Assembly (NCBI GenBank): GCA_964234715.1
Contig: OZ174277.1
Length of the DNA stretch: 64,000 nucleotides
Reading direction: 5' to 3' (one strand)
DNA from: Podarcis melisellensis
Taxonomy: Eukaryota
Of this stretch, positions 1-64,000 are shown in pieces. Position 1 is the stretch's first letter, and each line of letters begins with the position of its first letter. Under the pieces are notes generated by a model, which was given only the letters and a program-made list of their open reading frames with translations, was not told the origin of the DNA and did no database searches. The translations under genes and the position numbers were made by a program.

Positions 1-78
1 CAATCTGGCTTTAGCATTTTAAACGTAAAGGCAAGTTAACTACTTTAACTAACACACACAAACTTGTCGTGCTCTTAC

Positions 79-268
79 CTCTATCTGCTTTTTCAGTTCT
101 CTTCCAGAAGCACTGTCCTGAACAGCGCGTTCTCGTTGTGATGCGTCTGCAAGCACGTTAACTGTAGCTTCTGCTTCTTGTATCCACTTGAGGAAACTTT
201 CAAGGTCTTTGAGCAAGGCATGCACTGCCTTCAGCTCAGCCTCCAAAGCATTCTGCCTATTAGATGTT
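79..268 (-). CDS. UTRN: UTRN exon (190 nt, DMD exon 55 equivalent)
   Basis: cag|A ACA TCT AAT AGG...ATA GAG|gtaaga; TSNRQNALEAELKAVHALLKDLESFLKWIQEAEATVNVLADAS...KQIE. Confidence 0.95.
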
Positions 269-1549
269 CTGTAGGGAAGAAAAATAACACTGACCTCAGA
301 AAAATTGCAAAAAGTAATCATTAAATCTAAGACAGAGCAGTTGGTGCGCATTTGTTTTGGTGCATTATGCCACAGGTTCTAGAATTTCTATGCTTATTCA
401 TTTACTTGCAAGATGCAACAATTTATGAAAAATAATTCAATATACCAAATACTCCTCTTCTTGCTGTAACCATATTGCAATGTTGCAAGTGTGAGGAACT
501 TAACTGCACACTTTCAGGACGTTGTGAAGCAAGCAAATAGTTTTTTCGCAATGAATGAAAACAACTCCCTAAAGTGTACAGACCACAATGCTGTTAAAAA
601 GTGGAACAGATGTTCTTTATTTTATCACTTACTTGGGAGATTGCAACTACTCCTTTAATAGAATCATAATTTATTTGAGAGTTTCTTTCATATTTCACAT
701 ATTGCACCTATTACACACCTCAATATTCTGTAAACATTTGCAACACTTTTGACTTTGACTGACCTTCATCTTTCCAAACTGAAATGAATTCAGGCAACAT
801 GATCAACTCACAGGATTTAATTTTTGAAGATTGTTTTGGTGATAATCTATTGGTAGGCTAAGAAGGTGCCAAATCTATATATTTTTTCCTGCCAAAAAAT
901 CTGCAATACGTAAGTGCCAAATTGCAGAGCTATAGTACCAAAAGCATCCTCTCCAAATATCTACTTCAAGTATTATATCATTGAATAATACGTTATTTTA
1001 AAGTATTGGTGATTGCTGGCACAATGGTTGAACTTTGTGTGCATGCTTTTTTTTTTTAAGAAACACAAAGAATGAATAGATCACATTTCAATTATATGTT
1101 TAAAATAAATAGTTAAGAACTTTTTTTAAGGCAGCTACAACTTTGCTCATATTTAAAAGATAAATGCATGGGGCTTAGGACCTCTAGACATAATAATAAT
1201 TTCTCCATCTTCAGTTTTGAGCCAACACAAAATACAGTTCTATATGAAAGAATTTTACCATCACAGAACATTACTATCCAGAAGATTTAGTATGTGCAGC
1301 TACCGACAGCAGAATCCACACACTTCCACAAATTAAATTTTATGCCGGAGTGCTCCAACAAAATTGTAGTTACTTCCCACAAGATCTTTTCAGCATTTAG
1401 CAAAAAATACATATCCAGATTTCCTACCAAAGCATCTTAATATAATTACTGATCTGCAGTAAGATATTTTCTTGTGATTCCTAATAGCCAGTGTGTGGAG
1501 CCACCATATAAGGTGAAGTGGGACCTGTGCCAGTATGGAACATACCTAT

Positions 1550-1551
<2 letters not shown>

Positions 1552-1635
<84 letters not shown>
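1552..1635. repeat. Compound microsatellite (GT)n(GA)n
   Basis: Directly visible. Confidence 0.98.
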
Positions 1636-1638
<3 letters not shown>

Positions 1639-1719
1639 CACACACTCACTCACACATGCACCCACACCACCCACTCACATAAAATATCAAAGAGATGCAC
1701 AACATAAAAACACAATACA

Positions 1720-2170
1720 AAAAAAGCCCAAGAATGACCGGTTTGTCTAAAAAAGGAAATTAAATAACTGAATAGGCATTAAAAGCCTTAAAGAGACATC
1801 TGAAGGTTAACAGTGAGGACACCTGCTGAATCTCTGTTGGAAGAGTATTCCAGAGCATGAGACCAGAGGTACTAATAGCCTGACATCTAGTTGGGGCCAG
1901 CAGGGCTTCTGAGATACAGGGGACCACCAACTGTGCCCCTCCAGATGATCTCCTATGTAAAACCCTGTGTGAACTGCAGCATAAAATAATAAACTAATGC
2001 AACAGTCCATGTGATAGTTACTACTACTCACAGATCCAGATCTAAATAACTGTGAAATTAGTTCCAAGAACAAATTGTAAAACAGCTCTGCCTAAATGAG
2101 AAATGTTTGGTGAAAATATGGGCAGATATTCAGATGATGGATGATTTCCATGAAATGATTATCATTAAGA
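1720..2170 (-). mobile_element. Old L2 LINE 3' fragment
   Basis: Nucleotide similarity to the L2 3' end at 35.2-35.6 kb (GACATCTGAAGG...TTCCAGAGC). Confidence 0.55.
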
Positions 2171-4835
2171 TCAACAACTGCTAATGTCTTGGCATGCTTA
2201 TTCATGCTCTCCTGTTTTAAATTCTGAAATAATCCATGTAGTGTATTATGGATCAGGATTAAGCCATGGTTTTATAACCTGGTTTGTAGAGATCACTTAA
2301 ACCACAGTTCTCCAGTCCTGACAAAATTAGAACCTGCAGTTTAACAAACCTCTGGTGTGTGAGAGGCAATGGTAGATGAACTAGGAGCACACATACACAC
2401 ATCCATGTCTCTTAGTCCTACATACATCGTGAGACAGCACACCCCTCAAACTCCTCCGCTAAATGCCCTTGCAAATGCCCCTTGGTCATGAGAGCTTCAC
2501 CTGCTGGATTTCTTCCTGTGGTGCATTAACTAAGTGGCCCGAATCTACCTGAATATTATCAAGAAGCATGTGTGCAATAAAGAGATAAAGTAGAGATATT
2601 TGTTCATTAAAGTATACAAAGATGCAATCCTGTGCACCCTTAACTAAGAATAAATCCCATTTCATGTAAGTATATTTAAGATCGTGCACTAGGATTGTGC
2701 TGTTTTTGGAGTATAGGGATGCTGCCAAGGCAGAAAAACAAAAGCTAAGGAGAAAGTAAAGATGCTATGAACCACATGATCTTGTGAATGTATCAGGTGA
2801 CTTGCTGGATCAGAGGAAATATCCATTTAGTCCAGAACATTGTCCAGCCAGGTGCATCTAGGAACACATAACATGAGCACAGTAGGATAGAACCATGTTT
2901 TGTTCATCCCCAGCTGCTGGACAGAGGTAACATTGAAATTCCCCTTCTTAGTACTGTTCAATGTGTTTTCAAGTCTTGAGTCCAAAATCTGTTCCCTGCG
3001 TAGTCCTAGTTAATTTAAAGCACAATAGCACTTCAACAAGATAAAGCAAAAGCAAAAGAATTGTCAGGTAACAGGAAGTCCAAATCCACGTAACCTTTGA
3101 ATCACCAATAAAGCTAACAACAAGAAGTTAAAGGGCTAATGAAGTTAAAGGTAAATCTAACTTCATATTTGCTGTAGCTTTACAGAACTCCAAAAAGTCC
3201 AAAGAATAACTTTGCTGATTATCATAATGGGGGAGAGGAGTTATAGATGAGCACATGCATGACTGAAACAGTGGTTTTAAAGTTGCAAGGAGGGTGTCCT
3301 ATTTTTAAAATCCCTTTTAGGGGTTTTTAAAACATGAAAGTAGACTTTTTAAAAAGTCTAGACTAAATTCAAGAAATAATATCTGAGTCTGAGACTGGGG
3401 ACAAAGAATGTAATTTATTCATCCAGGTTACAGAGATACTGACAAATTACCCAGTCTCAGCCCTGAAGTATAAACAATTATTGCCCACTGTGTAGCATAT
3501 CTAATTTATACAGCAGCTCGAATTTGAGAGGGCAATCTCTTCAATGCCAGTGGTTTTAAAATGGTCTGAATTAATATAACAAGCAGGGACATGTTGGTTT
3601 TAAAGAAGTTTCAATTAGAGAAAATGCTGAAATTCTCCATTATTTTCAGCAGTCCTTTACTCTCAGATGTTGTTAATCTTTCTTTTCCTTGCTGTTAATA
3701 ATCCATTTTAATTGCTTTTAACTGTTTTTTTCTGATAATTTTAGTATTTCTTGTAAGCAGAGGTTTTGCTATAATCAAGCAGTATATACATTTTGCTACA
3801 TACACATAGATAAGCTCCAGCATGTTTACCTGCTTCATGGTTTGAAGTATTTAAACAGATTTCTAAATGTCGGTTTCCTCCTCCACCACATTTTCAAGAT
3901 AAAACATAATCCATCCAAGCTTCTTTTAAACAGCTGCTTGTTCACTTTTGCCTTCAAAGCCTGTTTCACTGCTTGGCTTCATTTACAATAAGATTGCACT
4001 GTTCCTATCAAGTCCCAATACAAATTCCTCCATAATTTACCTTAAAATTATTGGCCAGTTTTTTAACCTTCAAATCTTCATGCCAAAACAAATTAGCCAT
4101 ATACTACCCTAATGTTACCTGCAAAGTTATTTTATTTTAGAAATGTTGCAACTATCAATACTTTGCAATGCATATTGAGCACATTGAGAATGAGCATACT
4201 ATATTTTTGTTCTCCAGCACCATGAAGTATATACATTTTATTATTTGAATACATATTTTCCAAGTCTATGATATTTTATAACATATACATGAAGTCTAAT
4301 AATTATACTCAACCTGCCTGAAAGAGAGTTGATGTACAGAAACCACAAATGCTAACAAAAGATAAAGGGAAATCCAGACAAGAAGGGACTCTTGGGTCTT
4401 AACACAGTGAAAGTGACAGGACTGATGAAATTATGTAGAATGATGAAAAAAGGCAACATAAAAACAAACCATCTTCACATCTCTAGAGGAATTTTTTTTC
4501 GGGTTAAAATAAAATTGTTCAAGGTAACGAAGAGAATGATAGCTGGAGGCAGAAAACATACTATTATACAAAGAAGGAATTGTGACTCAACTGCAAGAAG
4601 TTTATTTTCAAATGGGAAAAATCATTAACTCTATTCCTTTCAGGATCAGTCAGGGAGCTTCTGTGGCTTAAAACACTAAAAACTGAAGTTGAGGGATATT
4701 TTCTCAAAGTGTAATCCAGGACTCCACAGAGGACAGAAGGCTTTCTTGGAGAGGATTACTAATACAAGGGAATGAGGTACATCCATGAGGCAATAGTCTG
4801 CTTTGACAATGTTACTGCTTGTGAAGACTCTAACT

Positions 4836-5163
4836 CAGGGGTGCAGAACTTTTGGCTCGTGGACCTAATCTGGAAGGCCATTTCCACCAACTATGCCCAC
4901 TTGCTCTACAGCTGATGCCATATACGACCTCAGGCATGGGGCAGGTAAAGAAACATCTGACTCATCCAAAAGTCCATTTGCAGGCACTGACAATCAGTTG
5001 ATTGATTGCTGGGTCTTGCTAAAGCCCTTGCAAAGTGCTCTTTTGTGGAGAAACAGCACTCAGCAAGACCCATATGGACAAAAAAGTCAGGTCAAACTTG
5101 GCCTGCAAGAGATGGGGGAAATAATGATCAAGCCCACTGGCCAGATCCATTTCCCTACCCCTG
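4836..5163. mobile_element. Decayed hAT-like MITE
   Basis: CAGGGGTG...TACCCCTG termini; central CAATCAGTTGATTG quasi-palindrome. Confidence 0.5.
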
Positions 5164-5924
5164 TGCTAGCCTGTGGACATAGGGATGTCCAAGGTGTGTT
5201 GCACATGCATAATCTTTTCCTTTGACCACTATTTGACTGGGTCAGGCAGAATGCTGCTAAACAATGGTGTGTTCTAGTTACATTGAAGGAGACACAGATA
5301 GCTGTTTTTCTGCTCAAGGACTTTCCATAATGAAATCTGTTATTTCCTGGCACTACAGTACTTGGGGCTGAACCAAATGAGATGCATGCTCACATTTTTT
5401 GGAAACATCAAAAAGCACCTTTCAACCATTTTCCAGAAATGACTTCAAGAAGGAATTGAAAATGTTTCCATATTCAGGAAGCACTGCTTTCACTTTCAGT
5501 AGGTTTGGTGTACCCTTGGTGATAGGGATGTCAAGAAAATCCAAAAGCACAAGACAGTTGACAACATAGCATAGACAAGGAAGAGGTGGGCAATCTTGAT
5601 GGAGCACTCCTCTCAATCAGTGCTGGAAATGCTGATTAGAAAAGTAGTTAATGATACAACCTTTTTTCCCCAAAAACAGGCACCTTCCTAAGAGCCCATA
5701 TTTATTAAACAAATGTCTCAGGAACTTTAAAGACCTGGCTACACATGGATCCATGCTGGAAAAAAGAATCAGAAATCTGACCAGCTTCATTTGGCTTACA
5801 CTGCACAAAGGAACAGTTTAGGGTTCTTCCTAGATTTAGACACACTTGGTAAGAAAGCCCCCAATTTAGGTTACACCTGAATTAATAGAATATGCCTTTG
5901 AGGCACACGTTTGTTTGCACATAC

Positions 5925-6079
5925 CTTTGTTTCAAGTTGATCCATGAGGTATTCAAGTGATCCATTATTTCCTTCACTTTTCTTGTGTCATCACCATTGT
6001 AGTCTTGAAGAAGTTTGTTTGATAGATCATTGAATTGACTCATCTTGGTATCCCCTTTATCTAGATCCTGTAGTAACAT
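5925..6079 (-). CDS. UTRN: UTRN exon (155 nt, DMD exon 54 equivalent)
   Basis: tag|ATG TTA...CAA AG|gtatgt; MLLQDLDKGD...TSWINLKQR. Confidence 0.95.
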
Positions 6080-6439
6080 CTAAGCAACAAATTCAGAGTA
6101 GTTAAGAAAAAGCAAGAGGGGGGTATCAGTGTAAAACTGAAAACCAAATATGGTTTCTCAAACTCTGACTATATTTTTTAATTAAAGGGTCACTCTTTCA
6201 TCTGATGTTGTGAACTACAAAAATAAAAAAATGACAAATCAGGAAGGAAGAAGGGTCTGTTCCACAGAGACATCAACTACAATCTTAATAGAAAGGAACA
6301 GCCCCATGATTCTGCAATCTAGCAGAAACTCATCAATACTGTGGAAGGAGAATCAGAAAAGTATAAATCGCTCCTTTCCCCACAAATAAAATTCTGGTCA
6401 ATAAAGTGAATATGGGGAGGGGGCATAAAAAATATATTT

Positions 6440-6870
6440 AAAATTGTGTGTGATGTGTTGAAAGTATATAGGGAGACTCTTTACTCCCTTTCTCTTAATA
6501 CTTTAACATGGGGTCATCCACTGAAGCTGAATGTTGGAAGATTCAGGGCAGATGGAGAACATTTTTTCTTCATACAGTGCATAGTTGAAATAATGGCATT
6601 TACTACACAATATGTAGTGATAGCCACCAATGTGGTAGGCTTTAAAGGGGCTTTAGACAAATTCATGGATGCTAAGGCTATTGATGGCCGCTAGCTAGGG
6701 TGACTGTGTATTAAATCCAATATCAGAGGCAGTATTCCTCTAAATACCACTTGCAGAGGAACACAAGAGTGCTGTTGTGCTTACAGGCTTCCAATAGACA
6801 TCTGGTTCAGCACTGTGATAATAGGATGCTAGATTAGATAGGGCTTTGGTCTGATCCACCAGGATCCACC
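6440..6870 (+). mobile_element. CR1 LINE 3' end and UTR
   Basis: TWGHPLKLNVGRFR...FFIQ..V...FKGALDKFM. Confidence 0.85.
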
Positions 6871-8897
6871 AGATTTGGTTTATAGAAGTGATGAGGAGTT
6901 AAAAGAAAGTAGAGATGATTAAATGGCTTTAAGTGAACTTTCATTCCAGTGCATGGCAAAGATGTGGAGTTAGTCTCAACACCATGTTGGGAAGAGGTAC
7001 TGGGTCCAATTGTTTATTGTTTGCTCGTTATAATGGCTACTTCATCAATGGCCTTTGCTGTATTCTGTAATGAGTTGTGATGCAGGGCTGATCTTTCTCC
7101 CCTAATGACTCTAGTTCTTTTGGGTTATGAGAAGAGTTGAGGAGGGGATTACTGGAGGCTGATGTGGTGCCCTGCAGCAACCCAACCTCCTGCTTGCCAG
7201 ACAGAATCTATTTTAGGCTGAAGGGGCAAAATGTTCATCTCTTTCCTGTCAACTTCTTCCAGTCCTGCCTGCTAGCTAAAGGAAGGAACTGTAACATGAG
7301 TAAACTGCTTTCCCTAGCAACAGAGAATAGACTTTAACATCAGAGTCATTTTAAAGAGCATCTACTAGTGTCACTATATACCATGCATTTAGCATCAAAT
7401 GTGCTCTAAGGAGAAACATCCATGCCCCGGGGGTTCATAACCAAAGGTAGAAAGGACAAAGATGAAGGGCCACATTTTAAAAATAGCAAGGATCTATGGG
7501 TGAATCAATCATTTAAAAGGCTCTCCTGAAACATTCCTGCAAATCCTCAACTACTAAACTTTTCACATATTTGCTGTCTAGCCTTAAAAAGTAATTGGAG
7601 AGCTATGCTGTTCCAAACATAATATTAGTTGCAAAGTGCAAATGAGATTATATTTTATAGAGAAACTGTGGTCTGAATTTTATGTCCACTTAAACTATCA
7701 TAAATAATATGCAGATGTGCCTCCAACAACAACAAAACATGAATGATGTTTAAATCATTTGTTTTCCAAATAAAAATATACAATGCAGGTGAAACATTAT
7801 GCATGGTCATCTATAATAGAACAAATGAAATATATCCATAAATACTTATTTTTAGCCCTTCATGTTCCTTGTAACATTGCTGACATTTATTTGTGGTGTA
7901 TTTATTTGCAAGTTTAAAGTTCCATTATCCGTAATAACAATTATGGATATACACAGAAGCATGAAACAGACATAAACCCGGAATTAGTGATGAAGATTAT
8001 GTTGTACCATTAAAAATGAGCAGGTTTTTCATCTGTTTCTTAGCTGATGCTATAAGTAGCTGCTAATCTTGATTGTCAAAAGCAGTAAGACTCTGAATGC
8101 GAGTTGCTGGGAATCACAAGTGGGTCAAATGCTGTTGGGCTCCTGGCCTGCTTGTCCCATAGGAATCTATGAGAACCGCATGGAGGACTAGATGGACCTT
8201 CAGAAAGATCCAGCATGGATCTTATGTGTTTTTTAATTGACACTTTACAAAACATTTTTGAATGTGGATGTTGCTTAGATTTGAAAAGATCTATTCAGCA
8301 AGGTTTTACAAGCGGACAAACTAATTTTACACTCCAGTGGATTAAAGATGGAAGGCAAGGGGACTGGTGGATCCCAGCCAGAATGATCAAGTGATCCTCA
8401 GCATAAGTATGACTAAATCAGGGAGAAGGGATGAGTAAAATGTGTGTGTGTGTTCCTATGCAAAGCAAATGTTTTGCTAGTCAGTATTGATAGTACTGAG
8501 CTGTATGGCCCAATGGTCTAACTCAGAATAATGCAGCTTCCTATATGCTGGGGAGCATTCAAGTTCTATGTGCATTTTGAAGCTCTACTTTAAAACGTAG
8601 GCTTCCAATCTTTAGAATAGGTTTATCAGCCTTTACAAGGTCCTTCAGGAGAAAGGAGAAGATACAAATTTAATAAATGATAATAAGTCATTCTCAAAGG
8701 CAACTTCTTTCAAAAGGTAGCTGCAGAAACAACTAACTTTCAACAAGTATTTTGAATTTAAAGAAAGCAATTTTTCATCTACAAAATGTAAATTGTCAAT
8801 TATCAAATATATTTTTCTGGGCATGTGAATAAGACAAGTGCAAGATGGATTCATAAACCATTCAGAGAATCAAATTAGAAAGCACATTTTAACTTAC

Positions 8898-9103
8898 TTT
8901 GTTTTCAGCAATCTGCTTGGTGAGCTTCTCTTTAGGAGACTGCAGAAGGGCATGCAGGTGGATCTCATATTGTCCAATTAGCTTCTCCATTTCTTGCTTC
9001 TGGTCATCCCACTTCATGCTGTCAGAAAGCATGCGTTTTAACTGCTGCTGACGTACTTCTACCCCATGTTGTGTACTATCCCATTGGTTCTTAACTTTCT
9101 CCA
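8898..9103 (-). CDS. UTRN: UTRN exon (206 nt, DMD exon 53 equivalent)
   Basis: cag|TG GAG AAA...AAC AAA|gtaagt; EKVKNQWDSTQHGVEVRQQQL...QIAENK. Confidence 0.95.
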
Positions 9104-9648
9104 CTGAAAAAGACAAAAGAGGAACATGTAACCAAACAAGAAAGCATTTTGTGGCTATTACATTATCCTCAATCTTTCTGTTACTCAGAGTAACCATCCA
9201 AAAATCACTGAAGCCAACCCTGAGCCCTTGGGAAGCTGTTACGCACAGCTCTCACAAACTAACCCATTCATCTTCACAGGAGGACAGGTTCATTTCTACA
9301 CATGGATTCCCTTTGCTAGACACACACTCTCTCTCAAGCACACACATTTATGCTACAAGCATAAATGCATATTCATAATTACCACTAAATGTCCCTCCTC
9401 CTCCAGGCCAATATTAGTTCAAATGTATAAAGAAGCAATGAAGCTCCCACCACTCCCACATATAGCTTGCTTTTCTTTATGCTGGACTCTGATATGTGGT
9501 AAAATTTCAGGTCTCCTCCATATTCCATCCTGGCTCCAACCATGACTTGCCAGATTATGTCAGTCTCCACCCAGGCCATTGCAAGCTCTGACTCCTGCAT
9601 CCCTTCAGTAGTTACTATCAATAAAAATTGGTCACCTTTACCCTAGCG

Positions 9649-9786
9649 CAGGCACCCCCAAACTCGGCCCTCCAGATGTTTTTTCAGACTACAATTCCCA
9701 TCATCCCTGACCACAGGTCCTGTTAGCTAGGGATGATGGGAGTTGCAGTCCCAAAATATCTGGAGGGCCGAGTTTGGGGATGCCTG
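9649..9786. mobile_element. hAT-type palindromic MITE (138 bp)
   Basis: Near-perfect hairpin CAGGCACCCCCAAACTCGGCCCTCCAGAT...ATCTGGAGGGCCGAGTTTGGGGATGCCTG; 8-bp TSD CCCTAGCG / CTCTAGCG. Confidence 0.9.
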
Positions 9787-9849
9787 CTCTAGCGTAACTA
9801 TTGCGCATTTGTATCCATCTCCTCACACTTCTGTCCACTAGGAACATAC

Positions 9850-9967
9850 ATTTCTCTGTGATCGCTGTCCTAACATCAGAACTTGATGTTTTGTTTTTCA
9901 GATTCTGGGCCAAGGTAAAAACAAAATCCAGCCGGGGATGTCGATGTTCTAAGTCTTCTTTTGTTAT
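9850..9967 (-). CDS. UTRN: UTRN exon (118 nt, DMD exon 52 equivalent)
   Basis: cag|ATA ACA...AAA T|gtatgt; [39 protein letters not shown]. Confidence 0.95.
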
Positions 9968-11671
9968 CTGTTAAGAGACAGGATTAAAATGTGTTACTTT
10001 CTGAGATTTAAATAAAGAATAAACCATGTCAACAATATTCACATTTATATTACAGAAGGTTATCAAGTTAGTAACTTCTTAATCAACATATTACAATGTT
10101 CTCACTACTTCTGTACTAACCAATATGATCAACATATTAAAATAAAGGCTCAACATTTTTTGCGGTATCTATACAGAGATGAGACATGAGTGGATGAGAA
10201 AATAAACCTGGTAAAAATCATATTGTTGGGCTGGGCTTAACTTTGCAGACTTTCATGCATTCTGTGCCATATCCTCAGGCTATCAGAACATCTTACCTAT
10301 ATTTATCCGCTCCGAGGGTGTGGGGCAGGGTGTGGACATTTGCAATATTTTATTTTGGTCCTTAGGACTTCACACACTATATATTCAGTACTACTTTCGC
10401 AAGAAAATTCCATTTTTACCTGCATGAGTACCATTTTAACCAGCCTTTTCTTCACATCAAGTAACTGAAATCTCTACAATGAGCCATTATAGTCATAATA
10501 AGTTTGTGTGTCCAAAGACAGGCAGCTGAAAGGACCTCAGAGATCAATCCCATGAAATTGCATTACATGTATTATTGCAGCAAAGTGTTTGACAATTAAT
10601 TTGACCACTGCTATGAAGGTTATGTTTAAAACACACACACAAGTACCCTAAAGCTGTTAGTTACTGCTTGCTTTCACTTCGCTATGTTGCTAATATCACA
10701 AGCAAGGAAAATGTCAACATAAATATGTGTAATCACTTCCCTTTTAACTTCAGCCAGTGCAATTTTAAATGTCGGTGTAGATATTCACATCTCTCTTTAA
10801 ACAATCACAGGCTGCCTAAGGCTGGATCCCAATGTTTAACAATTATTGAGCAAGGCAATTAACCTACATTAATTGAATTTCATTATTTCTAGTTGAATGC
10901 ACTATACCTATTTGTAGATAATGATCATGTTTTGTGGAAGGTGAACGTGTTCTGGTAATCTGCATTGTATGTCATGTGCTAGACACAACAGAACACAACA
11001 CACATATAAATGAACACCCAGGAATCACTTATCAGTGTTGACTTCAAAATAGTAGGGCATCAGGTTACAGAAAGGTATTATACTAATAGGACTTAACCAT
11101 CAAACACAGAACAAATTCAGAAGCAATGTGTTAAAGAAGAAGCGCTCCTAAATGGGAGCACCATTAATCAAACAGCAAGACGAGGGCAAACACAGCATTG
11201 TTCATTGAGCAAGACTGTGCACATTTGCCACCTTCGCCTGCTTCAAGTTTTCCCAGCAACCTGCTTGGGGCAGAAGAAAAGTGGAGGCAGCAGTGCTTTG
11301 GGGTAGCCAGTCTTCAACAGCTTGCGATGGAGAAGGTTCAGTTGGAACTGGACACAAACCATTCATTGCTGCTGAGGATCCTCAGTGGGAAGGGGGCCCC
11401 AATTTCTTCTGCTCCAATATAAGTTTCAAGCAGGGTTGAGTAGAGTAAGGAGCAAAGGCAAGCACTTTATGCATGTTCCATCAAACATATGCAAAGTGTT
11501 CAAGTCTTTGTGAATATTCATTCGTAATACTCACAAAGGCTGAAAGCCTTTCAAGACAAGCAGAGAAATCATCCACATCTAAACCAAATTCTATCTTTTT
11601 CCACTAAAAAATAAAGCAGGGACTCAAAATATCTTCAGGATTTCAACACAACACTTCATGGCACCACATAC

Positions 11672-11886
11672 TTTCATGCGTGCAATTGTCCGATTGATTT
11701 CTTCAGCATTTCCCACAGTAACTATGTTGGACTTGAGCATCTGGTCAATCAGTGTCAACCAGTCAGCCAGTTCTGTTGTAGTTTTATCCAGATCAGCAGG
11801 TGCAGAAATTTCCAAAGCCTGCTGAGTTTGAGCAACATTTTCAGAGGCAGAGGACACTAGCACCATCTTTTGGAGAACAGGGTAAC
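11672..11886 (-). CDS. UTRN: UTRN exon (215 nt, DMD exon 51 equivalent)
   Basis: tag|GT TAC CCT...ATG AAA|gtatgt; [14 protein letters not shown]...[21 protein letters not shown]...RMK. Confidence 0.95.
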
Positions 11887-12672
11887 CTAAACAGGACAAC
11901 ACAATTCACTTGGTATTTAAAATTGAACTTAGTATGGTACTTGAATTTATTTACAGTTGGAAAAACAAGCAACAAAATACCAATTCTTGCCATTTTAAGA
12001 TTATGCTCTGTATTTTTTCTCCATCCCCATCTAAACAAGTTAAAAACCTTAAAGGGTTAGACTTCAGTTCCAAACATCATCTGGATTACTGCCTTCCTGG
12101 TCCAGAATGATGTGAAAATGTTGATGACATACTCATCACTGACAGATCTGATGAGGTGTGAGAAATTCACTGCCAATCCCAATACCCAGGCAGTTTAGGA
12201 ACATTCAAATAATGTGTGGTCAAAATCTACACATCGTTAAGCTGTCACCCACAGGAAAAGTCACAACCTGCAGCTGATCCTAGTTTAACATCTGATTAAG
12301 TTCCAGGAAGAAACAAATTCAAACATTTATTGCCAGTGAAAAAAATGCTACTGAGTCAGAAGCAAGAATTCATTGTTGATCCTCTGAATCATACTGATGG
12401 AAGAATATGTCAGTACAGAACTTCAAATGGTGAAAGGGATTAATTTCTGTTAATTTTGAAGTCTGCAAATGTACTTTCTTTTGTTCATAAAATGTATTAG
12501 AAGCCAATTTCCTTTCAATACATTTGGACGCATGGTCTTAGTGACTCAGTGCCATGCCCTTCAACAGAAACAGAATCTAAAATGTTCATGACCTTAAAGA
12601 TCAAAAAATGAGATGACAAAGGATACTGAAAACTGTCCTATAAAAGAAGCACGTTCTCTTTTCAGAGCTCAC

Positions 12673-12757
12673 CAGGTGGCATTGTCTGTGGCACCAGATG
12701 AAGCTGATGAACATGGGCCTCCAGTTCTCTTGCTCTGTTGGGTGCTTCTCTGAACAC
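12673..12757 (-). CDS. UTRN: UTRN exon (85 nt, hinge-3 region)
   Basis: tag|GTG TTC AGA GAA...CCT G|gtgagc; VFREAPNRARELEAHVHQLHLVPQTMPP. Supplies the phase 0 to phase 1 bridge the neighbours need. Not in the ORF track. Confidence 0.88.
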
Positions 12758-13054
12758 CTAATATGGCAGAGAAAAACGTCACATTACAAAAACCTTTTCA
12801 TGTCAAGAACTGAGGATTAACATTTTTAGCATTATACAGATAAAGCGATACTGCTATAGACAGCTGAGCACAAAATCCATTAACCCCCCAAGACCAAGAG
12901 TTTAGCGATGAAGGGGTTTGCATTTAGCCCCTAAAAAGGGTCTGGGGTGCATTTGAATGTAAGTTGCACATTTGGGATTCTTTACTAAGAATGGGTGGCA
13001 AAGGTGCAAAATGAAGAGCTCGGTATAGAGCCTGTTTGTCTGTCTGTCTATCTG

Positions 13055-13061
<7 letters not shown>

Positions 13062-13115
<54 letters not shown>
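13062..13115. repeat. Compound microsatellite (CT)n(CA)n, preceded by TGTC repeats
   Basis: Directly visible. Confidence 0.98.
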
Positions 13116-13116
<1 letters not shown>

Positions 13117-13309
13117 CTACATGTGCCAAATGCTATGACAACAAACATTGTGTTGTTCAGTGCAACTAAGAACTAGGGGAGGAGGAAAGAGTTGCAATAG
13201 TCATTCAAAGACTGAAATATAGTACCAAAAGCAGCTACTATTTGGGGAAGTACGATATTAACAATATACGTTAATACAAGTGAGTTATACCATAAGGAGG
13301 AATGATTGT

Positions 13310-13950
13310 GAATCCAAGCGGAAGTGTTAGGTGTCCTCAGTTATCATAACTGGGAGGCGGGGACAGTCTGTGCTGGACTGGATTGTACTTCCCTGGAATG
13401 AGCTTTGGGGTTTTCCTGGATCTAACACTGTGACTGGAGGCTCAGGTGCTAGCTAAGGTCCCTTTTGGACTCAGCTGACTTGGCCACTCTACCCCATGCC
13501 TTGGTAACCTCCAGACTGCATTATTGCAATGTGCTCTGTGTGGGGCTTGACAGTGTCTTAGAAACTCCAACTGGTCCTAATACAGCAGCAAAATATTGGA
13601 TGGCATTACATTCATTCATTCATACAACCCTGTTTTATTTAAAGCAGATGCATTTGTTGTCAGTTCATGTCTGGACCCAATTCAAGGTCATGCTAGTGTT
13701 TGAACTGATGGCTTAGGCCACCAATATATGAAATACCACATCCATCCCTGGAAGACTCCCTTGGGTGTTACGTTCAGTTACGCCACCCCCAGAAGCTCAG
13801 GGATGCATGTGTTCCAGGAGAGGACATTCTCTGTAGCAGTTGTGGAACTCTCTCCCCACAGAGCTGCTAGAGCTGCTACTGGTATCTTCACTATATAGTT
13901 TCCACTGAATGCTGAAGATACACCCCTTTAACCTGGCCTTTGGTACTTGA
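13310..13950 (+). mobile_element. Old L2 LINE fragment
   Basis: DLATLPHALVTSRLHYCNVL...QFKVML, C-terminal RT region of L2. Confidence 0.8.
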
Positions 13951-14399
13951 AATGTATACTTTTAGGAAACACACCCACCCCAGCCACAATTCTGATCATT
14001 TTAAGCTGCCACTTAGTACATTCCTGCTGGGAGCCCACCTCTTCAGAATGCAGACAACGGATTTCATGTTTGGTTGTTGATCCAATTAAAAGAATCGAAG
14101 AAGCAAAATAATAGAAATGGATATAAAGTGAGGACTAGGCTGGAACTTTTTTCTATGCCATGCTAGTTCCCCTACTTTTCTACAAGCTCAGCGGGTGATT
14201 CCTTCTGGGAAGAAAACATGGAGCCCTCTGTAAGTTGCTTTGAGCTTACTACACAAGTATAATAAATTAAATTAAAATTCATAAAGCATGAAGGATGTTT
14301 ACTTCCCACTTGTGAAAAGTATTCCAGGGTCACATTTAGGAATTCTGCTTCTGATACAATGCATGCTGCCTCAAACAAAAGAAAGCTATTGATCTAGAC

Positions 14400-14535
14400 C
14401 AGGCTAGTTAATTGTGGTTACATTCCAGATGTTGTTGCTCTGCAGTTGCCATAAACCCCAGCCAACATAGCCACTTGTCAGGGATCACTGGAACTATAGT
14501 CCAACATGTGGAGTGCACCACACTGGTTACTCCTG
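14400..14535. mobile_element. Decayed copy of the palindromic hAT MITE
   Basis: TCCAGATGTTGTTG...GGGATCACTGGAACTATAGTCCAACATGTGGAG, CAGG...CCTG ends. Confidence 0.6.
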
Positions 14536-14586
14536 ATGTGGAATATTAAGAAAGAAAAGCATTTCCATGCATAGGTTTAACAATAT

Positions 14587-14922
14587 GGCTATGTTCACAT
14601 CTCACTGGAAACCACAGTTAATGGTTTATTTTGAATGTACAGGTGGACCCTTCTTCACTTGTCCCCTAGCATGAGTGGGAGCAGCAAACCACAATCCCTA
14701 GTTTAGTGTTAAACAAACCAAGGAATTTAAGCCAAGGTTTGTTCTTGGCTTACCAGCTGTAATTTTCTCTGAGAAAATAAACCACAATCTCCAGTTCGGA
14801 TAGAACGCTAAGCAGGAATCATGGCTGGTTGCTCACACTCACGCCAAAGGAGGAGTGAAGCAGGAGAAACCCATGCATTCAAGGTGAGTAACTGTGGTTT
14901 ACCATAACATGTGAAGGCTGCC
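14587..14922. mobile_element. Old palindromic Harbinger-like MITE
   Basis: GGCTATGTTCACAT...ATGTGAAGGCTGCC termini; repeated AAACCACAA/TTGTGGTTT motifs. Confidence 0.55.
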
Positions 14923-15067
14923 TGCGACACAAAACACTTCTTAACACTAACTTGTCCAATCATGCCTCCTCTGACAAGATTATTCATATGTAAGTGGCAG
15001 GAACACAATTAAAAAAACACACATTTTATACTTGCTGATTTTAAGGAATCCATATTGCAATCCATAC

Positions 15068-15217
15068 CTTCTTCCACTTTATATTCAGGGTCCTCAGTCT
15101 ATCAGAAATATTCTCTCTCTCTCGAGCCCCAATGCTTTTATTTGAAATCAGCTCAGGTTCATTCTTGTTTAGCCACTTAAGTTTTTCTCCTTGCATGTCC
15201 ATCTCCTCGATCAAGCC
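15068..15217 (-). CDS. UTRN: UTRN exon (150 nt, DMD exon 47 equivalent)
   Basis: tag|GGC TTG...AAG AAG|gtatgg; GLIEEMDMQGEKLKWLNKNEPELISNKS...LNIKWKK. Confidence 0.94.
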
Positions 15218-16650
15218 CTAAAGTGATTAAAGAAAGCACTTTTGGTGGAATCTACAGACCTGTTAAAATCGTTGTGAAAATGCTTTTTTTAAAAAAAAAA
15301 AATTGTGTTGAAAAATGCATTGAATTTGCTATAGCTCATGGTTTCCACCTAATGTCACAGTTGTATATTGCACTTTACAACACATTCAGAATGTTGTATT
15401 TGCAGCTGTATAGCTGAGTCCTTAGACAAAAAAGTCACAGGAGGTAGGCATTGACTAGTTTTTTTTAAAAAAAGATATGGACAATGCCTAGTGCCAGAAG
15501 AGAAGCAATAGGAGTTGCTAAGAGTTGGACTTCAGGCACCTCTGTATGAGAAGCAAAAGCAGAATAAATTATTCAAAATACTTTAAAGAACAACAAATTA
15601 TGCAAAATTAGAGAAAAAAAATAAACATTTTTCATATTCTGCAAGGTTTAAGAAGATCATAGGATTTTACTTGACTTGCTACCCTATTTCCAGGTTACAA
15701 TCGGAAGACATGAGGCCACCACTTTGCTAGGTCTGGAGAGTTCCTGAATGCGTAAATTCCTGGGAACCACATGTATGCTGCCTTGGGTTGATGATAGAAA
15801 AACACCAGGATATAAATGTAAGTAAATAAATAGAAACAATTTAAAAACTAGGTTAATTTGTGGAGGACTTGTGTAATGCACAATAACATAGGCCTCTGTG
15901 TGCCCTGCTGATTGACAGGTTCTAGATACAAGTTATTTACTGACTTTGGGAATATTAATGAAAAGTTTTAGTATTGACGTTTAAATTAAAACTAACACGG
16001 TCACTTTCCTTTCATAGGCAGCAGTGGAAATTCGTTGCACACCCAGTCTGCTGGATTGAGATTGTTGGTCCAGCGCTTAGTTTTGTGCTCTTGAAGCCCC
16101 AAATCAATGTGCTAGATTGCAGCTCTTTGTACTTTTAGCAATAATTTCATGCAAGGATTCTGTTCATAAAAGGGAATTTGATTCCCCAGAGGCTCCTCTG
16201 GCACAAGGAGAAGGAAATGTTTCTCACTTATTCCTCCTTCCCACACTGTTCCAGAGGATTCACCAATTCTGCAGAGCAGATTTTCAGGGAACTGCAAGAG
16301 ACAGGAGGATTTTGCAAAAAATCACCTCTTCCTTTCCACCAGTTGAGATGTCCCAGGAGTGCAGTTCTGCTCAGTGTGTCCTGCCACAGGAAACAAACAG
16401 ACCCAACGCTGCACTTGGGTTGTGTGTGATGTATTCCATACACTCCGACTGGGTCCATTTAGGCAGCAGTAGCACTGGCTCTCTTAGTATCAAATTACTC
16501 ATCTCAACCTAATGCACAACAATTATTTGCGAACTAAAGAATCCGCCTACCTTTCAAATTAATTAGTTCTTCAGTAGCACAAGTAGGAATAAGGAGGAAT
16601 AAATTCTAATAAAGTATAATAAAGTATGCAATCATTTTTATCTAACTTGC

Positions 16651-16786
16651 CATTAATTCCTTCAAATTTTCTTCACGGCTGATTGTAGGCTTCTCTTCCT
16701 GTGCATTTTCTATGTTTTCCAGCCAGCAACTAAATTCATCTAGGTTTCTTGTGAAGTCTAGTAATGGTTGATTCTCTCCTTTCAGT
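16651..16786 (-). CDS. UTRN: UTRN exon (136 nt, DMD exon 46 equivalent) with GC donor
   Basis: tag|A CTG AAA GGA...TTA ATG|gcaagt; LKGENQPLLDFTRNLDEFSCWL...ENLKELM. Only the GC donor keeps the frame. Confidence 0.9.
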
Positions 16787-17728
16787 CTAAGGTGCAAACC
16801 CCAAAGTGGAATATAAAACAAGAACATCAATATAAATACAGAAAGGTAAAAGCAATAAGAAAACACACTCCATCCACAGCTTACTAATATAGAAAACTAC
16901 AAAGTTGAATTTTAAAAATCAATTCAAGTGTACAAAGTTCTTCATGTGACATTTCCACATTCTCTCCAGGAATGTGACTTCAAGTAAAGAAATGCTTAAA
17001 GTGTTCCCTGGGTTGCCTTAGGCCTAAAAAGATGTATTTAATTTTAAACAATTCCCAGCAATATTTCATATTCCGTGCAGAAATTGAAAGAATTTGCACC
17101 CTGTCTTCAATCATACCAAGCAAGTATTTTTAAAATTATGTATGCTCTTCATAAAGCTAGACTGGTGGTGGGAATGACTATGACATTGGTACATTATGCC
17201 TTTGTGGTAAACTAGCGTTTTGTTTATTTTGATTGAGGCGGGGTATAGATATTAACTTAAATGTACATTTCAAAATGGCAACACAACTAATAATTCAACT
17301 TCACACAGACTAATCTAGCTGCATCTTGAATGCACTTGTTTCCTATTTGCAGGAAATCTGGGGGGAGGGTTATAATGCCTTGCTAACCACCTGTATGCTA
17401 AGAAGGACCAAAGGCAATGTGAAAATATCATCAATAGTTAAAATGCAATTCCAAAACATGAATGTAGCACTCACATACCCAAAGAGTATATTAAAAGAAA
17501 TGAAAGAGCAATTTCCTAAAACAGAGCAAGGGGAAATGGAACGAGTATGCACATTAAAAACAGCATCATTATCACTAATTGTTTCAAAGTAGCTTTGAGG
17601 GACCTTTCAGATTCAGGGCATGGACGTTTCAACCAAATAGGAAATACGCAATGTCATTTGGAGCTTCTAGAGAAACTTGTTCCCAATGCTTCTCCTAAGA
17701 TATCCAAAAACCTGACTGAACCATTTAC

Positions 17729-17904
17729 CTCTGTTGTCTTTCCATAACTTCAGCAGTGATGGCTTTCCAGCGATTATTTAACCCTGCTAGTTTCTCCTTC
17801 AGGAAGCTTCCATCTGTAGTAGAGAGCTTCTGTACAATTCCTTCTCCTGTTCTGTTCAATGTCGAAAAGCTGGTCTGATGGCTGCTGACTCCCTCTTCAA
17901 GTTC
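17729..17904 (-). CDS. UTRN: UTRN exon (176 nt, DMD exon 45 equivalent)
   Basis: cag|GAA CTT...CAG AG|gtaaat; [46 protein letters not shown]. Confidence 0.95.
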
Positions 17905-19133
17905 CTGTCACAAATATAAAAACCAAGCTGAATTTTGTTGCTTACCCAATATGACATTGACGTGTAGCCTGAAACAATGACTGGGCACACATTGCTCGTT
18001 TAAAAAATAAAATAAAAAAGCACTGTTGTTTAAGTGAATGATTAGGCACTTGTTATTAAGATTAAGCTAATATATTCATGAATATCAATCTACCAAAGGC
18101 AAACAGTACAAGAACATGCTGTTGAAATCAAATCAGTATGAAGGCTAAGCATTCCTCATATGGTATGCATGTATGCCTTTGAGATAAAAAGGGAAATACT
18201 GCCTACAGATTTTGGTTTGTGGGGTAGGGATGAAGGGAAAACACTGCATTAGTTTGTCTCAGAATAGATATGCTGCCTGTTCTCTGTAGCCTTACTAAGA
18301 TTTCAGCTAGGCTAATTAAGGACAGTGTTCCCATGATCAGCAGATATGGTAGGAAACCCATGGAAATTGAGTGAAGTCAGGGAAAGTCAGGCTCAAACTT
18401 TCACATATCACTAACAACCAGAAAAAAGCATTAACTGTCAAAAGAGATATCTCTGTTCTATACAATTTTTTTTTATAAAAATCAGATACACTCTAAAAAT
18501 AATAAAACAATACACAGTGGTCTATCAAAGCTAAATTAAATTATATGAAGTTATAGCAAATGAAAATGTGCCAAATGTAAGTGTAACTACTTCTGTCTAC
18601 GTAAGATCATGAAGGACCATGCCTTAAGTTATGTTGTTTTAAAAATTAAGTTGTGCTTTTTTTAAGTAAAGTGCTGTTATTTAACATTTATTTATTTACC
18701 AAGGGATTGGGGAATAAGACTTTCAGTAAAATGCATATTTTCAGTAAAATTCAGTATATGCATATGTATAAAGCGCCTTCACTAATAATTTGAGAGTCAA
18801 GGGTTTTCATTAGGTTCCCATCCATTTGTGGTTCAGCATGTCTTCCATCAGCTTTGGCTAGTACAACCCCTATGCCTGCTACTGGAAATGGAGACCTGGC
18901 AACTGTCACTCATGTGTTGGTGGTTTATGGGCTGGGTTAGATGTGGCTGCCTGAAGATTGTTTGGAAATTTCAGCTAGTACAGAATGCAGAAATCCACTT
19001 ATTAACAGCTTTGGGCCCATGTTTGTGCATGTCACTTTGAAGCATTCACACTGGCTGACAATTAGTTTCCAGACCCAAATCAAAATGTTAGCAAGTTCTT
19101 AACAAACCACCTTAACAAACCATGATCAGATAC

Positions 19134-19284
19134 CTGCTGGTGTATCTTTGCCATTTCTAAATCCAGGCCGCCATCTTGAGTTTGGGCCTCAGCCAGCAAC
19201 CCTTCTGCTTCTGCTAACCACTGGGAGAGATCACTGAGATCACAATGGAACTGTCTCCACTCTTCCACAGACTTATCAAAGCAA
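19134..19284 (-). CDS. UTRN: UTRN exon (151 nt, DMD exon 44 equivalent)
   Basis: tag|T TGC TTT GAT...CAG CAG|gtatct; CFDKSVEEWRQFHCDLSDLSQWL...KIHQQ. Confidence 0.95.
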
Positions 19285-20971
19285 CTAAAAGAAACAGAAG
19301 GGGGATGGGAAACTGTTAATTGCCTGTGCATATATTTCAAAAGCAAGAGTGTTTCGTGCAACAAAAAATCCCACAAAATGGAAATATCCTTGCAGAATGG
19401 GTGTTGCTTTTGTAAAGAGCAATATTGAGTGGGTGGGGGACAACAGAAGCACTGCCATTTAGCAAAAAGAGCAACACGTGATAAATAAAATTTAACTGCA
19501 TGAAAAATAAAGATTGATTAGGTGTCACTCACCAGTTGGTATGCAAAAAAAATGATTAATTATGATTGGTTTATACACAGCAACGTTATGATTCAATCCA
19601 CCCACTGCTATTTTTGCCCTTCAGAAGGGAGTTGGACATAGTCAAAGCCTATGTTCTGAGATGCAACAGAACAAATTGCACAAAGCTCGTATCTCCCTTA
19701 TTCCAAAATCAAATTTGTCCACAGATCCATCAAAAACCCACTGCTGTTAACAGCATATCAAGAAAAAGTAGGAAATGAGCCAAATACTATAGCTGTGTGG
19801 CAGTGAGCTCATATGAACTAGTTTTTCTCCAGGACTGAGCACCATGAAAATCAGTTCTACAGATTTTGCAGCAGAGTAGGTGCTGGCACCCCACCATGCC
19901 CCCAAGAGCAGTTTGCAATGTATTACAAATGGATTGTGCTGTTTTCAGAAATGACAGTAAGTTGCTCTATATGTAAATAAATGCATGAACATACAGGCAG
20001 CTCCTTTAAAAGCAACACCAATCTATTTATAAAAAGGGTTGAGATGTCAAACAATTGGAGTTCTTTGTAACTGACCATTGGCTAAGCAACTGCTGTACAT
20101 TACCAGTTCTGCAGCGAAATTTGCAGAACCAGCAAAAGACATATTCAGAAAAGATGCATGAAAGGGGGCCGGGCTGCATTGACTAACCCCACCCAAACAC
20201 CTCCAAGTCTGAAGCGCAGGGTCTTCTGCACACAAAGGTTTTCAGGTTTCCATGCACATGAAGGGTTCTAGATCATTTGGAAGCCATTTCATGTACTGTT
20301 GTATGCACAGAAACCAGGGAGAAAGGCTACTCCGCATAGCTCCATTCCTTCCCCCATATGCTAATCCAGCTAGTGAGGGAAATGTATGAAGAGGACTGGG
20401 AAGAAACTAGGTTACCCACACAGAAAATAATGTGGCAACAACTGGTTAGAAGGAGCATGACATGGCCCCCACCAAAGGTATTGCCCTCCCCTAATACCCC
20501 ATACATGCTGGATATAAATGCACCTCAAACAACCCAATTTAGTACATGAGCAAGGAACAAATTAGTACTAAGTGTGATAATCAGTTTTCTGTCTGTGTGA
20601 AGATTGAGCCCTAAGAGGTCTGGATCAGGAGTGAGTCACGCAGCAAACAGAAGACCAGCTAATTTTTGCGTTCTAGCAGAAGATATCCAAAGAAACTTTC
20701 AAAGACTTCTAGCACCGGAAATCGTAACAAATTCAAAGAGTATAATAAGGTACTTTGACAACTAAGTATATTTGATCATAATGGAGTCCAATATCCCATC
20801 CATTTAAAATTTAAGCATGACTGATACAAAAGTCAGTATGAATCATTATAATAAAACTCATTTCTTTATAATGACTGATTTTAACTTTATGGGTAAAAGC
20901 AACTCCCTATAATACATAGGGAGTGTTGATCAACAGTCTTCAGGACCTTAAATTGTACTGTCAGTGAATTA

Positions 20972-21564
20972 CCGTATTTTTCACTCTATAGGACGCACTT
21001 TTTCCCCTCCAAAAATGAAGGGGAAATGTGTGTGCATCCTATGGAGCAAATGCAGGCTTCAGGAAGCTGTCCGCAGGCTTGCGGACAGCTGCCTGCAGCC
21101 CAAAGCCCAGGGAGCGTGTGCCAGGCTCCGCAGGCTTGCAGACAGCTGCCTGCAGCCCGAAGCTGTTCTAGCTTTGGGATGGCTGCGGAGGCTTGAAAGG
21201 CTGTCCCCGAAGCCAAAACAGCAAGACGGGGCGCTGCGCAGGGTGCCTCCACCCCGCTGCCCTGCAGAGACTACAAAGGATGTCCCCGAAGCCTCAAGCC
21301 TTTGGAGTGCAGCTGCGCTCCAGAGGCTTCAGGGATCTTTGAGGTTGGCGGTGGGGGAAAGCAGCACTTCCCCCCACGGCCATGCCCCACAAACTCGGGG
21401 GGCAGCGGCAAGGCTGCACGCAGCCTTTGCGCTGCTCCCCGACCTGCTCTTGAAAGCACCTTGTTTTTGAGGGGGAGAACAAGAAAAAAAAATTTCCTGT
21501 TCTCCCCCTCCTATGGTCCGGTGCATTCTATGGTCCGGTGCATCCTATAGAGCGAAAAATACGG
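20972..21564. mobile_element. Tc/mariner (Tc2/pogo-like) MITE, 593 bp, GC/CpG-rich interior
   Basis: TA|CCGTATTTTTCACTCTATAGGACGCAC...GTGCATCCTATAGAGCGAAAAATACGG|TA. Confidence 0.9.
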
Positions 21565-21898
21565 TACATAAAATAAAACCTGTCAACAGTACTTGTAAAC
21601 ACTACTTGTAATGTTACAAGCCTTAGCCTCAAAATAAGATGCAATATTTATGAGATTCAAGGAATGTCTTACCCTTCAATGAATCAGCTAGAAAGTCAAT
21701 CTGTTGTACTGCACCAATTAACTGCGAAGGTTTAATTTATCTTTTTAAATAGGAAGAGTGGTTTGGCTGCTTAACTGTTAACTTACAGATTACTGAAGTT
21801 TCCAAAAGGATTGTGAAGATTCAAATATGCAGAGGAATATTGCCCGGAACTTCAAATTGCTACTTGTTTGGAAATGGTGGTGGATCAGCCCATATAGT

Positions 21899-22143
21899 AG
21901 TTATGTATTGAAGTTCTCACCCTGGCCACCAGGGGGTATTGTGCATAGAGTTTTCACTCAGGTCCAACTTAAGTTAATTTAGGCGGGAAATCCTGGGCTG
22001 TTGTAGTTACAATGTTGACAGCCGGCTGCCTGTAAAAGCAGGCCGGTTGAGCTGTGCTCAGTGCAGTTCAGTTCCAGCTTACTTATAAAGAACTACTTGG
22101 AGAAATCTCTGTGTCGTCTGCTAGGTCCACCCTCTACATAATA
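21899..22143 (+). mobile_element. Probable solo LTR (~245 bp) with decayed termini
   Basis: Inverted ends aGTTATGTA...TACATAAtA (from TGTTATGTA...TACATAACA); TATA-like TGTAAAAG followed by a polyA-like TATAAA; no clean TSD. Confidence 0.65.
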
Positions 22144-22650
22144 GAATCGAAGCCCAGCATCCCAGAATCCTACATATGGAAGCTCCTTAAGAGACTTTAG
22201 GACCTTGGTAACCCAGCCAGGCACAGGCTGATGGGAAATGAACATTAATTTCAATTGATGGTTAAAGGCAGAATAACATATATCTTGTACTGTTTGCCTT
22301 TGGTGGGATTCTTCTTTTTCTATACCATCCAGCAATTAGGCTGTAAGTTGGGGCATCTTTCATTCTATAACTTATAGGGACCCAGGAAATTCTTGTTAGA
22401 GAGGGCCACAACTATCCTTAAGAATAGGGAGGACTCTGCCCACCCCACAGATAATCAGACCAAAAATAAGGAGGAAGATGTGCAGCCCTAGCATTGCCAT
22501 CTTGCTTTCTGTGTCCTGGGAACAGAGCTTTGCTATGAAGGAAACAGTAAAGCTGAGCTAAACACTAATGTATAGAGAGAAAAGGAGTCAGAGTTGAGGT
22601 TGAGAGTGAAGAGGTTGAGCCTTGAATAGTGAGCTTCTTCTGTGATTCAT

Positions 22651-23243
22651 GAGAAAGTACTATTGGTACTCACCTAAACTGTACATCTCTAATGACATAA
22701 TGGGGTCACTGAATTGGGTTGGGCTCTGGGCTCCATCCTGGTCATGAGGCGGAAGAAAAAACTCTTTGGGAAGTGGGCAGCTCCCAAACAGTTTTGCGGT
22801 CTCACCAAGCTCAAACCGTCAATGGCGTCACAAACAGTAAAGGAAAAGAAAGGTGCCCAGTTTCCCCTAATAATAGGAACGAACTGCAAACTTAAAAGCA
22901 TGTGGGTAATAGCAGAACCAATATTTGCAGTCAATATTAGGGCTTGGTTCCAGTGACCCCCATGATGCCATCAGCAATCCACACTTCAGATGAGTACCAA
23001 TCATACTATCTCTCCCATGGGGATCATGGGATCACAAAGCTTACCCAATTAGGGTGGGTCCCAACTGCAACCAAAATTTCTATGGCAGGGCTTCCTGAAG
23101 AACAGGCAGGAGCAAAAACTGATTGGGAGCTGCCACTTTCCCAAAGAGATTTTTCTCCTGCCTTGTGACCAGGGCGGAGCCAGAGCCCAATCCAACCCAG
23201 TGAGCCCATGATGCCAGTAGGAGATCAGTCTTTTTGGTAAGAA
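22651..23243 (-). mobile_element. Miniature non-coding DIRS1-like retroelement (left ITR, ICR, right ITR)
   Basis: Inverted arms at 22684-22797 and 23112-23225; internal segment 22951-23036 complementary to the outer end 22651-22711; minus strand ends ...GGTGAGTACCAATAGTACTTTCTC, a DIRS-like terminus. Confidence 0.75.
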
Positions 23244-23561
23244 TTCCTTTTGGATTTCAATTTTTAGTTTTAATACTGGACCACCTTGGATCCCTGACCT
23301 TAAGAACACCCCTGGAGCCCCTGAATACTCATGAAACAGACATTGCTAAGCAACTTCATGATAGCTATTCATAATAATAATTTTAAAAATCACCCAAGCT
23401 TGGCAGGCCCAACAAAATTGTTCTGCCCAAAGCAGAAAATCCCCACCAGGGTGTATCTTAAATTTCCCCTACAGATTCACTTCTTCATCACAGAAATCAG
23501 CTTTTCTGCGTGCACAACTGTTTGTTTTTCAGCACAAAGTAAATGTAGTCCTTTTACTTAC

Positions 23562-23734
23562 CATTTACGATCATTGTACATCCTGTTAATTCTGTCCCAT
23601 TCTGCATTCAGTTGGATTAGAGAATCTGCTATTTGAATAGCCTCAGATCCAGATGCTTCCAATATAACATCTGGATGTTTTTCATGAATGACTGCAATCT
23701 GATCCCCAAGTTTGTCCAACATGTCTTTTATGTT
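23562..23734 (-). CDS. UTRN: UTRN exon (173 nt, DMD exon 43 equivalent)
   Basis: cag|AAC ATA...AAA TG|gtaagt; [29 protein letters not shown]...YNDRK. Confidence 0.95.
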
Positions 23735-23982
23735 CTGTAAGCATAGAAAGACAAAAATCCTGTTGAAGTGCTCTACAAGGATGACTGCCAACTTGACAAA
23801 TTGAACCCTTTGATTGGATTGCAAAAAGCATGAACAACGTAATTTTAACACTGTTAGTATAGGTTTCTTTCCCTAATTATTTTTTAAACCACAATGCTAT
23901 CCAATGAGTTCTTCTATAACATCAACTTAAGAGCCCAAACACAAAGCTTTCTGTTTATTTTGTTTGAACATGTACTTACTTT

Positions 23983-24041
23983 CATTCTTAAAAAGTGATA
24001 ATTTACTTATCATTCTCATTCTTAAAAAGTGATAATTTACT
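23983..24041. repeat. 34-bp-period tandem duplication
   Basis: TCATTCTTAAAAAGTGATAATTTACT occurs twice. Confidence 0.85.
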
Positions 24042-24217
24042 AGGATTGCGCAACCATGCTAGAAAAATTGGCGCCTATGAATCACGGGGCAATTTTGTAA
24101 CATTTAGAAATACATTGAATTTCCTTATGCTTATACAAGTTAGAATGTTTGGGGAAAATAATCACCATTTTAAATACTCAATTTTCTATTCTAATATTTT
24201 GTTTCAGTTTCTAGTAC

Positions 24218-24403
24218 CTTTAATGAATCTTCCTGAGTAGAAAAATCTTCATAGACACCAGAATGAAGTTCCGGAGCATTCAGCAAGAGTTCAGCATCAG
24301 CTATAGCCAGCAAAATCTTGTTAATTTCAACCAGATATTCTGCAGGGAATGGAGATGCCCTCGTTGTTGATGAGAGGGGACCTTGAATCTTCTGCAAGAC
24401 TGC
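24218..24403 (-). CDS. UTRN: UTRN exon (186 nt, DMD exon 42 equivalent)
   Basis: tag|GCA GTC...TTA AAG|gtacta; AVLQKIQ...PAEYLVEINKILL...YEDFSTQEDSLK. Confidence 0.95.
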
Positions 24404-24481
24404 CTAAAGAAAAATAAACTTAAGCTTAGCTCTTTTAAAATAACATCAGTATAAGATAAAAACAAATTTCATTTATTTGTA

Positions 24482-24701
24482 CAGTGGACCCTCCAGATAC
24501 GAATTTAATTCGTTCCGGGGGTCCATACGTAACCCAAAAAGTCCGCATCTAGAGGCGCCACTTCTACACATGTGTAAAGCGTGCAGAGCGCTTCTGCGCA
24601 TGTACGCATGGTGAAACCCGGAAGTATACACTTCAGGGTTTGCCACGTTCGCAACCCAAAAGTTACGTTACCCAAAGGTAACGTAATCTGAAGGTCCACT
24701 G
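24482..24701. mobile_element. Tigger-like MITE (220 bp)
   Basis: TA|CAGTGGACCCTCCAGATACG...CGTAATCTGAAGGTCCACTG|TA. Confidence 0.85.
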
Positions 24702-25201
24702 TATTTGCTTTATGTCCTATCTTTCTATTAAAATATACCAGATAAAATCAAGTTTTTAAAATTGAAATCCTATCCCCAAAACTAAAATCCCTGCCATGTG
24801 ACTCCTTGTTATAATTAGAAGGAAGTATATCTACTTTGCCCATTGCAGGTACACCAATAACTTAATTTACTTTCTTTAAAATGAATCACCCTATATACCA
24901 ATACAAATATACTCCAGTCAAGCAAGTCAATTTATCAGCTCCAGTTATGAGGAAAGGGTGGAGATAGCCCACCCTAAATTAACAGAAAGTCTTTTCCCAG
25001 GTTCTTGAAATGCGGACATTCATTTTTATAATTCTCAGTTGGCATGGAGGCTAATGCATGCCCATGATGACTTCTGACATTTTATGTCTATAGACACAGT
25101 AAGCTAAGTCAAAAGAGAACACTAAAAAGCATGTTTTCCTACAGATAGCAAGAGCTTCCTCAAAATGGGAAAGGAGCTATACAACAAGGTTAAAACATAT
25201 A

Positions 25202-25422
25202 CCGTATTTTTCGCTCTATAAGATGCACCAGACCATAAGACGCACCTAGTTTTTGGAGGAGGAAAACAAGAAAAAAAAATTCTGAATCAAAAGCAGTGAT
25301 CCCTCTTGCTGTTCTGGCTTCTGGGATAGCTGTTCAGCCTGCATTCACTCCGTAAGATGCACACACATTTCCCCTTACTTTTTAGGAGGGAAAAAGTGAG
25401 TCTTATAGAGCAAAAAATATGG
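25202..25422. mobile_element. Same Tc2/pogo-like MITE family, 221 bp
   Basis: TA|CCGTATTTTTCGCTCTATAAG...CTTATAGAGCAAAAAATATGG|TA. Confidence 0.88.
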
Positions 25423-28400
25423 TAATCAGTCTTGTAGCTTTATTCCATACAGAGCATATCATTGTTTGGGGAGCTTCTTTCTCCTTCTTTAAAGCAGAAA
25501 GCATCAGGAGGAATGTGGGAAATAAACGTACTTTGAAGTGCTGTGCCTGAGCCCCATCAACTTCTGGAAAACCATGAGTTCCCCAACCCTAGTTTAAAAG
25601 AATCAATTAGACAAATTCATAGAGATTAGGGTTCTCAATAGCATAATAGTTGAACTGAAGCACCATAAGCTGGTGGTGATAAACAACAATAAATGGTCAC
25701 CTTCATGCCTTGCTTCCAGAGACATCTGGTTAACTGCTGCTGGAAGCATAACACAGGACGAGACAGACCTTGGTCTGATCCCCAAAGGCAGTTCATTCAA
25801 AAGGGAACAGCAATTATCTGCTTCTGTTCATCAAAGTTGTATTCTGCCCTTCCTCCAAGGAGCTCAGTTTGGTGTATGAATGGTTACCAAGCCAACCTTA
25901 TACCAGATGCAATGAGCTAGATAATACAGTATCCCCAACTGGCTAATCACTAAAAGATGAAGCCAATCAAAACCAGGCACAAAAATATGGTTTATTCCTT
26001 TTCTGAATCACCATATACAGAATTGCATCTTCATCAGAGTCCAGTGCAGAGTGAAGGTCATCAACAAGGTCTCCAACAGAGAAATGTTAAACAAGTTGCA
26101 GTACTATTGATCAATTGCTGTTTTGTCACCTACAGTATGCCAAAAATTAATGTAAACCTCAAACCTCAGCAGCCTTATGTTCAAGGTTCAATTCAGAGAA
26201 GACAGCAACTATGATTTTCCAGATCGTATACAAACAAAGGGCATTTGAGCCAGAAAAATAGACTGGGGCAATTCATATAAAATATTTTTAAAATATAAAC
26301 CGCAAACCAATGATCAATACTTGGTACAGCTCTACACATGCAAATCCATCTTTCTGATTTCTATTCATTACTTGAGCACTACCTGTACAAAGGAGAATGA
26401 GGGTGACAATCAGGCTCCCACCCTGTCTGATATTTGCATGCTGACATCAATTCTTAACAGGAGGTTTCCTATGTGAAGTCCAGTGTGCAGAAGGGAGATG
26501 ATTTGCTGCTACAAAGCAACGACTGGTACTTTTCCTAAATACATTTTCTGTGGGGTAAAACTGATCCAAACCTGTTGCTGGCCGCCTTCACTCTCATATT
26601 AATTCACCAATTTCAGCCCTTTTTGTAAGAAAATAATTGTCACCCATTCTCCTCACACTATCATCCCAACCTAAATTCCCTGACTTTAAAGCTGCTGTTA
26701 GCTTCATGGGAAGAAATGGAGGTAGCTGCTGACAAAACAGGGCACTAAATTGGGAGGACTTTAGGCATCATTATTCTATGCTGCATAAGCTTGAATTTGA
26801 GTCTTTCACATTCTATGTTCTCCTCAATAATTGGCTCTGGGCTTTAAAGTTATAGGAGAGTCATAAAGAGATTGATTCATTTAATTATAAAGTCCCATAA
26901 CCAGAAATGCAAAAGTATTTGACAGATTGCCTAATGCACAAGCTTGTCCAAAAAATTACTTACTGCTTCAGACGACTCCTCACTATTATATAAAATATAA
27001 CAACAATTCTTATGACAGACTAAATATTTGAGAAAAGTGGATGCATTAGAAATGGAAAATGAAAAGCTTTGTATGTATGAATAATTGAAACAGACAAGCT
27101 TTCTGAAGTGAGTATCACAGTACTGCACTCAATAAAATTCTCACAAATATTTGACTAAACAGCAGATTTTAATACATCCAATTTAAACACATCCAAAATA
27201 AAATCATAAGGGGTCAAATCAAAATCGGATCAGGGATTCACTTGACCCAGGGCTTGCCAAGACTCAAGAAACTGCCCAGAAACATAGCAGGATATGACCC
27301 TTCTCCTTTGGTCATGCTCACCTGTGAGCAAAATCTGAACACAAGGAAAAGTTGAAAGGCCCAAGAAAAGCCTTAAAAAGAGATGGCTAATGAACAGAGA
27401 GAAAAATAATCACAGATTCCCATTCATAGATATCACAGTTGTCCTGAGGCCAGAGAATTGAAGAGTAGCACATTCCAGCTTTTGCCAACAGCCAGGAAAC
27501 CTAGGGTCACTACTTCCCGAAAGAAACATTGAGGCAACAGGGAGATCAACTGGCCCTTACCATCAGCCAAATAAGAAGCAGCTACAAAGAGCTCACTTCT
27601 CCCCATCCTGCCTGAAAAAATACTCAGCTTTAGCTGTGTTTAGCCCCTGGGACTGCTAAAGTAAGAAGAAAGAACACTCTGGCCTCATCCATTGGCCAAA
27701 GGGACCAAAGTCATCAATTGCTATTCAAGCAGATGAAGAACAAGCTTGCCTGAACTGGATATAAATGGCCTCTCACAGCTCACCACTTGGTTCTGGCTTT
27801 GAATAACTAATCTCCCTCCTTCACCTTTTCCCTTTTCCCCTGCCTTTTTACCGTAGTTTATAAACCAAATGACAGGGTCTTTCTCTCATTCTCTCTCTCT
27901 CTCCCCCCCCCTCTCTCTCTTTAATATGAGACACATTAGCAGACAATTATCTGAAAAACAAGATTGAAAATATAGTAAATAAAGAAGATCCACTTCTTTC
28001 AAGATTTCACATGCTATTGATAAATACTTTATCTGAAATGCAGCAACCTGAATGTAAGTAAATATGCTTTCGAATCTAATCTTTCGCTACCCTGTACAGA
28101 TCTAGCCTCAAAACTCAGTCATAACATTGCTGGATCCACTCACAACTGAATGTGTTAGTGGCCAATGTAACATTTCAAAAAGAGATGGCAAGTTCTTGTA
28201 GCCCAATTATAGGAATGTGTCCTCTTCCTTAGTGGGGTCTAAAACATTAAACTCCAGCTAGATGGACAGATCCTCTATCAGCATCCTTTACCAAAGGGTA
28301 AATTTTGTGCAGTGGTCCATTTTAGAATTTATTGACAATTTTATTTTGTCAATAATATGATGACATTATTGACAATTAAAAAACAAACAAACCCCAACCT

Positions 28401-28505
28401 GTAGTTACAGTTACAGGTAGTGAAAGTATATTGGCTAGATGGTCTGTTAGTGTAACTTAAGGGGAAAGTTTTTAAAATATTTTTTTCACAATAAATAAGA
28501 TCTAC

Positions 28506-28658
28506 CTGCAACCTCCCCTCCTCTTCTGCTTTTTCTGTTCCAGAAAGGCTTCCATCTGTTTCATTGAGCCAGTGCAAATGACTGTCTTGTTCTGTCTTAT
28601 ATTGGGAGAATGAAGGGGAGAGCTCTGCCACCTGTCTCCTTTGTAATGACCTAAGTTC
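28506..28658 (-). CDS. UTRN: UTRN exon (153 nt) homologous to dystrophin exon 40; no counterpart in human utrophin as recalled
   Basis: ttctttgctaatag|GAA CTT AGG...TTG CAG|gtagat; open, phase 0-0; ELRSLQRRQVAELSPSFSQYKTEQDSHLHWLNETDGSLSGTEKAEEEGRLQ vs DMD exon 40 DLRSQRRKKALEISHQWYQYKRQADDLLKCLDDIEKKLASLPEPRDERKIK. Confidence 0.85.
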
Positions 28659-29771
28659 CTATTAGCAAAGAATAAAGGGAATATAAAGCAAATGGTTGAC
28701 AGAAGCAGAAGAAAAGCAGTTGTGTATGTTCAATCACAGATGTTTAGAATCTACAAAAGAAGTGCAAGCTGAAATGGCAAAAGTATTTGTTGACAATTAC
28801 GACCCCAAACAACATCTGCCAGGGAGCCGGGTTGATATTGCATGCTGCCACAATACCAATTTCTGTCTTAACACAGATTGCCTTATTTGAAAAATAATTC
28901 TACCAAGGATCAATTTGCCTATTTCCCAGGGAACCAAATTTAAATGCTTCCCCGATCCTCAGCTGGAGGTGGGGTTCCTTGAAGGCATCTGAGGCAAAAC
29001 AGGATCTTGCCAGGTTGAAGAAGAGGCTTCTCAAATGCTGAATGGTACATCAGTAATCCAGAATTTTTTTTAAAAATGCAACCCCTCTTTTGTCCCACCC
29101 CCATTTCCCTTATCACCATGCTGGTGTAAATTAAGTTGTGGCTGGGGGCGGGGGCTAACACTTACTCAGTTTCAATGGGCCTAATATGGAACTCTCTGGT
29201 TCCATTGGGGAAGATGACAGGGAATTAGAAACAGGGCTCTGCCTTTCATCAGTCGCAGACAAGAATAAAAGAGCTGAACAATTTTACCCAATATTGACAT
29301 TTTTTTTTTAATATGGAGGCAATTGCAGATCTAATTGGCCCCGATCCCTCACCCAGTTTCAATAGCACATGCACCTATAAGCATATTTTCTTTCTTCCAT
29401 TGAAAGTGGGTGAAGAGCTGACTCAGAAGATCAAATTCATACAGAAGAATAACTGTGTGCAGAGAGTACTGGGTTTTGGGCAGAACTAAAATATTTAATG
29501 ACCAATTCATCCATTTACCCATCCTAGTTTCAGAGTGATGAGAGAAAAAGATTCAAATATATCAGAAGTGGAAAGCCATGTGTACCTGGCCTGAAAAGAC
29601 ATCTGTGTCAATGAAATGAAAAATCAGAAGTTGGGCATGGGTGTGTGCATGAGAGTTACAGAGTTTTCTGATGCAGGCAGGCACATGTTGCTTGGGAGAG
29701 AGGAAACTATACTGCAGATGTCTATCCTATTGGATGGGTGGGTGGAGAGAGGGAGAACACAATAGCTTCAC

Positions 29772-29909
29772 CTTAGCGCTGCTTTGCCTGGTCTGCAGAA
29801 GCAGAAGCTGCAAACGAATTCTCTCATGCCTGCTCTCTTCCATTGGCTCTTGCAGTAGCTTTTCACCTTTTTGTAGAACATCCTCAATTTGAGCCCTCTC
29901 TTCATCCAA
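29772..29909 (-). CDS. UTRN: UTRN exon (138 nt, DMD exon 39 equivalent)
   Basis: tag|TTG GAT GAA...GCT AAG|gtgaag; [16 protein letters not shown]...[16 protein letters not shown]. Confidence 0.95.
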
Positions 29910-30321
29910 CTAAAATGATAACAGCACAAAAACACTAAATGATGCTTTAAGGGAAAATATTTCCCCTCCTCCCAAGATGAATATAACAGGCAGTATTCAA
30001 CAACAAAAAATATGCATGAACAAAACAACTTCCACTTGCGTAATGGGACTCTTCCTTCTCCCAACCACATCCACCCTACACTTTCCCAAAATCTGCTCTA
30101 GAAGGTTGGGGGAATCCCCAGGAAAGATTTAGGGGGTGCAGAGGGGGAGGAAAGGATGTAAAGTCCCTTTCTGCAGCAGAATTCATTCCGCTCGCGTAAG
30201 TGCTACACTGAACACAACCCAGTATCTGTGAAGAGAAACATGCATAAAAATGTGTAGAATAGCTGAAAATATGTTTAATAAAGGCAAGTGCAATAATCTG
30301 TTTCATTCTAATCTCACACAC

Positions 30322-30477
30322 CTTTTCATCATTTTCATTTGATTCCATGTGTTTCTCTACAACCTTCAGCATGTCCTGTAACTCACTTTCGAATTTATCA
30401 ATGTCTGCAGAATCCACTGCAATTCCATGGGTCCCTTGCTTGACAAACACTTTATGAGCCTCCTGACTGAAAAGCAT
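30322..30477 (-). CDS. UTRN: UTRN exon (156 nt, DMD exon 38 equivalent)
   Basis: cag|ATG CTT...GAA AAG|gtgtgt; MLFSQE...MLKVVEKHMESNENDEK. Confidence 0.92.
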
Positions 30478-31379
30478 CTGATGGCAAATGGGAAGACAAA
30501 AAACACACATTGATTAATGCCTAAATAACTGCATCAGTAAAGTTGCAAATGAACATCACATTCAGAATCAGATTTTGCGGTGTAGGAGAACTTTGGCTAC
30601 AGATTATCCAGTTTCACTGGCTCAGTTGAAAAATTAAAAATACTAAGCTGCACCTAAGAATGCAGAATAAGGCTGAGAGTGATAAGATGATTCCCATTCC
30701 CAGAGACCCAGGCTAAGGAAATGCCTAGTCATGAGTAACTGGGATACTCAAGACCTAGCTTATATGCTTTTGGAGAGTTGGAGGCATATCAAAAGTCAAC
30801 GGGTGATATCCAGTTGTAACAGCCTGTTCAAGGAACAGCCATTCTGCAAGTGGGAGCCTCATTCTTAGTGCACTGCAACAGTTGTATTCTGTAAAAGATG
30901 TTGCGAAATCCTTAGCACAACCACTATTATTATGATACTTGGTGACAGTTAAGCTTGTGTGATACTGCTTGTTCAAGAACAAGTTCTCAGTCATCTTGTG
31001 CTAATGTTATGTTGGATCTCAAGCTTAGTGTTATGTACCCTTTCCACTAGACTGGTAGTATTCTGTAAATTAAATGCGTGTGTGCTTTTTTAAAAAAACA
31101 CACCCAATAAATATTACTTAAACAATATATCTTGTCAAAGGCAAGCAGATATTTGTTTGTCAATGTACAGTAAGTTATCTCTAAGTTATCATCAAAACTT
31201 TTCTCCCCAGCCAAAAAAAATTAATCATAACCAACCAGCTCATCAATAAAATACTAAGAAGCAGCTTCCCTACCACATACACTTCTTATCAAAATAGGAG
31301 TTTGCACCTAGCTGAGCTCTAAAAATAACTAAGTAGCATTCATTCCACTAAAGCATTAAGAACCGATCAAGGATCTTAA

Positions 31380-31732
31380 GGGGAATGTAAGTGTGCAAAA
31401 TCCAGTCAATATGGACACATTATCCAAGGGCTGTTAGGGATTATGTCTACTGACCAGTAAATGTGCATAATTCCATCTTCATGGAAGGATTATGTGCACA
31501 GTCCCCATGAGGCCTGGTAAATGTCCACAATGACCTGTTGTTTGCACATCAGCTGCTTCTTTCTCTGAAATATGCACATTCTCTGTGGCCTTTTGGGGCT
31601 TATGTATACTGACTAGGAAATGTGCACAATTTCCTTTTCATGGAAGGGTTGTGTGCACATTCTCCACGAGACCCAGTGAATGTACACACTGGCCAGTTGA
31701 TATGCACATTAACTGCGCAACTTACATTCCCC
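31380..31732. mobile_element. Kolobok-like (T2-type) MITE, 353 bp
   Basis: TTAA|GGGGAATGTAAGT...ACTTACATTCCCC|TTAA: perfect 13-bp TIR with purine start and TTAA TSD; internal ~160-bp diverged direct repeat. Confidence 0.75.
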
Positions 31733-31821
31733 TTAACATATGGACTTCAAAATGGGAAGAAATCAATGCTTTGGGATCATGCAGCAACATCCTTGTTTTG
31801 CACAAAATCTTCCATCCTCAC

Positions 31822-31992
31822 CTTAGCACTTCTGATGTGCTGCGATACCTTCTCAAAGTTCCTGTTCAGTTCAGCCAGCTTGGGCTCTACCAGCTCACGG
31901 CATGACACACCACGGCCATTCATCAGGATAATAGCTTGGTCACGTACATTATCTACTCTGAGACTAACATCATCCAATTCTGATGTTAGACG
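31822..31992 (-). CDS. UTRN: UTRN exon (171 nt, DMD exon 37 equivalent)
   Basis: cag|CGT CTA...GCT AAG|gtgagg; RLTSELDD...[26 protein letters not shown]. Confidence 0.95.
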
Positions 31993-32161
31993 CTGAGGAG
32001 AGGGGAAAACAGCACAAGCTTAGTGTTCAGTACACAGCAGGATAAAACGGGGGGGAGTGTAGCAAGAGAGTTATCAACCAAGAGATTTGGCGGAGTTTTA
32101 TTTGGAACCAAAATATACTATTACTGTATAAGCCATGTCAGTAAGAGATTAGGTTTGCCAC

Positions 32162-32290
32162 CTTCACTGTCTCTTCTTTCTTGCTGGCTGGCTTTTTCTC
32201 AATCTCATCCAACAGGGCTTCAGCTTGGTACAGCCAAGTGCTTATGTGGGCGACCTTCTCATCAAAAATCTCCAGTTGACTTTGGTGATT
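32162..32290 (-). CDS. UTRN: UTRN exon (129 nt, DMD exon 36 equivalent)
   Basis: cag|AAT CAC...GTG AAG|gtggca; [34 protein letters not shown]. Confidence 0.95.
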
Positions 32291-32999
32291 CTGGACAGCA
32301 AAGACAAGGATAAATCAATGAAAGAAATACCTAGAGAATGATCAATAAAATGAAAAAATGCTGCATATTAACAGGAAACACTTAGCAATAGATAGTCATC
32401 ACTACATTTATTTAGATTTCTGGCCCACTCCATGCCAAGAGCTCTGGACAGTTTACAATAAATTTGCATACTCAATTCAAAAAGAAAATTAGACTAAAAT
32501 TTAGAAGGTATTAAGTCCACGTCCTATCCCCTTTTGCACTATTTTCTATCTCCTGCATCCATATTTTTGCTACAGGATAAAGCCTGCCCAGGCCCACTTC
32601 ACCTCTCCCTAAGAACACGCTTCCCTAAAGAGCATAGAAAATATGCAGCATTCATATCCCCACATCATAACAGGGTTTAATAGCCAAGGAGTAAACCAGT
32701 ATGCTCAAACACATAACAAATCCTTAACATATTCAGACAACGCTGCTCATTATAGATCGCTTTCTGTCAATTTTACATGAATGATTATTTCACTGATAAA
32801 AGAATACATGGTTGTGAAATTGGATTTCCAAAAGTTCTTGATTTTTTATAGAATTGGTTTATTCTGATAGTAACACTTTATAGCAAAGGTTTTCAGATTG
32901 CAAAAGTATAGAGAAAGAAGCAAAGGTAGCAACTTTTAAAGCACTGGTGAAATTCTGTAGTGTGTTCACCTTATGCTTTGATTCAACATAAATTCTGAG

Positions 33000-33620
33000 G
33001 TTACCCAGTGCATGAACAATAGTGGCTATTCCATGTCCTGGAAAGGGTGCAGTTGCCGTATAGCTTAAGCTGATAACAGGCATCCCCACAGAGATCACCT
33101 GAGCTTCCAGTGATGGATCGAGGAGCACCCCCAAACTATAAACTTGTTCCTTCAGAGGAGTGCAACCCCAACCAGAACCAGTAAACTCCCCAACTCCTGT
33201 ACCTCGGAGCCACTCACCACAGTCCCCCATCACTGCATTCAGTTTAAAACAGGCACAGCCTTTCCTGATTCAGGTGTAACAGAAATAGAGCTGGGCGTCA
33301 TCAGCAATCTGATGGCACCATGCCCCGAATCTCCCAATTACGACTCACAGCAGCTTCTTATAGATATTGAACAGCACTGGGAACACATGGTGAGAAGGCT
33401 ATCATAATATAACTTATTGCCCTGCAGCAATGAATAGCACAATTGGCAGGAGGCTGGCACATAATTCCCCCAATGCTATTCTATAAACCTGGCCCCATAG
33501 TTCCACCAGTCCCCCACTCATGGAGGATACTGCAGAATCAAAAGCCACTGAGAGATCAAGCAAGAGCAACAAGATCACATTTCCCCTATTCCCTGTAATG
33601 TATCAGGGAGACCAAGGGTG
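33000..33620 (-). mobile_element. Old L2 LINE fragment
   Basis: PLKEQVYSLGVLLDPSLEAQV...ATIVHAL; upstream IADDAQLYF-like (YADD) motif. Confidence 0.8.
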
Positions 33621-34458
33621 ATTTTGGAAAGATACCCGGGAAAGATTTTTACTTTTTTAAACCTTCAGATGTTTGTTTGAATGCATATCCTCACAGATAC
33701 CCATTCCCCCTTCAGAACTTCCCACATGGAAGGGAAACATCTGAATGAAGATTCTAAGCGCTGGAATTCTCCCATTATCTGAACTTCCGCCTTGTCTTCC
33801 TCTCATTCCAGGAATGGGAACTGGTGCATACAGTGAAGTTTGGGGTGGGGATCATATGCAAAACCCCTCCCACCTCATTAATCCTACACATATTCAGGCA
33901 AATGTCTGAAGATTGCTTCAGAGATATTATAGACGACCAGTCTTGATTGTGAATGACTTCAAAACAGGGAGCTGACAGATAAATAGATAACTCACAACAG
34001 AGATCAGAGAGGACACAAGAATGAATTAAACTGCCATGGGTGCGTTAGATTCTCTTAATATAATATGGCTACAACATATTCATGTCAAAAAGTAAAGGCT
34101 ATTAAAACTGGCTGTTTAGATAGCAAGAATCTTACAAAGTTCAGGTAGGCACACTTTAAACTAAGCGAAATGATCTTCTAAAATTCATGACACATTTTAA
34201 AATTATATTGGCCCCTCACCTTTCTTATTAAGTAACTTTAATCTTCCATCTACTGAGCATGCTGATATCTTGTCTCTTCACAGGAATTTCTATGCTTTGT
34301 GACAGTACACACAGAGAGAAGGCTATCATAATGTACCTTACTCTGCTGAAGCTAATTACACTTTGGAAATCCTAATGTCAGACAGATAACTCAGCTAATA
34401 AAAAAATATTTTTAAAGACAGCAAATATTGTAAAGTTAAAAATTGCATATAAGCTTAC

Positions 34459-34638
34459 CAAAAGCGTATTGCACCAATCTTCCGTCCAAGTTCGGACTCT
34501 ACTCCACCCAGCATTAAGAACACAGAGCTTTTCCTCCAAAGTCGTCTCACTGCCTTCCACTAAGGTCTGAAGTACAGCACTACTCTCTGTTACACTGTTA
34601 AGATCAACCTTCTTCCTTTCCAGTTCTCTCAGCACATT
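34459..34638 (-). CDS. UTRN: UTRN exon (180 nt, DMD exon 35 equivalent)
   Basis: cag|AAT GTG...CTT TTG|gtaagc; [10 protein letters not shown]...[19 protein letters not shown]. Confidence 0.96.
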
Positions 34639-34961
34639 CTGAAAGGCAACAGAAACTATTAACAGAACCAAATTCTTCATGATTGCAAAGTCAAAGATGG
34701 CATCAGATGCATTCATAGCATATGACCATGTTTCTAATTTGACCACCTTGCCTTTTCATATCATGTAAGGCCAACTGCATATATGCCCAAATGAACACGG
34801 GGTATTCTAATATTGACAACGATATTTGCACTAATTGTAGAATTTTCATAGAAGTTCTAGCAGCATGAAAATTCTCCTTCAATAAAAGGCAAATGAAGCA
34901 TTGTGAAGTTATTGGGACCATTTGACAGTTCTGCATTTCTGTGCTCATACAGACTAATGGA

Positions 34962-35086
34962 CAGGGCTGACCCAGCCATGAGGCAAGGTGAGGTGACCAT
35001 CTCAGGTAGCAGGATCCACAGGGGTAACAGATCCCAATGTACATATTTATTCCTTCACTCTGCCACTGTTCCTAATATCAATCTTC

Positions 35087-35133
<47 letters not shown>

Positions 35134-35637
35134 TTATTATTTATACCCTGCCCATCTGACTGGGTTTCCCCAGCCACTCTGGGTGGCTTCCAACAGAACA
35201 CTAAAATACAATAACCTATTAAACATTAAAAGCTTCCATAAACAGGGCTGCCTTCAGATGTCTTCTAAAAGTTTGGTAGTTGTTTTTTTCTTTGACATCT
35301 GGTAGGAGGGCGTTCCACAGGGCGGGTGCCACTACCGAGAAGGCCCTCTGCCTGGTTCCCTGTAACTTGGCTTCTTGTAGCGAGGGAACCGCCAGAAGGC
35401 CCTCGGCGCTGGACCTCAGTGTCCGGGCAGAACGATGGAGGTGGAGACGCTCCTTCAAGTATACTGGACCGAGGCTGTTTAGGGCTTTAAAGGTCAGCAC
35501 CAACACTTTGAATTGTGCTCGGAAACGTACTGGGAGCCAGTGTAGGTCTTTCAAGACCAGTGTTATATAGTCTAGTGGGAAGAGGGATGTCATTTTGTGG
35601 TTTGTCTCAGGTGCCAAAATGTCTTGGGCAGCCCCTG
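34962..35637. mobile_element. Older TIR element (CAGGGCTGACCC...GGGCAGCCCCTG) hosting the L2 insertion
   Basis: Degenerate inverted termini either side of the L2; superfamily (Harbinger or hAT) uncertain. Confidence 0.45.
35088..35572 (-). mobile_element. Young L2-clade LINE 3' end with (ATT)n tail
   Basis: DYITLVLKDLHWLPVRFRAQFKVLVLTFKALNSLGPVYLKERL...RAFSVVAPALWNAL...FRRHLKAALF; short 3' UTR; (TAA)n at 35088-35133. Confidence 0.9.
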
Positions 35638-37853
35638 CTACCTGAAATTATCTACTGTTGGGAAATGAAGTTGTAATTTTTAAGACAACTTATATCTTCC
35701 TCTTGCCTTTATCAAATTTCATTTTATTAGATTCTGCCATTTATTTTATTATGCAATTACTCCATGTTCTAGTTCCATTTGTTATTTCATAAAGTTTCTT
35801 GTTCTGCATGTGGGGAACTATATATCTATCTGTTATGGAGCAATTCAAACTACTTTTTGTCTGCATGTGTGCATGTACTTTTCATGAAGTGGAGGGAACC
35901 TTATGTAATTCTTCCCACCATAATATACATTTTTGTATAATGGTATGTGTGTAAGCACTTGTTAATTAATAAAGTAGTGCCTTTTCTCTAAATCGCTGTG
36001 GAGCACAGAGCATATTGCAACATTTCAAATACATTACACTGAAACATTTAAATACTACTAATCATATTGAAGTATGTTGTATACAGATAGTAGAAAGGTC
36101 CTCAGATCACAATTATTTATAGCCATTTTAACATAAGGATTTGTGCAGTTTCCTTGCACGACAAGAAATTATACTGTTCCATTTTTAACATCAATCCTCA
36201 GAACACAATACTCCTCCTTGTAGGCTAATGACTTTTTGCACTCAATTAGGCAAATAATTGACTAACCATGACATTCTCTAAAATAGCAATCAATAATTAA
36301 AACAAGCAATTAAATTCAAAAAGCCAAGAACTGTATTACGTTATGGAAAATGAAACACACTGGTGAGCCTTGGATCTAATACGCCTTTTTTTGGCTGGCA
36401 CAATTCAGCTTTTAGAGAAAACGATTTTTTAAAAAATGTCTATAATAAGGCAATCAAATTTAAAAGATAGTTTAAGGTTTTAAATTATCCATGCCAGCTT
36501 GGGAAAAAGCAGTAAAGGAAGCATAGACACAATATATGTTTAAATATATGCTCGGAACTATTGGGGAGAAATTTGGAACAAAGTATGATATTTGTGCAGT
36601 TAGCTACTTGGTTGATTTTTTAAATAGGTAAAAAAAAATCTTTATATAGCTATTTTAACCACTTTAATCCATCACTGAGGGGATTTATCAAGTAACAGAT
36701 AGCAAATATTAAGTGTTGCTGCTGTGGAATTATAGAGATTAGCTCCTCCAACGCAGCTTTGTATAGTGGTTACAGATCTAATAGCCAATTCTTCAACATT
36801 TTAAATTATTTTCTTTGAGCAACAGCCAACAAAAAGGCTTATATTACTAACTCTAACTTATCCTAGAAGAGCAGACAGAGGTGAAGATAGGGGTTGGCAA
36901 AAACAGCACCCGACGAGAACACAGGCCCAGGTGGAGTGCAAAAAATCACCTTTCAGACTATGAAGTGTGTGGTGTACATATATGTGTGGTGCCACACCAC
37001 TGCTGTTGCAGCAAGATCAAATGCAGAAGCCTCCCATCCTTCTCGCACAGTGGCAAAATTAGGGGTGGGGGGTCAATACAGCTCCTTGCCAGGGACAGAA
37101 GAGACCCTTGGTACACCTCTGAGAACACAGGATAAACACTACCCATTCACAATAATCATGTACCATATGCAATGTTTTTGGAATCTAATGCTGGAAGAAA
37201 ATGCCTACGATTTTCCTATTTATAATCAGCAATACATAGTTGACCACCAATTGCATAGCAGAAAATTCTGCTTGAAAAGCATGTGTCAATTTTTCTTCCT
37301 CAGCTTAATGTAAACCAGGAAAAAGTTGCACTATGGACCAGCGAAAAGCAACACAACAATTCCTTCTAGTGCAACAGGACTTTCCACCTTTCCTTCCCCA
37401 AATTTGCTCTGGGTGGTCCAAAGACCACCATCCCCCACAAAACAGCAGGGGTGACAGATAGTTCCATCAGGCAAGCTGAACATGGGGGGATGAGGACATC
37501 CATCAGGGAAACATAAAAGGAGAAAAACCATTAAATAAATTATTTGGAAGCACTATGAGCCTTGCAGCTGGGTTGCTATTGACACTGCAGCAAAAATTAA
37601 GGTAACAGTAGCTTCACAAGTGAACTAGAGGGACAGAATTATGTTGGTGATTCTACATAGCCTGGAAATTTCTAGCGCTTATATAATTTGTTTAATTTAT
37701 ATACAAGGCTTCAAGATAGGCTACTCATTAGAAAGTGCATTTTAGTTAACAGTTGCTCCAAAGATGAAATAGAAACAATTGTCTCTGTTTTGTTTTTGCT
37801 TTTAAATCACAAAGGAATACAAAGAAGGAGGAACAAGATACAGTTTTTCTTAC

Positions 37854-38024
37854 TTTAGCCCATGCGATTTCAGTGTCCAGATCAGTGAGCAAACTCTCAG
37901 AGGTGGACTTGTGCACTAACTCAGCCTCCGTAGCCTCTAGCCATTTCGACAAGGAAAGGGAGACTTCCTTGAGCTTACATGACAGCTGCAATGCCTGCTC
38001 CAAATCTTGCTTCCCTTCAGTGAC
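37854..38024 (-). CDS. UTRN: UTRN exon (171 nt, DMD exon 34 equivalent)
   Basis: cag|GTC ACT...GCT AAA|gtaaga; [11 protein letters not shown]...[10 protein letters not shown]. Confidence 0.95.
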
Positions 38025-38149
38025 CTGCATAAGAAACCCAGCATGTAAAAACAGAGATAAGGAGTTCTGCTTCTTCAATAAGAAATACGTAGCAGTGAAA
38101 GTAATTGGCAACATCCAGGTGGTATTTTTATAAAAGGTCACACTAAGAA

Positions 38150-38818
38150 AAAAGAAAAAAGGGATCCAGAGGGGATCCTGGAAATTACAGGCTGCTTAGC
38201 ACAGGAAAACTGGTGGAAAGTATAGGTAAGGTAAAAGTAAAGGACCCCTGGATGGTTAAGTCCAGTCAAAGGCGACTATGGGGTTGCGGTGCTCATCTCA
38301 CTTTCAGGCCAAGGGAGCTGGCGTTTGTCCACAGACAGCTTTCCGGGTCATGTGGCCAGCATGACTAAACCGCTTCTGACACAAAGGGACACCGTGACAG
38401 AAACCAGAGCGCATGGAAATGCCATTTACCTTCCTGCCGCAGTGGCCCCTATTTATCTACTTGCAGTGGCATGCTTTCAAACTGCTAGGTAGACAGGAGC
38501 TGGGACAGAGCAATGGGAGCTCACCCCATCGTGCGGATTCGAACCGCCAACCTTCCAATCGGCAAACCCAAGAGGCTCAGTGGTTTAGACCACAGTGCCA
38601 CCCGCGTCCCTAGTTTAATGTCCCTGCTTAGCTTAATGTCTGGCACAGGAAAACTGGTGGAAAGTATATTTAAACATAAACTAACCAATCCTATAGAACA
38701 GCAAGCTTGGCTGAAGCAGAGCTGAAGTAGGTTTCTGCAACAGCAAATTTTGTCTCACTAATCTATTAAGAGTTCTTTGAGAGTGTCAACAAAGCATATA
38801 GAAAGAGGTGATCCAGCT
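38150..38818 (+). mobile_element. CR1 LINE RT fragment interrupted by the Sauria SINE
   Basis: DPGNYR..SLMS..GKLVES..., then CLTNL../EFFESVNK across frameshifts. Confidence 0.8.
38225..38610 (-). mobile_element. Sauria-type SINE, full length
   Basis: Minus-strand head GGGACGCGGGTGGCACTGTGGTCTAAACC (A box), GGTTCGAATCC (B box), ACCTTT-like tail. Confidence 0.92.
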
Positions 38819-38819
38819 T

Positions 38820-39190
38820 GCTAGACAGAGCATCCAAGGTGGCTTACAATTTAGATTATACATTACAATGAGGTACTAAATAACAGACAGTTCAGAGAGA
38901 GAGCAGAACTAAAACATTTGAAGATGCAGTGTGCAAAGTTAAAACAATCCAAAAGCCTTAAAAAATAAAATGCACTGACCATTTATATAAAAAACAAATA
39001 GAAGGAAGCCAGTCATGGTTTCCCAAGGAAAAGCTTTTTACAATCTTAAAACCATTACAGAAAGGACCCTATATGTGTCCCAGGCAACAGTACCTCTGAA
39101 GGCAAAAAATCAAAGAGCAAGGCCTCTAATGGTCATAAGGGTGGTCAGATTCATGCGGCAGAAGACTGTCCTCAAATAGCCTGACCCCAA
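38820..39190 (-). mobile_element. Old L2 LINE 3' fragment
   Basis: CCAAGGTGGCTTACAAT tail region and CAAATAGCCTGACCCCAAAGCCC (GL.P.YL) region. Confidence 0.5.
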
Positions 39191-39217
39191 AGCCCAAAAG
39201 CAGCACACAACTCTTAC

Positions 39218-39373
39218 CTGTGCACCCAGATCATTGTATAGAAATTTCAATGCTGTCAGTTGTTCATCCATGCTCTTAGGGTTATCTGTTTGTTGTTTCT
39301 GTACAATTTGCCTTCCTGTTTTGATTACAGTTTCCACTTCAAGCTTTACTTCACTGAGAGTCTTGTAGAGTTT
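39218..39373 (-). CDS. UTRN: UTRN exon (156 nt, DMD exon 33 equivalent)
   Basis: tag|AAA CTC...GCA CAG|gtaaga; [33 protein letters not shown]...YNDLGAQ. Confidence 0.96.
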
Positions 39374-39939
39374 CTAGAGTCAGAATGAATTACACATTTG
39401 TTACTGTTTCATGTCTCAAGGTTTGTCTGTTTCTGTTTCCAAATACTGGTTAAACTTGTTCATGTCATATTACTTCTTGAAAGCAGGTCAAACATAACAA
39501 TGCATCAATTCAAACATCCTGGCCATAACAAATGTTTCATTCAAAGTTTTAAGAAATAGCTGTTTGGGGTTTTTTGCTTTAATGCTAAATATGACAAAGA
39601 TAAAATTATGTTATTTTCTCTGCATCAAATTTGTCTCTAAGTACCATTAAAGTGAAAAGTTAAGTAAGCTTCTCTTAGAACTATTTTGATAATATGAAAG
39701 TGTTACGTTCTTTTGATAATTCTATCTAGGTATAAGAACCAAATCTCTTAAAAATAATTGTTCCTTTTATCCAAGATTTCCACCAAATCTGTGGATATGC
39801 TTCTATAGAAGGATATCTTTGGTAGGAGTCTTCATTTCAGTTGAGACACAGAAGCAAAGTATCTTAAATCTTCATGACCTCATGGAAATAATATGGAGGG
39901 AGAGGAAAGTAGGAAAGTGCAGCCAAAATTCTACATTAC

Positions 39940-40113
39940 CATGCACTTATCGAAGTGAGACTGAATTACATCTGGGTCAATATCCTTCACATCCAAGACA
40001 TGGAGCTCAGCCTTTACACTATCCAGAACCCGTTTACAATCCAGCATACGTTGCTCAAAGTTCGCTGGTTTCTGGAAAAGCTGATACTTTGTGGATACCT
40101 CCCGCAGTTTCCT
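39940..40113 (-). CDS. UTRN: UTRN exon (174 nt, DMD exon 32 equivalent)
   Basis: cag|AGG AAA...TGC ATG|gtaatg; [31 protein letters not shown]...FDKCM. Confidence 0.96.
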
Positions 40114-40843
40114 CTGTTTATAAAAGAAGGCAACAATATCAAACTGTGACCAGAAAGAAAACACCTCCAAGAGGTTTCAACAACCCTCCTCCTCCATCTC
40201 ATTGCTTAGACCATGCAGCACGTCTCCCAGATACCTATCCTAGTCTTGTACAGTCTTGAGCCTAGCACAGGATCCTTGTCCTTATCTTCAAAGGACTCCA
40301 GATTCTCATGCCCTTATCACATCTCTCTGCTCTTAAACCTCAATACACCTCTACCTGTGACTGTCACTCCTCCAGCAAAACCCTCAGCTATCCAAGGTCT
40401 CCTGCTGCCTCAAATGATTTCATCCTTTCTCCCACTATGATGAGAAATACCTCTTACTTATGTCTAATATGACCCACAGGAAGCTGCATTATACTGAATT
40501 AGTTGTCTACAAAGACTTACTGTCAGTTCCCTGGTTCCCATGCTAGGAGTCTAACCTGGCAAGCCATGAGAAGTGGTCCATCAGTTCCACACCAGCCCGG
40601 GCTTATCACCAAATCTCAAAGGTATTGTGCTCAGTGTTCAGGATAAAAACCCTTTGTCTATTCTTTAGAAATTGTTCCCAGCTAATTAGGTTTTATGTAG
40701 ACTAATTGTGTAATTTACAATGTAATATGCTGTATGCAGGCTAGTCCTGTCCCAGGGACAGGCTTTAGTAATATGGCACTCTGAGCAAGGACAAAATTCG
40801 GCACACACTCCCAACTTTGACTAGGTACCCATATAAATATAGG

Positions 40844-40883
40844 TATGATGATGATGATGATGATGATGATGATGTTGATGATG
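40844..40883. repeat. (ATG)n microsatellite
   Basis: Directly visible, one interruption. Confidence 0.95.
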
Positions 40884-41481
40884 CACCCTCTTAGCTCTGT
40901 GCCCTGTGAAGAAGAACTGCCCACACCACCCTAAATCCAGCACTGCCAGTGCTTTATACTCAGAAGCTATATGTATTGCACACTGATTCCTGTTGTACAT
41001 GAATAAAGTGCATAGCCTTCACCCATAAGTGTGCTTACCACCCCCGAATCACACAGAAAGCTGCCTTTTGTCAGAACACATCCTGCATACGAATTCTGAA
41101 ATAATTCAGATCATGCTTTATTTCTACAACTAGCAGTGTCAACCTCCCGTTTTATTTTTGGAGCTGTTCCAATGACAACGAATTTAGAAATCAGATCAAC
41201 AGATAATTTAAACAAACTTCTAAGATGCCCTTCATCCACTGGATCTCAGGGTGATTTTCTAATGATTAATAGAACAATTAATATTGAAAAGCAGCATCCA
41301 GACAAATCAAAGACGCACAAGAAATTTATAAAGCAACAAAATTATTTATCTATCAAACTTCTGCAAATCAAATTCAAGTAGCAGGACTCATGTTTATCAT
41401 CCACAGGTGCCCTCTTCATTTTTTACTTATACGGTCAGTTACACTCAGTCCTGGTCACTGGCAAATGCTTGTGATATTTAC

Positions 41482-41610
41482 CTGCAAGGCATCCAATTGA
41501 GACCCACTACGAGGAGATCTGCATTCTGGGGAGGCTGGCATCAACGGCCGCACGTTCTTTTTTAGCTCTTCCAAGGTGGATTCATGAGCAGCAATTTCAG
41601 TTTGGATTTT
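41482..41610 (-). CDS. UTRN: UTRN exon (129 nt, DMD exon 31 equivalent)
   Basis: cag|AAA ATC...TTG CAG|gtaaat; KIQTEIAAHESTLEELKKNVRPLMPASPECRSPRSGSQLDALQ. Confidence 0.94.
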
Positions 41611-41909
41611 CTGCCAAGTCGTTATTGGAAAGGCAAAAAACAGTACATGGCAGATATCAGCCTTACTAGCAATAAATCACACCACAGAAGTCTATTATGA
41701 GTGCTACAGTGTCAACATCAGTCATGCTGGCTTTGATGATAGGCTCCTTCTTTCAAAGTCATTAGCCCTATTACAGCAGGTACTCCAATGTGTCCGCCTA
41801 CACACACATACACAGCTAAATTATACGGCACAGATTCCTTTCAAGAAGCAATCTATCATCAACTTACACCCAAAAATCCTGCGTGGCAACAAAAGTCTAC
41901 TGAAAATAC

Positions 41910-42071
41910 CTGTGCCTCCTGTGGCATTTGGAAGGCATCTATTCTGTCGGTCAAGTATGAAGTTAGCTGCCTATCCAGATCCTTCAAGCTCTCTTGTAGC
42001 ACTTGCAACATGTGCTCGGTTTCCCGCATTGTCTGAAGCTGCTGTTCCAAGCAAATCTGTCTGCTCACTGC
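41910..42071 (-). CDS. UTRN: UTRN exon (162 nt, DMD exon 30 equivalent)
   Basis: cag|GCA GTG...GCA CAG|gtattt; [13 protein letters not shown]...[16 protein letters not shown]. Confidence 0.95.
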
Positions 42072-42680
42072 CTGAATTTTGAAGCAAAAGAGTAAGTTGC
42101 ACAGCATGATTACTTTTGAATTTGAACACAGAAAAATATGAATATGAAATAAAATGAGAACTGCAATTTCCTTTCTTGCTGACAAGGGCTGCAATTTAAG
42201 CACTGAATTTTTCAAGATTATGAACCACTCCTAACAGAAGAGCACTTAATTCAGAGATCCTTAACATGGGAAGCCCAAACAAAGATGTACATGATTATGT
42301 TCCCCCATCAGCATCATTCATCTCAACATACGCAAGAATGGCGTGGTTGGAGGCACAGCTTGAACTCTCTAGGGATTTCTATCAATCATTTCCTACTATA
42401 ACATGTTTATAAAGGCTGCCAACATGGATGGCTTTTCCCCAGAGAAAACCCACCGCATACAGCTGAACCGGAACAAATGGCAAATGGGTTTTCCGTGGAT
42501 TGACGTTTGCTCCAAGTCAGCAGTAAAGAGCGGATTTTCCAAAGGAAAGTGGTAGGACAAATAGAAAATCGCTTGGACCTGTGCCTAGTGTCTAAGCAAA
42601 GTGTGGACAAGCCCAAATCCATTAAGGTAAAGGTGATCAATGGATACTGATGATGATAGATGTGTGTACCACCTCCGGTA

Positions 42681-42910
42681 CAGTGGTACCTTGGTTTACG
42701 AACTTAATCCATTCCGGAAGTTCGTTCTTAAACCAAAACTGTTCTTAAACCGAGGTGCACTTTCCCTAATAAGGCCTCCCGCCGCCGGTGCCCTTCCACC
42801 ATTTGGCTTCCATTCTTAGACCGAGGTAAAGTTCACAAACCGAGACACTACTTCTGGTTTTGCAGAGTTCATAAAGCGATCAGGGCTGTTCTTAAAGCGA
42901 TGTACCATTG
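42681..42910. mobile_element. Tigger-like MITE (230 bp)
   Basis: TA|CAGTGGTACCTTGGTTTACGAAC...GTTCTTAAAGCGATGTACCATTG|TA. Confidence 0.82.
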
Positions 42911-43790
42911 TATAATTGGTGTGCCTTTAAATGCCAGTTGCCACAAAACACAAGAGAAGAGACTACTATTACACTAATGTTCTGCTTGTGGGCTATCCAT
43001 AGGCATCTGGTTGGCCTGAGGAAACAGGATGCTAGACTAGAGGAGTGCTTGATTTGATCCAGCAGGGATTTTCTTATGTTCTTTTCATTGTTGTTCTTAG
43101 AACATTACTGCTGAAATTCATTTTATTCAGCGCTCTTTCTCTCTCTCTCTCTCCTTAGGCAAGATCCCTTGGGTCTTAAACATTCCTAATGCTTTCAACA
43201 ATCACACACTTCAAAGGTCAGGGAGCAGGTCGCACTCAAAAACAGAGGTTAAGTAGTTCTTTTAAAACCACTTGGCCGTATCAGTCATCAGAACAGATGT
43301 GAGTGAATAGAGTAAGGCAATATGCAATGGAAATGTGATCAGAACTGAAAGCAGCTGCAAAGGGAGTCCCTTGCTCAAAAGAATAGCTGTGGCTCCACCA
43401 AGATAGTACAAATTCACTGTAAGGCAGTATAACTAATAGTTGAGGCAAGTGTTCCTATGAGTAGAACACCATTTGCTGGGCACACCAACTAGAAGAAGGG
43501 CAAGGTCATTTTTGCAGAAACCCGGATCCTCTGAAAAGCTGGGGGGGGGGGTTGAATGGGGACTGAAGGTGGAAGAGGGAAGTGGCAGATTCACCCCCTC
43601 TTCCTCCAGTGAGACTCTTCAGTGGATCTCAGTGTATTCCATGAGCAGAGGGAGTCCCACCCTCAAAAAGTAGAAGGGACCTTTTGGATCCAACCCTGTG
43701 TTACACATTGCTGGCAGCATCCTGCTAATCTCTAAAATGAATCTGAGTCACCAATCCAGATCTTAATCTGTTTTGTGATTTTCAGAATTA

Positions 43791-43949
43791 CCATATTTTT
43801 TGCACCATAACACTCACTTTTTTCCTCCTAGAAAGTAAGGGGAAATGTCTGTCCATGTTATGGAGGGAATGCCTATGGGTGGCATGCCTACGGATTTTCC
43901 TCCTCTAAAAACTATGGTCGGGTGTGTGTTATAGAGCGAAAAATATGGG
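43791..43949. mobile_element. Same Tc2/pogo-like MITE family, ~159 bp
   Basis: TA|CCATATTTTTTGCACCATAAC...GTTATAGAGCGAAAAATATGGG|TA. Confidence 0.82.
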
Positions 43950-44485
43950 TAATCTAGTTAGCCGTTAATATACTTCAACTAATATTCTGCTTACAGAAAG
44001 ATTTTCTTCCATTTGCACTAAAGCTTATGGGAACATTCTCACAGTCTTTTTATTCCTTGCTTTGCATCTTACTTATGATGGGAAAAACATTAGTTTACAT
44101 ATTGCCTCTTACTGACTTTTAGAAGCATGGAAGGAGTCCATTTATGTATCGACAACCCTATCATCTTTTGTTCTGCCCTGCACAGTGGATTGTGACCCAC
44201 CAAGCTAAATGCAGCCAACCAGTCTGAATGTTGGCTAATCAGGGGCTTAGCAAGGCTTCAATTTTTGCTGTGTGTCTGACAGCTGCCAAACACCTGGAAG
44301 GCCACAATGGATGATTTGTGCATTATTTGGCTTGGTGGGTAGCAAGTTGTACAGGTCTGATCTTGATACTGGGTGCCAAAGATTGCTGTCAGCTTGCGAT
44401 GGCTATTTAAAGCTTTGTTACATACTAAGCATAGAGGCACTAGTGAAAACAAATTATCCATCTTACTAAAAATACAAATTCTTAC

Positions 44486-44635
44486 CACATGACTTAATTC
44501 TTCATAGCGGGCATTGAAAGCTTCCAATTTTTCACTGATGATTTCATCAAGGATCCCTCCATCAATCAACGTTTGGCCAAGTTCCCGAATTTGAGTCCGG
44601 TTATCAGTTGGATGGCGTAGGACAGATTCCAATGA
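44486..44635 (-). CDS. UTRN: UTRN exon (150 nt, DMD exon 29 equivalent)
   Basis: tag|TCA TTG...CAT GTG|gtaaga; [50 protein letters not shown]. Confidence 0.96.
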
Positions 44636-45039
44636 CTAACAAGAATTGTGTTGTTAGTTTAAAAAAACAACAACAATGCATCACAACAATGCAACAAAAA
44701 CTAATATAGGTAACTCAAATCTTACATTTATTTTACTTGCATGATCACAGCTTTGGGTGGGGAATAAACAAATGGAGAGCAGAGGAAACCCGCTCTCAAT
44801 TTATTTCCCAGCCCCAACCCATGCACAGCTGCAGTCGCAGACTTACCTGACTTTGGGAAGGTAGTGCACTACCTTGTGCCTCCTCGCCAAAACCCAGCAC
44901 CTTGCTTACCAGCTTTGGGAAGGTGGTGGAAGGGCTCTGAGAGCCTGACAAAGCCCTTGCGCCTCCTTCCCAAAGCCAGGCAAGCATTTACATGTTTATG
45001 TGTGGACCCCCAGAACCAAATCCTCACATAAAATGTGCG

Positions 45040-45345
45040 TTACCTGTATCTGAAAGCATGTGGAAACAATTATTTTAACCTGCCTCCCGAACACCAAACA
45101 CATCTCATGGAAGTGCACTGAGTAGCTCCAGGACAACAACCAACAAGGTTCTGCTTCTGTCAATCTGACCTGCAGCAATGATGGGACCTGAAGCAGATCC
45201 TCCTCAGCTGATCTCAAGCTATGGGGAGTTTCGCCCTGAAATATCCAGGACCCAATGCATTTAAGACAAAGTGAGAACTCATAATTTTGCCCAGAAACAC
45301 ACCTGTAACCCGTTATGTTGTCTGAGCACCAGTGTTTGAACATCA
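45040..45345 (-). mobile_element. Old L2 LINE 3' fragment
   Basis: LRSAEEDLLQVPSL-like segment matching the young L2 at 35.2-35.6 kb. Confidence 0.6.
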
Positions 45346-46269
45346 TGCTGATGCGCACCTGACAGCACTTGTTAACCTGTACCTTGCTAGGCCTGCAGAA
45401 CCAGCAACTTTAGCAAACACACAAAAGAGCAGCCATGATGGATGAAAATGTAGACGCCTGTCATTTCTGTACAAGCAGCACTGAATGTTTTGCTAGATTT
45501 TGCTAACTGCTGTGTGAGACTGGCATCCTGGATGTTGCTAAGATTAAAAGGAAACATCACACTGTCAACATAATGTTACCTGCATGAAGAATACAATATC
45601 CATGGAGTCAAAACAAAGGTGAAAGCCAGTGCTGAAGTGCGTCAAAGGTGACTTAAGTGAAGAACTGCTGAAGAAGCAGGGGTCCCAAATGCACAATTCC
45701 CCTTCCCAGATAGATTATAGTCTTTGTCCTTCACTCATGTGGTTAAATTAATTGAAAAGATGGAAAACTCCCATCCTCTTGGCCCAGTTTCCAATCAACA
45801 TAAAAAGTGTACGGAGAATCATTTTTGCTCCTTTTCACTGCTAGCTGCTACCTGCTGTCTAACTCTGCTTCACATGCTTTCACACAGCTGAAGCTCAAAA
45901 GATCCTGCTGTATCATTCTGGATTTGTAACAATGAACTTTAGTCCAACCTGCTAGTATGCTTGGGAACTTAGAAAATCTGTTTCAAAATTAGAGGAAGTT
46001 AGGAGGAGTCCATATTAATTATTTGATTACTTTGCCAGTGCAATCACCAAGACTTGCATATACATTTTATATCACATTACTTTAAGTTGCTTTATTTTCA
46101 CAAACTTCATAATTATTTAAGTTACTTGGTGATCTTAAAATTGTATAACAACATTAAGCTTTGTACACAAATAAGCCGATTGATTTGTTTCACTTGCAAT
46201 CTTGAGCTTTTATCACTGATCATGCTTTAATCTTTGTCTCACTGGGTTGCTGCTGACCAAGCCCTGATT

Positions 46270-46490
46270 GAGGGAATGCAATGAGCACTGGTGTATTGGA
46301 CTGGCATACACTAGTGTTGATTGGATCCCCAAATTTGGCCAGTTGTATTTTCCACACCATCTTTATGGACAGCCACTCATAAAGCACTTTGCAACTGTCT
46401 AATCTAGGTGTCACTGTGGCATGGATTATAGAGTTCAGGTCACTGTCCTCCAACTGGAAAAAGGTACACCAGTTAATTAAGGCAATTACA
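46270..46490 (-). mobile_element. Old L2 LINE fragment
   Basis: DLNSIIHATVTPRLDSCKVLY...KIQL. Confidence 0.7.
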
Positions 46491-46736
46491 GTACTGAGAT
46501 TTAAAGCACTTTTGGAAGAATTAACCCCAAAGGACATCTGTATCAACAAATAAAACCAAATATACAATAGCTTAACTATTATAAAGATTAGGTGGAACTG
46601 TTTATTCATTACCAATGCAACGATCATTTGCTGTAATGTAGCAGAAAAATATTGTTCTAATAAATAAATTAAAAGTCCACATGCATTTTCTGCCTTTTCC
46701 TTGGGCATACATGAATTGATGGAATGCCTACCATAC

Positions 46737-46871
46737 CTCAAGGGCTTCATTGACAGCATCTACTTTATCTGGCAAGTTTTCAGTGCTTTTCATCCTTTCC
46801 TCCAAAGTGTTCAGCCAGGCTGTTTCTAGATCCAGATAGTGGAGCAGCTCAATCCAGCAAGACCAGACTTC
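46737..46871 (-). CDS. UTRN: UTRN exon (135 nt, DMD exon 28 equivalent)
   Basis: cag|GAA GTC...CTT GAG|gtatgg; [31 protein letters not shown]...VNEALE. Confidence 0.96.
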
Positions 46872-47489
46872 CTGAAGGTGATGGGATTTCATTAAAAAAA
46901 CACAACTAAATTACATTTCAGAGACAAATCCCTATTCAATCTAGAGAGGCACCCATTTCTCAAGTTTCGATTGGCACTCTAAATAGAGTTAGTTGTCAAC
47001 CAGCAAGACCTTCATTAACCTCTGCATACACTCCACAATTTTTTTAGCAACAAGGCCTGGCAAACCACTCTGCAGTATAGCATGTCCTATCCTGGCCCAA
47101 GTTTTACCACCTATCCCATCTTTTGCTACACCTAAATGCATACCGTTCCACTGGAAAGTGGGAGAGCTATGAGATAAACCAAGGGCTCTTGCTCTGTACC
47201 ACTACCCACATCAATACAGTATAATCTCTCTAAATAAAATTTTGGCATGCTCTGTCAGCTTAGCAAATGAAGATACAAAGGAATATTCTGCCCATGTACA
47301 GTACACAGTCGCTTTGGAGATAGCCATGATTAAACAAACAAATCTCTAAGCATGGTTTTCCAATTTCATCCACACCAGGAAACCACGAATGTTCATTTTT
47401 GAATACAGTATGATCTTAAATCATTCACTTGTTAAGGTGAGGTATGATTTTCCAAAGCAAGCCAGTGTCTCCCTTTGGGACAACTAGAG

Positions 47490-47625
47490 CAGGCTTCCTC
47501 AAACTCAGCCCTCCAGATGTTTTTGGCCTACAACTCCCATGATCCCTAGCTAGCATAACCAGTGGTCAGGGATGATGGGGACTGTAGTATCAAAACATCT
47601 GGTGGGCTGAGGTTGAGGAAGCCTG
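47490..47625. mobile_element. hAT-type palindromic MITE (136 bp), same family
   Basis: CAGGCTTCCTCAAACTCAGCCC...GGGCTGAGGTTGAGGAAGCCTG; TSD AACTAGAG / AACTAAAG. Confidence 0.9.
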
Positions 47626-47851
47626 AACTAAAGCATGTGTTGAGAAGTATTATCTGAAATGCTTTGCAGATGTACACATGGTCACATCTGACCTCAAGTA
47701 TCATTTAATATAGAAATTATGGTCACATTAAATAAAAGTTTTCAAGTTTTCTAGTTCTTCAGCTTTTCAATGATGTACTAGCATTTCCTATTGCCCAATA
47801 TATCACAGACATATGAAACATTTCTGCTGAGGTTAGATTATTCGGCAATAC

Positions 47852-48031
47852 CTCCAAAGTGTGGCATTTCCCCCGGATTCTGTTGCAGAGTAGCTGGTAA
47901 TTCTCCAATACAAGGTTAAGCTCAGTTGTTAAGTCCTGACCACCAGATGGCAGTTTAGCAGCTAACATCTTAATGTTGTCTTTCAGAATTTTCACCCGCA
48001 CTTCTTTCTGTAGCACATCCTCTTTTGCTCT
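47852..48031 (-). CDS. UTRN: UTRN exon (180 nt, DMD exon 27 equivalent)
   Basis: cag|AGA GCA...TTG GAG|gtattg; [21 protein letters not shown]...[13 protein letters not shown]. Confidence 0.96.
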
Positions 48032-49257
48032 CTGCCCAAAGAAAGTGATTGCTGATCAAATGGTTACTGACAAAGACAATTACAAAGTCTTAGTCTTTAG
48101 TATACAAATGGAAGTTTCTAGTCATTCAATTTTTTTCAATATTTCATTATAGAAGCTGGCAGGAACAGAACCACTGTGCTCCATGAAGTTTCACTTGACG
48201 CTCTGTTGTACTATTTATCACATCATGCTGTCATGCTCATCATGCTGTCAAATGACATGATTTCTAACACAACAAAGACTCTTGTAGCACCTGAAATAAT
48301 TTATTATTGCATGAGATTTCATAATGTGCAGACATTTCTTTGAACGTGATCTATCTTTCATAGCCAGACTATTGCCATTTCAACTCATTAATATTTTTAC
48401 CAAAACAGTGTTACAGAAATTGCAAAAACAACACTATAGAAAAATCCTTTACATTCATAACATTTTAAAGCAATTCAATAAAACATTTCCCAGGTGAGTA
48501 GCCACATAAGTCCTCCCATCTCATGTCTTATTTCCAATTCTGTCACAGAGCTGAAATACCAACATGACACTGCAATTAAAAATATCTGACAAAAAACTAG
48601 ATCATGACACAAGTTTGGATGAAAGTGGTGGTGGCAGAAAAAGGGAAATGCACCTACGTACAGTGAATCCTATGCCTCCTCTCAGTTTCAGAGTGCAAAG
48701 TTCCCTCATCAAATATGCTAACTCTGTATTCAGTTCTGCACTCTGAAAACGTATAGCTTCAACCCCTTCTGTCCCTCATCCCACTACATAGCAAGATCTA
48801 CAACTTCTGCTTCTGCCAGCCCCTGAAACTCCAGCAATAGTCCAAGACCATTAGGCCAAGACAAGCAAATAGTGCCAGACCAAGTAAGATCCACTTCTCA
48901 CAATTACATAGGATCTCCTCCACCACTACTGATTAGTTCCAGTATTTCATAATTCATATCCCGTTCTCCCTTCCAAAAAAGGTTTAGACACAGACGTTCA
49001 CAGTTCACTTTTTCATTTTGTTTCATTTTCACAAAGCCTTATAAAAGAACATTTCCTGAAACCTAAGCTACTTTCCAACATCACACCACACCCATTTCTA
49101 TTATTCACTCGGGGTTTTCTACAGCTAACATTTTTTTAAAAGTAAATTCAAAAACTCATAAAAGCAATTCAAAAAAGCAATTTCTTGTTTAATAATGGAT
49201 AATTTGCACATAAACTTAGAGACCCACATAACCTTTCGCACAATCACGTTTTCTCAC

Positions 49258-49428
49258 CTTCATTTCATCCACAGCATTTTCCAGCTCATCTGGACTCTTG
49301 TATTCAAAATCTCTCTCCAAATATTCTTCTTCGGCCTGAGTCATCCATTCTTGCATCTCTGTCAAATCCTTTTTGAGGTTTACAGCTTTTTCTTGACTTT
49401 CGGATAATTGATTTTTCTGACTAATGAT
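49258..49428 (-). CDS. UTRN: UTRN exon (171 nt, DMD exon 26 equivalent)
   Basis: tag|ATC ATT...ATG AAG|gtgaga; [15 protein letters not shown]...[26 protein letters not shown]. Confidence 0.96.
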
Positions 49429-51142
49429 CTAGCAGTTCAACCAAAAACACACAGAGAGGCAAAAGCTATCTGCATCATTTGAAGAGAGTCTCAGCACTGA
49501 TTCAATGTAAAGTATAAATATCAGAGGATTGAAAGTTTCAGCAGCTCACTTCTAAAGTAATTATTGCATTATAAAATATCTGGCAAATACTGTTGCTATG
49601 GTTACAAAAAAAATCTTTCATCACAGCTTACTAGAACTGACAGATGTAATAGAATACTATTCTGCTTATTTTTAGCTATAGAATGTTTGCTATAGTTTTA
49701 AGTTCTATAATAACAAATCCATGGTTGAACATCCCTAGGATATGGATCATTCAAACAGGATGTTTATTGGAGTGAATCAACACCACAATTTACTGTTACA
49801 TGTGCTTAGGTTTCTGTTACTTTAGGCAAACACACACATTATACACATATTAAATGGACAGGAGGTTCCAATGCAAATCTTATCCAGAATAAATATGTGC
49901 CCACTGGTACTGCCTAGACTGAAGGATGCCAAGCACTAGTTGAAATGTCTGGCCTTTTAAGGGATGGCTTCCTAAAATATAATAAAAAGAGGAGTAAAAA
50001 ATACCTATCTGAGTAAATTAAACTTCAGATTCCACAGACACAATTTAAATTGGGGCAGTATTGTCTAACGGAGCAAGAAATAAAATGAGCATTCAACCAG
50101 CACAAGCAGCAGACCTGATCTGTCATTTTTTTGCTAGTCACAAACTCATTTTTTTATTTTATTTTTTTTGGTCTGGCAGAAAACATGAGCAGGCAAGACC
50201 TAAAAGGTCTCAGTGGCTGGAAAAGACGACACTGATTTATTTGATAGCAAAAAAAGGCAGTCTAGCTGAAACATTATGCTGTACAAAGTTACAAACAAGA
50301 TGATTTACTTCAGTGTTTATTGATCCCATGGACCTCAAGCATTTGTCCAGCAGCAAAGCCAAGAAGAGAAAGGACATAAAATAGTTCTGTTATAAAAATG
50401 AACCTCACCCTCTCCTCTAAGGAAGTTTACTGTGAAGGAAGTCTTGGGCCTGTGGCCACACTGTGGCCACGAATACCCCACCCAGAGAGGCCTTGCCAAG
50501 CCATTGCATTACTATTTGTCAAAAGATGACTTGCCTATGGTGCCTTTGGAAATGGTCGGTGGTGTTTAGCATTCTGTTACATAATATAATGTATACAGTG
50601 CTGAATACATACATGATAAGCAACCATTACAATAATCCTGGAAGATAAATCACTATTCTTATCCCACATGGTGGTGTTGAGGCCAAGGGACAGAATGACT
50701 CGCTAGGTCTACCTAAAGTTCATATCTAAGATGAGATTTGAACAGGGTGTCATTCCAGATCACAGCTTGCACTCTAACCTTCCTATGCTAAACCAGTAGT
50801 AGACAGCAGTCTCATGGTTTCACTGCCAAACAGTTAACAGAGTTTCAATGTTTTAGGGTGGACTGTTGCCTGTTAATGTTTATTAACTTATCTAAGTACA
50901 CTTACACCCTGCATCTCTTCCATAATGGAGCTCAAGGCAGTGCTGGTGAGATTCTCAGATGATCTCTCATCCAGGCACTGATCAGACCCAGACATTGTGT
51001 TTTAATATACATGTTAAATATATTATTTATATGGCTACCAAGTCTGTTATTTCAATGTATACAAGAAAGCTAATACAGTACTATGAATACAGAGTGACGA
51101 ACAAGACAATGCAAATAAAGAGTAATGCTGTCAGTGACTAAC

Positions 51143-51289
51143 CTGCTTGCTGAGTCTCTCCCATTGTGACTGGACATCTGTCAGCTTAGATTTCACCCAG
51201 GCATTAACTGGCTGGCCTCTTAAAGCAGAGTCTATTTCTTTCATCTCCTTTAAGGACAACTCAGTCTTCTCCATTTCAGTAACAAACAG
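51143..51289 (-). CDS. UTRN: UTRN exon (147 nt, DMD exon 25 equivalent)
   Basis: cag|CTG TTT...AAG CAG|gttagt; LFVTEMEKTELSLKEMKEIDSALRGQPVNAWVKSKLTDVQSQWERLSKQ. Confidence 0.93.
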
Positions 51290-51824
51290 CTGATCACAAG
51301 AGAGAAAACACTTTAACAACCACTTTTCAGGATGCAGGCAGAAATGTTGTCCATTTCCGAAGGCATCGTACAAATATTTCTGATTCTATTTTTTATAACT
51401 CCTAAATTACTCCACATGCAAAATTATTTTAAAATAAATATCCAGTTGCATACTTTCATCTGAGTCTGAAAATGGATCCAACCCAGAGAGCTTCTTCAGG
51501 TGTGTGAGGGTTTGTATTCAACTACAGGGAATTCTTTTCTCTGAATAGCTTTGAGCAGCTGCTGCCCACACACAAATATTACATTACAAATGGCTTGTGA
51601 AAATCTCAACTTGCAAAGAAAATGTGTGTCATATATTATGATGGGCTGTTGATGTCATGGAGTTTCCTGAGCAGTTATCTGGATTTTGGCCATTGTCTGT
51701 CTCTATTCAGGAATGGTCTCACAGTCAAGACTCAAAGGGGTATCAAGGGTAATCTGGCTCTGTCCCCACTACCTATAGTGATAAATTCAGTCAACTACAA
51801 ACCTTACAGCTACTAGGCTGGTTA

Positions 51825-52226
51825 CCGTATTTTTCGTCCCATAGGACGCACCTAGTTTTTTGATTGGGGAATCCAAACCAGGTCGGGGAACAGCAAGATG
51901 GCGGCGCTGCACCTCCCCGCTGTTCCCCCAACTTGTGGGGCTGCCCAATGTCTTCCCGAAGCGCCGGGCGCTCTGCTTCAGCGCTCCCTGCGCTCCCGGA
52001 AGCAGGCTGCTATCCACAGCCTAGGGAGCCCTGCAGGAACTCCCGCGGGCTCCCCAGGCTTGCTGATAGCTTCCTGAAGCCTGGAGAATGAGAGGGGTTG
52101 GTGCGCACTGACCCCTCTCGCTCTCCAAGCTTCAGCGAAAGCCTGCATTCACCCCATAGGACGCACACAGATTTCCCCTTCATTTTTGGAGGGGGAAAAG
52201 TGTGTCCTATAGGGCGAAAAATACGG
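51825..52226. mobile_element. Same Tc2/pogo-like MITE family, 402 bp, CpG-rich
   Basis: TA|CCGTATTTTTCGTCCCATAGGAC...GTCCTATAGGGCGAAAAATACGG|TA. Confidence 0.9.
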
Positions 52227-53037
52227 TACTATGCAAAGAACTGTGCAACAGTCCCTGTGCCCAAAAGAGGCTTCTTTGATCTTATGCTTCTTGAATAGCA
52301 GCCCCATATGCCAGATGGCAACCCACTTTTGGAAGCAAGTAAACTCTAAATAAGCTTGGAATATGTGGGTCTGGTCTTCTGTTCAAAAGGAGGATATGAT
52401 CAAATATCATGACAGGCACACCCAAGCACACAGGTAAGGCAGATTTTTGGAAGCCAGTTATAATGGCTGCAATCATATACTATGGAGGGTACTAACCTCA
52501 CACTTCGATTTAACCATACTGAAATACCTCTATACTTTAGGGAAAGTGTGCCCGTACTTTTATGTTTTTGAATGCATGGCGCAATTCAAATAATCTCAGC
52601 ACAACTGCACTTTTCTCCCAATCCCCCTATGACCAATGTTGTTTTTCTTTTGTTTTTATTCCAACAGCATCTCCACATGGGCAAAGCTCCCGCTAATTAT
52701 AGGCTACTCTGAAGATCTTGCAGGATTACACACTACCTATCTCTCTGTTAGAAATCTTCATTTTTTAAAAAGAAGTGAGACAGTTCTAGTACTCTATCTA
52801 TATACCTATCTATATTGTAATACTGAACAGGCTGTCAAATTTTTAAAACGAGGTTCCACAACTGCATTTTAGTACCATGGTATCAGGGAACAAAGGAATG
52901 CAAAACACATTTTTGTGTTGCTTTATCCTTTTTTTTTTAGAGAGGGATTTTTATGAAATGCACTATATAATGCTTTGAAGTAGCCAAAGAATAACAGAGG
53001 TAAATAAGCAACTCTGTTCTACATTAGCAGGGCTTAC

Positions 53038-53151
53038 CATGCATTGATCAAGCTGTCTCTGAAGGCCTTCAGGATCCCTTTGGATCGCTTGCTCTTTCAT
53101 TAAGAAGTCTTTTACACCATCCAGCCACTTCTGAACCAGTTTTGAATCCGT
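53038..53151 (-). CDS. UTRN: UTRN exon (114 nt, DMD exon 24 equivalent)
   Basis: cag|ACG GAT...TGC ATG|gtaagc; TDSKLVQKWLDGVKDFLMKEQAIQRDPEGLQRQLDQCM. Confidence 0.95.
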
Positions 53152-54085
53152 CTGAACAGAACATAAAAAAGTTAAGAAATGTAATTAACTGTTTTGATCT
53201 ATTTGTCTTCCAGATTGGAAAACCCCAAATACAATAGTAATTCCCACTTGCTTATTTTTTTCCCCATTGTCAGGCTCATGTAAAGATTTGCTAACCAAAA
53301 ACCCAATTATAGACTAACTAATAATCCAAATTCTGGACAAATGGCACCAACACTGGAGGAAGAGAAATAAAAACACACAAAGAAACCTGGCAGATCAGAC
53401 CAAAGGCCCATCTAGTGCAGGATCCATTTCTCATAGTGACCAACCAGATGCCTGTGAAAGTCCACAAGCAGGACCTGAGAGCAACACTGCTCCCCCCAAT
53501 CTGTGATTTCTAGCAACTGGCACTCAGAAGCATACTGACTCGGTTAAGTGGGGGTAAAACATAGCAGCTCACTCAAATCTTCTGTACCAGCATAGAACAT
53601 GGGTTTGAAGGGCTTGAGGCATTTTGAAAACAGAGCAAGCAGCAACTGGCTTGTGAAATAAAAGCATAATTTCATACTGTCTGCAAAATCTGAGTTGTAA
53701 ACATAGCTCCTTCTGACATGAACACAGACTTTGCTTGCAGAAGCACAAAACTGGTAGATTGCCTCCTCCCCCTTCTGTCAGCAGGATCCTTCGCTGAATC
53801 AAAAACCTTCCATTGACAGAAGGAGCCCTTTTGTTCACAGGAGGTGAAATTAGGATCCAACCCAATAATTACATTTCACCACAACTGCTAACAGCAGCAA
53901 TAATGCACTATTAATGGAATGGTGCTTAGAGAACTACAACAAAAAAGAGAACTCACTGCCCCAAGAGCCTAACACTTCATACAAAAGATGAGCTTTGAAA
54001 TTTCAGTGATATGAAAGAGGCATGGTGTCATGGTATTCTAATAAGGAGTTCCAGAGAAGGGAGACATGACAAAGTAATTTTAGTG

Positions 54086-54428
54086 CAGGGTGGTTGAACA
54101 CACAGCCCAAGAGCTGCATGTGGCCCTTGAGGCCCCTTTTTGGTGGCCCTCAGCAACATTTCATGTCTCCTCTGCAGCCCTTGCACTGCCTTTCCAATGT
54201 CGGCACTGGGCTTTGAGAAAGAGGTGTGAGGACAGGGTTCTAGAGTCCTCCTGCCTCCTTCCCAAAACCTAGTTAGCATTTTCCCAGCTTTGGGAAGGAG
54301 GTGGGAGAACTCCAGGACTCTGACAGAACGTTGTGCCTCCTTCCCAAAGCCAGGTACCTCACCTATCCAGCTTTGGGAGGACAGCACCAGGTTTGGGGCC
54401 CGTCAAATTTTGACCTTGCCTTCCCCCT
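54086..54428. mobile_element. Decayed hAT-like element; related fragment at ~44790-44990
   Basis: CAGGGTGGTTGAAC...GTGGCCC start; repeated CCCAAAGCCAGG / AGCTTTGGGAAGG modules shared with 44790-44990. Confidence 0.5.
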
Positions 54429-54599
54429 TCTACAAGACAAGACACTGAGGAGCCCAAGGGTTCAATGTCAAATTACTCTTGCGGCCCACTTGGTATGGAA
54501 ATACAAGTGGGCACAAAAGGAAGCAGAGAGGTTGGTACCAAAGAAAATAGAGACAGCAGGGACTCTGACCAGAATATAGACATTTGGATAGGTGAATGG

Positions 54600-54990
54600 A
54601 TATATAAGAAAAGGAGGGATAGGTTCAATATGTCTGAGACCAAACATGAGTTTAATGAAGAACTCAAGGAGAAATGCATATGCACAAATGGGGATACAGG
54701 ACTGGATAAAGGTGGAAGCTCTAAGGTAGAGAGCTGGGCAGCATCATATAGGAAATGCTGAAATCCATGTGATTTGAGGTGACCACAGAAACCAAGAATG
54801 CAGGGAAACAGAAGACCAGGGGACTCCAAACATCCCTGAGGGTCTACAAGGGAGAAAGTTAAGAGAGAGCAAATCCCTGAAAGAGTAGGAAAAGAAACAG
54901 TTGATAGCAGGTACAGGTTTAGGTTGTGAAGGGAATAAAGTAGAGAAGAGGATAGTTAATTGTATCAAAAGGCAACAAAGAAGTCAAGAA
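54600..54990 (-). mobile_element. Old L2 RT fragment
   Basis: Minus strand reads GCCTTTTGATACAATTAACTATCC (AFDTxxxxLL-like across a frameshift), then SFRDL. Confidence 0.5.
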
Positions 54991-56429
54991 GGATGTGAAC
55001 AGGCTAGAGAGCCTTGAATTCAGCAGAGCTGGGTTGGGAATTAAATTCTGTTCTATTTTAGATCAACTATATGATCAGCCTCAGTGGTTTTAGAAATATC
55101 TCTACCAGAATTCAGTTATGCTTCTCATTTTTATTCTTTGCTGATTGTGCATATATATTGCCATCTTAAAGGATACTTGTTCTAGGTATTCATCAAAGTA
55201 CCTATTGTGCTCTGCATCTTGATACAGAGGGATAATTTATGTCCAGATTCTTGGCATTTTTTGTTCTACCTCCAGCTTCTGGCATTTTTTCAGCTGACTT
55301 GATTTGCTTGTGAAGAAAAGTTTCCAAAACAGGGAGCACACACAGTAGTTCCAAGGGTATTCACTACAGGCCAATAGAGATACACTCTAGCCTGTAGAAC
55401 TGAGCAGTAAATATTCTTCAGCCAAATTACTATTTATATATTGCCTAACATTGACAAGGCATTTTATGTACCTAAAGCAGACATCTTATGGCCAAGGATT
55501 TCTCATGATCCCTTTGATCATTTTCCCTCCTGACTTCTAGCTGCCACATCTCCACTGTCATTATCCCTCCTCTCCACTATAGTGAACCCAACCTTCTCCT
55601 TTAGCTCCAACAGAGTCGCTATGTCCCCCTGTCCCCCAACCTCCAAAAATGATTTCTTGCCCCATCTGCACCTATAAATACCATCAGATATCTATGGAGC
55701 AACTTGCCTTTAGTCTCCCAAAACAATGGTGGTGCTGATGCTGGGTTCCCCTGCCCACAGTGGGTCACTCTGACAGGCCAGTCACTGTTCAAATCATTTG
55801 ATGTCATTATGATGTCAGATGACACACAACTTTAATTCAAATAGTGCTACAAAGGAAAATTCAAGCCCACCAAGTAAGCTTTGAAGTCAGCACCACTCAG
55901 CTGATTGGTGCTGACATCAAGCTCTCTTTTTGGTAGTCATCATTTGCACCAGTGATTCTTGATGAGGTTTTAGTGGACCTGAATTCTGAGTCTATCAGTT
56001 GATCTGTGCAGACTTTGAGCCCTACTTTTGGCAGGGGTCATCTGTGTGAGGAAGCCCTATTGAGAACTCCCTAGTGCAGCAAATTCCAGCAGGCTTGAAG
56101 TAGCATCTGTTAGAACATCAAGCTCTGATTTCAGCAGGGGTTGGCTGTGCAAGAGAGTTTTCAATGTATAGCTCTGCTCCAATGTCATCCCAGTGGGCTC
56201 GGCTGGCTGGCAGTCAACCTCCCTTGACAAGGAACAATCAAGAGTATGCTGGCAGGCACATCTCTGTCTGCCCCACACTTGATATAACATGAGGAGTGGA
56301 AGAGGCGGGCATGATTTTGAGGAAGCGGCCTTGCAGACCAAACTGGGATCTGTTCCAGGCCTAATCAGGCCTGTGTGCCAGAGGTTCTCCATGTCCATCA
56401 TAAAACATGCCACTTCCTTTTGCTGTCCT

Positions 56430-56722
56430 GACATTCCTCAATTTTTGCTTCTGGAGCCATGCAATTTGACTTCCATCTCCCTCACCAAAACCACTATTTT
56501 CTCATTACAAAACCTACAGGTACTGATTTCATTCCTTCCCCCCAAACCTTTTACTTTGTTTAATACATTAGATCCTTCTTTTGATACTCATCTGTTTGTA
56601 TACTTTCCATATCCACTGACATCACCAACATCCACCCAGCTGACCAGGCACAAAGCTTTGGCTTTATCTGATTCCTCCCTGCCCATTGCTTTGCACATTC
56701 AGTCTGTTGCCAAGCATTGCTC
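56430..56722 (+). mobile_element. Old L2 RT fragment
   Basis: IHPADQAQSFGFI.DSSL...HIQSVAKHC across frameshifts. Confidence 0.55.
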
Positions 56723-57278
56723 TAATGAGTGAACAATGTGAAAATGCAGCCCTTCCTTTCTGGTCCATTTGTTCTTTCATTACAACAATGTGAAAATATA
56801 GCCCTTGCTCTCTGGCTCATGCTCAAATCTAGCCCACTATTCACCTCTCTTGTTAATCTGACCATGTGGCACATCCGTCCCTCAGAAGACAGATTATGCT
56901 CATAAATATTCCGAAGAAAACAAACCAGAATAAGGTAACAAGTCAAGGTCCATTTTTGGCAATTAACTTATAGTTAGAAACAAAAATTCTACAATTTAGC
57001 ATTAACGTTAACTTTAGCATGAGTCAAGGCAGGTATTTCTTTTCCTGTTCTAAAGCCGCTAACAACTTGTGGTTTAGTTCAGAATATTGTGGCCTCAGAC
57101 AACATTTCCCATAATCAAAAGGCATAAACCCTGTGATCCCAACCCCCTTCAAAGGGGAACTTCCATAAGGGTTTGTATTCATTCATTTTCTCCTAGATTT
57201 ACTTTGATGTCCTAATTTGATGGTATTCTGTCCTGTTAGCAGGATGACTGACCCACACAATCGTGGTCATATATTTAC

Positions 57279-57491
57279 CTCAAATATTCTCAGTTTGGAA
57301 ATAATTTCTTCCAGCAGGTGAACGTCTTTAGAAACCTTCATATTTAACTTGTCCCTGTATCCCTGCAAACACTTGAATTCTTGCTTGTAGAGCTTTGATT
57401 TTTCAGAAGAAATATGCTTCTCTAAGACCTGTGTGTCTGCAGCAAGTTTATCAACCACACTTTTCTGATTTTCCAGAGTTTCACAGATCAT
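57279..57491 (-). CDS. UTRN: UTRN exon (213 nt, DMD exon 23 equivalent)
   Basis: cag|ATG ATC...TTT GAG|gtaaat; MICETLENQK...KLYKQEF...VSKDVHLLEEIISKLRIFE. Confidence 0.95.
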
Positions 57492-57634
57492 CTGCAGGGA
57501 AAGGATTAAACAGAAATACATTTCACTTTTGCACATGGCAGCAATTCCATGTTCTGTGTAAAATATATCATCTTTAACTATACATATTACAACACGACAA
57601 AGAAAATATAGCAATAGATGTGGCCTTTGTGTCA

Positions 57635-57676
57635 CCCAACAATATTTTCTCATGCCCAACAATATTTTCTCATGCC
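57635..57676. repeat. 20-bp tandem duplication
   Basis: CCCAACAATATTTTCTCATG x2. Confidence 0.9.
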
Positions 57677-58098
57677 AAAATGGGTTTTGTGTCAATATAA
57701 TTCCCAGAGCCACAAGGATTTTTTTTCATGTGAATTCATTCAAAAGTCCTGATGTTTCTGTTGACAGGACAACAGGACATAAAATGAGGCTCCTAGGACC
57801 TCCAGCTTGCATGTCCAGCTGCTTCTATTACAACTCACAGGATAGTTGTTCTAGAGAAAAGTGAGGCAAAAGGTTTTCTGAGACAAATCTATTTATGGGT
57901 GGTGAATCCGTTAACTGCTGACCTGATCAAGTGATTTTCTATGCCCCACCCCCAACCAAAAAACATAGCAGCAGTGGGGAAGAAATCCATAAACAGCTCT
58001 GAAATTGCACAATTTTGTACTGGAGAAAGGAAGTACAGAAAAAAGAAACAAGCAGGCCGCAGTTCCCCACTTCTGCCTCTTACCAGCTGGCAAAGCAT

Positions 58099-58476
58099 TG
58101 TTAATGTTCAGAACTTAACTGGTTAAAGTTGTTCTGAGTAGTGCGTCACATTCTGACGTCAGTTTTCGAAGCTGGGAGGAGCTAGCACTTTTCTCTGTGT
58201 CTTTGAGGGAAAAGGACGTGTCTTTGCTATGGCTGAAAGAAGCCCAGGATTGTTTTGATGAATTGCAGCAATAAATAAAAGTTTAATGGACACAAGTGCT
58301 TTCTGAGTTTATCTGAAGCTAGGCGACAGTTTTTGCCGCTGTGTTTACTCTGCAAGGCGTGTCTGGACGGAGCAGAAGTGCCGCAGCTTGTGAGGAAGCG
58401 TACCGGACCGTTGTAAATGGCTAATTGGCGATCGTAAAGCAATTAGCAGGTCACGTCTCAATCAATAATACTGACA
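58099..58476 (+). repeat. 5' LTR (378 bp)
   Basis: TG...CA termini, AATAAA, immediately followed by the PBS; 6 substitutions against the 3' LTR by manual alignment. Confidence 0.93.
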
Positions 58477-58485
58477 GGTTATGGG
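58477..58485 (+). other. Primer-binding site, half-tRNA-iMet type
   Basis: GGTTATGGG abuts the 5' LTR and is complementary to the anticodon arm of initiator tRNA-Met, as in Drosophila copia. Confidence 0.8.
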
Positions 58486-58699
58486 TGACGTCATAAATCG
58501 CTCGTAAAGCTGTCGCTGGAGCTGCCGGAATGCTTTGAAGTCTGCGTTCTGAGGCAGAGAAGCTGGCCGGAGGCAAGAGAGTTGCTGGGAGCTGGGAGCT
58601 GAGCTGAGAGCAGCTGGAAAATTGTTTCTCCACGGACGGGTGAGCTGGAAAAGCTGATACGTGAGTAAGCTTGGGGCACCCTTGGGAGAACGGAAGAGA

Positions 58700-59707
58700 A
58701 TGGCAGCCAGCCAGGTCCTTGAGGACATCCCCTTGGAAAAGCTAACTTTAACAAGTTGGCCAACCTGGTCAAGAAGAGTAAGGGGTTGGTTTCTGGTCAC
58801 AGGGCTTTGGGAAGTAAGCCAGAGGGAGCCAGTAACCCCTACGCAAGACGTTGCAGGCTTTGAGGCTGCGTTGGCTGAAGATAGCCAGCAGAGAATGCAA
58901 AGAGAGCTTGATATGCTGAAGGCATGCGTACATGCATCGCTGAAACCCCATCTGGAGGGCGTAAAGTCAGCAAGGGCTGCCTGGGAGGTGCTGAGAAGTT
59001 TGTGTGAAACTTCAGCAGGAGGCCAGAGCCCTGGAGAAGCTGGTGAAGCAGCTCTGTTTCCCGATGAATCAGCCTCAAGGAGCGCTGTTGAGCAGGTTGG
59101 GGGGGCGAAGAATTCCAAAGGCAAGTTTAAAGAGTTTTCCTCTGAGAGTTCTGGAGTGGACGGCCGTTTCAGAGGGGGCGGGGCTGGCATGAGGCGCTTT
59201 TCCAGAAGAAGGAGGGCCAGGCCAGCAGAAAGGAGCCCCGGGCAGTGTTTTTCCACTGGAGCTGAACATCTGCGTCGCAATTGCCCCCACCGGAGCAGAG
59301 AGCCGAAGCAGGATGTTGCCAAGGTCACTTCCCATGGGAACCAGCCGGGTTTCCATGGCAACCAGCCTGGAAAGGCAGGCAGGCGTAGAGCTGAACGTGG
59401 CAAACAAGAGAAGGCTTATCAACTGACTGCCAGTATGGCTTTGTTTGAGAACAGCTGTGTGAGAAACTCAGAGCTTTGCTTTGTGATTGACTCAGCAGCT
59501 AATCGCAACATGGTTCCAGAGACCCCTGCAGTTAAGATGTGGAATTGCAAAGCAGTTCCAGCTGGACAAACTGTTTTATTTGCAAATGGACAAAAAGGAA
59601 ATGTATCTAACTTTGCTACAATATTCCTTTCTGTTTTGCAGGAGGAGGTCGAAGTGTGCACCATCCCAGAGATCCTCACTGTCTTTTGTCTGTGCCTTAT
59701 TTGTTAA
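58700..59707 (+). CDS. copia Gag plus N-terminal protease (degenerate; frame lost near 59675)
   Basis: ATG at 58700; copia Gag N-terminus (LEKLTLTSWPTW...GLWEV...SARAAWEVL); degenerate zinc knuckle CFSTGAEHLRRNC; protease motif FVIDSAANRNM and VLFANG. Confidence 0.85.
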   Translation: MAASQVLEDIPLEKLTLTSWPTWSRRVRGWFLVTGLWEVSQREPVTPTQDVAGFEAALAEDSQQRMQRELDMLKACVHASLKPHLEGVKSARAAWEVLRSLCETSAGGQSPGEAGEAALFPDESASRSAVEQVGGAKNSKGKFKEFSSESSGVDGRFRGGGAGMRRFSRRRRARPAERSPGQCFSTGAEHLRRNCPHRSREPKQDVAKVTSHGNQPGFHGNQPGKAGRRRAERGKQEKAYQLTASMALFENSCVRNSELCFVIDSAANRNMVPETPAVKMWNCKAVPAGQTVLFANGQKGNVSNFATIFLSVLQEEVEVCTIPEILTVFCLCLIC

Positions 59708-61299
59708 AAAAGGGGTTTAAGGTTTGTTTTGAAAATGCTGTCTGCACAATCTCCAAAGGAGAGAGGATACTTGCCAAGATTAAGAAGGGGCAGAATGATC
59801 TTTTCATTCTTAAAACGTCTCTTGGGGGTGAGGGGAAGGTTGAGAAAGCACAAGCCCTGCGTGCTACAATTCCCGCTCATGTTACATGTGCTTGTGTATG
59901 GCACCAGAGGACAATTCATGGTTCTCTAGAAGAACTGCAGGTACTACCTGAGGTTGCCAAAGGGTGTAAGATTAAAGATTGTGGAAGTGCCATAAATTGT
60001 GACACTTGCAGACAGGCAAAGATAAGAGGGTGCAGTTACCCAAAGGTGGAGAGGGTAACCACTAAACCTTTTGATCTTGTCCACATAGATCTGTTCGGTC
60101 CCATAGGTGAACCTAGTCTGGGAGGGGCCAAGTTTCTGCTAACGATACAGGACAGTTTTTCGCAGAACACCTGGACTCACGGTCTCAAATCCAGGGAGGA
60201 CGCAGCACAGCTGATTAAAAGCTGGATTGAAGCGGTGGAACTAAGGTTCTCCACCAGAGTGCAAGCGGTCACCAGTGACAGACACGCTACGTTTACTGGT
60301 TCTGCTTTGCAGAGGTTCTTTCACAAGAAAGGGATACATCACACAGTTACTTCTCCCCAGCAGAGGGGGGTGGCAGAGCTTAGGAGTGAAGCTCTGGTTA
60401 AGGCTGCACAGGTGATGCTGACAGATGCTGGATTACCTCCAAAGTTTTGGTTGGAGGCGGTCAGTTATGTGTGGAATCGTACCTACAATTCACTGGTAGG
60501 TGACACACCTTACTTCATGTTGCATGGCAGGAAACCCCAGATTCACTTTCTGCGCACGTTTGGATCACCTGCATCTGTGCCGGTGCCTGAGGCTTTGCCA
60601 GGGCCAGATGGATCCAAGTTCCAGAAAATGATCTTCTGTGGGTATGAGCCAGCAGCTTGCGCATGGAGATTTGCATACCCATCAGGTGATCAGAATAAAC
60701 TGCTAATCAGTAAACACGCTGAGTTCTTTGAGCAGGATGAAAGGCCAAAGATTCCTGCACAGCGTGATGTTCTTTCAGAATGTCTTTCTGATGCAGAACA
60801 GGAAGGTTCAGATGAGGAGGAAGGAGAGGCTGAGTCTGCTGACGACGACCAGGTCACTGACCAGGGTCAAGAGCAGGATGGGGCATCTCCACAAGTTGTT
60901 AAAAGAGAGCCCAAGAGTGAGCCTAGTTCCCCTGTGAGTGTAATGGAGAGGATTCGAAGACGCTTTAAGTCAGAGGGGGAATCCCATGATGCAGAGGACA
61001 CACCTGCTGACCACAGTGAGTCAGAGGAAACCCCTGAGTTTGTGCCCAGGCGATCTAGTCGCACAACGAAGGGTATTCCACCTGAGAGGTACCAGGCCAC
61101 AGGTGCGTGGGTAAGTTTCGCACAGTGCGATTCTGAGAGTTGTGAGGTTGTTCCACAGTTGTCTAACAGGAACGCCGGGAGAGGGCGCAAGGCATTGGGG
61201 AAGGGATTGATCTCACAGAGTTTTGCTGAGGATGTTCCACAGGTCTTGTCAAAACGCGACGCAAGAGGGGGTGTTAATGTTCAGAACTTAACTGGTTAA
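59656..61299 (+). CDS. copia Pol remnant: protease C-terminal half, HHCC pre-integrase, rve integrase, SH3-like domain and linker; reads into the 3' LTR
   Basis: LLSVPYL..KGFKVCF; WHQRTIH...CDTC; PFDLVHIDLFGP; TSD; GVAE; GLPPKFWLEAV; LRTFGS; IFCGY; RRSSRTTKGIPPERY; no YVDD or RNase H motif. Confidence 0.92.
   Translation: MHHPRDPHCLLSVPYLLKKGFKVCFENAVCTISKGERILAKIKKGQNDLFILKTSLGGEGKVEKAQALRATIPAHVTCACVWHQRTIHGSLEELQVLPEVAKGCKIKDCGSAINCDTCRQAKIRGCSYPKVERVTTKPFDLVHIDLFGPIGEPSLGGAKFLLTIQDSFSQNTWTHGLKSREDAAQLIKSWIEAVELRFSTRVQAVTSDRHATFTGSALQRFFHKKGIHHTVTSPQQRGVAELRSEALVKAAQVMLTDAGLPPKFWLEAVSYVWNRTYNSLVGDTPYFMLHGRKPQIHFLRTFGSPASVPVPEALPGPDGSKFQKMIFCGYEPAACAWRFAYPSGDQNKLLISKHAEFFEQDERPKIPAQRDVLSECLSDAEQEGSDEEEGEAESADDDQVTDQGQEQDGASPQVVKREPKSEPSSPVSVMERIRRRFKSEGESHDAEDTPADHSESEETPEFVPRRSSRTTKGIPPERYQATGAWVSFAQCDSESCEVVPQLSNRNAGRGRKALGKGLISQSFAEDVPQVLSKRDARGGVNVQNLTG
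61263..61271 (+). other. Polypurine tract
   Basis: AAGAGGGGG directly before the 3' LTR TG. Confidence 0.85.
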
Positions 61300-61639
61300 A
61301 GTTGTTCTGAGTAGTGCGTCACATTCTGATGTCAGTTTTCGAAGCTGGGAGGAGCTAGCACTTTTCTCTGTGTCTTTGAGGGGAAAGGACGTGTCTTTGC
61401 TATGGCTGAAAGAAGCCCAGGATTGTTTTGATGAATTGCAGCAATAAATAACTGTTTAATGGACACAAGTGCTTTCTGAGTTTATCTGAAGCTAGGCGAC
61501 AGTTTTTGCCGTTGTGTTTACTCTGCAAGGCGTGACTGGACGGAGCAGAAGTGCCGCAGCTTGTGAGGAAGCGTACCGGACCGTTGTAAATGGCTAATTG
61601 GCGATCGTAAAGCAATTAGCAGGTCACGTCTCAATCAAA
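61272..61639 (+). repeat. 3' LTR (368 bp, terminal 10-12 nt missing)
   Basis: Follows the PPT; ~98% identical to the 5' LTR but lacks the ...TAATACTGAC end. Confidence 0.93.
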
Positions 61640-62426
61640 AGCATGGCAAAAAAGAAATTGGCCCTCATCCCTCTCCTCCTGCAGGAAGGCATGATTTGCA
61701 GCCCTAATTCCCTACCATTGCATCCAACTGGCCAGCAATACATATCGAAGGGTGGGGTGAGCAAAAAGGATCAAACCTCCTTCTTTAGGCAGATACACAT
61801 GATTTGTCACCCAGGGAATGGGTCACAATCCATCAAGTTTGAAAACTTTGGTGTCAGGAAGGTATTTCAGCTGGCTACCCATGTGGGTCTCCCTGAGTAG
61901 CTAATATGGGCGGAGTGGGGCATTAGAACCATTTCTTCCACATTGATCTTTGTAAATGCATGGATGCGATGCTATTTTAGGAAAGCTGTGTCCAGTTTTG
62001 TGGAACCTATTGTTGTCTAGTTCTTTCTTTCCTTCCCATATGCTCTGCAAGGACATGGGAGGTCTGATTGACTGCTAGGCAAAACAGCTTAGCTAACACT
62101 TGCTATTTTGCCTGAAACTATAGAAAAGGAAGCATGCATATTTTGAATGCATCACTCACATTAGGCCTGTGTTTTTCGTACATCCACAACTATTTATACA
62201 ACACAACACATGTTGCTTGTCACACCTATCTTACTGAGCAGCAGTTTTCACATATAAGCCTGTTAAAACTGTGGGAAAAGTCTAATTCTTCTCCGCACCC
62301 ACACCCCAATGGTACACACCAATGTTAGTCGGCTTAATTTAAAATGCAATGGCATAAAAAAGCCAAGCTGACTATAGACAGCTGCGTCTGAGTTTAAATT
62401 TGCTGAAGTGAAAAAAGGGAACATAC

Positions 62427-62572
62427 CTTTGTCTGCTGCAAGGCTCTCTCAACTTTACTAAAGTCATTCACTGCATTCATGACAGATTGTGCCTTGCTTT
62501 CCAAATCATTCAGCTCACCCTTCAGTTTTTTCAAAGCATCCAAATAGTCCTTAGAAGGCTGGCTTTCCAATT
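62427..62572 (-). CDS. UTRN: UTRN exon (146 nt, DMD exon 22 equivalent)
   Basis: tag|AA TTG GAA...ACA AAG|gtatgt; LESQPSKDYLDALKKLKGELNDLESKAQ...VERALQQTK. Confidence 0.94.
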
Positions 62573-62792
62573 CTACTTTCAAAATAAAAACGTAATGGAT
62601 ATGAATATTATTATTATTTTTTAAAAAAGGCATACAGGGGAATTCAACATTCAGTCAGCAGAAGCATTTCAGTTTGCCCCAAAGAATGATATCCTCTCAC
62701 CTCCCACCAAATACTGTTCTTGGGGCTCTCCAAACCACCAGAGCTGATTTGTAAGGGGAAAGAGCAGCTCACTAGCACACCAGAGTTGTGTT

Positions 62793-63247
62793 GGCTGTGT
62801 TCAGGGGGAAAACCAAGCCAAAAAATCTTGGCTTAAAACACAATATTGTGTGTGAGATGTATGCAGGTGCACACAGTCCAATTTGGCCCACTTTGCTTCT
62901 CTCTTCATGTGACCTGGTTAAAAAAAACCTCAAGAACGGGTTAGTTTAAGATTATGTCTGAATCAGGCATTGTGATTTGTTAGGATTGTGATTTGTTTCT
63001 CCCTAACAAGTTAAGATCACTAGTCAGTCTTAACGGTTTGTTTCTGACGTATGAACCCTAGCTCATTAGGGGAAAACAAGCAACAACCCCAAAACCTGCG
63101 CATAACACTAAACTATCACCTTCATGGTTTATCTGCTTGCATAAAGCGAGGCCACAGCAGGAGTAATTGGGCTGCTTGCACCAGCACATACACCTTATGA
63201 TTAATCAAGTCAGATTCTTGGGTTTATTGCTACATGTGAACATGGCC
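62793..63247. mobile_element. Old palindromic Harbinger-like MITE related to 14587-14922
   Basis: GGCTGTGTTCA...TGTGAACATGGCC termini and similar internal motifs. Confidence 0.5.
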
Positions 63248-63519
63248 ACCATATCATTTTTGCCTTATTTAAAATAAAAGTTCTCCTCTTGACTGCATAT
63301 GTGGGGTTGGCAGAGGTTCATCTAATGGAAATTATGCTGCAAAACAGGACAGAGACCCAACTCCCCTAGAAATGTTGCAAGGAACACTGCCAGTTGTACA
63401 TGGAAGCCACTGAACATTTGGCTGGATGTGCTGTTTAAGTCACATCTATAATTACCACAAGAGTGACTTCGGACATTGATAATCCCTTCTTTTTATGAGG
63501 GAAGGCTAACACATTTGAG

Positions 63520-63870
63520 GATTCTTAGTTTAGAAAAAAAAGGCAATTAAATGGACACATGATATAGGCTTATAAAAATATCCATGCTGTGGAGTAAGAG
63601 ATAGAATTTTCATCTGTCTCTCACAGACTCAAGAGTCATCCAGTTGAATTGACACGAAGCAGATACAGGATATACAAAATAACCTACTTCTCTGCACAAT
63701 GCAAAGTTAATTTATAGAATTCAGTTCACTGCTACAAGATGCTATATCCATAGCTCAGGTGGCTGGGAAATGGCTTTAGGGAAATTCACAGAGAAGTGTT
63801 GCACAAATGGCTATTAGTCATGATAGCTATATAGAATCTCCATGTTCAGAGGCGATAAATACTCAAGAAC
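63520..63870 (+). mobile_element. Old CR1 LINE 3' fragment
   Basis: TTTAGAAAAAA...GAGTCATCCAGTTGAATTG...AAATTCACAGAG, similar to 6440-6870. Confidence 0.65.
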
Positions 63871-64000
63871 TCCATTTGCAAAAGTGGGTTGACCCAGCAG
63901 GGCCCTTATTATTATATATCAAGCATTAATCTTTTTGTTCTAAACCTCAATTGCCCTCCTGAATGTTTCTCTTTTATTCCATCAAATGCTGCAGGCTATA

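What the first reader, a model, noticed from the sequence alone, without database searches (positions are those of the whole stretch)
58099..61639. Young RT-less copia retrotransposon (Gag-PR-IN only) with all cis signals, in an amniote gene
Seen: 3.54 kb, LTRs differing by only 6 substitutions, with PBS, PPT and TSD. The pol frame runs from integrase and linker (RRSSRTTKGIPPERY) through a short remnant resembling the RT start, then directly into the PPT and 3' LTR. RT and RNase H are absent. Gag also looks internally shortened between ...WEVLRSLCET and the zinc knuckle. Known: copia elements are uncommon in amniotes and normally encode PR-IN-RT-RH. Inference: the protein decay looks much older than the insertion, so this may belong to a non-autonomous family that amplified without RT, borrowing it from a helper while keeping long open gag and IN frames.
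Basis: partly seen in the sequence, partly recalled or inferred. Interest (0 to 1): 0.8.

Follow-up and report, generated by a model that had tools for sequence, protein, structure and literature searches.

The report
RT-less copia retrotransposon lineage in lizards
This is a now-dead copy of a lizard Ty1/copia retrotransposon lineage that lost its reverse transcriptase long ago yet kept transposing, and kept its capsid-protease-integrase reading frame under purifying selection, so it must borrow reverse transcriptase from a complete copia element.

Summary
At 58099-61639 (+) there is a 3.54-kb Ty1/copia-type LTR element. It has a 5-bp TSD (AGCAT), a PPT, a half-tRNA(iMet)-type PBS, a shortened Gag-PR frame and an integrase frame. 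It has no RT or RNase H.

The RT loss is neither a one-off deletion nor an assembly collapse. A diverged relative in Podarcis muralis (79% nt identity, dS about 0.5) has the same junction. That relative has 100% identical 426-bp LTRs, its own TSD and one open 954-codon Gag-PR-IN frame. Between the two copies dN/dS is 0.24 (95% 0.18-0.31). Selection therefore acted on Gag-PR-IN after RT was lost.

Both copies carry DSAA in place of the protease DSGA found in three RT-bearing relatives. The integrase HHCC and D,D,E residues are kept.

The Podarcis element also carries a Gag capsid domain about 95% identical in protein to that of an autonomous Podarcis copia, while the rest is 25-45% identical. 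This is a gag swap and points to a helper.

The window copy has one frame break and a defective zinc knuckle. I could not count copies in the source genome. The scan's earlier unchecked notes list other RT-less copia copies on other pieces of this genome.

The parts
58094..58098 (+). Target-site duplication, left copy (AGCAT)
   Evidence: Identical 5-mer at 61640-61644. Relatives L001 and L002 also have 5-bp TSDs.
58099..58476 (+). 5' LTR (378 bp), TG...CA. It has an AATAAA, two TGACGTCA motifs nearby, and a degenerate tRNAiMet-5'-half-like segment at about 58378-58410.
   Evidence: Aligns with 61272-61639 with 6 substitutions. Its end is set by comparison with L001, L002 and L003, where the LTR abuts GGTTATGG.
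58477..58485 (+). Primer-binding site GGTTATGGG, complementary to the anticodon loop of initiator tRNA-Met (copia-type half-tRNA primer)
   Evidence: GGTTATGG directly follows the 5' LTR in all four related elements. The reverse complement of tRNAMet(i) printed in PMC1797187 contains GGGTTATGGGCCC.
58661..58667 (+). GTGAGTA, a splice-donor-like heptamer in the 5' UTR
   Evidence: GT[GA]AGTA is invariant at this place in RT-less and autonomous relatives. Function not tested.
58700..59707 (+). Shortened Gag plus protease-like frame. The gag-like N-terminus runs to about 59011. An unmatched segment spans about 59012-59245. The defective zinc knuckle is at 59246-59284. DSAA, in place of the protease DSG, is at 59489-59500.
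   Evidence: ORF list. No Pfam gag hit. 28% identity to autonomous Gag N-termini, E 7e-10, with no homology for the middle in any frame. Alignments; coordinates.
59656..61299 (+). Integrase frame. The frame changes relative to Gag-PR at about 59675-59685. HHCC lies at 59902-60009. The D, D, E residues lie within 60082-60099, 60271-60288 and 60370-60387. The SH3-like domain starts about 60544. An acidic linker follows. RRSSRTTKGIPPERY is at 61048-61092. The stop codon lies inside the 3' LTR.
   Evidence: rve 4.8e-11 and SH3_retrovirus 5.3e-10. Catalytic columns are invariant in alignment A6. Coordinates.
61093..61262 (+). Remnant of the RT N-terminal region (to about 61215), the deletion junction, and a short segment leading to the PPT
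   Evidence: Aligns to P0002 residues about 900-942, just before RVT_2, which starts at 948. Collinear with L001 up to the PPT.
61263..61271 (+). Polypurine tract AAGAGGGGG
   Evidence: Abuts the 3' LTR. Homologous purine runs sit in L001 and L003.
61272..61639 (+). 3' LTR (368 bp). It lacks 10 bp that the 5' LTR has at 58466-58475.
61640..61644 (+). Target-site duplication, right copy (AGCAT)

Best explanation
The element is an inactive copy of an RT-less ('semi-autonomous') Ty1/copia lineage of lizards.

Shown: an ancestor lost everything from the start of the RT domain to just before the PPT. It kept the LTRs, the half-tRNA(iMet) PBS, the PPT and one Gag-PR-IN frame. The lineage then went on transposing and split into subfamilies, and its Gag-PR-IN frame stayed under purifying selection.

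Inferred: because it has no RT or RNase H, its RNA must be reverse-transcribed by enzymes from an autonomous copia of the same clade. This probably happens inside mixed virus-like particles. The protease motif DSAA suggests that polyprotein cleavage is also outsourced. The element's own integrase, and Gag where intact, probably serve its own RNA and its own distinctive LTR ends. That would explain why they are conserved.

The window copy inserted antisense into an intron, probably a few million years ago. It now has one frame break, a 10-bp loss at the end of its 3' LTR, a Gag lacking the capsid core, and a defective zinc knuckle.
For: Anatomy.

Shared junction: P0001 and L001 from P. muralis carry the same post-linker tail up to the PPT at 78.8% nt identity over 2177 nt.

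Transposition after the loss: L001 has 426-bp LTRs that are 100% identical, a TSD of ACAGT and an open 954-aa frame without RVT_2. The window copy has its own TSD and 98.4% identical LTRs.

Selection: NG86 omega is 0.237 over 533 codons (bootstrap 0.18-0.31, Fisher p 1e-26) and 0.26 for the IN core plus SH3 domain, at dS about 0.5.

Separate lineage: the two RT-less integrases form a clade with 100% support on a 0.91 stem, inside a clade of RT-bearing relatives. Among 1.84 billion representative proteins, the only hit above 50% identity is P0001.

Motifs: DSAA in both RT-less copies against DSGA in three autonomous relatives. HHCC and D,D,E are invariant.

Helper link: L001 Gag residues 1-210 are about 95% identical in protein and 91% in nucleotides to the autonomous P. 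lilfordi element, with omega 0.087. Identity drops sharply to 25-45% after residue 210. The same PBS, PPT type and TGT... LTR start occur in autonomous L002 and L003.

Open at insertion: about 0.9 new stop codons are expected since insertion and none is seen. There is one frame break. The chance that the 85 unmatched gag codons stay open is about 0.01.
Against: Only one relative with the junction could be retrieved, and it comes from a public Podarcis genome, not demonstrably from the source genome.

No second copy with this LTR was seen. There is none in the window, none in the protein collections and none in a metagenome scan. The copy number and the state of the window's own subfamily are therefore unknown.

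No helper with matching LTR termini was identified. The retrieved autonomous elements have different 3' LTR ends and only 43-46% identical integrases.

The integrase shows changes at normally conserved positions next to the catalytic E: a PY deletion, QQNG changed to QQ[RG]G, and AER changed to AEL. It also sits on a long stem branch, so its activity is not assured.

Nothing here shows expression or trans-complementation.
Confidence: 0.7

Rival explanations
1. Recurrent by-product of an unsampled autonomous master. The RT-less form would be made again and again from an RT-bearing element with the same PR-IN and LTRs. The route could be retrotransposition of a spliced RNA or a repeated template jump during reverse transcription. 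The purifying selection would then act on the master, not on the RT-less copies.
For: A splice-donor-like GT[GA]AGTA is conserved in the 5' UTR of the whole clade. L003 has an acceptor-like pyrimidine tract plus CAG just before its PPT, so these elements may well be spliced. Protein collections sample TE frames of lizard genomes only sporadically, so an absent master is weak evidence.
Against: There is no GT at the position of the junction in the autonomous relative. The conserved donor lies upstream of gag, not at the junction. The two RT-less copies differ by dS 0.5 yet share the junction and DSAA, while all three RT-bearing relatives have DSGA and integrases only 43-46% identical. A master would need a working protease.
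Confidence: 0.12
2. One-off internal deletion after insertion, or an assembly collapse, in an otherwise ordinary copia copy.
For: A single copy in one window cannot by itself exclude this. Internal deletions of LTR elements are common.
Against: The identical junction is present in an independently assembled genome, in an element with different LTRs and a different TSD. The window has no N. The frame runs smoothly through the junction in both copies.
Confidence: 0.03
3. The lineage is mobilised passively, like a LARD. On this reading its Gag-PR-IN frame is not used for its own transposition. The constraint would reflect another role, for example a dominant-negative or helper-modulating protein, or recent descent from autonomous elements by repeated recombination.
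For: The protease motif is altered, conserved integrase positions are changed and the stem branch is long. The window copy's Gag lacks its core. The gag swap shows that modules are exchanged with autonomous elements.
Against: Omega of 0.24-0.29 holds across PR, IN, the acidic linker and even the tail, over dS 0.5. The integrase zinc-finger and D,D,E residues are all kept. The RT-less LTR 3' termini differ from those of the autonomous relatives, which fits a need for a matching integrase.
Confidence: 0.15

Closest known systems
Autonomous Ty1/copia elements of lacertid lizards (e.g. P. lilfordi polyprotein P0002, annotated 'Pol polyprotein from transposon TNT 1-94'; locus L002)
   Same: Same clade by integrase tree. 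Same Gag-PR-IN order and the same linker...RRSxRxTKGxPPERY. Same PBS (GGTTATGG), purine-run PPT, TGT... LTR start and 5-bp TSD. The Gag capsid domain of the P. muralis RT-less element is about 95% identical in protein.
   Different: The autonomous element has RVT_2 and the rest of pol, and DSGA in its protease. Its integrase is only about 46% identical. Its LTR bodies and 3' LTR termini are unrelated.
Plant 'semi-autonomous' LTR retrotransposons: TR-GAG elements, RLG_Quinta (helper RLG_Cereba), RLG_Sabrina/WHAM (helper RLG_Wilma)
   Same: These are long-lived non-autonomous lineages that lack RT but keep an open frame for a structural protein. They share the PBS and some LTR features with an autonomous partner and exchange gag by recombination (PMC11302176, PMC9744471, PMC13570524).
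   Different: They are Ty3/gypsy or plant elements that keep Gag only (or Gag/PR) and have lost integrase. Here the integrase is kept and constrained, the host is a vertebrate, and the superfamily is copia.
BARE-2 / BARE-1 of barley
   Same: A defective copia lineage that propagates as a parasite of a closely related autonomous copia (cited in PMC13570524; details from general knowledge).
   Different: BARE-2 is defective in Gag and keeps pol. This lineage is the reverse: pol lacks RT/RH while Gag and IN are kept.
Mouse IAP I-delta-1 deletion subfamily (general knowledge, not checked here)
   Same: A vertebrate LTR-element subfamily defined by one shared internal deletion. It still encodes a fusion protein and is mobilised in trans by full-length elements.
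   Different: It is a betaretrovirus-like ERV with a different deletion, and the subfamily is much younger. No long-term selection on a retained integrase is known to me.
Drosophila copia (priming mechanism)
   Same: The PBS is complementary to the anticodon-loop region of initiator tRNA-Met rather than to its 3' end (for the tRNA sequence; the copia half-tRNA primer itself is general knowledge).
   Different: Only 8-9 nt of complementarity here. Use of the primer was not tested.

Membership tests
Ty1/copia (Pseudoviridae) LTR retrotransposon | Integrase lies upstream of RT in pol (order PR-IN-RT-RH) | tested here: met
   The protease-like segment is followed by rve/SH3_retrovirus and then the remnant of the RT N-terminal region.
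Ty1/copia (Pseudoviridae) LTR retrotransposon | Copia-type reverse transcriptase (RVT_2) and RNase H | tested here: not met
   No RVT_2 or RNase H hit in either frame. tblastn with autonomous polyproteins stops at residue 942. The element is therefore a derivative of the family, not a complete member.
Ty1/copia (Pseudoviridae) LTR retrotransposon | Copia-type Gag (Retrotran_gag_2) with CCHC knuckle | tested here: inconclusive
   The window copy has no Pfam hit. Only about 100 N-terminal residues are weakly gag-like and the knuckle lacks one Cys. The Podarcis relative has Retrotran_gag_2 at 1e-30 and zf-CCHC.
Ty1/copia (Pseudoviridae) LTR retrotransposon | LTRs with TG...CA ends, 5-bp TSD, PBS next to the 5' LTR, PPT next to the 3' LTR | tested here: met
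Integrase (retroviral-type DDE with HHCC zinc finger) | H-H-C-C and D, D, E residues present | tested here: met
   All are invariant columns in alignment A6. Neighbouring conserved residues are changed, and activity was not tested.
Retropepsin-type protease | Catalytic D-[ST]-G | tested here: not met
   DSAA in the window and in L001 against DSGA in P0002, P0003 and P0007.
LARD / TRIM (non-coding non-autonomous LTR elements) | No protein-coding capacity in the internal region | tested here: not met
   There are long Gag-PR and IN frames, and omega is 0.24.
TR-GAG / semi-autonomous LTR elements | Retains a Gag frame only; lacks all pol enzymes | tested here: not met
   The integrase and a protease-like domain are retained. 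The logic is the same (a helper-dependent coding parasite) but the gene content differs.
Autonomous / non-autonomous partner pair (criteria of PMC9744471) | Same PBS, conserved LTR termini, overlapping activity period, promoter similarity | tested here: inconclusive
   The PBS is shared and the 5' LTR start is similar. The 3' termini and LTR bodies differ from the two autonomous elements retrieved. The true partner in the source genome was not available.

The most novel reading that the evidence does not exclude
A long-lived 'satellite' copia lineage in lizards that has outsourced only reverse transcription, and probably proteolysis, to a helper. It keeps its own capsid and integrase genes under selection and repeatedly swaps in the helper's current Gag domain so that it can co-assemble with the helper. 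This would be a vertebrate LTR-element parasite-helper system with modular co-evolution. The scan's unchecked notes of 'Pol-only, Gag-less' copia copies in the same genome hint that complementary defective partners may also exist.
Probability: 0.4. Interest if true: 0.7.

Novelty: new variant of a known kind. Interest (0 to 1): 0.58.

Why it matters
Non-autonomous LTR retrotransposons are well described in plants, where they are either non-coding or Gag-only. I found no description of a lineage that has lost RT/RNase H but keeps Gag-PR-IN under purifying selection, nor of any such system in a vertebrate (literature searches).

If the finding holds, it separates two sets of retroelement functions. 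Integrase matched to its own LTR ends, and Gag matched to its own RNA or to the helper's particle, would have to be supplied in cis. Polymerase and protease could be borrowed.

It also offers a natural system for studying helper-parasite co-evolution and gag exchange in an amniote in which copia elements appear to have been active recently.

On the practical side, genome annotators call such frames 'uncharacterized protein' (P. muralis LOC144327940), which inflates gene sets.

Tried and rejected
- Word-index protein search with the integrase frame: one hit only, P0001.
- The same search with the 954-aa Podarcis frame: only autonomous or partial relatives.
- The same search with the window's Gag-PR frame: nothing. 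No sibling of the window's own subfamily could be fetched.
- Exhaustive representative search: 32,175 copia-like hits, but only P0001 above 50% identity.
- Scan of JGI metagenome contigs for a 21-mer conserved across the RT remnant: no match.
- BLAST of the element against the rest of the window: no other copy or solo LTR.
- The search of earlier findings by sequence: blank.
- Frameshifted remnants of the missing Gag core: none in any frame.
- Splice origin of the junction: no donor at the homologous site of the autonomous relative.
- A 7-bp TSD with a shorter LTR: rejected in favour of a 5-bp TSD plus a 10-bp gap in the 3' LTR. All three relatives have 5-bp TSDs and LTRs that abut the PBS.
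- ARAGORN found no tRNA gene in the fetched loci.
- I did not identify the source species. Shared interspersed repeats with the Podarcis loci at 75-92% identity suggest only a related squamate.
The two window frames were always analysed apart.
Full report
**What is there**

The stretch 58099-61639 on the + strand is a complete LTR retrotransposon of Ty1/copia type.
- The repeat finder reports a 300-nt direct repeat at 98% identity.
- The element is richer in G+C (0.49) than its surroundings (about 0.40).
- The window contains no N.
- Two long frames fill the interior: 58661-59707 (ATG at 58700) and 59656-61299.
- Pfam finds rve (4.8e-11), the copia-type SH3_retrovirus domain (5.3e-10) and a weak gag_pre-integrs match in the second frame.
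- Pfam finds no gag family in the first frame, and no RVT_2 or RNase H family in either frame.

**Cis signals, with one correction**

I compared the element with three related elements fetched later: L001, L002 and L003. In this clade the 5' LTR runs right up to a conserved GGTTATGG.
- The window's 5' LTR therefore ends at 58476, not 58465.
- The 3' LTR (61272-61639) lacks 10 bp that the 5' LTR has at 58466-58475.
- With that reading the TSD is the 5-mer AGCAT (58094-58098 and 61640-61644). This matches the 5-bp TSDs of L001 (ACAGT) and L002 (GGGCG).
- The PPT AAGAGGGGG (61263-61271) abuts the 3' LTR.
- The PBS GGTTATGGG (58477-58485) is complementary to the anticodon-loop region of initiator tRNA-Met. 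The reverse complement of that tRNA, as printed in PMC1797187, reads ...ctctgggttatgggcccagcac....
- Priming from an internal half-tRNA(iMet) fragment is the known peculiarity of Drosophila copia. That point is general knowledge and was not tested here.

**Coding content**

- Integrase: the frame keeps the HHCC zinc finger and the D, D, E triad (invariant columns).
- RT remnant: after the acidic linker and RRSSRTTKGIPPERY, about 45 more residues align with the segment of an autonomous polyprotein (P0002 residues about 900-942) that immediately precedes its RVT_2 domain, which starts at 948. The frame then runs through a short unmatched stretch into the PPT and stops inside the 3' LTR.
- Gag: the Gag part is shortened. 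About 100 N-terminal residues are weakly gag-like (28% identity to autonomous Gag, E 7e-10). The next 85 or so residues match nothing in any frame. The zinc knuckle lacks its second cysteine.
- Protease: the motif reads DSAA instead of D-S-G-A.
- Frame break: the Gag-PR and IN frames are offset, and the change of frame lies at about 59675-59685.

**The deletion is old and shared**

The only close protein in the word-index search is P0001, an 'uncharacterized protein' of Podarcis muralis. It carries the same tail, residue for residue, up to the PPT. Its locus L001 holds an element with these features:
- 426-bp LTRs that are 100% identical;
- the TSD ACAGT;
- one uninterrupted 954-codon frame encoding Retrotran_gag_2, a CCHC knuckle, a protease-like domain with DSAA, the integrase and the same tail;
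- no RT.

The two elements are 78.8% identical over 2177 nt. They are collinear across the junction into the PPT and the first 80 nt of the LTR. Their LTR bodies are otherwise unalignable. Host gene, TSD and LTRs all differ, so these are independent insertions of two diverged subfamilies that inherited one deletion. This excludes a one-off post-insertion deletion and an assembly collapse.

**Selection after the loss of RT**

Every ancestor on the path between the two copies already lacked RT, so their pairwise dN/dS measures constraint on RT-less elements. I kept the two window frames apart and used Nei-Gojobori counts.

| Region | dN/dS (omega) |
|---|---|
| Integrase frame, 533 codons (dS 0.50, dN 0.12) | 0.237 (bootstrap 95% 0.18-0.31; Fisher p 1e-26) |
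| IN core plus SH3 | 0.26 |
| Zinc knuckle to protease | 0.29 |
| RT remnant (weakly) | 0.34 (0.14-0.83) |

In an integrase tree the two RT-less sequences form a fully supported pair. The pair sits on a long stem (0.91 changes per site, against 0.44-0.49 for the neighbouring terminal branches). It nests inside a well-supported clade of RT-bearing relatives: P0002, P0007 and P0003. This was the quick tree; the careful search did not finish. The exhaustive search of 1.84 billion representatives found no other protein above 50% identity. The picture is a separate lineage that changed fast at some stage and has since been constrained.

**A link to a helper**

- Gag swap: the Gag capsid domain of the P. 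muralis RT-less element (residues 1-210) is about 95% identical in protein and 91% in nucleotides to that of the autonomous P. lilfordi element (P0002, L002). For this domain dS is 0.42, dN is 0.037 and omega is 0.087. Identity falls abruptly to 25-45% from residue 211 on, and no nucleotide similarity remains. This is a recombinant. The RT-less backbone has taken up, or shares, the Gag of an autonomous lineage. That outcome is expected if the two RNAs are co-packaged and if matching Gag is needed to enter the same particles.
- Shared signals: the autonomous elements L002 and L003 share the PBS, the purine-run PPT, the TGT... LTR start and a conserved GT[GA]AGTA in the 5' UTR with the RT-less elements.
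- Differing termini: their 3' LTR termini differ from the ...TACTG(C)ACA of the RT-less pair. This would give the parasite a reason to keep its own integrase. That is an inference.

**State of the window copy**

The LTR divergence of 1.6% implies about 21 substitutions in the coding part since insertion, and about 0.9 new stop codons. None is present, and there is one frame break. The copy was therefore probably fully open when it inserted. This implies that the shortened Gag and DSAA were already traits of its source element. The chance that the 85 unmatched codons stay open at random is about 0.01.

With its frame break, the 10-bp loss at the end of the 3' LTR and the defective knuckle, the copy is now inactive. 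I did not verify the gene's identity. The Podarcis element is likewise antisense in an intron.

**What could not be done**

No tool here holds the source genome, so I could not count copies with this LTR or find the helper in it.
- The window's Gag-PR frame has no relative in the protein index.
- A metagenome scan for a junction 21-mer was empty.
- The window holds no second copy.
- The scan's own notes list further RT-less copia copies with open frames on other pieces of this genome, which the notes call a lizard (s1-501567, s1-505029). They also list intact copia elements (s1-501844, s1-494055, s1-505069) and 'Pol without Gag' copies (s1-494060, s1-501861). These notes are unchecked leads that fit the picture. 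I give them no weight as evidence.

**Comparison with what is known**

Long-lived coding non-autonomous LTR elements are known in plants. Examples are TR-GAG elements, Quinta with its helper Cereba, and Sabrina and WHAM with their helper Wilma. They keep Gag only and share the PBS and LTR termini with their helper (PMC11302176, PMC9744471, PMC13570524). BARE-2 is the mirror case: Gag is defective and pol is kept.

The element here works like these, as a helper-dependent coding parasite, but it differs in three respects:
- its gene content (Gag-PR*-IN kept, RT/RH lost);
- its superfamily and host (copia in an amniote);
- the demonstrable constraint on the retained integrase.

Five literature searches found no description of such a lineage. 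I rate it a new variant of a known kind. I found nothing human in any contig.

Noticed in passing
window 58661-58667; L001 about 8055-8065; L002 about 3968-3976; L003 about 1843-1850: A splice-donor-like heptamer GT[GA]AGTA is invariant in the 5' UTR about 30-70 nt upstream of the gag ATG in all four related copia elements, both RT-less and autonomous. L003 also has an acceptor-like pyrimidine tract plus CAG just before its PPT. This clade may make spliced subgenomic RNAs. Retrotransposed spliced RNAs could explain the 'Pol but no Gag' copia copies noted elsewhere in this genome.
   Followed up: partly
L003 about 1663-1680; window about 58378-58410; L001 about 7725-7760; L002 about 3770-3795: The U5 part of the LTR carries a sense-strand segment resembling the 5' half of initiator tRNA-Met. 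In L003 an 18-nt stretch, GTGGCGCAGCGGAAGCGT, exactly matches the tRNA sequence printed in PMC1797187. The other three elements have degenerate versions. It lies about 60-90 nt upstream of the PBS that pairs with the anticodon loop of the same tRNA. Its meaning is unknown.
   Followed up: partly
L001 10001-10948 (P. muralis OZ076959.1): The public annotation models only a 315-aa 'uncharacterized protein LOC144327940', starting at an internal Met of what is a 954-codon open Gag-PR-IN frame of a retrotransposon with identical LTRs. This is a TE frame annotated as a host gene.
   Followed up: yes
L002 8060-8105 (P. lilfordi OX395127.1): The autonomous copia copy behind protein P0002 is truncated at its 3' end. 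The RNase H end of the frame is joined directly to the last 27 or so nt of the LTR, followed by the TSD GGGCG. The annotated 1376-aa protein therefore ends in LTR-derived residues.
   Followed up: partly
window 58163-58170 and 58487-58494: Two perfect palindromic TGACGTCA (CRE-like) motifs, one in the U3 part of the LTR (repeated in the 3' LTR as TGATGTCA) and one immediately after the PBS. The Podarcis LTR has TGACGTCA at the homologous U3 place.
   Followed up: no
window 38228-38615, 35095-35201, 42678-42869: Interspersed repeats shared with the Podarcis loci at 75-92% identity, SINE-like. This is consistent with a squamate related to lacertids, but the source species was not identified.
   Followed up: no
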